DNA from: Mizuhopecten yessoensis
Lineage: Eukaryota
NCBI RefSeq assembly: GCF_002113885.1
Contig: NW_018403789.1
Span: 1,045,570 to 1,109,569 of the forward strand
Direction of reading: 5' to 3'
Length of the DNA stretch: 64,000 bases
The notes below the pieces were generated by a model. It was not told where the DNA came from, did no database searches, and saw only the letters and a program-made list of their open reading frames with translations. A program made the translations under genes and the position numbers. Shown here in pieces: positions 1-64,000 of the stretch; the first letter of the stretch is position 1; every line of letters starts with the position of its first letter.

Positions 1-313
1 ATGTCACAGATAACAATGATAACAAAAGGATCATAAAATGTCACAGATAACAATGCTAACAAAAGGATCATAAAATGGCACAGATAACAATGATAACAAA
101 AGGATCATAAAATGTCACAGATAACAATGATAACAAAAGGATCATAAAATGTCACAGATAACAATGATAACAAAAGTATCATAAAATGTCACAGATAACA
201 ATGATAACAAAAGGATCATAAAATGTCACAGATAACAATGATAACAAAAGGATCATAAAATGTCACAGATAGCAATGATAACAAAAGGATCATAACATGT
301 CACAGATAACAAT
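1..313. repeat. 37-bp minisatellite (ATGTCACAGATAACAATGATAACAAAAGGATCATAAA)n, about 8.5 copies, in a CYP4 intron
   Basis: Near-identical unit recurs at 1, 38, 75, 112 and so on. Confidence 0.95.
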
Positions 314-510
314 AAAATAGCGTGTCGATGATACAGATGTGGGCGATTGGATTAATATGTCGGGACTGATGTCAATATCACGTGGGCCGGAAACGGATTG
401 AAAAGCAATACTTTCGCCGGTGGGTTACGTTCCATGAAGACAAAATCACAAAACACTTAGGGCATATTTTATTACGATATCTGCATATAAACGTCAAATT
501 CTAACCTTAC

Positions 511-9159
<8,649 letters not shown>

Positions 9160-9947
9160 TGTAGACCTCGGTAACGTGACACCTGGGAAAACAGACCACT
9201 GAGACTATGACAACTTAACATATATAGCCGTGATTGTAACATGCGCAAACATATATATATATGTGTCACCCTTATAATTTGTAACACTCTTTCTGATTGG
9301 ATACCTGATATCTGATTGGAAATATTGCCGAAAAGGTGTCCGGTAGGGGCTATTTTGAGAAGCTGTCAAGTTTATGTCAAACTCATAAAATGACTTAAAA
9401 TTTGGCAGTAAAAAACAGTTATAAAAGATTGTCAGGGTGACAAATTCGTTATCTCTGGGTAAGGAGGGGTCTACGGGCTCATAGACCGCTTTGGTCTTTA
9501 TAGACCCTTCGCCTTCGGCTCGGGGTGTATGACCCCGCAGACCCGTCCTAACCCAGAGATAACTAATAATATACATGAGTATACTATTATAAACAATATT
9601 TTTATTCACGTCTCTCATTTCTACACGAATGCATATCTTTTGGAAAGAGAAAAGGGCTCTCTACCAAAAAGAAGTGACTATTTCATAATAAAAATGAAAC
9701 AAGTCTAGAATGTTTGAAAAACAAATTATGGCGTTTTTTTACCTTCATAACATATATAATCATTAATATACAAATGTACGTATGGGGTGTTATACCATTG
9801 TATTTTAGTCGTTTGAATTGTTCTCTTTCTTGTTTAGATTTATTTATAAGGGTGTTCGGCCTTGGTCGGTGATATATATCGTGGTTTATTTATCATTTAA
9901 ACCTTTTAATCTGTTCGTGCTTTCGAAATATTGAGTTCTCGATAATC

Positions 9948-11845
9948 TTGTTTTTAATATTTTTTCAGCATATGGACATCGAGTCCAATCCTGGCCCGGG
10001 GCGTGGAGAGCTTTCAATATTTCACATTAATATACGAAGTGTTAGGAATAAATTGGACTACATAGAGGATATATCTGGTGAATATGATATTATATGCTTA
10101 ACTGAAACTCATTTAGATGATCAGGTCTCTACAGATGACTTACTTATAACTGGTTTGCATGTACCTTTTCGACAATCAATCATATCTTAAAAGTTGACCG
10201 TTTGCTGGAATTAGAATATCCAGGTGATGAGATTATTTGGTTAAAAGTCACTCTACCAATTTTTGAATTAGTTATTGGTTCGGCCTACAGACCTGAAAAT
10301 TCTGTTTTACCTTTTTGGGAAAATTTACGTCTGTCTTTCAACCTTCCACTAGATTTTTCACTAAATGTTACAATCACGGGAGATTTTAATGCCGACTTAT
10401 TAAATGCATCTAGTAACCATGTTTTTCTTGATATTATTAATTCCTTTATTATTTCAAATGTTATCAATGAACCAACTCGTATTGGATCGACTCGATCTAG
10501 TCTACTTGATCCTATACTTTTAACCGATTATCTTTCCTGTATTGATTCTTCTGTTATAACCAAAGACAAATCATTGAGTGACCATGACGGTTGTATTGCT
10601 TGCATTGATATTCTCTGTATTTCAGAGGCACCAGAGAGTATTTTTGAATAATTCTGTCTCCGACTTAAGTTTCATTGAAAAGGTGTTCCTCAGGGTTCGA
10701 TTTTTGGACCTCTTTTGTTTCTTATCTATATTTCAACCTCTCGTCTTTTTGCAGACGATACTTCATCCTCTTCATGTCTAGAAACCAAAACGGTTATGAA
10801 ATATGAATAGAGATCTCGAGTCTCTTAATGCATGGTCCCAAACTTGGTTAGTAACATTCAATCCAGACACAATGAGGTCATTTTGTTTCAGACTTGTTTG
10901 AAATTGATGAAGAATTACAATTAGAATTTAATGGCGAATTTTTAAATTTTACTGATCATCATAAACATTTAGGTGTAATTTTTAATTCAAATGCAAAATG
11001 GGGGGATCATATTTGTGAAATATATACTTCAGTTATGAAAAAAAGTCAACGTCTTACGTAGACTAAAACACTTATCAAATCGAAATAATCTTTTAAAGAT
11101 TTATAAATCATTTATTTTACAGAAATGTTAAAGAAAGCCCTTATAGAAGCTTCTCGTATTATAACTGGTCTTCCTTCATATGCCCGAATTGAAGACTAAC
11201 TTTTTGAAACTGGTCTAGAAACTCTTTCGAATAGAAGAAAACGCAAGAAACTCCAACTTTTGTTTAAAATGCACAACAAACTAACTCCTGACTATTTAAA
11301 TTCTCTATTGCCATCTTCAGTTGCAGAAAATAACCGTTACACCCCTGGAAACAATAATGATAATAGAGTTCTTCCTTTCAGGCTTTCTCTAACAAATTCA
11401 TCTTTTATCCCTTCAACTCTTCGCGGTTGGAATTCATTGGACCTTTCAGTACGATAATTGACTTCGTTACATTCTTTCAAAAGCTCGTTAACTTCAAATT
11501 TTCAATCTCCTCCACCAATCTACCTAGGTTTCGGTGAACGTTAACTGAACATTTTGCACACCAAACTTAGATATCAGTGTAGGATCTTTTTAGAGTAAAT
11601 CTGGTGATAGTCCAGTTTGTTATTTTGGCCTCTCTGTGAAAATGCCTTCCACTTTTTTTGTGAGTGCTTACTTTTTACAAATGTAACAATGAAAGACACA
11701 CCCTGCTCCAAACTTTGAACGCCTTGCATGATGATTTTAATTCAGAATTACTTTTGTTTGGTAATAGTCAACTTCCTGTAGAAAACAATATAAGTATCTT
11801 TAGACATGTGCATCATAACATCACATCCAGCAATAGGTTTTGATA
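9948..11845 (+). mobile_element. Degenerate, internally deleted CR1-like LINE (2A-like motif, APE endonuclease, RT remnant)
   Basis: DIESNPGP, HINIRS, LTETHL, YRP, GDFN, PTR...LLDPI and SDH motifs, then a jump to GVPQGS (about 10682) and FADDT (about 10750); many stops and frameshifts. Confidence 0.88.
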
Positions 11846-13105
11846 GTTATAATTATTTTTTTATTTTTCATTATGTGTAAGTTGTTATATGTGTTTATGA
11901 AATTGCATTTAAGTTATTTTGCCTGATTTCTTTGCTACATTGATTCCGTTCATTTATAAATTTCTACCAGGATGCATGTCAAGTAATTTGTATAATTCAT
12001 AGTTTATTCAATGCGGATCGATTTCACAGTTTACACGTTTACTTTTCTAGGTAACACCCCCTCCATCACCCCCACCCCCTCCCACCCCACCTTTCCTTCT
12101 CCACTACCAGAGGTTATATAAGGGATTTTAGAGGGTTAACTTGGGAGTTAGGGAGAAAGAGATGGGAGTTTTGGGTGGTTAGATGAAGGCATGTAGGTGG
12201 AAGGGTCGTTCCGATAGTTTGTTGTTCGTGTTACATGTGTGAAATGGCCTATGTCACTGTTTGCGTTTGCTTGTTGTAAATATTCTGTCCATGTAAATAC
12301 ACTGTTAATTGTTATTCTGTGTCCGGTAAAACAAAACAAGTGCTCCCATATCGAACCTGGGTTGCAAACGGAGGAACGAGCCGGTTGCTGTTTGGTTCTT
12401 AACAAACTGGGACCGCCGCGCTCCTTTCACAAATTTATAAGTATTAATATAAATATTAAAATAAATTTCATATTTTTGTTGATTGTTATTTTCGATACGT
12501 TTATCATACATTTAAGATATGAAAACAATATTACATAACAAAGTAGGTGATGAGTGCGGATAGTCGCTGGTGATAGACAGACAACCAACACCTACACAAT
12601 ATCTAATATATACACATGGAGTATTACGGAAAGCTTAACTTGTCGTTGACAATACAATATCGCGACCATATTTTTGAATTGAAGGAATAATTTATGTTTT
12701 AATCGAAGTCGGTTTGAATCTGTGATTTAAATGTGTATTATTATATAATAAAAACGCATGTCTTACTTTACAACTCCGAGTATGTACCGATATAATTAGA
12801 ATAATGTATATGTTGTGTCGTTTATAAACAGGTAATGACAGCTATGCTGCTTAAGCACACCAGCATTGACATATTAAATATGAATATGACTGTAAAGTTA
12901 ATATAACTTTATTGAATAACTTACCTTTGAAATGCTCTGAGAGTGTTGTAGGTGAATTCGGCCTAGCCAGGAAGGTTTATCTTTATCACCCGTAAAACTT
13001 GATAGCATACACATTACAGGTTAGCTAGGACATGACTATGGACTTCAGACTCAACAACCTAGAAAAAAGTGTATGGTCGTACTGTTGCAGATCCAATCTC
13101 GCGAC

Positions 13106-13319
13106 CACAGGGACCTGCTAATTTGTTACAGCTATATTTGGACCTAAACTAAAATGACATCCCCAATGATGATAATATACGAGAAAGGGCTCGTATATTA
13201 TCATCATTGGAGTGGCATTTTGATCGAAAATTTATCTAAACCCCCCAAACGTGTAAAATTTGTCTAAACACTTTAGTTTACGTTCAAATATAGATGTAAC
13301 AAATTTGCAGGCCCCTGTG
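13106..13319. mobile_element. Palindromic MITE with CACAGGG termini (family also at 28033-31460, about 31840-31992 and about 61440-61502)
   Basis: TIRs CACAGGGACCTGCTAATTTGTTACAGCTATATTTG / CAAATATAGATGTAACAAATTTGCAGGCCCCTGTG; internal hairpin CCAATGATGATAATATACGAG-AAAGGG-CTCGTATATTATCATCATTGG. Confidence 0.8.
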
Positions 13320-13339
13320 CTCACGACGTACGCCCGCTA

Positions 13340-14560
13340 CGTGCTGGTTTTTAGAAATGGTGGTATTTTAAGAAACAATGAAAATTGGACATATAACGGA
13401 TGTCCTTTGGAAATCGTAAATGAATTTAATTATCTAGGTATGTTGTTAAATTACAACGGCACTTTCAGAAAAACACAGCAAAAAATAGCAGATCAAGGAA
13501 GGAAAGCTTTATTTTCAGTTATGAATGTATGTCGTAATAATTATTTTAATATTGAAACCCAACTATCAGTATTTGATACATATGTAAACAGTATTTTGTG
13601 TTACGGTTCAGAAATATGGGGTTTTCATAAAGCCCCGGATGTTGAAAAAATACATATTATGTTTTGTAAAAAATTACTCGGTGTGCGTAAAAATACTTGT
13701 AATGCTATGGTCTATTTAGAGCTTGGTAGATATCCATTATCACTGCTGAGGAAATTCAGAATTTTTAAGTATTGGATAAAGATTATAAATACTGATAATT
13801 GCATTTTAAAATCATGTTATGAAGACATGTTAGTGCGTAACGACAAATGGGTAATTAATATCAAGAATGAATTATATAGAATAGGTCTAGGTTACATATG
13901 GCAAACAGATAACATTGATAATAGCTGTTTGATTATAATTAAAGAAAGACTTTTAGATATTTATAGACAAGATTGTATAGAACAAATTAGAACATCATCA
14001 AAAGGATTTTTTTATACATGTCTTAACAAAGAAGTTGGTATACAGGGTTATTTAAGAAAATCGTTTATGAAAGGTTACTTAAAAGAAATAACAAAAATTC
14101 GGCTTTCAGCCCATAATTTAAATGTAGAGAAAGGTCGTTATCAAAATATTCCGCGACTTTTAAGAATCTGTACCGCTTGTGATATAGATGATGTCGAAGA
14201 TGAATTTCATTTTATTCTTAAATGCCCCTGTTATTCTGATTTACGTGAGAAATTTTTAAAAAAGTACTATTGTAAAAAACCGAGCATGTTTAAATTAATT
14301 CAGTTATTTAACGGACAAAACACAAATGAATTAGCAAAATTGGCCAAATACATTAAAGCTGCAAATTCAAGAAGAGCTTTATTAACATAAGTAGTTATGC
14401 TCTCCGAGTGTTTTGTCTCGTCTGTGTATTTATTAGTATTTTCGATATTTGTCAATGTTATGAGAAAGTATATATATATATATATATATATCATGTATAT
14501 GTGTTACACTGATGAGTCGCAAGACTCAAAGTTAATAAAGAACTTGAACTTGAACTTGAA
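13340..14560 (+). mobile_element. 5'-truncated RTEX-like non-LTR retrotransposon (ORF2 C-terminal part, 3'UTR, (GAACTT)n tail)
   Basis: Open frame with FNYLG, YGSEIWG, ELGRYP, RLSAHNL and CxxC...EDEFHFILKC; AATAAA followed by GAACTTGAACTTGAACTTGAA. Confidence 0.88.
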
Positions 14561-14876
14561 TAAGTCCAACTGACAATTTGATATATTTTGGTCCTGGAGA
14601 TCTCAAACGTATTTAGGATCGATATCGATGATCAAATTAAAAGTGTGCGATACGGGTATACTTGCTCTTTACTAGTCTAGCTCCCTGTAAAAATATCTTT
14701 TACAACGTTTTGTGTTACTTATTTACAAGTGTTGGTAGCAAGTTTGTGAGAGCACAACTTTCCAAATTTATCGCATCCACTATTTTACAAATCCTCGGTA
14801 CACCAGGGGTTAAGCTCACTTACGCTCTATACACCCCTGGAATATGTCGTATCAAAATTGTAGGCACAAAGATAGC

Positions 14877-16330
14877 AGTTTGTGTTAGAGTTAAGGTTAT
14901 ATGCAACCAGTTACCTAACCCATTATACCTGTGATTTGTGTTATAGAGTTAAGGTCATATGCTACCTAACACATTATACCTGTGATTTGTGTTAGAGTTA
15001 AGGTAATATGCTACCTTACACAATATACATGTATTTTGTATAAGAGTTAAGTCCTATGCTACCGTACACATTATACATGTATTTTGTATAAAGAGTTAAG
15101 GTAATATACTTCCTTCCATATTATACCTGTGATTTGTGTTGGAGTTAATGTTATATGCTACCTAACACATTATATATTGTACCTGTATTTTGTGTTCGAG
15201 TTAAGGTTATATGCTACTTAACACATTACATGTGTGACTTGTGTTAGAGTTAAGGTTATATGCTACCTAACACATTATACCTGTGATTTGTGTTAGAGTT
15301 AAGGTAATATGCTACCTTACACATTATACCTGTGATTTGTGTTAGAGTTAAGGTAATATGCTACCTTACACATTATACATGTATTTTGTATAAGAGTTAA
15401 GTAATATGCTACCGTACACATTATACATGTATTTTGTATAAAGAGTTAAGGTAATATACTACCTTACATATTATACCTGTGATTTGTGTTGGAGTTAAGG
15501 TTATATGCTACCTAACACATTATACATTGTACCTGTATTTTGTGTTCGAGTTAAGGTTATATGCTACCTAACACATTACATGTGTGACTTGTGTTAGAGT
15601 TAAGGTTATATGCTACCTAACACATTATACCTATGATTTGTGTAAGAGTTAAGGTAATTTTCTTCTTACACACCATATCTATGACTTGTGTTAGAGATCT
15701 AGGTTAAATGCTACCTTACACGTTATATATGAGATTTGTGTTAGAGTTAAGGTTATATGCTACCTTACACATTACATGTGTGACTTGTGTTAGAGTTAAG
15801 GTTATATGCTACCTTACACATTATACATGATATTTGTGTTAGAGTTAAAGATATATACTACCTTACACATTATACATGAGATTTGTGTTAGAGTTAAGGT
15901 TATATGCTACCTTACACTTGATACATGAGATTTGTGTAAGAGTTAAGGATATATTTCTACCTTACACATTATACATGAGATTTGTTTAAGAGTTAAGGTT
16001 ATATGCTACCTTATACATTATACATGAGATTTGTGTAATAGTTAAGGTTATATGCTACCTTATACATTATACCTGTGACTTGTGTTAGAGTTAAGGTTGT
16101 ATGCTACCTTATACATCATATCTGTGACTTGTGTTATAGTTAAGGTTATATGCTACCTTACACATTATACATGAGATTTGTTTAAGTGTTAAGGTTATAT
16201 GCTACCTTATACATTATACATGAGATTTGTGTAATAGTTAAGGTTATATGCTACCTTATACATTATATTTGTGATTTGTGTTAGAGTTAAGGTTATATAC
16301 TACCTTACACATTATAAATGAGATTTGTGA
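14877..16330. repeat. About 49-bp minisatellite (TGTGATTTGTGTTAGAGTTAAGGTTATATGCTACCTTACACATTATACC)n, about 29 copies
   Basis: Unit spacing of 49 bp (for example 15282 to 15331). Confidence 0.95.
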
Positions 16331-16864
16331 TATATACTACAGGTACAGATGACAGTGAAGTCGCAGATATCTTTAAGGAAAACAAAGGAACGCAAAAACA
16401 ATGTTATACACGTGGCATTACTCTGAAATATTTTTTTGATATTTTGGAATGGGTCAGTCACATGTATGTTTGCAGTTTCAAAATGAACGAGACAGAATCG
16501 GGTTGTGTTTTTTGTTTTTATTTACATTGAGCAGTATGCCACATCACGTTACATAGCTTGCTATAAACACGGACTGTGATGTTGAATTAGACATTTCTAA
16601 GCTCACATAAAACTCTGATTGACAATTGAAACTTTCGATGATATTCCTATAAATACACTTGATTTGTAATAGATTTTCATTCACGCAAATTAAGGATTCG
16701 TGTACCGCTGCCAAAATATGTACTTATCCACTAGAAACTCATTTTGTCGGCATAACTATAGCTTTTCAATTCTGAAAAGAAAACCATGCCTTGCTTGACT
16801 ATTATGAAAAATGATAGAGAAGAAATAAATAAAAAAATAACCAATAATAGTGCACTGATTGTAA

Positions 16865-16942
16865 AAATGCAGAAGGACTAGACTGGGATTCGAACCCTGC
16901 ACTTCAGATCGATACACTACCCTCTTCCCAACTGTGCTACAG
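16865..16942 (-). mobile_element. tRNA-derived SINE head, degenerate (same family as 21543)
   Basis: Reverse B box GGGATTCGAACCC and A-box remnant CCAACTGTGCTAC. Confidence 0.5.
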
Positions 16943-18109
16943 TTATGTTTAAAACGAAATTCAAGGGAAGGTTACTGCTTGTACAAAAACCCGCAATGCA
17001 GTGGGACAGGGATCCTTAGTTAAAACATCGTTTTACTATGCAAATTTAAATAAAATATAGATAGCGGGTCAGAGTCAAGGTGTGTCTAATTTATTCTCAA
17101 CAACGTCTCAGTAGTTTTTTTTTATCACATTACAACGCGTTCGTTTACGATGAAGTACAGTACATACAGAAACCGTCGAGGTCAAGGGCCAACCGGAAGT
17201 TGGTTTGAGTGACTCGATTTGAGAATATGTACCACTTACCTACCATCACTAACAAAAACAAGCAACAAGAGAAAATACGTACATATGTAGATGATCTTCT
17301 GCCGATAGAAAGGTGAGTGCTGTATCGCCACGAGGTCCGTGTTATCGGGGATGAAACTACATCTCTGCTTCGAGTATATTTGTTTCATCACCTACGCATA
17401 GTGTTACAGTACCAAACTTCTGTCATAATCAGAAAATTACCTAACGTACATCTGACCAATGGACCTGACTTATGTTCAATCTCGTTTTAGATGAAACCAA
17501 TTTAAGATGAAACTCAATTTTATCGCAATGATAAGAAGCACAATTGTACAACGTTTGTGAATCGGCTTTCGTACTTTGTCTGTTGCCTGCTATACAGCTG
17601 TGATAGTCATCACATTCTTGTCTTCACTGTCCGAACCATGATAACAAGATGATATCGCGCCTTGTAGTAAATAGTCTTGTCGAGTGAATCTGAATTGTAG
17701 ATGATTATATTCCAATAATATCATTTCTGGTATTTGTATTCGTATTGGATGATGGACTTAACTAATACTGCAAATGTGAAAGGAAAATGACCAGAGCGGC
17801 TAATAGGTCAAGATATGTGCTTTCGGCAATGAGATAATGTGCGTATCCCCGTCTAGAAATAGAAACATCCATTTCAACTTACATGTAACTTAAAACTTTT
17901 GTTGATTTGCCTGGTCAGAAAATCTCGTGAACTGATCAGCTCACTCGAGCTGGTAATAGGAAACACCCGCGGGAGATACAACCATCAGCAGCGCGCGAAC
18001 GATTTACGTATTTAATCAACATCCGGCCTACACTATGTATGTATACAATCTGTTGGTGCCGTACTTCATAGTTTATTGCTGCCTGCCGGATTGGTCATCG
18101 CAGTGGTCA

Positions 18110-18588
18110 ATGCTTCACCACGAGGAACACATGGCAACCTCTCCGGACATCTATAACTCTTCGTCCACTAACTCTACCTTAGCGATCGGGGACCCGGCTA
18201 TACCATGGGAAAGGATTGTCATTGGGATTTTTATGTATATTATTATTCTTATTACAATTTTTGGAAATGTACTGGTACTTACGGCCGTGGCTAGGAATAA
18301 ACATCTTCAGACTGTGTTCAATTTCTACGTGATCAATTTGGCCGTGACGGATATGTTGGTCGCGGTGACCGCTATGATTTCATATACCACAGAGGTTATT
18401 CTGGGATATTGGCCGTTTGGGGAATTCTGGTGTGGAGTGTGGATTTTTGTCGACTATGGGATGACGTTTGCGTCCGTTTTTACACTACTGGTGATTTCAA
18501 TAGACAGGTTTTGGTCAGTAACTTGGACTGTCCACTACAGAGCGCACCATAATACCGACAAGTGTGTCCGGCTCATCATAGCGGTTTG
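18110..18588 (+). CDS. GPCR exon 1 (N-terminus to TM4)
   Basis: ORF 18035-18592 ending at donor GTAAGT (18589). Confidence 0.9.
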
Positions 18589-21500
18589 GTAAGTGACGTT
18601 ATCTAAGCCTACCTTGTCAATTTGACGATTATGGTATTGTATTGCAAAATAGTCCAATTTTATTGCAGTATACTATGAAATCACTCATTTTCGTGGGGTT
18701 TTCGTGGGTAATCTCCTTCATCGAATGCATGGGTCCACGATGTAATTACAAGTTTGACATAAAGCTATTCTCCATTTAAGTGGGTACTCGTAATCCACGA
18801 GTTCATGTACCAACGATATGATGTTTGGTGGAGATATCACGAAATGTGGGCCCCACGAAAATAAAGCGTGTCAAGTTATACATTTCAACAAGTACATGTC
18901 AAGTTGACGAATGTCTTATAGCTGTTCGAACAGATCTACATTTATAGGCCAGGTGTGACCAAGGTGACGCACACCTGTTGCACAGGTGAGATGACTTGGG
19001 GCATCACGGCCTGTTATTATATCCCAGGATCCCTTGCGACATCTCCATAACCGACTCAGCTTAATTTAACAACAGTGTTGTCAATCAAACATCACATCAC
19101 ACAGACGATGCATCATGTGATATTTTTGGCTGATTTCGCCTATTTTGCATCAACATGCATTGTTCTTTTATCAATTACTACGCTGGATTATTTTTGCGGA
19201 AATATCTTAAGTAAGCAGTCATGTACATGTACATGTATATGATCCGCTGTGTACTACTGGTTTTCCACGTGATCTGATATTAAAAATCTAAAATCACGAT
19301 GAAACAAAATGTGAAGATGCAATAAATAATGATTTTCTGAAGTTGAATGATAAAGAAATCATGTCTTTAATAAGATATCTTCTTAAGTTTGATTTTTCTT
19401 ACCTTTCCACGCGTATTTGTAAGCTGTGTTATTTTCCGCTCACGTTACCACCATATTTTACGGTAACGACAACAACACATATGTTACGATGACGATATAG
19501 GCCACGTGCTGTTTACAGAGCCCTGATAGGGATTCCTTGTGACGTTATAAAGTCTTAAGCAACTGCATTTCGAGTTATAGAAGAAACAAAATGTCCGCCT
19601 TGCTATCAGTATTCATTCTCGTGAGCCGGTTAACAACTACAGCCATCTCGCTTAGCAAATAGGGTTATATTTCAAAATTAACTCACCGTAATAGATATAA
19701 CTGAATCATGTTAAATCATACTTCGTAAGATACCATCTCAAAAACAAATAAACTGAGTTTAAAGCAGCGCCCATTCTGAATTATTTTAACTAGTTCGAGC
19801 ATTGCCCTGAAGTCCATGCCTGGCGTACGATAAACTTACCTTGTACGTACGGTAGCGGTAATCGTGAATCTCATTTTCGCTCTTTTTGTTTTATAAACAT
19901 TGCGCTAAATCATGACTGCGCTAATTCAAGTGTCAAGCTGTATCGTACATTTATATTCTTTAGCATATATTGCGGTTGTGCCAATCCATCAAGGCGCTTA
20001 TATAGCTGAAGCTCTATTCCGTCTTTGCGTAACGCAGAGTTATCTTCTCTTGGGAGCAGGTATTGATTGTTACGTCACTTTTTTGTGAGAGGAACGTCAT
20101 CAATTTTTGAGAAAACGACGTAATTTTCTCGCACAAACCAATGCCGTAACAATCAATACCTGCTCCCAAGATAAGATAACTCTGCAATACGCAAAGACGG
20201 AATATTGCACTTAACAACTTTGACTATTAGACATTATTGATAAATCATTTGACATGAAATACATGTCCAAGTTTCCCATGAAGTAAATATTTGCAATTAA
20301 GTGCAGATTCTCCTTCCGCCTCGATTAACATGAGAGAGCCGTTAGAATCGAACAATTTGGGGACGTTAGGCTGTTCCAAAATTCGTGTTTGCGCTGACGA
20401 CACAGACACTTCATTATCGAAAATATAAGGAAATTATGTATTTAGATCAATAACAACTAAATATTTAGAATGTAAACGTTAGGATTACACAGCGTTTTTC
20501 AATATCCATGCCGGTATGAACGCAAATCGGTTACATAAATATTTTCCATGAAACCGCCTAGCTGCGGTCATACCGGCATGAACGTTGAAAAAATGTCGTT
20601 CAATTCGTATAAGTATATACCACGAAATACACTCGGTTGATACAGTATATCCACTACATATCTCGGTACCAGACACGTGACATTGTTAATGAATGTCAAC
20701 ACAATATACGTAACTAATACATTCTTTAATCTTTTGACCATATGCCATTGTTATGAAAACCATCCTCTCTTTTGATATTAAACCACGATTGATGACCACG
20801 AGAATAATGAACAGACTGCATGAGGGATCAATCTTGACCAGTGGTCAGTGTTTATAAACACCGCGTGAGTCTGACTACAAGGTTAACCTTCACATGACTC
20901 TTAATATTCACAAACATCAAAATATCGTTATCGTAAATACAGAAAAAAATCAGGGGCACAGGAATCTGTTACTTAGATAAATCCCGTGGTAAATAGCATC
21001 ACAGAAAAAAGTAAATACTCTTGGATTCTAATAGCCCGAGTTTCCTGTGGCCCGAACACCAGACATTTTGACAGATAGATGTCTGGTGTGGGGCCGGAGC
21101 GCACTATTATATGAAAACGTGGAATTCTCCGACACCGTTTGGAGAGTTTTGAGGTGCTGACAACAAAAATCGACTATGACACAACACATCCCTCACACAT
21201 ATCGATAAATGGATTATTTATTGATCCAAAGCTGCACTTATTATCACAAACAGCTGCTAAATTCCGTCAGTAGAGTTCTCAGTTTTCAAACGTTCAAAAT
21301 TTCCCAACCGAGCGAACGTCATGGGAGTGACTATTCAACAAAAACAGACTGTCCGAAAATCTTCTAAACAAGAATGATATATTCTGTGTTCGGTCCGGAT
21401 CAGTACGGTTCCTGCTAAAATGTGCGGGAATGCTTGACAAGTGGATACCAGACCCTGAATTGTAACTAGTGATATATTCGGGGGCGAGGAATTAAAACCA

Positions 21501-24157
21501 AGGAGGGAGGAATGTAGCAAAACTAGGCTGGGTCGATCCTCAGCGCCCAAGTGGCTCAGTTGTTAGAGCGTCTGTCTAAAGTTCAGAGAGTCCTGGATTC
21601 GAACTCCGGTCTAGCTCTGACCGTGCATTTCCCCGCTCCTGTTACACATGTGTACAAGGTGCGATGATCAAGAACTAGTTCGAGTTGAACTTGACATATA
21701 TTCGAAACCAAGTCTTACTGTCACGGTATATATATAGGTACATGTATATGTATATCTTTTCTGCTCCCCTTCGTGACAATTAAAGACTTACGGCTTACTA
21801 TTTGATTAGTTCCATACATCAATACCTTACCCTAATCTTGTATTTTGAAGATTATGAGAACACCTTTTTTGAGATCGTTATGCTCCCGTGCCATTCACTT
21901 TGATAGTTTAATTAAAACACAACTCTGAGATAGCAGGTTCTGCAGGATTCCGTAGCGGTTTCTAGATTAGTGAACTCGTGATCGGAACACCGATTCTGTC
22001 ATGAGAAAACCCAGGAATGCAGAGTTGATACGGGGTATCAAAAGTGAGAACCTTGTATTTCGAAGTTGGTGGTGCCGGTGAAATCCAAGCGGTGACATTT
22101 AAGCAACCTTTTTATCTCGACTTTCTGTCTGCATGAATTTTGTATTTCGAAATGTCCGTCATCAAAAGTCTGTTTAAATATGATAGTATTGTTTGAAAAT
22201 ATTTGCTACCTAATGACAAAATACAAATGTACCAATCCACCACTGGTCACAAACGATAACCCTAATGTACCAATCCACCACTGGTCACAAACGATAACCC
22301 TAATGTACCAATCCACCACTGGTCACAAACGATAACCCTAATGTACCAATCCACCACTGGTCACAAACGATAACCCTAATGTACCAATCCACCACTGGTC
22401 ACAAACGATAACCCTAATGTACCAATCCACCACTGGTCACAAACGATAACCCTAATGTACCAATCCACCACTGGTCACAAACGATAACCCTAATGTACCA
22501 ATCCACCACTGGTCACAAACGATAACCCTAATGTACCAATCCACCACTGGTCACAAACGATAACCCTAATGTACCAATCCACCACTGGTCACAAACGATA
22601 ACCCTAATGTCCTCTTCAGCACAAGCCAGGAAATAATTAATAAGATCAGACTTTAAACGAAATGAAACAGGTGAAGTTTAAGAGGATCAGACTTCAAACG
22701 AAATGAAACAGGTCGGTTTTCTTTTCAATTAGACATAAAAAACAAGCTATTTAAATGTTGTTAAACATGAAACAAGATTTTGATTTGAATGCATGACTGT
22801 TTGCAGGCCGGTCTCCGTGCCTAGTATTGTGTACTTTTTTAGATTAGTTTACAAGTCTCTTCTATTGAACATTAAACCTGTGTAGTCGTTACTCTAATTG
22901 CCTTAACCTATTTTACTGTATGCAATCTACGTTACATACTATACTATGGGTGTCTAAAATGTTTGTATTCCCACCCGGAAAGTGCTTAGGTAAGGCCTCC
23001 CACCTATATATTTGTTGGAGGGGAACTAACATGTACATAATATATACAACAACATTTGATATAGCACCCTATCTAACTAACATAGGCCACTCTAAAGCGC
23101 TTTACAGTACATGGAGATACAATGGATACAATTAGCATAGACATTAATCAATACAATTTTATGTAATGAATCGAGTTGTCATCTCCAAAATATTATAACC
23201 TCATGGCAGGGACACTTATTAATTAGATAAAAACAAATACTGTAAATGATGACCAGGTGCCTAAAATGTCCGTTTGTCCTTTTCAGGGTTTTGATGGTGG
23301 TCCTGTGGCTCCCTCCTTGTATTCTAGACCGGGTAAACAACTCCGTACCTTACGAATGCACCTGGGAACCATCCAAAAACAAGGAGTTCGTCATTGTCAT
23401 AGCAACCATTGGCCATCATGGATCATTCGTCGTCATGTTGTTATGCTATATAAGAGTCTTTCTTGTTGTTCTAAACCGGAAGAAGGTTGGGGCGGTATAT
23501 CATCATACTAGTCCAGAACTCGTGAGGAAAACAACGAATCTTGTTAAAATTTATGCAAAGTCAGATACAGACATAAATCTTTCAGATCAAGCGACTGAAA
23601 AAGCTCTGAAAGCATCATCGGCTGAAAAGGTTGGTGATCAAAAACTTGGACCGGAAATGACGACGAATTCAGCGTTTCCCTGGAAGAGTGACCCGTATCT
23701 CAGACCTGACTCGTGTAAAACGTTATTGGAAAAGAACGACAAGAAAGCATTTGTTTCTACCGTTACCATAACAACAGCAGCGTCCGGAGCACTGGAGACG
23801 GATAGTCATACAAGTGACCTTCCGTCTAAAAATGACCAGGAGAGACCACACATAAGGGACCGAGGTCATTCCAAGAAGAGGAAACAAAAAGAGGACAGAA
23901 AATACGAACGAAACGAAAGGAAAGTTTTCAAAACTCTAACCTACATTTTAGTCGGTTACGTTATCTGTTGGCTTCCGTTTCACATTGTGTTTGACGTCAG
24001 TTGTGCCATGCCGGAAGTAGTCCCGCCACTTGTTTTCAATATCACATTTTGGTTGTCGTACATGAATTCCACGATAAACCCATTCCTTTATAATTTTAGC
24101 AGTGCCGAATTTCGTGCCGCTTCTAAGGCTCTGCTATGCAGAAAACGTCGCACTTAA
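18110..24157 (+). CDS. Class A (rhodopsin-like) GPCR of biogenic-amine receptor type; exons 18110-18588 and 23287-24157 (alternative starts at 18035 or 18131)
   Basis: GN (TM1), NLAVTD (TM2), WPFG..C, TM3 Asp (WIFVDY), DRF, long IL3, CWLPF and NPFLY motifs; N-terminal NSS/NST sequons. A phase-2 intron TG|GTAAGT...TTTCAG|G rebuilds the TM4 Trp. Confidence 0.92.
21543..21646 (+). mobile_element. tRNA-derived SINE or tRNA-like repeat in the GPCR intron
   Basis: A box TGGCTCAGTTG and B box GGATTCGAACTCC, followed by a non-tRNA tail (CATTTCCCCGCTCCTGTTACA). Confidence 0.65.
22226..22610. repeat. Perfect 38-bp minisatellite (AATGTACCAATCCACCACTGGTCACAAACGATAACCCT)x10 in the GPCR intron
   Basis: Ten identical head-to-tail units with no spacers. 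Confidence 0.97.
23287..24157 (+). CDS. GPCR exon 2 (TM4 to C-terminus)
   Basis: Acceptor TTTGTCCTTTTCAG at 23286, in frame with ORF 23246-24157. Confidence 0.9.
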
Positions 24158-24722
24158 AAAAGCACTTTTTTGTATTGTGCATTTGCTGTGGTATCGTGGA
24201 TTAACTGAAGATCGTGGTTCATAATCGTTGTATATGTATTTTTAACTCAGGGGAGATCATAAACACACAAAAATTCAAATGTAGAGGCACTTTGACAAAA
24301 GAACTATCATCTTTTACAGGAAGAAATCTTGAAGATGCCCAGTTTGTAGATTGATAGGTTAAACCGACTTGAAATTGTTGAGTTAGTATTACGTTGGATT
24401 ATGTTGTGTTCGGCGATAAATCAGCCAATGGTATACTGTTGACATAGGGGATGGACACGATTGTGAGGTTGATTTTGATAATCAAATACGTATGAATTCG
24501 AATATCCTATGTATTTAGTCAAGCCACAATGACCTGTCGTGTTGAACTCTGGTTACCATATTCATAATAGGTGAGTTAATGTTCTTATAGGCGGAATATG
24601 CAGATCTATCATTAAAAAAAGTGATCAGCGATGTTACTGGTCGAACAGTTGTAACACTATGGGGCGTGCATAGTGTAAACTATATATAAATACCAATGCC
24701 AAATATAGATAATCCACGTACA

Positions 24723-24831
24723 GTTCAACGGGAAAGGTCAACGTGAAAGTTCAACTTGAAAGTTCAGCGTGAAAGGTCAACGTGAAAGTTCAGCGTGAAA
24801 GGTCGACAGGAAAGGTCAACGTGAAAGGTCA
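24723..24831. repeat. 13-bp tandem repeat (CAACGTGAAAGGT-like), about 8 copies
   Basis: Read directly from the sequence. Confidence 0.8.
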
Positions 24832-27800
24832 TTTTGGTCTGACTATCACATTTAACTTGTTATGTATATATTTTAGTTTTATTGTGGTCGATATGATACA
24901 ACGAATATGATTACAGCGAATATATGGATAATTGAATGTCTCAAGTTAAAACTCACATATTGTACCAAAAGATTAAGGAATTCTATCAACGAAATCGTTT
25001 ATGAACTTGAAATTGCGAGAAATGTGTTATATACCTTGTTGTGATGACAGGTTTTGACCAAATTGCGCAATTCAGTGGAACCACCGAAACAAGGACATTT
25101 TGTTTTATTACTTACAAACGTGCGAAGAGTTTAACATTACTTCTGTTTTTCAGACAATGACACACTTGATATAAAAGTTTTAGAGTATATAAATAAGGGG
25201 AACCGTAATATAAATGTAAGACTGCATTGTGATAACAAACCATGGTGTGTGTTTTTATATCGGGTTCCTATAAATTGTGAGCTGAGATATGAAATAAAGG
25301 CGCACGTGCCCGGTGTTATACATGCACATTACTATATACGTACAGTTTAGTTTGTTTGTTGTCCCGTTCAGCCAGACCAAGCAGCCTTGGTTCTACTTCA
25401 AGCCGAGCCAGATGCTACCTAAATGAGTGATGATGTTTATACTGTAAACACGGATGACGTCACCACATTAAAACAGTACCATAAGAAGGATTAGCACGAC
25501 ATTCGGTGACACAGGGGAAGATGTTGCTTCACATTGTTCCTGGACATGAATTTAAATCAAATGGAGATTGTTTGTATACGATACAGAGGGACTTAGTTTG
25601 AGACAATAACCTGGTAATTACGATAACATCGTTATTATCATTACGTTACAATGTTTGTGTGCACTTTCAATATCAGAGGTCCCACGACACTCATTAACGA
25701 CATTAGTACAACCATTATTACGCGCGCAGTGCCTCCGCTAGACCCATCTGTGGTCACATCGTAAACAGCGCCTCTACAGATCGATCGCGGGTGTTCATGA
25801 CTGGCACATTTGTACTAAAGTGTTCGATTAAGCAGGTCATCAAATAGCCAACTCATTACTCGCATCAGATACAATCAACAGCGGAAGTGACATATACAAA
25901 TGTAACGAGATGAATGCTTACACCGGAAGTAGATATAACGGGACTGGAAGTTGATCAATTTTGACACGATAAACTAATGAAATTATTTTTCACGAAGATA
26001 CAGCTGCTGTGGTGTATGGTCTACAGTTTACATTCTAGTTTCATTATTAGTAATATTCCAACATGTATTCCTTAGTTACGTTTTGTGACACAATATGTTT
26101 TTTCTTTTATCTGAAAAATGTAATATTTATATTAACTGTACCCGGTTTCTGAAAGATAACGCACTGAGTTATTTTTTTTACAGAAAACAAAATAACACTC
26201 CCAATTTAAAAGCAGTTGGTAAAACACAGGTTTTTTCATAATGTATAAAACACATTTTTTCAAGACTTTTTCCAAGCAGTCTCCGCTTTGGGTGGAGCAA
26301 AGAAAAAACTTGGTTATGAGGCTCTTTGTACACATTGAATGGTTCTGATTGTTGGTGGTCCCCTGGCCTTATCTTAACGCAATATCGATTTTGATCAAAG
26401 CAATTTTACAGTTTAATAAAATCATTACCGCTTTATTTGTGATTCATACATGAACATGTCGTATACATAGCATCACTATATATAGAGGACACCTAGGTAG
26501 AATAGCACAACGATATGTTTTCGTAATTTTGTTAAAAGTCCAAATGTTTACCTATACCCCTCAATAGCGAGAGTTAATATAAACGTACATTGGACATGTT
26601 TCATTTTACTTGTTTACATGTGATTCCATAATTTAATATCTCTGGAAAGCATATCATTTGCACAATTATCTTTGATATCATAAACAAATATTTCGATATT
26701 GTTTAGACACACACTTAAATCAAAACTAAAGTATACACTTTTCGTATGAATAAACTCTTCGATGAAATATGCATTCGTTTTGTACAATGCATAAGCCACA
26801 AGACCTTCGTAAAGTTCATAATATTATTTGAACCTACTTAGCAGAGCCATAGTGATCACTATTTGTATGATGAAGACGATTCCCATTCCCGCTTTTGTTA
26901 ATGCGACATTAAATCACACATAATCACAAGCAGGGCCAAATGTACAACATCAATACACGTCATATATCAATGTATCGGTTATCAGATAATTCTGGCCAAG
27001 TTGAATTATCTTCTAAATCGAAATAGCCGAGGGCCGATAATTGTGTACTTATAGCGTAAGACGGACTCGTTGATTGTCATCAGTGGCTACTATCGGCAAA
27101 TCTCCTAGCCTCTTCCCCCGTCATTACATGCCTTCACATACATGTAAACACTCAAGACTTCTGTTCTGATAGAATAGTAAATACTGTTGTTTATGAGGTT
27201 TTTAGTTTTCTTGATTTACTGAGCGTCGTAGTTGGACATGTATTTGTCCCCCGAGAATGAATTGTCTGGAGTCTGGTTAAGTTGACAAAATATCACCGAG
27301 GTACTTGTATGCATGTAGTGTGTATTCCCACATATGCAGTGCGGTATGGAGTTTGGTTAGCAACCGGTTGTCTCTACTATTAAACACAGATCTGCAAAAA
27401 AGATATGTTTGTGAATCGTGTATTAATTATGGTATATTGGCAGGGGAAATATGGAACGAATTAATTTTTAAATAAAAAAAAAAAAATGATAAGTTTTGGC
27501 TTCGAAATAAAAGCTATCTGAAAACCATGGCGCGACACCATACGATAAAATGTGATTTAATTTTAGAGTTGTCTCCCTTAAGCTACACGAGGTCAGTGGA
27601 ATCTTATCAACAACATTCACGGTAAGAACTAAGATAAAAGTATACGATGAGTGATTATCACACCCCACAGTTGTAATTCTGGTGTTATGTATTGTTGATT
27701 GTTATTACTGTGTAGGTGATTACGTTACACAAACACAGCGACAACGTAGAGTCCGATTTAAGTATCACGAGGAAGTAAGGGGCTCGACAAGGGGTATTTA

Positions 27801-28236
27801 TTATATGTTAACATATTATCCCAAAAATCGCCTTGATAAGTTTTGGGACACTGGCGACAGGGTGTTTACAATAACACCCGAGTGATGTCACATACACTAT
27901 ATTACATGTATATAATTATTATTTGAAGGACTGTGATCTGAATATAGAGGCAAATGTATATGTGCCTGCGTTCAAAATAATCTAAATAAAAGTTAATCTA
28001 AGTTAAGTTAACATGAAGTTAAGTTAAGTTACCACAGGGACCTGATGATTTGAGCAATACTTGGACCTAAACTATGGATTTCAGGGTAGTTTTACACGTT
28101 TTAGGGGTTTATATCATAAAAATACCACCCCTAATGATGTAAAAATGCCATTTCCATTCTCCAATGATGTCCGATATATACGAGTATAGGCCTACATTAA
28201 AATCTGGGATGGCATTTTTACCGAAAGTTGATCTTC

Positions 28237-31200
28237 AAAATCAATCAAATCAAATCGAAATCAAAAGTTTTATTTAACGTCGGTATGGTTAAAAACAATA
28301 CAACATTAGCTCTAATGAGCTATTAAAACCGACACATCAAATGACATGCACAGTTACACAATAAATATTTGGCAAAACATATTAAAAGATGAGCACTATC
28401 TAATAGAGAGGTGACATAGATAGAGGTAAGCTTAGCTAAAAACATGTATAACTGTATTGGGAGCCTATGCGTTTTGTCTGCATGTGTTTCATTTGCATTT
28501 TGGCCGATACCAGCTGTTTATTAGTGTCTTAAATTGTGTTAGTGTAGTTGTTCTGAAGTGGTTTGATAGGGCATTGCATATTTTAGGTGCTTCGAATTCA
28601 GATCGAAATGAATGTTTACCATACTTTATGTTGGTGTCTGTTTATTAGTGATTTTAAATACTTCTATTGCAAAATTTCTGAGTCGTCTGATTTTGAGTGA
28701 TGGTAATTTTGAACGGGCTAGTAAATTTTCATATGTATTTTCGTGTTCATCGTAAATACATTTTAAAGCCCTTTCTTGTATTTTTTCATTTTTGTGTGTG
28801 TTTGTCTCACCGCAAAAGTCCCATGTTAGTGGACAGAAATAAAAATTTGAGAGAATAAATGAATGGTATATCGAAAGTTCATATGCGTTTGAGTGAGTTG
28901 AGCTGTCTAGATGCTTTTTTGCAGATGTTGGATACATGTGTATGGAAGTCTATGGTGACCCCTAGTAATTTTACTTCTGGTTCACATTTTATTGAGTTGT
29001 TGCCTATGTTGAAAGTAATGTTTTCATTGTGTGCTTTGTTTCCTACGGCCATGGCTTGAAATTTGTCTGGGCTTGCTTGCCTTTGATTGTTTGCGAACCA
29101 GCGAATGAGTGAATTACAGTCTGTTTGTAGTGAGGTTTTGACTCTGTCTAGTGAAGTGTGTGCTTTACTAATTGTATTGTCATCAGCGTAGTTAGAAAGT
29201 TTACAGTGTTGTATGATGTGGAAAATGTCGTTTATGAAAATACTGAACAGAATTGGGCCTAAAATTGATCCCGAGGGACTCCTTTGTATAGTTCCTGAAA
29301 AGTACTTTCATAATTTGACATTTTGTTTTCTGTTTTGAGGTAATTGGACAATAGTTCTGAAGCCGAAATAGAAAGTCCATAATTTTGTAGTTTTAGCAGA
29401 AGGAGGTTGTGAGGCAGACAGTCAAAAGCCTTTGAGAGATCCATAAGTATGCAGCCTACATACTTGTTCTGGTCAAGTGCCATTTTCCAATCCTCTATGA
29501 CTCCCAATACTGCTGTCTGATATCCGTATCCAGCTCTGAATGCAGAGAGGTAGGGATAAAAAACACCATCAAAGCAGTCACTGAGTTGGGAGTGTATGGA
29601 TCTCTCAAAGACTTTGGAGAGTGCCGGGAGTATATTTACCGGTCTGTATTTTCCTTTCTCAAGGGTGCTGTTCTTTTTGTGCATTGGTCTGACTTGTGCT
29701 GTTTTTAGTGTGTCTGGAAATGTTGATGTAGTGAGAGAGATTTACAAGTGTGGTGACTGGTTTGATAATGCTGGGTTGGGCTAGTCGTAGTAGTTTGGGT
29801 GAAATATTGTCGTGTCCTGTTGCTTTTCTAGGGTTTATTTTGTTTAACTGACTGTTTATGAAATCTTCGTCTTTAGGTTGAAATGTGAAGCGTTTATCTT
29901 GTTGTCTGTTTTTGGTGACTGCCTGTAGGCTAGGGTGTTCATCATTTATGGGTCGGCTGGTTGATTCAATATTCTTTGCAACATCTACTTCGTTTTGTTT
30001 GTTGACTATCCTACCCTGTTCTTCTAATGTAATGTCTACTTGATTTGGCAGCCTTTGTTTGTTATAAATGGTTTTATTATTTACCAAAAGTTTTGGTTGT
30101 TTTGGCCCCAGTGCATCTGTCTATAAAGTAGTGTTTTATTGATTGTTTTCCGAGTTTGGTGACTTTGTGTCTCTGTGTTCTATATTTTTCCCAGTTGTGT
30201 TTGGTGCGATTTGAGAGGAACTTGTTGTGAAGCATCTTTTTGTGATAAATTTCTTGTCTGAGTTTTTGTTCATGAAGGTTGCTTTGTTTAATCTGGCTTT
30301 TCTTTGTTTTATTGGGGCGTGTTTTTTATAATTTCTGTTAGTGTGTTACTTAAATGGTTGTATGCTGTGTTGACATCTGTGTGTTTTACAGTTTCTTCTA
30401 ATGCTGCATTATGTAGGTCAGTGTGAAAATGTTCAATGTTAAAATCTCTAAAACTTCTATATGTTAACAATGGTTGTTTCCTCACAGATATTTTGCTTTT
30501 GAATTGAAAGGATATCAAATTATGTACATCGCTGATACCAGCATTAAAATTACATATATTCCCAGTTAATAATGGTTTGTTGGTTAAAATCACATCAATT
30601 AACGTTGGTTCAGTGTTTTTCGGGTGGCAAGTTTTTTCTTTAACTAAGTTGGACAAATCAAAAATTTCACACATATTCTGCAAAGGCTGACCTTTAGGTG
30701 TTAGTAGGTCATAATTTATTTCCCCGATAACCGTCAGATTGTCATATTTTGTAGTGCACCTGTCGAAAGTTTTGCAAAAATCATCCGTAAATTTACTTTC
30801 TGTCGTGTTAGGAGGCCAGTGGCGGATCCAGAGGGGTTTTTTGGGCTTCAGGAAACCCCCCCACCCTGAGAATTTTCTTTAAAAATCATGTATTTTCACC
30901 ATTTTCCTCAATTTTTCCCCACATGGAAACCCCCCCAGGAAATTTGGAAACCCCCCCAGAAAGGTCTCTGGATCCGCCACTGGAGGCCGATATACACCTT
31001 GAATAAGCCATTTAATATTATTTAAATTTAGTTCAATAGAGATGGATTCCATATTTCCAAAGTCCATTTCTTTAACATGATGACCTGGCAAGTCTAATCG
31101 GAAGCATGCCGCTATTCCTCCTCCGTGAGAATACCTATCGGCCCTCCATAGGTGGTAATTTTTTACACTGAATTGCGAGTCCGGAAAACTGTAGTCTAAT

Positions 31201-31404
31201 TTTGTTTCGGATATAAAAAGTAAGTCAACACTATAATGGTCAAGGAGTTCTCTGATATATTCAAATGTATGTCTCAAACTGTTAATATTTAGATACGCAC
31301 ATATATAAAGTTTGAAGGATGTTTCTTACGAGATTCCCGTAGATCTGTAAACACGGAAAGGGAAGGGAGATCACTCTCATCGTCTTCCGGTGAATTATCT
31401 GCAT
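28237..31404 (-). mobile_element. Degenerate CR1/L2-group LINE ORF2 (APE plus RT) with (TTGAT)n-type tail
   Basis: ISETKLD, GGGI, YRPP, TLIDVILTN, SDVH, KATGHDNI, YRPVNILP, DLSKAFD, GVP and YADD (29184-29195) motifs; several frameshifts. Confidence 0.9.
30817..30982. mobile_element. 166-bp MITE inserted in the LINE endonuclease region
   Basis: TIRs CAGTGGCGGATCCAGAG / CTCTGGATCCGCCACTG; direct duplication GAGGC on both sides. Removing it restores VYRPPNTTESKF. Confidence 0.9.
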
Positions 31405-32200
31405 TCACCCCTTAAACGTGAAAAAATACTTTAGCTGTAACAGATTCTCAAGTCCCTGTGTAAGGTACTACTATGGCGAACTGGTCAACCTGGGAAGCGA
31501 GCAATTTGAATATCTTCATATTATACATTAAAATAATTGCAATGTATACTTGTATGACTTGAATTCTATGGGGTTTTCCACTGCTTTCCATAATGTTCAA
31601 AATCGCAGAAAAATGTATCTGAAATTACTGTAGATGTAAAAAGTTACAATGTACGATATGTCCATAGGGTACCTGAAATAAAAGTTTAAAGCAATATCTT
31701 GAATTGATAGTTTATAGCACTTATGTCAGATCGATAGGTATCCCTAACACATTTACCCTTCTAACAAGTCATTTTGTATAGAAACCAAAATTGTCAGTAT
31801 GTTTCCAAAACACTAGATATCGAAGAACAGAGTTCTGAGTAATTTTACACGTTTTTGGGGTTATGATCAACTTTTTGTAAATTACGTTAAAATAATGATT
31901 AAATTAAAAGTTTATCTCAATCTCTTAACGTGTAAAGTTACTCTGAACACCTCATATGTCCAAATATAGCTGTAACAAATTATAAGGTCCCCTTGAAATT
32001 AGCGAGGTTCCTTTCCATCTATAGTATAATACATGTACCTTTTATAATATAGATTTTGGTCTTCAATGCTAAACAGAACCCAGTAAATATAATTTAACAA
32101 AAAAGTATGTAACATACATGTAACTACCTAACTATTTTCACCGAGGATATTATGTTTCAGATACATTAAGGGACAACGCCCCGAGTCATTGCCAGTCAGC

Positions 32201-32986
32201 ATGGCTTCGGCCATAACACCTGGAATAGACCTTCCGACGGACATCCGACAGTTTGTTGGCACGTACATGGGTAAAAAGATTAAACAAAATGCACGTGAAT
32301 TATTCACTAATATCAGACTTGTTGATTTACACGTGAAACCGTCGTATCTGTTGGACTTTGGTGTGGAGGGTATCGAAAAACTCGTGTCACTGATAGAGGA
32401 GATGAAGACTAGGAGATACATAACAAATATCTTAAATATATTACAACTTGGTATGGATGTTATTATAATGTGTCCGACAATTATTAAAACGATGCAATGC
32501 CCATCAACCGAATGGGAGTCTAAATTCACTATCGTTGATGTCAGCAAACGACGAGGTGCACCGGAAGTTATGTGTAAATGTGTTCACGTCTTTGGCCAAT
32601 TAAAACAGGTGATCAGTACTATAGATCCGGATTTTGAGCATATCAGGTTGGTCATTGTGGACTGTAAAACTGCAAACTTGACCACCATTTTCGGCCTGTT
32701 GCTAGGTTACCCAGTCGTATATTGGTTTGAAAACGAGGATGGATTAATGGCGAACTGTTTAGACATGGAACCTCTCGTGAACTTCAAGGTTATGGGTCAA
32801 GGTCAAAAGAACGAAAGTGAACATTGTGTATACTCTTTTTCCATCCCACAACGTGTGTTTGCTAACCTTCAGGATAAGGTTACTGAATGGTTCAAGGTCA
32901 TTTATGACAATTCTGAGTGGACACGTGTCTTTTGTGATCTGACCTTAACCCACACGACTGTACAGTTAAATACAGTCGCTTTATGA
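32201..32986 (+). CDS. C1orf74: UPF0739 protein C1orf74-like (DUF4504) homolog, single coding exon, 261 aa
   Basis: Intact ORF from ATG 32201 with recalled family motifs VDLHVKPSYLLDF, NLTTIFGLLLGYPVVYWF, NCL, YSFSIP and C-terminal VAL; acceptor TGTTTCAG at 32160 upstream. Confidence 0.8.
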   Translation: MASAITPGIDLPTDIRQFVGTYMGKKIKQNARELFTNIRLVDLHVKPSYLLDFGVEGIEKLVSLIEEMKTRRYITNILNILQLGMDVIIMCPTIIKTMQCPSTEWESKFTIVDVSKRRGAPEVMCKCVHVFGQLKQVISTIDPDFEHIRLVIVDCKTANLTTIFGLLLGYPVVYWFENEDGLMANCLDMEPLVNFKVMGQGQKNESEHCVYSFSIPQRVFANLQDKVTEWFKVIYDNSEWTRVFCDLTLTHTTVQLNTVAL

Positions 32987-34766
32987 ATATATTTATTTAC
33001 TCTACCGTAGGAATTTACAGCTTCGAGCACAGTCAGTGTGTTTTAAATACAAAAGACGAAATTAACATAGAATCATCCATCATAATAAAGAACCGTTTAT
33101 CAGTAAGTGTTATAACACCATCATATCACATAATAGACCTACATATCACGTCGTTTACGTATAACCTCATTTACATGTACTACACATGTAACACTCACTG
33201 TGACGTCAGACTTTGGAAAATAGACATGGCGTAATGGTATTGTGACGTCACATTGAGCAATGTATATGAAGTCAAAATGTTGAGATCGAAATTCTATGTT
33301 AACTTAAATAAATTGATAAAAAGCGATATCAGATTCTCATTCAATTGAACTCGCTCGAATTTTTTTTCTTTCGATCTCATCTCTAAAAACGAAAACTGTT
33401 TCACCCCTTTTTCAAAAAAAAATAAAAAAATAAATAATGAAAAAACGTTTAAGATTTTATGAGCTTTATGTGTCCTAATATTTACGTTCACAATAGCAAA
33501 GAAAGAATAATAAATAAAAAAAATCAACTTACCCGACGGTTTTACCGTTTTTCACAGTTAATGTTTCATTTCGAATGAAGCATTACCGAAATTCGGAACA
33601 GCCTTTGGTGGAAACACCGTCGTATTTTGTATTGTTACCTATTCCGTCAAGCATGAAAAGAAAACCATTCGGGAATTTCCGTCAAAATTTGAATTTCACA
33701 TTAGTCATAATATATGCTTAATTACTCTAACACAATATGCACGTGTTATATGTGTAGTTTTGTGAAATTTTCTTGCTTTCTACGGAATATAACATTTTGC
33801 TGGTGTGCCTGTATGTGTAGACAATGTATTGTGTGAGGGGTATTCTTGGTGGAAATTCTAAATTACATGTAAAAGTAGAAGTTTTAGCCGACAATATCTG
33901 ATTAATCAAGACTATATCCAAGATATACAGATTTAAAGAAGTGAGATAAGAAAAGATATATATCCCGGCATGTGTTGCAATGGAAGCAGCAGATTAATGT
34001 TGGTCCCCTCCGTGTCCCTTCAGCAGATCAGACAAATTAATATTCAGGGGAGTCCAACAACGCCTCGAAATACATGTATAATAGGCAGTGGGACGGCGCA
34101 GGCCTTTTCTTTTCCAGAAGGTGCAGGTGTTCCTCTGACCTGTATCGCTAATGACTTGTTTATGGATATAACCAATTATGTACATTACGATAAATCAAAT
34201 TATATATGGCATGGCAAATAGATGTGGCCGAGATTGTGTTATACTAGAGAGATTCATCGTAAATTATCGATAAATGGGACACATATCTACATGTGTATTC
34301 TTACAACCCTCTGATCTAATACGTATATACAAAGTACGATTTTATCAAATCGATAACCCTCCAAGAAGAAACGTCATTCCGACTATAGCGCATCGACCGT
34401 GTGTTAAACGTTTATTGGTCAAATGCAGCGCGTTGACCGGTAGGCCGTTGGTCAATTGTACATGCCTATACAACTCGGATATCGACTTACCTGAAATACA
34501 ATACATGTACAAGGAAATGCAATTATGACGCAGATTTCTCATATCCCCATGGACTCTAAACTCTAAACATGGACTTGCATATAATTGATTGTAGGTATGA
34601 ACAGTATCGTATTTTTACATATGAAAATGTTTGACACAATACCGTACAACGGGTTATTTACGCTGACTTCTATTACGCGGGTTATATTTTCGCGATCTAG
34701 ACTGTGTAGGAACTAAATTTCCGCGGCGTTTTGGCATAGACACGGGACACTCGGCATATACTATTA

Positions 34767-34828
34767 GTTATATAGTCAGTTACTGACCCTCTATGGTTCT
34801 GTAGAGGGTCAGTAACTGACTATATAAC
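34767..34828. repeat. Perfect 27-bp-arm inverted repeat with an 8-nt loop
   Basis: GTTATATAGTCAGTTACTGACCCTCTA-TGGTTCTG-TAGAGGGTCAGTAACTGACTATATAAC. Confidence 0.9.
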
Positions 34829-35780
34829 GAATTTATCGCATCGAGGACCCTTTTTGCTTAAAATGAAAATGATTTAATGCATAACAAAACAATATGAATG
34901 TTTAGCAGATTGACTGTAAGTCGCTTCGTGTTTATTTCCTCACTGGTCGTCTGCCCAAATCTCTCTGTTACTCCTATCATCTTACGATACAATGTAGCGG
35001 GTAGGAATTACGGTGAGCATTGTATCATTTTTAGAATATTCAGGTACCCGTATCTGTTGTTTTAGTTTTGAAGCGGTGAGCAATGGGCGGCCATATTGCC
35101 CTATAATGGAATCCTACTGACCCTCTATAGAAAATCAGAGGGTCACCACGTGACAGCTCTAAACCAATGGTTTTTGGACATTTTTGTCCGAGGTGCGATA
35201 CAGTGTCTTATAGTTAAATGAATAGGCTTGATGACAGCATAAAGAGCAACAACAAGCTGTATTTCGTGAAACATATTATCTACATAATTATTACATACAT
35301 GATGTAACCCATTTTCAAGCACCATCACTCTATATATATATACGAATCGTTAAAACCGCTTCCTATTTCCCTTTGTCTTTTTGTTCATTGTAATAACATG
35401 CTTGAACTGAAATAAAAGAAAGTTTAAACTAAAACCACTTACGCGCTATTTCATGACGGCATGACGGTTATGCGTTTATTATCGCGGGTAATTTTTACTA
35501 TTTTCATATCATTCTGGGAATAATATTTTCTCGATAACGTTGTTGTCTCGCGAAAAGATCATACCCGCTACAATATCCTGCTATATGAAACATTATATAT
35601 ATACATACAGATACGATTCCTACTCTATATAACTATTTCATTTCGCGTGTTAATATTTTAGCGGTTTGGTTTTTGGAACAAATTTCCTGGGATATACATT
35701 TTACGCAACACCGTTTATAAACCTATCAAAGGATTTGGCGCGTTAACTTATATTTTGCAACATTTTACATTATACAAATG

Positions 35781-35867
35781 CAATCTATATCCAGAGTTGT
35801 CGTTCCTAGCACTCACTATGTAACACTATTAGTGAGTGTAAGGGACTAAAACTCTGGATAGAGATTG
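35781..35867. repeat. Small foldback element
   Basis: CAATCTATATCCAGAGTT...CACTCACTA...TAGTGAGTG...AACTCTGGATAGAGATTG. Confidence 0.65.
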
Positions 35868-37077
35868 ATACAGATGTATACAGTCTAAACATGTATAGTC
35901 ACTGTGCGTGAGACAACACTCCCGTGTTTGTACTGTATGACATATTAATCAGTACGCCAGGTGGTAAAGGGATTTTCACGGCGTTACATTATGTAGCGTA
36001 GAGATCCAATAGATTGGCCATTTTGCTCTTCATGTTTATCTAACTCGATAGTAGGTCTTTATTTCTAATTCTAAAAAGAAAACTAGCTTTGGTTAAGTTT
36101 GATTCATTTTCTTTTTTTCTTCAAAATAACTAAATCGAGGCAAAAACATGATACGTAACGTTCATCAACCAAGTTATCAAACAGCCTTCTGTCACAATAA
36201 GTTTGGCCCCGCCATAAGTTTCTAATTAATCTGCAATACTCATACATTTTTTTACACTTTTATTTCATGAAAACTTCCAGAATTTATAAAACGTGTTTTG
36301 CAAAGTTCGATATCAATCAATTATGAGCCTAATAAGTATAGATGATCTATAGTTATAATATTGTCAGATTCGATGAATGCATAAAAACAAACAAAATAGA
36401 AACTTTCGTAAAGCTTATCACTTGTAAAATATAAGCGTCCATCATGGTACTAATTTGCGGATGAATGAGCACAAAGAAAACAACTTGCATTTAACAATTC
36501 AGGATTTCAACCAATTGAAGTGATTGAACGTAATTATAAGCCAGTATCAATGTTTAAGCAGTACGTCTGCTGTTTTTGGATGGCATAGGATTTGATGAAA
36601 ATCGCAGGGTAGTAAAAATAGTTCTCCCCACTTCGCTGTCTGCATTGCATCTATTTCGGCATATTGCGGAACATCTTCCGGCGTTAGTTACAATGTACAC
36701 ACATCATGGTACCATACGCATCAATCGGGAACCTTCGTCACTTTCCGTAAACGAGAAAATCTTTTCTCATTCACGGAAAGTACCAACCTTTCCCGAATTA
36801 CCACACGTGACAGAAACGAAGCATAGTCGACTGCCAACGTCAGTTGTAAATATTTTTGGCGTAGGTAACTGTACAAATTTCAAGAAAAGCTGATAATGCA
36901 AAATTTCATACTAGTACATGTTCTTCATATGAAATATGAAACACAGTCTAGTACATAAATGTAAATCACTTGATTTCGTGTGTACTGGACGGAGTCTTGT
37001 ATTGAATGAAAATCGCGTCCATGATACAAATTTAATGCAGATCACCCACGTCATCATCCGGTTTAACTGCTGACGTG

Positions 37078-37410
37078 TTAATTTGGAGATGTTGATATTC
37101 CAAAACCCCCGATAAATATGTTGAGGACTGTCACGGCGAAAATTAAGCCGACGACACTGTTGTTGATCTTACTGGACCTCGGGTCTTCCTCCTCGTTGTC
37201 CTCCGTGAGCCCAAGGACCAGGATTAGAACACCAATGCACACTTGTAAGAAGAGACAGATGCTGATGAGCACTACAAGTAGCAGATAATATTCGTGGGCG
37301 GAGCCAGCGTCAAGCACGGCCTTTAACTGACTGGCATTGGCTATCATGAGGCCCACGTCCATCAGACCCTCTGCCAAAGTCTTTTTTTTGGCGTAGTAGG
37401 TTTTCGGCAT
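37078..37410 (-). CDS. Ninjurin-family protein (110 aa from ATG 37410)
   Basis: YAKKKTLAEGLMDVGLMIANASQLK signature, two TM helices, NN...LNIFIGGF; ATG directly follows an AG acceptor. Confidence 0.9.
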   Translation of the reverse strand: MPKTYYAKKKTLAEGLMDVGLMIANASQLKAVLDAGSAHEYYLLLVVLISICLFLQVCIGVLILVLGLTEDNEEEDPRSSKINNSVVGLIFAVTVLNIFIGGFGISTSPN

Positions 37411-38194
37411 CTTAAACACATATAAATATAAAGTACATAAAACATGCATATTTTTTTTGGAACAATTGTACTTATGGAGAATAATGCAAGTATATGTATG
37501 GTTCATGTATGCGAAATATGCAAAATGATTGATACAGGGGAAAAAATGGTTTTCGGCATCTTTGCAACAAAAAGTAAATTGTTCACATTTATTACAATAT
37601 TAATCATATTGGTTAGAGACATGTTACACGTGCCCCGATCTATTAGTTTATCGCCATATTTAAATAAGTACATAACGGTGTTCGGATAAAGCTACTTCTT
37701 ATCTATATCTATATTTGTAACAACGTGTTTTTAAGGATCCCCGTACCAATACCAAAAACCGATTTTGCCAGCATGACTATGACTTTGATAAGTCAATTCT
37801 GAAAACGTTATCGTACATGTAATCGTTGAAACACAGCGGCCAGTAGTTCTTCAGTCAAACACAAGATAACTTTTATTAATATGTAACAAGTCTTAAGTCT
37901 CATTTCCCAACGATAAATGTGTCCTCCTGAAAAGCTTTGGTCTGTTCCCTTCCAATGATATTTAAACCCATCACAAGTTCCGGATAATTGGGTCAGACAA
38001 CCTCTTCAAAGCTTCATAACTACATAGAAATTAACTAATTAGTCAATATTAATTGAATAAGACCAAGAGATATTAATCAAGTGAAAATAACAGGTTTGAA
38101 ATGACAAAACATACTTTTGTTTTCTAACCAATTGTAACAGACAATATCGGACCGAAACTTCGGACCTGATCTAAAATATGGAGCCAGACCAAAA

Positions 38195-38497
38195 CTTGGG
38201 ACGAGACTAATTAGACCAGATCAGACCCGACCCGACCAGACTAGACCAGACCAGAGACTAGACCTGACTAGACCAGATCAGACCCGACTAGACCAGACAA
38301 GACCAGACCAGACTAGACCAGACCAGAGACTAGACCAGACTAGACCAGATCAGACCCGACTAGACCAGAAAAGACCAGACCAGACCAGACTAGACCAGAC
38401 CCGACCCGACCCGACTAGACCGGACCAGACCAGATCAGACCAGCCTATACTAGACCAGACTAGACCAGATCAGATCAGACCAGACCAGACTAGACCA
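38195..38497. repeat. (GACCA/GACTA)n pentanucleotide microsatellite
   Basis: Read directly from the sequence. Confidence 0.93.
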
Positions 38498-38597
38498 TAT
38501 TGTATATGTCCGAGGGACACATCATGTGAAGCTCTTAGTTATCTTGTATTGTACGTGTAATGTACATGAATCTGTTCATTTAAGAAATATCCCAGGA

Positions 38598-38680
38598 TAC
38601 AAGATACAATATACAAGAAACTTTATTTAAAGTCGCATACAGGTAAACAAGGAACATTAGCTCTTGAGAGCTATTATTGC
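38598..38680 (-). mobile_element. Short 3'-end fragment of a LINE related to 28237-31404
   Basis: Shares TTTATTTAA-GTCG...AACATTAGCTCT---GAGCTATT with 28270-28325. Confidence 0.55.
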
Positions 38681-39394
38681 TAAAAACATATGTAAAATAA
38701 CAATAAAACATTACATTACAAGTAAAGGGAGATAATCACATATATTAATAAAAAGCAGTAATAATTATCACAGGAAAAAAAAGTATCATATCCCAGGTTT
38801 CTGAGTGATTGGGAGTTACCTACCTACAAAGGCCCCCGGGACATGACCCTTTTGAAACAATAAATATATAAAAATAGTGTGAATATATGAAAAGCATTAA
38901 ATGTGATCACAGGACCCATGCATATCTGCCCGGAATGCACCATGTCCGTTTTACTTCCAGTTCAACACGTTCAGAAATCAATTCTCAATTCCAATCGATT
39001 TGTAGTATTGCTAAAATAGTATATGATAACAAGTTTGTCATATAAATATTACATATTTTGCCAGGTGTCAATCCTAACACGTGTCAATTCTTAGGCCTTT
39101 AGCCCTCGGGATGAAATCAAGGTATCCGGTTGATTCGGGGTAAATATGGAAATGATCAAATTTAATATTAACTCGCATGATAGATAGAAGTGTTCTGATT
39201 CTAGGTCCTGATACATACGAATTTTATGAATTGTATTTATGACAGCAGCGTCTCATACTTTAATTAGTTCTATGTGTATTGGAATACATGACTATTACTT
39301 TATATAAACTGATGCGTGCGTAAAAACTTAGAGTAGGATTTGACAGCAAAGACAATCGTACAATTAACAAGAACTTAATTAAAAGTTTGCTTAC

Positions 39395-39790
39395 CTTTAG
39401 GATTTTGTTTCTCCTCCTCGGCTATGTTATAGTAACAATGTTCTCACAATACGAACACAGGTCTGCTGTATGAAATGTATCCTATGACGCCAGCATATGA
39501 ATCAGATTCTATTTTAATCTTAAGGAAACTTCCTTTCTAATCCAGGCACTGCCGATCTTTGATGTTTGTCCAGAGGAAATAGTTTCCCCAATCACACACA
39601 TGCGATTGGGTAAAAACCGTACCGAAAATTCTTTTTTTCATATAATGGTATCATACACGTATATGTTGCACAACTGATTTTCTTTGTATTTTCTTGCTGT
39701 GTAATATCTTCATTTAAAGTACGGAAGACTCCAATCAAAAATAATTTCATTAATCTTAAATCATGATACGAAACGGAAATGAAAACTCAG
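39395..39790 (-). promoter_or_regulatory. Putative ninjurin 5' exon (donor AAG|GTAAGC at 39395/39394) with upstream kB-like and IRF-like sites
   Basis: GGAAACTTCC (39524-39533), GGAAATAGTTTCCCC (39575-39589), GAAACGGAAATGAAAACT (39770-39787). Confidence 0.4.
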
Positions 39791-40484
39791 TTTCCTCAAG
39801 TTATATACGTGTGTGACACTTGTACTTTCCGGTGAAAAATGTCCCAATGAATGTAATGCACACTTTGCAATGAACACCTACTTTTAAAACGGCTGTGATA
39901 ATAGTCCCGTAATTTAGTGGTACTGTAAATTACTGGGATACAAACATGGGTGTCACCGTCTGCCGTATCTCAAAGACAGGGTAAGATTTATTTCTCCGAA
40001 ATAACGGCAGGTATTACAGGTACACAGAACGTGTGCTGTAGGTACGGTACTTCGTACACATGAAGTGTAGACAACGCCTGGGTATAAAGATCGATTTATC
40101 ATTAATCATCGAAAAAGTATTGAAAAACTAATATCTCCTAATCAAGAGTTAAAGATGCGCTCCCTTTCATATTCGGATAAAAAAATATATAGCTTACAAT
40201 CTGAAAAGTTAAAAAAAACCGGATATTTTTTCTAGTATCGAAGAAGTAAACTTTTCATTGTGTCCACAAATGAATGGAAAAAAAAGTGTCAGAATAGTTA
40301 GGACATTTGGACTAAGGTGGGCCCCCTACTTATTAGCTGTCTTCAAAATAACATTTAGCACAACAACTCAAATGGTTTCCAACTTTCAGTTATTCTTTTC
40401 ATTAAATTAAAGGTGAAGGGTACCAGTTTGTTATTTTATGGGTCGGAGAACAAATGAAAAACGAGACATGGGCAGTGACCCTAA

Positions 40485-40825
40485 GAGGCGCGGTTGTCCA
40501 GTGGTAGGGCGCCGGGCTCGTGACCGAAGGGTTGCGGGTTCGAGTCACGGCACGGCACTGTGTGTTATCTTTGAGCAAGATAATTTACACCGCTTGTTCC
40601 AGTCTACACAGCTGTAAATGAGTACGTGGTTGGGCAGCGCTAGAATTGTTGAATGCTAGCAGTGAAAGCCGATATGGCAGCTCCGGCTGTATGCTCCCCA
40701 GGGAGTTGAGAAAGGTATTGGCTGGGTGCAACGGCCCTGTAACCACGGATAATAATTTGTGAATCGCTTTGAGACGATCTACGAATTAGGTTGTGATTAA
40801 ACCTCGAAATATTATTTTATTTTAA
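40485..40825 (+). mobile_element. tRNA-derived SINE with CORE-like central domain and AT-rich tail
   Basis: A box GTCCAGTGG, B box GGGTTCGAGTC, then TGTGTTATCTTTGAGCAAGATAATTTAC...GCTGTAAATGAGTAC and a TATTATTTTATTTT tail. Confidence 0.75.
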
Positions 40826-40984
40826 GCCTGTAAAGGCCCTTGAGGTTGCTTCATCTTCTATATAGACGGGAAAATACTCCAAGTAAAAGTATAGCACTTG
40901 GACCTGTTCTTTGTTTGTATAACTGATGCAGTGGTAACCTTAAGTACAGCTAAACGATAACTATATATATGTTTGTTGAGGCCA

Positions 40985-41218
40985 GGGGCCGCGGTGGCCA
41001 GGAGATTAAGGCGTCCGACAGCTTGCTACCTCCACCACTAAGTCGCGTGTTGAGACCTACATGTACGTGGGACAGTCGCCAGGTACTGGTCTTTGGTCGG
41101 TATTGTTTTCTCCGGCTGGTAACTCCGGCTTTCCTCCACCAACAAAACCTAGCACGTCCTTAAATGACCATAGCTATTACAATGTAATAGGACTTAAAAC
41201 ACAAACAAACCAAATCAA
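40985..41218 (+). mobile_element. tRNA-derived SINE with V-domain-like core and (AAAC)n tail
   Basis: GGGGCCGCGGTGGCC head; TTTTCTCCGG...ACTCCGGCTTTCCTCCACCAACAAAAC; tail TAAAACACAAACAAACCAAATCAA. Confidence 0.7.
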
Positions 41219-41696
41219 TGTTTTCATTCGTTTGTATTCAGCGTATTAAAATCGAGTCACAGGTAATACATGTATATTTGAATGTACTCATGTCCTGTAG
41301 AACACGAAGATTTAAAGTATAAAAATCCAATGAGATCACCTGGTATATTAAGCAGTTGGTATGTTGTTTGATCGATGAGGAAAAAAAGCGGGAACGCATC
41401 GATATTATAGGCCTTGTCTATACAACTACTTGGACTTAACGGCATATGTTGGCCTGATGTTATATAACAAAACAAGTAAACGAACATGTAATACATGTAC
41501 GTCCATGTACATAAAGTTTAACGAGGAATCAATTGTAAATATTTTCTGATTCATCTGACACAGTAGTTGTAAATGACCAACACAGAATTATTGATACATT
41601 TGTATTTTGAGAATAGACTTGCGGTATTGTAGTTGATTCGATGTGTACTATAATGTGTTAACATACAGGATATCATTAATAATATAAACACATTCG

Positions 41697-44600
41697 TTAG
41701 TGAGAATGTTGACACACATCACATGTGTCAGTGAGAATGTTGAGACACATCACATGTGTAAATGAGAATGATGACACACATCACATGTGTCAGTGAGAAT
41801 GTTGACAAACATCGGATGTGTAAGTGGGAATGTTGACACACATCACATGTGTAAGTGAGAATGTTGACACACATCAAATGTGTAAGTGAATATGATGACA
41901 CACATCACATGTGTTAATGAGAATGTTGACACACATAACATGTGTTAATGAGAATGTTGACACACATCACATGTGTTAATGAGAATGATGACAAACATCA
42001 CATGGGTCAATGAGAATGCTGACACAAATCACTTGTGTTATTGAGACAGTTGACATACACCACATGTGAGTCAGAAAGTGGACACACATCACATGGGTCA
42101 GTGATAATGTTGACACACATCACAAATGTAAAAGAGAATGTTGACCCACATCACATGTGTAAACGAGAATGTTGACACACATCACAAGTGTAAACGAGAG
42201 TGTTGACACACATCACAAGTGTAAACGAAAATGTTGACACACATCACAAGTGTAAGTGACAATGTTGACACATCACATGTGTAAACGAGATTGTTGACAT
42301 ACAACCCATGTGTAAGCGAGAATAATGACACACATCACAAGTGTAAACGAGAATGTTGACACACATCACAAGTGTAAACGATAATGTTGACACACATCAC
42401 AAATGTAAACGAAAATGTTGACACATATCACAAGTGTAAGTGACAATGTTGACAATATCATATGTGTAAACGAGATTGTTGACACATCCCATGTGTAAAC
42501 GAGATTGTTGACACATCCCATGTGTAAGCGAGAATAATGACACACATCAAAAGCGTTAACGAGAATGTTGACACACATCACATGTGTAAGTAAGAATGTT
42601 GACACATCATGGGTCAGTGAGAATGTTGACACATCATGGGTCAGTGAGAATGTTGACACATCACGTGTAAGTGAGAATGTTGACACATCACGTGTAAGTG
42701 GGAATAATGACACATCATAAATCAGTGAGAATGTTGACACATCATGTGTAAGTGAGAATGTTGACACACATCACATGTGTCAGTGAGAATGATGACATAC
42801 ATCGCATGTGTTAGTGAGAATGTCAACACACAAGACATGTGTCAGTGAAAATGTTGACACGCATCACATGTGTCAGTGAGAATGTTGACACATTACATGT
42901 GTAAGTGAGAATAATGACACACATCAAAAGCGTTAACGAGAATGTTGACACACATCAAATGTGTAAGTAAGAATGTTGACACATCATGGGTCAGCGAGAA
43001 TGTTGACACATCACGTGTCAGTGGGAATGTTGACACACATCACATGTGTAAGTAAGAATGTTGACACATCATGGGTCAGCGAGAATGTTGACACATCACG
43101 TGTAAGTGTTAATGTTGACAGATCATGAATCAATGAGAATGTTGACACATCATGTATACATCGCATGTGTTAGTGAGAATGTAAACACACAAGACATGTG
43201 TCAGTGAAAATGTTGACACGCATCATATGTGTCAGTGAGAATGTTGACACATCATGTGTACGTGAGAATGTTGACACACATCACATGGGTTAGTGAGAAT
43301 GTGACACACATCATATGTGTAAGTGGGAATGTGGATATACATCACATGTGTTAGTGAGAATGTGACACACATCATATGTGTAAGTGGGAATGTGGATATA
43401 GGATGTGTAAGTGGGAATGTTGACACACATCACATGTGTTAGTGAGAATGTTGAAACACATCACATGTGTCAGTGAGAACGATGACATACATCGCATGTG
43501 TTAGGGAGAATGTCAACACACAAGACATCTGTCAGTGAAAATGTTGACACGCATCATATGTGTCAGTGAGAATGTTGACAAACATCACATGTGCAAGTGA
43601 GAATAATGACACACATCAAAAGCGTTAACGACAATGTTGACACACATCACATGTGTTAGTGAGAATGTAACACACATCATATGTGTAAGTGGGAATGTGG
43701 ATATACATCACATGTGTTAGTGAGAATGTGACACACATCATATGTGTAAGTGGGAATGTGGATATACATCACATGTGTTAGTGAGAATGTTGACACACAT
43801 CACATGTGTAAGTGATTATGTTGACACACATCACAAGTGTAAACGAGAATGTTGACAAACATCACATGTGTAAACGAAAATGTACACAAACAACCCATGT
43901 GTAAGCGAGAGTCATGACACATCACAAGTGTAAACGAGAATGTTGACAAACATCACTAGTGTAAACGAAAATAATGACACACATCACATGTGTAAGTGAT
44001 TATGTTGACACACATCACAAGTGTAAACGAAAATATGGCACACATCACAAATGTAAACGAAAATGTTGACACACATCATATGTGTAAACGAGATTGTTGA
44101 CACATCCCATGTGTAAGCGAGAATAATGACACACATCAAAAGCGTTAACGAGAATGTGGACACACATCACATGGGTAAGTAAGAATGTTGACACATCATG
44201 GGTCAGTGAGATTGTTGACACATCACGTGTAAGTGAGAATGTTGACACATCACGTGTAAGTGGGAATAATGGCACATCATAAATCATTGAGAATGTTGAC
44301 ACATCATGTGTAAGTGAGAATGTTGACACACATCACATGTGTCAGTGAGAATGATGACATACATCGCATGTGTTAGTGAGAATGTCAACACACACCACAT
44401 GTGTCAATGAGAATGTTGACACACATCATATGTGTCAGTGAGAATGTTGACAAACATTACATGTGTAAGTGAGAATGTTGACACATCATGTGTCAGTGAG
44501 ATTGTTGACACATCACGTGTCAGTGGGAATGTTGACACATCACGTGTAATTTGGAATGTTGACAGATCATGAATCAATGAGAATGTTGACACATCATGTG

Positions 44601-44772
44601 TCAGTGAGAATGTTGACACACATCACATGTGTTAATGAAAATGTTGACACATCACATGTGTTGGTGAGAATATCAACACACACCACATGTGTCAGTGAGA
44701 ATGTTGAAACACATCACATGTGTAAGTGAGAATGTTGACACACCACATGTGTCAGTGAGAATCTTGACACAT
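41697..44772. repeat. About 3.1-kb satellite of 27-31-bp units (GTGAGAATGTTGACACACATCACATGTGT-A), roughly 100 copies
   Basis: Read directly; diagnostic variant blocks recur at about 42460-42900 and 44075-44470. Confidence 0.96.
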
Positions 44773-45774
44773 ATTTGATTATACTAATTAAATTTTAAGC
44801 ACATATCACAAGACACTAGATATGCTCATCACGCACGTGAATAGAAAGTTTAAAAATAATATTTGGAAATTGACCACTCTTCCCAAAGGGACATATATTA
44901 CATACCATGTGACAAATTCCTGTGCTTTAACCTTTATAATTTATAACATCACGTATATGAGCTTGAGAATAAACAACATGGTACACGTGTGGACCTGATA
45001 GGTTTGGATCGATCAACGTAGTTGCGGTATATGCCCGGGATAATTTTGGAGTTATCTTTCCTGGACCATTTACATAAGTTACCTAGCTCTGTAGTCCGAA
45101 TTATTCTGACGTTTTATCGGCTTTTTTCATATCCGTCTGTCGTCGATTAATGTCAGAACTCTGGCCCTCTATAATATGCAGGAAATATGCGACCCGCGCC
45201 CAGGGCGCACTTCAAATTGATATTTAAAAACAAATCGTCACTTTCACACACATGTCGCACATGGATCGAAAGATTTGCGATAATATTCTGTTCTATCTGA
45301 ATGTTCGAAATTCAAAACACATACAAAATATTAAAAAATGAATATATAATAAATAAATAGAACAAAACCCAATTTCTCAATTGACTATCTTTATCCCAAA
45401 AAAGAGATATATATGTGGCGACAAATATGTGGATTTTAATTACAGTAATCGTTTTACAGCACCCGACTTTCTACATATAAAAAATCTAAATCAGTATCAA
45501 ATTACACACGAACTTCGATGAAATCATTTTAAAAGATTTTATTTTATATGCATATCTAAATGACTGTCAAATTTTCATCTGATCAGATCATATAACGTTT
45601 GATGTCAAGGACACGAACTCGTCCATCGCATTAACTAATTTATCCCTGAAATTTCATAATGAACTAATCCAACCTTATAATTGGAGGAGTTCAAATGTTT
45701 TTTCAGGGGTGAATGAGTTAAACATATCACTATAATGTGTATTTCTTTTGCTATGGTAGGTCAATACACGTGTA

Positions 45775-47765
45775 TTACATGTGCTGTGTTTCGCAGTACA
45801 GATAGATGGCCGCGTCCTTCAGAGCAGCCGGGGTGTAGTAATGTAACAGTCGATCCCTCCACACACCCCACGACTGTGCGTCGGTCAGCTTGGGGATGGG
45901 ACGGTTCAGGAGGGTGATGGGCGTGCCACTCTCGTAGTGGTCAGCCACCCACTGGACAGCGGCCTTGACTCCGTTATTGTCCACATCAAGAACGCAGTCG
46001 CAGGTGGCCTGGGAGGGAATATCGGTCTGGATGTCTTGCCAAGTTGTCGTGTAGATCTGAAGGATAGACAATGTAATACAGTAATTCAAAGATGACTTGT
46101 GTTGTTTGTTTTCTGTGAATACATGTACGTTAGAAATCAATGAAAAACATTTTCTGCAAAATGTACGGGATAACTGATTTTCGTTATATTTATTGGTGTG
46201 TTGAGTTTCAAATTTAACGCTTAAAAGATGTCAACAGAATACTTTCATTATGTGTTAAGATTTGGATAAGTTTTTCTTAACTTTCTGAAAAAGGTTTCTT
46301 CAACAATTATATTTGTTTTCTTGATTTGTTTTTAAACCTAGTCTACAGGTTGTCATCCTCGATAGTCAAGGAGTATTTTCACTTTCGCTCTCTGCACCCC
46401 TGGGATATGTCATAGCGAAATTAAAGGTACGTGTATACTGTAGCTATTTGATTGGTCTTAGTTGAAAAACCCCTGACCAATCGCTAGGCTGATACTTGTC
46501 CTTTGAAGATTACAGAGGAGCGACTCCGGATTTCAAAGCCATTCAATTTTACCGTTACACGACCACGATATTCCTTTGGTTTTCATCAAAGGATCAAACT
46601 CGTCTCATTGTCTCATCAATAAGACGACGCACACTGAGAGCCTTTATTTTTTCTATGTCATATTCCAGGGGTGCAGGTAGCAAAAGATGCGGCGTTGTCT
46701 CCTTAATTATCATGAGAGGGGTCACGAGGGGTCACTGCCGGCTAGGTTTTGACAAAACAACAAGTTTTTCACAAAACACACTAATATACGTCACTGTCTC
46801 TTACCTTGTGCCACAAGTCCCACATGTGAAACACGTGGGCCACACGTTCAATGGGTGACCAGTTTGGACCAAGTCCGTCATTGGAATGACCGATCTGAGA
46901 CAGGATGCCGTCAATTATGTTCATGGTCATGGTGGAGAACCCACTTCCGGTTTCGGTATGTGGGGCGTATGGAAGAACCTTTTGGCTCTGGTTGAGATCC
47001 TGATTTACAGTGGGGACTCTATTGTTAGCGGTGGCCCGGGGGTTGAAGAGTTTCAGAGCGTCCACTGTCATGGAATGGACAGCATGGGCGATTGTCTCGT
47101 TGTATTTGGTGGTGAGGCCAGCCCGAGCGAGGACATCTTCGCAGTGCCTACCAGGGACAGAAAAAATGACATGTTGGATGAGTGAAGTTAAACTACTGAT
47201 AAATTGCATATGGATTCAACAGACTACCAGTTTCCTAAATTATCGCAGTATTTTATATTAAATTATTCATTTTCCCGACGGGGATTGCTCAAGGCATTTG
47301 GAGTTGTTATTCCTGAATGCTACTTACATGGTACCACGAATTGAAACAGACGCTTGACAATGATATTCTTGAACGAACGCTACATAATACACACCGATTG
47401 AAGCAGACGTTTGAAGCTACTTATGACCAATGTAAGCCGTTGTTTACGAGCGCGACATACCGAATTCGGATCAGACGTTTAGCATTGGAATTTTTGAACG
47501 CTAAATTGTTATTCCTTTCTATCATCAAATTCCCGATTTCTGCAATCGCGTCTTGTATTTTCGTTATAAAAAGTAGCGAAACTACGACGAATAGTGAGTA
47601 ATATTGCTTTAAAACTGTTCATTATTTTTATATATTTGATAATATTTTTTTCACTTTGGTGTATAGATGAATTTGTTATAAAAACAGTATACATGTACAA
47701 ACATACCTGTTTGGCGCTCCCAAGGCTAGGGCCACACAAACAATGACAGTAAATAGACGTAGCAT
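45775..47765 (-). CDS. Secreted protein of unknown function, 227 aa; exons 47765-47707, 47147-46805 and 46056-45775
   Basis: Exon 1 encodes signal peptide MLRLFTVIVCVALALGAPN. Introns AG|GTATGT...TAG|G (phase 2) and AAG|GTAAGA...TTCAG|ATC (phase 0) give a 684-nt open CDS; TATAAAA lies upstream. Confidence 0.85.
46354..46680. mobile_element. Truncated copy of the CATCCTCGATA MITE in intron 2 of the secreted-protein gene
   Basis: CATCCTCGATA...CACTTTCGCTCTCTGCACCCCTGG at the left and CCAGGGGTGCAG at the right; similar to 60392-60819. Confidence 0.65.
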
Positions 47766-47810
47766 GGCTGGTAATGTGTAGAGGTGTGATTGGTCAGATA
47801 GGTCAGTGTC

Positions 47811-47870
47811 TTTTATAGCTGGCACGCGCTCCTTATCTTTCATATTTTTATGTTGTGCTAAGTCTTATCA
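47811..47870 (-). promoter_or_regulatory. TATA box and two GATA sites upstream of the secreted-protein gene
   Basis: Minus-strand TATAAAA at 47817-47811 (46 nt before the ATG); AGATAAG at about 47838-47832 and TGATAAG at about 47869-47863. Confidence 0.6.
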
Positions 47871-48024
47871 GTATACATGTACCAATATAGGCTGCTAAAG
47901 TAGAACCTGTGACGTTGAACTTGGCTTTGTTTTCGTACGATACTAGATCAGTAGTAGGGGTCAAAGTTAGCTCGGACAAGGTGCGGGTGCTGCTAAGGTT
48001 ACGTTACTTGTTTCTTATAATGCA

Positions 48025-48330
48025 ATGATAAGTCGTTATAACGAGATAACGAAATGGTAAGTTATCATAATGAGAACGTAAATCGTAATAAAGAGATGGT
48101 ATGTCGTTATAACAATATGGTAAATCGTTATAACGAGGTGGTAAGTCGTTATAACGAGATTGTAGGTTATTCTCACGAAAAGTATGTCGTTTAAAAAAAA
48201 TTGTAAGTCGTTTCAACGAGATTGTCAATCGTTATAACGAGGTGCTTAGTCTTTATAACGAAAAGTAAGTCGTTATAACGAAAGGGAAAGTCGTTGTAAC
48301 GAAATATCAAATTGTCATTTGTTATAACGG
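48025..48330. repeat. About 21-bp degenerate tandem repeat with palindromic CGTTATAACG core
   Basis: AAGTCGTTATAACGAG recurs about 12 times. Confidence 0.8.
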
Positions 48331-49279
48331 GGAACTTAGTATATTGAAAATTGGAATTGTAGTTATATTTTGTAGCCCTTCAATTACAATAATAGTGATT
48401 GCATCTACACCCACTAGCGTCACTGGGCTACATGTACACTATCATGGTGTATGTGGGGTACAATAGAAGATGTTACATGTACAATGCGCTGAGAACGAAT
48501 ATATCTGCTATATCCCACTACATCATCGTATGAGGCGACTAATGTTAAGTCTGCTTCAATACATCCGTGGATATATTTCTGTAATCTGCTGAAAAGACTT
48601 TGAAAATACAAAACAAATCAGTTAGTTTAGTTTAAACATATGTTATTGCAATATACTTACAAAAAGGATTTGGCACGAGTTATTGCAACTTATAAACGCC
48701 CTTTCCATAATGCTTTACAACATATAAATATAATGCAAATCAGTGTTATGCCATTTACAATGGTTTGGATAGTATTAGTCTGCATTTTATTTAACATGAA
48801 TATTTCAATATCTCCCTCTAATTAGTAAACCTACCTGTGACACTTTTTCCTAGCTAAACCTTCTTAGTCGAATAACTTAATGAGCTACAGTTCTGACAAA
48901 TCCAGTAGCGATAAGGCCTTTAATCGGACCATACACTAAACTAGGTTACATAAATATATCTGTATGTTTATGGTCATAATAGTTGGGGAACGGGAAAATG
49001 TCTCTGTTCTACAAGTGACCATTGTGATACGCGGATACCACAGTAAGATATTGTTTTCCCTTATAACACGTTTTTTTTTAAAATATATGAAAAATAGGCA
49101 AAATGAACGAGGTCATAGTCAAAATGCATAAAAACGGGAAATGGCACATTCCGCAAAGACCGCTAGCGCTTTAATGTTTATTTGGCATTTCCCGTTTGCA
49201 TTCAATGGTTATGAATGTCAAGTCAGTTTACCGGAAGAGTGACTGAGAAACCTTCAAATGAACACCATTTACATGTTGA

Positions 49280-49640
49280 GGATATTGTTTGGAGTCCTGA
49301 CAACGGTTAGGGTCATACGAGGACAGGTGCCTAGGGCGACACCACCGTAAACAGAAAGTAGAAGATATTTATAAGACAAGAAAAGCAAAAAAAAAATTAA
49401 AAAAAAATCAAGTGTTGCAACGCGGGAGCATATCCGTTCTGGTCTCTGTAGAAGACACTGTAGACAACGCTCGATTCTGAAGGAGACCCCACCTTTGTGA
49501 CAAACACATGTAGTGGGATACATGATTGTTTCTTCAATGTCTCTTAAACAGAAGAACAGGGAAGAAACCATCCCCGAGACAGCATTTGTGGGGGGACCGC
49601 TATACGATTACGCAGTGGGCTGCAGCAGGCCTATCTTTCT
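49280..49640 (-). mobile_element. SINE-like dispersed repeat, related to 59320-60300
   Basis: Shares GGTCATACGAGGAC-GGTGCCTAGGG, AAACAGAAAGTAGA, AGTGTTGCAA, GGAAGAAA and CAGCAGG-CTAT with 60059-60300. Confidence 0.55.
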
Positions 49641-49783
49641 CTGAACCTGCACAAGTTTGTCGGGACATCGTATTTGTGATTTGAATATTGATTACCGTGT
49701 GAATGTTTGATCTACTCTTAAGGGTAGAAAGGTCAAACGATACCTAGATTAATTTCTAGTGTTGTCTTTCTGTATGTTACTGT

Positions 49784-49971
49784 ACTAACATATTCCCGCG
49801 GTTCGGAGAATAGCGGGAATTATTTGTCTTATCGGTTCGATACGGATATTGCCGAGTGTGCTTAGCCAATCGGATTGGCTCTGTATGTAGCACGTACGAT
49901 ACGTGTCAGCGTATCGGGTACGTGGGTCATTTTCTAGCCGCCTTTTCAGCGCGACGGTCATATTAAATTTT
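49784..49971 (+). repeat. Split direct repeat A1 (pairs with A2 53892-54077)
   Basis: ACTAACATATTCCCGCGGTTCGGAG...CGGTCATATTAAATTTT, nearly identical to A2. Confidence 0.92.
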
Positions 49972-49982
49972 TCTTATGAATC

Positions 49983-52826
49983 ATGGATGAACTTACGAAA
50001 GCAGATATTTCACAGCAGGTAGGAGCGGCAGTTTCAGCTTCCAGAAACGAACTTCTAACTCAATTAGACACGTTGATGACTTCCAAGTTTGGGCGTTTCG
50101 AAACCCAAATTGCAGACACTCAGTAAACCATTACGGAGACTCAGTTGACAAAAATCCAGCAGGGTATAATGTGCATGGACAGTTATAAATTCAATAAGAA
50201 AAGCTGTGAGGAGCAGCACAAATTTAACAACAAAGTTGTGACAAAGTTGCATGAAGCTCGGCAGTCAAACCAGGCCGGCGACGCGCGGGACACGAACGAA
50301 AAGATTACCGAAGGTATTAATTTAATGGCATACAGACAAAAACTCATAAAATTGGCAGATTCGTCTGACGCGGGTTGGAAGACGGTAGAGGAGTACGTCA
50401 CAAACCCTATCGCTTCGGATTCCGACGATGAAAAAAGAATGGACAGGACCAGGAGCAGGGCGAATAGGAAAGCTAAAACACAGAAGCAGAAACCAAGGAG
50501 ATTCCAGAAGGATCGTTTTCATCATTATGATGAGGGCGCATTGGACACGCGTGTCACGACAACAGGCGGGCGGGCGGTTATGGACAGACCACCGATGTTA
50601 AAACCTGGGACTTGTTTCTCTTGTGGTAACACAGGTCATTGGAGGAGGGAATGTCCGACAGTGAGGGGTATCCCCGCGACAGCAGGAAGGGCTAATGAAA
50701 AGATAAGTACACTTTTATTGTTTGATAAAAATGTAGATGTGGCTGATGAGTCAATGATAGTAAAGTCCGTAGTAGAGGCACATTCGGTAGTAAACACCGA
50801 TAGTACAGCACGTGTTTGTGAAACACGCCCACTCGGTCGGTTGAGAGACAGTGTTGATGTATGGGTAAACGCAGGTACGTGCGAGGCTGTGTTACAGGTC
50901 TTTCGTCAAGGATATAATTTGCCGTTCAAATCTCTGCCATTAGCTAGAGTTTTGTTCAACAATAGGCCCTCAAAAGATAATCCAAGTTTTGTGGATAGTG
51001 AGATAACCAATCTCATTCGTATTGGTTCTGTCACAGAAGTTTCGGAACAGCCTGTAGTGGTTAATCCACTGACAGTGGCATACAGCAAGAAAGGTAAGCC
51101 CCTCGTTTTAGATTGTAGGCACATAAATCCGTGTTAACATCAGTTTATATTTAAATACGAGGACGCGTCTGTAGCCAGGGACATGTTCGAGGAAGGTGAC
51201 CATGTATTTACATTTAATTTAAAATCGGCTTACCACCATATAGAGATATGGCTGGAGCACAGAAGGTACCTAGGATTTTCTTGGATATTAGAAGGTAGGT
51301 TACGGTATTTTGTGTTCAGTGTGCAACCGTTTGGGATCGCTACGGCAGGGTATATTTTCACAACGGTCACACGAGAGTGTGTGAAATACGGGCGATCGAA
51401 AGGTCACCACGTGGTAATGTACCTCGACGACGGTATAGGAGGACACAACCAGGCTGGCAAAGCAGCGGAAGTAAGTAAGGATGTGAGGCATAGTTTAACG
51501 CAGTTTGTCTTCATCAGCAGACGAAAAGTGTAGTTGGGAGCCATCACAAAATGCCACACGGCTAGGCTACACGTGGTTTTTCGAGGAGGGCGTGGTCAGG
51601 ATCACCATGGAAAGAATGACTAGGTTATTGACATGCCTAGACAAGACCTTGACGTTGATTGGCAGAGGTGAGGAATTGTTCGAAGCCAGATGGGTGGCAG
51701 GTATTGTTGGTGAGATCATCTCAATGCAAGGTGTGTTTGGACGGCAGGTAAGGTTGAAAACTCGGTGTTTGTACAACACTGTTTTGACAAAGGCAAGCTG
51801 GAATGCGCCGGTATTTATGGGCTCGGAGGCTATAGACATTGGAGGTCACATGCAGAGGGCATGAACTGCAAGGGCAGTGGGTTGAAGGAAAACGGTTGCG
51901 TCACTGGGACAAATACCGTTATGGTGTGTACGGATGCCTCCGACACGGGCTATGGTGGCTATGTATATACCGAGAACACTCTGGCTGAGAGTGAGTGTAA
52001 CGGAAAGCCTTTGGTAGGCATTCCCGTTGACGCTGATATGCAGTATGATCGAGCAGATCGACAATGTGTGTTGGGTTCATGGGAGGCCTCGGAGGCAAAG
52101 CGTAGCTCTTCTTGGAGAGAGTTAGAGTGGGCTAAACGGGTACTGCTATCGGTAAAGAGTATAGTAAAGGGGGTGAAGGTAAAGCTAGTAATGGATAGCA
52201 AAAATGCATGTAGTATTGTTCATACAGGGAGCAGAAAACAAGATTTGCAGGATATAGCATTAGCGATAAACGAGTGTTGCGGGACGGAGCACGAGCTGGT
52301 GCAATTTCAATGGGTCCCTAGGGAGTTGAATACGATCGCAGATTTTCTTAGTAGATGTTCGGACTGCGATGACTGGGGGATTCAGTCCTGGGTTTTTGAA
52401 ATATGTGAGGCGCGTTGGGTCCACATACAGTGGATAGATTCGCGTGTGATTACAACGCAAAATGCTTGCGTTTTAATTCGCGATGGTGGTGCAGCGGCAC
52501 AGAATCAGTGGACGCTTTTTCGCAGGTGGATGGTTCCCCCTCCTCGTTTGGGCTGTACAGTTTTGGGAAAGATAAGGCGGGATTGTGCCGCGGGCACTTT
52601 GGTGATTCCTGAATGGGCATCCGCACCCTACTGGCCAGAATTAATCGCGGAGAGATCAAGCTTAACAAGTTCCGTGGTCGACTGGATTTCATTCGGTCAC
52701 GACGAGGTGACAATGGCTGGTAGGGGTAATAACGGGATATTAAGTCATAAGACTTTAAATTCAGAATGTTGGCTTTCAGGTTCATGTGAGATTTATGAAT
52801 ACATTTTCCTTTTTCTGCAGGTCTGA
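49983..52826 (+). pseudogene. YR-retrotransposon gag-pol (Gag with CCHC knuckle, RT, RNase H, methyltransferase-like domain), disrupted
   Basis: ATG 49983; stops at 50124 and 51135; frameshifts near 51500, 51840 and 52420-52520. Motifs RQKLIKLAD, CFSCGNTGHWRREC, LKSAYHH, PFG, YLDD, TDAS, WRELE, N-IADFLSR, DRFA and GTLVIPEW. Confidence 0.88.
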
Positions 52827-52891
52827 GGTCAAAACAGCACGTTGGAGAGGCGCTCAATGAGGCCGGAATAGAGGAGGGGAGTTACCTTCAT

Positions 52892-53743
52892 ATGCTTGGC
52901 AGTAGTATGACGGCCAGACTTCCGGCATGCAAGGCGGATAGTACCAACACGAAGTATTTTGCTTTGTATAGGAGATGGGAGAGTTTCATACCCGATCAAG
53001 GTTTTCAGGCTTTGCCGGCCGACTCAATTCACATTGCATTATTTTTGACGCATTTATTAGACAACGGTGCTTCAACTGCGGTGACGGAATCGGCCATGTA
53101 CGCCATCAAATGGGCGCACGATATCACCGCATTGTCGGATCCTACCAATAACGTCTTTGTCAGAAATATTGTGGAATCAGCAAGACGAACTGTTAAAGCT
53201 CACGTTAAGAAGATTTTGTTGAGTTTCGCCGCGTTTTTAAGATTTAATGAATTCGTTTCTTTGCTTTGTTCGGATATTTCGATTAGGGACGATCATTTTT
53301 CGATTAAAATTAGAAAGGGTAAGACTGATCAGTATCGTCAAGGGGACGAAGTTGTCGTTAGTAAGGGCACTACTTCAGCATGCCCCTTGTCTATGCTCCT
53401 TCGTTACGATGATCTTGCAAAGATCGATTTCGAGTCTGAGGATTATTTGTTTAAGCAGGTCGTGCGATCGAAAACGCAGTGCGGATTTATTTTTAAGAGC
53501 AAACATTTGAGTTACACGGTGGTTCGAGAGTCTGTTTTAAAGCGCCTAAGGTTAGTAGCCGTGGATATTGATATCGGGCTACATTCTTTGCGTGCAGGAG
53601 GGGTTTCAGCCGCATCTGGGCAAGGTTTGAGCGATAGGTGTCTGATGAGGCATGGCAGGTGGCGCTCACAGTTGAGCAAGGACGGCTATGTCAAGGATAG
53701 TTTAGACAATCGGTTACAAGTCAGCCAAAAGATCGGTATTTAG
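52892..53743 (+). CDS. Tyrosine recombinase of the YR retrotransposon (appears internally deleted between AHVKK and ILLSF)
   Basis: Catalytic set FLRFNE (R), KTDQ (K), HSLRAGG (HxxR), HGRW and KDGY (Y). Confidence 0.88.
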   Translation: MLGSSMTARLPACKADSTNTKYFALYRRWESFIPDQGFQALPADSIHIALFLTHLLDNGASTAVTESAMYAIKWAHDITALSDPTNNVFVRNIVESARRTVKAHVKKILLSFAAFLRFNEFVSLLCSDISIRDDHFSIKIRKGKTDQYRQGDEVVVSKGTTSACPLSMLLRYDDLAKIDFESEDYLFKQVVRSKTQCGFIFKSKHLSYTVVRESVLKRLRLVAVDIDIGLHSLRAGGVSAASGQGLSDRCLMRHGRWRSQLSKDGYVKDSLDNRLQVSQKIGI

Positions 53744-53823
53744 GCGTTAATCGTAAGCGGAGTGTACATTTTATACGGCTAGATAAATTTGGTTAACTTT
53801 TCCTTCTTTGTTATTTTCTATAG

Positions 53824-54077
53824 CGCACGGCGGGCTAGGCGGGCAAACTGATATGTTTGTGTCGTGTTGTTTATGACGTAGTAGAGATTGGACTAACATA
53901 TTCCCGCGGTTCGGAGAATAACGGGAATTATTTGTCTTATCGGTTCGATACGGATATTGCCGAGTGTGCTTAGCCTATCGGATTGGCTCTGTATGTAGCA
54001 CGTGCGATACGTGACAGCGTATCGGGTACGTGGGTCATTTTCTAGCTGCCTTTCAAGCGACGGTCATATTAAATTTT
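53824..54077 (+). repeat. Split direct repeats B1 (53824-53894) and A2 (53892-54077)
   Basis: B1 matches B2 over 71 bp with one mismatch; A2 matches A1. Confidence 0.92.
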
Positions 54078-54611
54078 AATAATATAGCTTTTGGCAGGGT
54101 CAGCGGATTAGCGTTACGTGGATATTGTAGAGTAAACCCAGCAACTTGAAGTGTCGAGCCTTGAAGGGCTGGTGCACCTCCTGACTTGTCTGGTTTACCA
54201 GTTATTTTCAGGTTGGTTGGCTCACTCGGCTTCCCATTCTCTACTATATCGCACTAGTGTTTTATCTTGTGTATCATAAGGGGAAAGATACACGTGAGAA
54301 AGATAAAAGTACGGATTGATATGTATGTATAATAATAGCATTAGAATTGCATATGTAAAAGTTTTTTGTGTATGAGCGTTTGTCAAGATTTTCAAGATTT
54401 CAAGATTTTTTATTTCACTCAGACACACATAATATGTGTAACAAGAGGTCATGTATATATAACATAGTTTGAGTGCATGACAGGCAAACATTCTATACCA
54501 TAGCATAGTACATAAAAATATATATACGTGTAGTTACATACAAATAATTCAGTGTTCAACTTATATAAAATGTCACTAGCAAACAAAAAAAAAACTTAAA
54601 GAATAGAGACA

Positions 54612-57600
54612 CTAAAGTACTTTTGTTAATTTTTGAACAAATAAGCTTACACTTTTTAACAATTTCATATTAAAGATTGTGAACATTCCTTTCATTTTAT
54701 GTTGGTTTGGACTTGTATAAAAATAGGCCGGAATATGTTTTTCCCTTATTTTGACTAAAGTGTCGTTATTACAAGTATATAAGTAATGATACTCGTCCCC
54801 AATACCAGTATTACAAAGTGGGCATATTCTGTCCTGTCTTTGAATTCCCACCCATCTTCCTGTTTCTACTGGAAGCTTAATATTTGAAGTTCTAAATTTG
54901 CAGATAATTTTCCTATCTTTTGCGTTTAATCTGATCAAATAGTCTTCTAAACCAAAGCGATATTTAAATGTAGAGTATAATCGTCCTCTGGATGAGGTGT
55001 CAATTTTATTAAACCAGGATTGAATAAACTGATCGTGTAATTTATGTATAATTGCAGCTTTTAAATAAGTAATATCGGGCAGACAGGTTTTTTGATGGAT
55101 CCAAACATAGCTTAGACCTACGCTATCCAGGATATGTTTAACATAGTTCAACCATTTAAACTCGATTTGTCCATTTTCATGTAATGAGTACATCAATTTG
55201 TACATTCGACTAGACAACTTATTTTCACTCGAGGTAAGTGTATACCAAAATTTAATCATTCTTAATTTGACATCAACCTCAATAGGGTATCTGCCCGTTT
55301 CTCCATATACCATAAAATTACAAGTATTTCTGCGTAGACCAAGAATTCGTTTACAGAATTGGAGGTGTATTTTTTCAAGTATACTAACATCCTCATGGCC
55401 CCATATTTCTGATGAGTATAGCAAAATTGGAGCAACTAGCGAGTCAAACAATTTGAATTGTAAATCAATGGGTAACGAAACATTTCTTATTTTCTTATAT
55501 ACGGCATATAGTGCTTTTTGGGCCTGTTCCGCTAATTGCTTTTTTGCCACTACAAACCTCCCATTATAGTAAAATAGAACACCTAAGTATGGAAAAGAAT
55601 CTTGAATGTCTAGCTCATTATCCTGTAATAGAAATCGATATCTGTTAGTATTCTTTCGTTTAGAAAAGATGACAATTTTTGTCTTCTGTGTGTTTACCGT
55701 TAGTTTCCAATTCTCACAATAATCCTGAAATTTATTTAGCATTGATTGTAGACCATCTGCTGTCTCTGACATTAACACTGTATCGTCAGCATATAAAATA
55801 ACAAAAAGCTTTACGTACATACCAATATGATCATGACAAAGTTCATCAATCTTTAGTAAACAATCGACATTTTTTTCCAATAAATAGTCTTCTAAATCAT
55901 TTAAAAATATTGCAAATAAAAAAGGCGAGCAATTTTCACCTTGTTTTAGTCCGACATTTGAAGTGAACATTTCTGACATTTCATTCCCATTTCTCACACA
56001 AGATTTCGTATCAGAATACATGTTAATTAAAACTTTAAATATTTTACCAGTTATGTTACATTTGAGTAGTTTTTGCCACAAGCCTATTCGCCACACCGAA
56101 TCGAAGGCTTTTCTAAAGTCAACGAATGCACAATATAGTTTTCTACCGGAGGATAAATATAACGTTGTCAAAACGTGTAAAATAAAAATGTTGTCTAGTG
56201 TTGAGTGACCTTTTCTGAAACCTGCTTGTGCGTTACTTATGAGTTCAATTTCATCAGATAGTTTGTATAATCTTGCATTTAAAATCGACGTAAAAACTTT
56301 TCCCAAGCACGAGACCAACGTAATAGCCCTGTAATTATCCAACTTTTTGCGATCACCTTTGTTCTTATAGATTGGATTGATTATTCCTGTACTCCAACTT
56401 TCCGGTATTATACCAGTGTCCAATATTATATTAAACATATCAATATATACAGGTAACATTGTGTCAACCGTACTCTTTATGTATTCATTGACTATATTAT
56501 CAATACCACAAGCTTTGTTATTATTCAAATGTTTTATAGCATGAACAATCTCATCAGCAGTAATTCTATCATTCAAAATATTATCATACAAACATTCATT
56601 TACAGGTGGAATTTCAAATTCCTCCTCTGTTTCATTATTAAGATTCAATTTTTTAAAATAGTCATGTAGTTCGTCTATTGTCAGATCAACTTTACGACGA
56701 CCTTTAGGCTTATCAATTCTATTCAAAATATCCCAGAAGGCTTTTGGTTTAAATTTGGAAGCTTTCCTCATTTCATGTTCAATATTTTCTTGGAACTTTT
56801 TATAGCTACTATTAATGAGTTTTCTGTATTCTCTACCTTTTTTGTTCATTCTTTTCCGATTTCTTTGGCTTTTAAAGTTTTTGTAATCTCTCTTAGATTC
56901 ATGAAATTCTTTTCTTTTCTTAACACATTCACGGGTAAACCAGGGTTTATCCTCTTTGGTGAATACTTTTTTCCCATTGTGCACTTTTTTTGTTCCAAAA
57001 ACCTCTCTTGCTGAGTTCAAAAACAATTCAGCAATGTTATTTACTAAATCGTTTACATCGTCTCGCGATATAATCTCAATTGGAGACTCGTGTATATTTT
57101 TGATTTTTGAATTAATTTCGTGTAATTTGCCCCTCTCGTCCATATGTACTGTAGTTACGAAATCAGTTTGTTTTTCGTTTACCCATTTACCGATTCTCTC
57201 AGTAAGATGAACCGGTTCCTCGTTTTTGTATACGGATTCAGAATATTGAATGGTAAATTTTAGTCTACAGTGCACGTCTGAAATCAAAGGATCAAAGTCT
57301 AAAACTTCAAAGTGACATAAGAGAGGAAAAACATTGGACGATACAATCAAATAATCAACTACGCTCACATATTTACAAGTATTCTTACCAATGAGTCTAT
57401 CATTGCCGACTCTACCGTTTGCAATGTATAAATTATTATTTTTACAAAAATCAAGCAGATTACGACCAAATGTATTTGGTCTTGCTAGGTCTTGACTCGT
57501 TCTTTGAAGCGGTACCCCAAAACGGGTTAACTCTTCGTAATCATATAAATACTCATGCAAATCGTCATTTTCATGTATATTCAATGTTTCAATTAAATGT

Positions 57601-58112
57601 TCATCTGGAACGATATAATCGTCACAAGTATTAGTTCTGGCATTAAAATCTCCGATAAGTATAACTTTTTTGTCATTTTTAATTAAATTAATCATTTCGC
57701 CCTGAATCTCTAAAAATGCTTCATTAGAAGCATACCTGGACGTTTCGGGGGGTACATACACACAGCCCACTAATAGAGTGGATATGTTATTACTTGCACG
57801 TACCTCTACCCACTGGACGAACTCGGATGGAGTTTTTGGAAATAGAAGTAATGATTTATACTTTTCTTTAAATATTGTAATTATTCCGCCAGATTTTTTT
57901 TTTGTGTTAGGTCTGTTTTTAGCTACATAATCATAGCCGTTTGGCATTTTAAGAATGTCCAGATCGTCAGTTTTAGTTTCAGCTAATATAACGACGTCGT
58001 GAGACTTCACAATATCAGAGAATTCTGGTAACAGGATTTTAGACCTGACACCACAAATGTTAACAAACGTGAATTTTAAGTCCTGTACCTCCTGACCTCT
58101 TGTGACGTGATC
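54612..58112 (-). CDS. LINE ORF2: APE endonuclease, reverse transcriptase and C-terminal Cys/His motif (uninterrupted; no AUG before the first APE motifs)
   Basis: VNICG, AETK, YVPP, GDFNAR, VVDY, SDVH, NYRAITL, DFRKAFD, GLKQG, YADD, YLG, CPLC...DEYH...C motifs. Confidence 0.92.
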   Translation of the reverse strand, partial: DHVTRGQEVQDLKFTFVNICGVRSKILLPEFSDIVKSHDVVILAETKTDDLDILKMPNGYDYVAKNRPNTKKKSGGIITIFKEKYKSLLLFPKTPSEFVQWVEVRASNNISTLLVGCVYVPPETSRYASNEAFLEIQGEMINLIKNDKKVILIGDFNARTNTCDDYIVPDEHLIETLNIHENDDLHEYLYDYEELTRFGVPLQRTSQDLARPNTFGRNLLDFCKNNNLYIANGRVGNDRLIGKNTCKYVSVVDYLIVSSNVFPLLCHFEVLDFDPLISDVHCRLKFTIQYSESVYKNEEPVHLTERIGKWVNEKQTDFVTTVHMDERGKLHEINSKIKNIHESPIEIISRDDVNDLVNNIAELFLNSAREVFGTKKVHNGKKVFTKEDKPWFTRECVKKRKEFHESKRDYKNFKSQRNRKRMNKKGREYRKLINSSYKKFQENIEHEMRKASKFKPKAFWDILNRIDKPKGRRKVDLTIDELHDYFKKLNLNNETEEEFEIPPVNECLYDNILNDRITADEIVHAIKHLNNNKACGIDNIVNEYIKSTVDTMLPVYIDMFNIILDTGIIPESWSTGIINPIYKNKGDRKKLDNYRAITLVSCLGKVFTSILNARLYKLSDEIELISNAQAGFRKGHSTLDNIFILHVLTTLYLSSGRKLYCAFVDFRKAFDSVWRIGLWQKLLKCNITGKIFKVLINMYSDTKSCVRNGNEMSEMFTSNVGLKQGENCSPFLFAIFLNDLEDYLLEKNVDCLLKIDELCHDHIGMYVKLFVILYADDTVLMSETADGLQSMLNKFQDYCENWKLTVNTQKTKIVIFSKRKNTNRYRFLLQDNELDIQDSFPYLGVLFYYNGRFVVAKKQLAEQAQKALYAVYKKIRNVSLPIDLQFKLFDSLVAPILLYSSEIWGHEDVSILEKIHLQFCKRILGLRRNTCNFMVYGETGRYPIEVDVKLRMIKFWYTLTSSENKLSSRMYKLMYSLHENGQIEFKWLNYVKHILDSVGLSYVWIHQKTCLPDITYLKAAIIHKLHDQFIQSWFNKIDTSSRGRLYSTFKYRFGLEDYLIRLNAKDRKIICKFRTSNIKLPVETGRWVGIQRQDRICPLCNTGIGDEYHYLYTCNNDTLVKIREKHIPAYFYTSPNQHKMKGMFTIFNMKLLKSVSLFVQKLTKVL

Positions 58113-58472
58113 CTAGTGGTGCTCATTGTTCCGTCCCGGGGGTAGGGCTCCGTTGTGCGGATTCCTTGGGGGTGGGGCTCTATAGGGTTCCCCATTGACG
58201 TATAACGTGTCGTAACTGAGGGTAGCCCTATTGCCACGGCGCTTCTGTTCCCTCATTATTGGGTACAGAACGGCTCGTCTTTGGGCAATTTCAGGAGGGT
58301 ATTGCCGCTGAACACTGAACTCCGGTTTATCTCGAAGCTTGATAGGAGCTTCTTTGAGGACTCGTTCCAAGTCATTGAAGTTGGCAAATTTGGCAATTAT
58401 GCTACGAGGCTTGCCGTCACGTCGCTGTCTCAGGCGGTGTACGTTGTCGAATGATATGCCGTCGGGATTGTA
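58113..58472 (-). CDS. LINE ORF1 C-terminal part (L1-ORF1-like RRM/CTD)
   Basis: FDNVHRL...PRSIIAKF...QYPPEI..RR..L...LSYDTLYVNGEPY pattern. Confidence 0.8.
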   Translation of the reverse strand, partial: YNPDGISFDNVHRLRQRRDGKPRSIIAKFANFNDLERVLKEAPIKLRDKPEFSVQRQYPPEIAQRRAVLYPIMREQKRRGNRATLSYDTLYVNGEPYRAPPPRNPHNGALPPGRNNEHH

Positions 58473-58522
58473 TGTCAATGTATGTTATTTTTGAAACACA
58501 TCAATTAAATGCTTGACCATAA

Positions 58523-58593
58523 CGCACGGCGGGCTAGGCGGGCAAACTGATATGTTTGTGTCGTGTTGTTTATGACGTAGTAGATATTGGACT
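58523..58593 (+). repeat. Split direct repeat B2 (right end of the YR element)
   Basis: CGCACGGCGGGCTAGGCGGG...GATATTGGACT, matching B1. Confidence 0.92.
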
Positions 58594-58760
58594 GTTATAT
58601 CACTGTGTCTATAGAAAGGTCAAACGATACCTAGATTAATTACTAGCGTTGCATTGTCTTTCTGTATGTTACTGTACTGTTATATCACGGTGTCTATAGA
58701 AAGGTCAAACGATACCTAGATTAATTCCTAGCGTTGTAGAAGTATGTTACTGTACTGTTA
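58594..58760. repeat. About 85-bp host tandem repeat that is the YR element's target; the first part of the interrupted unit is at 49725-49786
   Basis: TAGAAAGGTCAAACGATACCTAGATTAATT...GTATGTTACTGTACT|GTTATATCAC at 49725, 58611 and 58696. Confidence 0.85.
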
Positions 58761-58906
58761 AGTTTTTATTTACATGCTATATAGAAAATGTGTATATATT
58801 ATATGTATATTGTTTGTACGGAATAGGAAGGTTTATCGCAGATAATTGCTATCCCAATAAACAGCGGCGTTAATGACCGACTAAGTATAGGTGATACCGT
58901 GAGTAC

Positions 58907-59088
58907 ACGCGTGTTTATACCAATGCCACTAATACGGAGCGTTTCACGGACAACCAGGAATACCTTCACGTGTTTATACAAATGCCACTAATACGGAGCG
59001 TTTCTGGGACCACCAGGAATACCTTCACGTGTTTATACCAATGCCACTAATACGGAGCGTTTCATGGACCACCAGGAATACCTTCACG
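58907..59088. repeat. About 59-bp tandem repeat, 3 copies
   Basis: AATGCCACTAATACGGAGCGTTTC...ACCAGGAATACCTTCACG occurs three times. Confidence 0.85.
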
Positions 59089-59361
59089 ATGTTGTACCGC
59101 ATGTTTGTATTTTTATGTCATCATTGGATTACCACAAGTTATGCACGAGCTGTTCCGGAACCGGATGTTTGCTCCACACTTTTATTTTACTGTACATTGA
59201 TAAAACTGGAACTTCAGAAAATACAAGATCGAGCGATCAGTTTCATTTTGAAAGACGACTTGTTTGCCTGGCTAACATTGTCAGTTAAAAGCGTGCTGTA
59301 TCTGTAACACCTTATTTGCTTATTTTGTTTTGTTTGTTGTTTAATGTCCTCGCAACAAACA

Positions 59362-60090
59362 AGGTCATACGAGAAAGTATGCCCAGGGAGGTACTACAGC
59401 CATGGTCATACGAGGACGGGTGCCCAGGGAGGTACAACAGCCATGGTCATACGAGGACGGATGCCTTGGGAGGTACAACAGCCATGGTCATACGAGAACG
59501 GGTGTCTAGGGAGGCACAACAGCCATGGTAATACGAGGACGGGTGTCTAGGGAGGCACAACAGCCATGAACATACGAGGAGGGGGGCCTAGGGAGGTACA
59601 ACAGCCATGGTCATACGAGGACGGGTGCCCAGGGAGGTACAACAGCCATGGTCATACGAGGACGGGTGTCTAGGGAGGCACACCAGCCATGGTCATACGA
59701 GGACGGGTGTCTAGGGAGGCACAACAGCCATGGTCATATGAGGACGGGAGCCTAGGGAGGAACAACAGCCATGGTCATACGAGGACGGGTGTCTAGGGAG
59801 GCACAACAGCCATGGTCATACGAGGACGGGGGCCTAGGGAGGTACACCAGCCATGGTCATACGAGGACGGGTGCATAGGGAGGTACAACAGCCATGGTCA
59901 TACGAGAAGGGGGGTTAGGGAGGTACAACAGCCATGGTCATACGAGGACGGGGGCCTAAGGAGGCACAACAGCCATGGGCATATCGGGACGGGTGCCTAG
60001 GGAGGCACAGCAACCATGGTCACATGTGTACGGGTGCCTAGGGACGCACAACAGCCATGGTCATACGAGGACGGGTGCCTAGGGAGGCAC
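59362..60090. repeat. 41-bp GC-rich minisatellite (CAGCCATGGTCATACGAGGACGGGTGCCTAGGGAGGTACAA)n, about 17-18 copies, embedded in a SINE-like element (59320-60300)
   Basis: Unit spacing of 41 bp (59397 to 59438). Confidence 0.93.
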
Positions 60091-60391
60091 CGCCTAAAAC
60101 AGAAAGTAGATAGAAAAGAAGGAAGACAGGTAAATAGGAACCGAAAAATATTTCGAGTGTTGCAATAGGGGCAGCAGAACAATGTTGGTCTCTACCATGT
60201 CCTCTTAGTTGAAGACAAGGAAGAAAACCCCGATTCCTCAGGGAACCTCTCATTAGTCGCCTCCTACGATACACATGCCGCGGGACACAGCAGGTCTATT
60301 CTTGGTTTCTTCAATTTCCCCTTAACGGAAGGCAAGGAAGAAAATCGATGCAAAGGAAGCGACGAACAGAACTAAAAAATCACGTGATATA

Positions 60392-60819
60392 CATCCTCGA
60401 TATCCAGGGGTTGCATTCACTTTCGCTCTTTGCACCCCTGGAATATGTCTAGGAAAAATCGAAGGCTCAGTGTGCAGTACCTTGTGGACCATCCTCGATA
60501 TCCAGCGGTTACGCTCACTTACGCTCCCTAGACCCCTGGAATAGTTGCGCCACCTTGTGTATGAGACGAGTAGACTAGTTTAATCCTTTGATGTACATCA
60601 AAAGAATATCGCGGTCGCGTAACGGTAAAACTTACTTGCTCTGAAGTCGGGTGTCGCTCCTCTGTAATTTTCAAAGGACAAGTGTCAGCCTAGTGATTGG
60701 TCAGGATTTTTTCCTGACACCAATCAAATAGCTACACCGCGAGCCTTCAAATTTCCTATGACATATTCTAGGGGTGTAGAGAGAGCGAAAATGAGCGTAA
60801 ACCCTGGATATCGAGGATG
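60392..60819. mobile_element. MITE with long TIRs and a 9-bp TSD (Mutator-like)
   Basis: TIRs CATCCTCGATATCCAGGG / CCCTGGATATCGAGGATG; flanks CGTGATATA and CGTGATGTA (8/9 match); second left-TIR copy at about 60490. Confidence 0.8.
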
Positions 60820-62524
60820 CGTGATGTAGTGATAATTTGTGAAAAATCAAATGTAAAATGTTGTACAAATGTATTACTTCATGACGTCATCTAGATCTTT
60901 TGACAATGTCATGTTGCGATTTTGTACTACGAGACAGATGTAAACGTGACAGATGAGTCCCGAACGGTGTTCCATAGATTTACAAATGACTTGTTTAAAT
61001 TCTGTGAAATAAACACTTGACTTTATCCTGACACATACGTATTGACGAGGTTATACTGTTCGCTTTGTCTACAAGTTAATGTACATTTGTAGCGTGCGTG
61101 ATGATCGTTCTAACACGATTCTATGTCGGGGAGGTCACCCTGTGATACGCTCGGTAATTATTGATGATAATAAAACTGTTATAATCATCTGTCGCGACCG
61201 TGTTTTTTATTTCAATGATTTTAATGTATTTCTCTATGGGTTAGAGTTAAAGTCAATACAAAATTTTGTAAATATTTTGTTGGTTATTTGTCATAAAGAC
61301 CGATCGCTTCGATCATTATTTGTCATGATATATAAAGTAATATGGTAAATCAACATAACACAGTTTTTCATTTTTTGATAGTTTTCAATTGTGTTCTATA
61401 TTTTGCTCATAACGTTGTAAATATGTAAAAAAAACCATGTAAAATTGCTCTAAACATCTTAGTTTAGGTCCAAATATAGCTGTAACAAATCATCAGGTCC
61501 CTTTGATTTTGGATGATACTGCAAGTATTAGGGCTAATATTAAAATGTTCGATCAGGTTTCAACAAGGGAGATTACTCGTTTAACCCAAGAACGTCATTA
61601 TGCTGCCAAATGTCAAAAGATCTCTTTCTTTCCCTGCCTAAGTCACAATTAAATATACCATTCCGTGTTATACAAAAATGCAATTATATCACTTGGTCTT
61701 TAATTAACACATTAAAAATTTAAAGTGTAACCGAAAACTAAGAGTGAAGTGGACAGGGGAATAATTAAGCAGATAAGGGGACGGGGCTTGAATTAAGATC
61801 GGGGCTAGAGACAGGAGTGAACAGTCGGCAATTGGAATAATACTTCTTAATTAAAGAAAAATTAAACAATTTTTGTTGTACTTGTACATACTTTTTAAAC
61901 TTTATTGAGAGATTGACTGACAGTTCATAAAACATGAAATATACTGATAATAATTCTGTACATGGAAGTAGTACTAGCGCATGCCTACCTTTGTGGTAAA
62001 ACTCCCACATGTACAATTGGTCGTTTAAGACGAAGTAGCGTATCTATCAATACATCTTCAAACTCCATTTAATATTTATAAACAAGATACCGGAGTTTGT
62101 TTACTTGTAGAATTCCTCCGATCTCACTTGCAGATAAGATTTTTTTTAAGGAAAACAAACGCAAAAATTGGCAAGGAAGAACAATTTAGGATGACAAAAA
62201 GATCTAATTTCAAAAGAAATTATTATCGTTGAAAATCAGTTACACACACTTCTGTTGAATGTGTCCCCGGGGTGGAAGGTTATCACGTGCCAGTAGACAG
62301 CACGTGAGCCGTGTCCGTCCAACCAATCGTATTTCAATACACATACCGGAGTTCATTATTTCACACTTAGCGGTGCCAACGTATTTGACAATGTACATAA
62401 ATGCATGATTTTTATATACAGACTATGCAAACTTGCCTAGGTGTACAAGGGGACAGGTATACATACCTGTACAAAGTTTACCTGTGTGTCTAAGGTAAAC
62501 CTGTTGTTACCTGCATATACACAG

Positions 62525-62677
62525 GTGTTCCCCGAGACGGGTAAGTCATCAACAGGATGGTATAACGATACTCCAAATACGGTGGTGTGCAACCAAGGTC
62601 CCGGACACTTTAAACCCATCGGACACACACAGGGCATATCCATGGATCTATGGACAGAATCCTACATGCTTAGTGAG
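62525..62677 (+). other. Possible exon of an unidentified gene
   Basis: GC-richer open stretch bounded by CACAG| and a strong GAG|GTGAGC donor; no recognised protein motif. Confidence 0.3.
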
Positions 62678-64000
62678 GTGAGCGATTTATACGTAATTTT
62701 AAATTTTGTAAATGTTTAAATTTAGATGTTGACAACGTATTGTACGACTGTTTGTATATAACATAAAACTAATTAGGGCTCATTAGCATTACAGGTGTAT
62801 TCAGATGAACATTTATATACCTCTGTCTGCAGATGTAGCGCTAAGCTGTCTTTTTAATGTTGTGTACACACACAAATATATTTATTTCTCCTTTAATTGG
62901 CAGAATCGGACAATGTATCTAGTTGCAAAGGTCTCTGGCAGTTAAAGTTTCTCGGCTTGAAGAAACCCCTTAGCATAAAAATTTCATTTAAAAATGTATT
63001 TTCCTTTTTTGGAAACTTCCCACAACCCGTGAAAAGTTTGGAGACTCCTGGACTGGTTGTCCGATCTGCCCCAGTGTATCTAAGTTAAATGATTCACTTT
63101 ACAGACCGTGTGTGGTTTTTTTTGTGGTAGAGTAAAGCTTACATAATCACTGCCTACCCTATCTGTTTATAGATTCAGTTGCATTGTTCTTTCTCAGTAT
63201 TAAGAATCTTTATTGACTTAACCTACTCAAATGTCTCAATAGTTCAGTGCGACAGTCTCTGTAAACATTTACGCCTTGGCGAGACAACAACAATTTAAAA
63301 AAAATTAGATATAAAGAATTTTTAATATTGCAATCTATCATATGGATTTAACGACATTTAACTACAATCTTTAAAGCTTATTTATTGCAGTCCTTTTGTA
63401 TATTATATACCTTTCTTGACAGGTAAGGAATTTAATGTTTAATCTAAGAATGAACTATTGCATAACTACCGTACCCTGGACGCTCCTCGGAAATGAAAAT
63501 GGGAGGGAGATGGGGCATCAATAAATAACTTGGTTTACATGCAGCGATACATCTACATTGTGAATCATAGCCTGTATTGCTATACCTAGTGTTAAGACAG
63601 TTTGATTGATCTTCCTGTTAATATTGCACATCTGGTCTTTTAAACCCCATTAAACTGCATTTTATTACCGGCCGTCAACTTTTATCAAGTCATTCTTTTC
63701 AGTCTTTTCGCACTTTTCAAGGCTGGGCAGGATTGTTTGTATTTTTACACAGTTGTAAATCACGACTAGTGCCTTATTTTATCTGTTTACGAGAATCGGT
63801 CTTTCGTTGAGACAGTGCAACGTATAACGCACACGGTAAATATCAGAAACCAAATTAACAATGTTTTGATGAACTTTACCAATATAATTCATCGACCAAT
63901 ACCAAACTCGTTTCTCCTATGCAGTCGAGGTAGAAATCGTGATTAATTTGCTCGTTCAATAACATACACTTTGTCCCCATACGTGTTTTCTTTACCGTTT

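Follow-up and report, generated by a model that had tools for sequence, protein, structure and literature searches.

The window, a stretch of 64,000 nucleotides from Mizuhopecten yessoensis, carries a copy of a tyrosine-recombinase (YR) retrotransposon lying on the forward strand. Its left end is a split direct repeat, A1 (49786..49971, end approximate), that matches 53894-54077 at 95%. The gag gene begins at an ATG at 49983 and runs for 240 codons to an end-of-gag site (49983..50702; PF00098, E 1.1e-6), with a zinc knuckle at about 50607-50657; in the window copy it is broken by a premature TAA at 50124-50126. It is followed in the same frame by pol (50703..52790, end approximate), i.e. a linker, RT, RNase H and a methyltransferase-like domain, interrupted in this copy by a stop and frameshifts. 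Further downstream the segment 52801..52826 comprises a pyrimidine tract, a predicted acceptor AG at 52819-52820 and a phase-0 stop codon, TGA, at 52824-52826. The predicted YR exon (52821..53743) is in phase 1. Its match to PF00589 is weak in the window copy, the related copy L023 giving E 2e-10, and compared with sister copies it has suffered an in-frame deletion of 90 bp at 53212/53213. Repeats B1 (53820..53893, start approximate) and A2 (53894..54077) abut at 53893/53894, and B2 (58519..58592) forms the right end. The spacer between A2 and B2 contains a 4.1-kb insertion on the reverse strand (54390..58469), within which there is a reverse-strand frame of 1166 codons (54612-58112) that is LINE-like as judged from its translation, without a domain scan. 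With its gag stop, interrupted pol and partly deleted YR the window copy is dead.

Two predicted donor sites lie upstream of the acceptor, both on the forward strand. D1 (AAG/GTATTA, 50311..50319, the slash marking the predicted cut) has its GT at 50314 and is in phase 1, and would generate a Gag-N::YR fusion. D2 (AAG/ATAAGTA, 50700..50709) is non-canonical, with a predicted intron start at 50703 in phase 0. A further strong GT site in phase 1, D4 (AAG/GTAAGC, 51091..51099, also forward), lies in early RT and is a candidate only. We note that mussel gene models are joined at the region equivalent to D4.

The element is a PAT-like YR retrotransposon of the order DIRS by the structural criteria of PMC4157794. 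The split direct repeats are ordered A1-B1-A2-B2; gag with its zinc knuckle, RT/RNase H and YR all have the same orientation, and the internal repeats lie 3′ of YR. A methyltransferase-like domain follows RT/RNase H. In the related family L029 this matches PF05869 (Dam) with E 1.3e-5 at 25.4 bits, under the cut-off of 28.1, and the corresponding stretch of the window, which has no Pfam match of its own, aligns to L029 at 66%. Assignment to Ngaro was rejected because the methyltransferase-like domain is present, while Ngaro elements have none according to PMC4157794, and assignment as DIRS1-like because the split repeats are direct, with no inverted arm pair at the element ends. Published PAT-like elements (PMC4157794, PMC3266345, PMC9210276) have in common with this one the A1-B1-A2-B2 split direct repeats, of which the internal pair comes after YR, and the uniform orientation of zinc-knuckle gag, RT, RNase H, methyltransferase-like domain and YR. 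They are described as having three separate, often overlapping ORFs, whereas here a single frame comprises gag and pol, with YR as a predicted spliced exon. Among named homologues the closest come from bivalves, scallops included.

Related copies were obtained as 110 stretches (L012-L121) from searches of genome G000. Part of the matches listed were used (150 of 193 being listed in one search), with preference for long open frames and gag matches. We note that the loci were selected for carrying gag or YR matches. The stretches fall into 35 families at 80% identity, F1 and F4 having been merged through an unrelated insertion and separated by hand. A YR tree of 25 families, all from this genome, contains two fully supported clades, with the window in clade I; families F12-F20 (clade II) were excluded from the codon tests, as were F29, F30 and F33 by hand. 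Gag and pol form a single open frame in most clade I copies, and in L023 this extends to 1044 codons, ending 37 nt before the acceptor. Four-fold sites agree between families at 0.30, compared with 0.26 expected by chance, so the families are near-independent at silent sites.

The sequence-only reading had proposed that the recombinase is expressed by a splice that removes all of pol, from a GT in gag to an AG preceding YR. Both dinucleotides are present (GT 50314-50315, AG 52819-52820), and the phases agree: D1 falls 110 codons and one base from the ATG at 49983, and the exon starting at 52821 has phase 1 relative to YR, with the 23 sense codons before 52892 that had been counted. The gag stop that had been recognized is the TAA at 50124, so that the fusion could not be made by the window copy itself. 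The acceptor, described as textbook, ties for the best AG in the element by a crude pyrimidine count, and the donor, described as moderately consensus, is unremarkable taken alone, ranking 34 of 295 GT sites in the element by a scoring matrix. Two details apply to the window copy but not to its relatives. Pol had been read as ending exactly at the acceptor, which is so in the frameshifted window copy, but in the sisters L014-L016 the stop lies 34 nt upstream, and in families F2, F3, F5, F7, F9 and F11 it is 34-67 nt upstream; the acceptor therefore sits in a non-coding spacer. The ATG at 52892, the position that had been given for the YR ORF, is present, but is private to this copy. The matching codon is ACG in three of four printed sisters, there is an insertion at this point in the fourth (L014), and five of six reads of RNA run X19 have T>C at 52893.

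The expectation that donor and acceptor should be conserved beyond coding need across the family is borne out. The glycine codon at D1 is GGT in 16 of 17 families, ranking first of 50 conserved glycine columns (median 0.38, next 0.62), and D1 falls within the conserved core of Gag. The exception is F4, with GAGG/GCGTGG, a poor donor. Within the window's family the GT is kept in all eight copies that cover the site, and the acceptor in all six that cover it. In 15 families of clade I the non-coding spacer carries an acceptor YAG/G at the corresponding position and in phase 1 relative to YR (the degenerate F28 was excluded, and mapping failed for F24). Two or more upstream residues are available for 59 of 120 public YR homologues, and 53 of these 59 read [TSAP][GDEV] at the boundary, fitting nCAG/G at the level of amino acids rather than codons; the residues before the boundary are 23% phenylalanine, compared with a background of 4%. 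A search upstream of the acceptor revealed no shared branch-point motif.

Three genomic copies have lost pol precisely. L061 (F2) and L027 (F3) lack 2.6-3.2 kb bounded by GT..AG at the homologous D1 and acceptor, joining Gag-N to YR in phase, and L028 (F6) lacks exactly AAG/ATAAGT..TTTCAG, i.e. D2 to the acceptor as AT-AG. All four repeats, A1-B1-A2-B2, are retained in L027, and no poly(A) was seen at its end, as would fit reinsertion along the route that the element itself uses. L061 stops at B1, and L028 meets a gap. The genome searches gave no processed copy from the family to which the window copy belongs. The 34 candidate gaps, in which repeats of the same insertion were collapsed by hand, were reduced to 21 deletions of at least 150 nt, after dropping 12 due to partner insertions or non-element DNA and uniting two rows that represented one event. 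Of these 21 distinct internal deletions, three have the acceptor as their right end, and D1 or D2 is the left end of each of the three; among the other 18 none ends at the acceptor and none starts at either donor. If there were no splicing, the copies without pol would be microhomology deletions and the fused proteins described below artefacts of gene prediction. Microhomology of 2-4 nt is indeed present at all three junctions; this is expected from the AG/G at both sites, and is also compatible with deletion. Such an explanation would also accord with the choice of loci by gag or YR matches and with the lack of junction reads (see below). It is, however, very improbable: in three families, deletions that arose independently have a common right end and one or other of two conserved left ends, none of these ends recurs among the 18 remaining deletions, and there is constraint at synonymous sites.

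A Gag-N profile was searched against 1.84 billion proteins, and seven of the best 150 matches examined show similarity to YR. In P0271 (a pearl oyster model), P0269 (hemichordate RefSeq) and P0226 (an ORF from an ENA contig of 3.8 kb) the D1 glycine is where Gag-N meets YR. The same join is found in P0309, a full hemichordate RefSeq fusion of 460 aa in the cluster of P0269. P0270 joins YR from a GT four bases inside D2, and the other three of the seven represent deletions or match weakly. In the mussel, YR is joined from early RT in four gene models and from RNase H in one, so that the acceptor agrees and the donor differs. These public gene models were compared as protein sequences. Neither the L061 fusion frame, searched among longer proteins, nor the N-terminal region of Gag yielded homologues, the fusions being recovered by the profile search instead; an Atlas look-up gave unnamed zinc-knuckle clusters only.

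The D1-to-acceptor interval has GT..AG ends and a pyrimidine tract, and is precisely removed in DNA copies and protein models, as for a U2-type intron. Taking together the conservation beyond coding, the two genomic copies that lack the GT-AG interval and the four public proteins, the proposal of a Gag-N::YR splice is well supported, and the D1 splice is very probably real for this group of elements. Against it, no joint was listed among the reads of four shallow raw RNA runs (69, 0, 15 and 9 reads), and none of the sequences listed is an RNA record.

The recombinase might mainly be made by another route, i.e. from its own ATG in a transcript with an internal start, or as longer Gag-linker-RT fusions made from phase-1 donors further downstream, with the D1 splice being minor. 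The RNA data provide some grounds for this. In run X19 the 5′ half of the YR exon is covered at a depth of 4-9 per mate direction, the bin containing the acceptor at 0.33 or less, and 50014-50641 at zero. This profile fits the use of the acceptor or a nearby start, and does not fit a Gag-N exon of the window's family in that sample. In addition, F8 and F10 are among families that carry an ATG just upstream of the acceptor, and many families have phase-1 GT sites in the linker and early RT, one of which is used in the mussel models. Yet both in-frame processed copies use D1 and neither a downstream donor, D1 is the most constrained glycine codon, and L023 lacks a YR ATG over 300 nt, as do L017/L018 up to +278. 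Dominance of another route is thus improbable, and the D1 splice remains our preferred source of the recombinase.

D2 had been overlooked in the sequence-only reading. The site at 50703, AAG/ATAAGTA, fits the donor consensus except at position +1. After the zinc knuckle nearly every family carries [AC]AG/nT[AG]AGTA, and in the 54 copies from both clades with the full pattern the first base is A in 41, T in 11, C in 2 and G in none. Elsewhere the pattern occurs 12 times in 298 kb, four times with G. The serine codon of D2 is AGT in 12 of 12 families, ranking first of 31 columns; for the lysine column there were too few families for ranking. Nine copies of the window's family comprise five with exact D2, two with a one-base difference and two in which it is lost. 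D2 is in phase 0 to gag in clade I, but in clade II it closely follows the gag stop and is in a different frame, indicating that the constraint acts on nucleotides. A corresponding [KQ][ILM]S is found within 32 residues in 30 of 39 public knuckle-bearing proteins. Valine, the residue that a G would give, occurs in 0 of these 39, compared with 18 of 95 in a background set.

Other identities for D2 were considered. The 5′ site of U12-type introns is of the ATATCC type, whereas ATAAGTA is a U2-type consensus with an altered first base, and D2 is not the donor of a U12-type AT intron. Rare intron classes including the U12 consensus are treated in PMC1557818. A frameshift or readthrough signal was rejected because gag and pol already share one open frame in most clade I copies. 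A register A/GT four bases inside D2 was rejected as the main cut, as both L028 and the RefSeq protein P0158 cut before the A. We note that P0270 is the single case for that register.

Joining D2 to the acceptor would extend the full Gag by a single exon codon before a stop in 14 of 15 families, compared with 6.3 expected from codon use (P about 2e-5; the commonest state per family was entered by hand, with TAG, TGA or TAA as stops). The remaining family, F6, stops after seven codons past the acceptor. That this phase-0 stop is conserved as pol's own was rejected, since pol ends upstream in intact copies. The RefSeq Gag proteins P0157, P0158 and P0173 end K-A-stop. P0158 can be read from locus L040 for 215 of 216 residues, and for its last residue and stop there are three cut solutions in the 7.7-kb locus, none with GT or GC; one is an AT donor at D2 with the pre-YR acceptor. 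The enumeration covered cuts in the last eight codons with all AG or AC acceptors inside this locus only. Gene finders of the ab initio type are not known to predict AT-AG introns, yet P0158 needs one within the locus, which speaks against a prediction artefact. RefSeq is not known to admit non-consensus introns other than from transcript alignments. We note that D2 use is seen in one genomic copy and in gene models.

Alternatively, D1 splicing might be real and D2 mainly a decoy, in which binding of U1 ties up the acceptor or the site is only cut, so that unspliced RNA is protected, completed AT-AG products being rare leaks. The exclusion of G at +1 while all other consensus positions are kept is consistent with this, as is the enrichment of strong GT sites just downstream of D2 (8 in 2.5 kb compared with 23 in 33.7 kb, P 0.001), which would need suppression. 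There are also precedents. Rous sarcoma virus keeps RNA unspliced by means of a decoy 5′ splice site, its negative regulator of splicing, which, like D2, is placed in gag, looks like a donor and may adjust the proportion of spliced to unspliced RNA (PMC3082916); D2 differs from the non-productive retroviral site in leaving joined products. An AUAAGU donor, the hexamer also present in D2, all but prevents splicing's second step in a fungal RNA, the telomerase RNA of Aspergillus, where it gives first-step cleavage only (PMC4299874), while D2 is conserved in the protein-coding frame of a mobile element. A pure decoy would not account for the conservation of phase 0, for a stop that follows the first codon of the exon in 14 of 15 families, for Gag proteins with the ending K-A-stop, or for the source of free Gag from a single Gag-Pol frame. 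We consider it unlikely that D2 acts mainly in this way, and a productive D2 splice is likely on the sequence evidence.

We therefore consider a scheme in which active relatives of the window copy would make three proteins from one transcript using one acceptor and two donors, to which we assign a probability of about 0.78 from comparison of sequences. Unspliced RNA would provide Gag-Pol and the genome. A GT-AG splice from D1 (50314) to the acceptor (52820) would fuse about 110 aa of Gag to YR, and this Gag-N piece may carry the recombinase into the particle. Splicing from D2 (50703, non-G) to the same acceptor would give free Gag of about 240 aa; with gag and pol in one frame, the D2 splice is the likely supply of this protein. 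The earlier idea of spliced expression thus holds for D1 to the acceptor but was incomplete, as the same acceptor probably serves the non-GT donor D2 also. The junctions would arise by spliceosomal splicing, and the element's own proteins may sometimes reverse-transcribe spliced RNAs and reinsert them. With a G, D2 would be almost perfect as a donor, likely removing pol from most transcripts, while A, T or C would be leaky; the non-G first base would thus weaken D2 so that enough unspliced RNA survives.

Expression of a downstream gene by splicing out pol is familiar from retroviral env. Here, by contrast, the spliced gene would be a recombinase to which some 110 aa of Gag are joined. Ty1/Copia elements, among them EVD of Arabidopsis (PMC5580714), are alike in having one Gag-Pol frame and a spliced subgenomic RNA for excess Gag. 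The EVD splice is linked with premature termination and has the protease region at its centre, whereas in the PAT-like element all of pol would be removed, the donor is non-GT, and the acceptor is predicted to serve in making the integration enzyme too. Human genes use 5′ splice sites that are non-canonical, ranking GC > TT > AT > GA > GG > CT (PMC6280755); the three starts of D2, AT, TT and CT, are all in this ranking, although the human sites are mostly minor.

In literature searches and in the passages searched by word for splicing (PMC7192593, PMC9341512, PMC4157794, PMC3266345, PMC6681497, PMC3783388, PMC9210276, PMC8547959 and PMC2632668), we found no account of splicing in native YR retrotransposons. 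Within the same scope there was no description of a non-G donor in such elements, and the parts of the DIRS/PAT papers searched do not state how the third gene is expressed or Gag and Pol are balanced.

The present scheme provides exact junctions, and is backed by copies that resemble reverse-transcribed spliced RNA. We somewhat favour the broader view that a widespread clade of YR elements in molluscs, hemichordates and probably echinoderms sets the ratio of Gag, Gag-Pol and recombinase in this manner, one of the two donors being a near-perfect U1 site from whose first base G is excluded, and that productive non-G splicing (AT-AG, TT-AG and CT-AG) is a conserved control rather than spliceosomal noise. 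If the scheme is correct, annotated stand-alone YR ORFs of the clade begin in intron sequence and lack their true N-terminus. The donor that is never G would then be a natural, conserved instance of non-GT splicing for dosage control, and D2 would help in examining how the spliceosome carries its second step to completion when the first G is missing.

In family F4 (stretches L022, L025, L091, L093 and L094) the phase-1 donor in gag, D1 (GT at 50314 in the window), reads GAGG|GCGTGG. This is the sole family of clade I, the clade that includes the family of the window, without GT at D1; its pre-YR acceptor (AG at 52819-52820 in the window) and D2, the non-G donor-like site ending gag (50703), are intact. 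Strong canonical GT sites are also present in the gag-pol linker of seven of 13 families, lying 50-130 nt 3′ of D2 (stretches L019, L022, L023, L024, L029, L032 and L033). These are enriched (P 0.001), with eight in 2.5 kb vs 23 in 33.7 kb; five of the eight are phase 1 and the other three phase 0. None was used in the processed copies found, i.e. the genomic copies that lack a pol-containing stretch bounded by donor and acceptor. Further splice-like sites were observed in the repeats of the YR element of the window; within A1, shortly 5′ of the gag ATG, a GT resembles a donor and an AG forms a second strong acceptor-like site (49918 and 49948), and the start of B1 has another acceptor-like AG at 53822.

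Two sea urchin RefSeq isoforms of a single Gag (P0168 and P0307) terminate at, or three residues beyond, the D2 lysine, suggesting that echinoderms share this boundary.

A copy without pol in L028 (oriented positions 3685-5961) is 97-99% identical to its full-length sisters, with gag and YR frames both open. It is a young non-autonomous derivative.

The YR element of the window lies in an 85-bp tandem repeat, inserted at GTAC|TGTT without a target-site duplication (49776-49790 and 58583-58690). The insertion target and the B/A junction (GGAC|TAAC) have a common core ACT. The spacer between A2 and B2 contains a 4.1-kb insertion on the reverse strand (54390-58469), which is therefore younger than the YR element; within it a frame of 1166 uninterrupted codons (54612-58112) appears LINE-like from its translation. 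Elsewhere the window contains further long frames (on visual inspection one appears GPCR-like and another LINE-like), a 41-bp tandem array and an assembly gap (jointly 23246-24154, 32132-32983, 13257-14387, 59271-60080 and 5181-6054), with an isolated unit of the array at 49300.

The organization of clade II (families F12-F20) was examined in L043, L044, L047, L049, L052, L057 and L059. Here gag terminates at a stop codon of its own, and pol lies in an overlapping frame that in most has an early Met. The D2-type site is located 3′ of the gag stop, replaced by a weak GT site in F15 and F17; F14 and F19 have an additional AT site near the start of gag. The phase in pol of the site following the gag stop is that of a candidate YR acceptor in F13, F15, F17 and F18, hinting that these families might make Pol-N::YR fusions.
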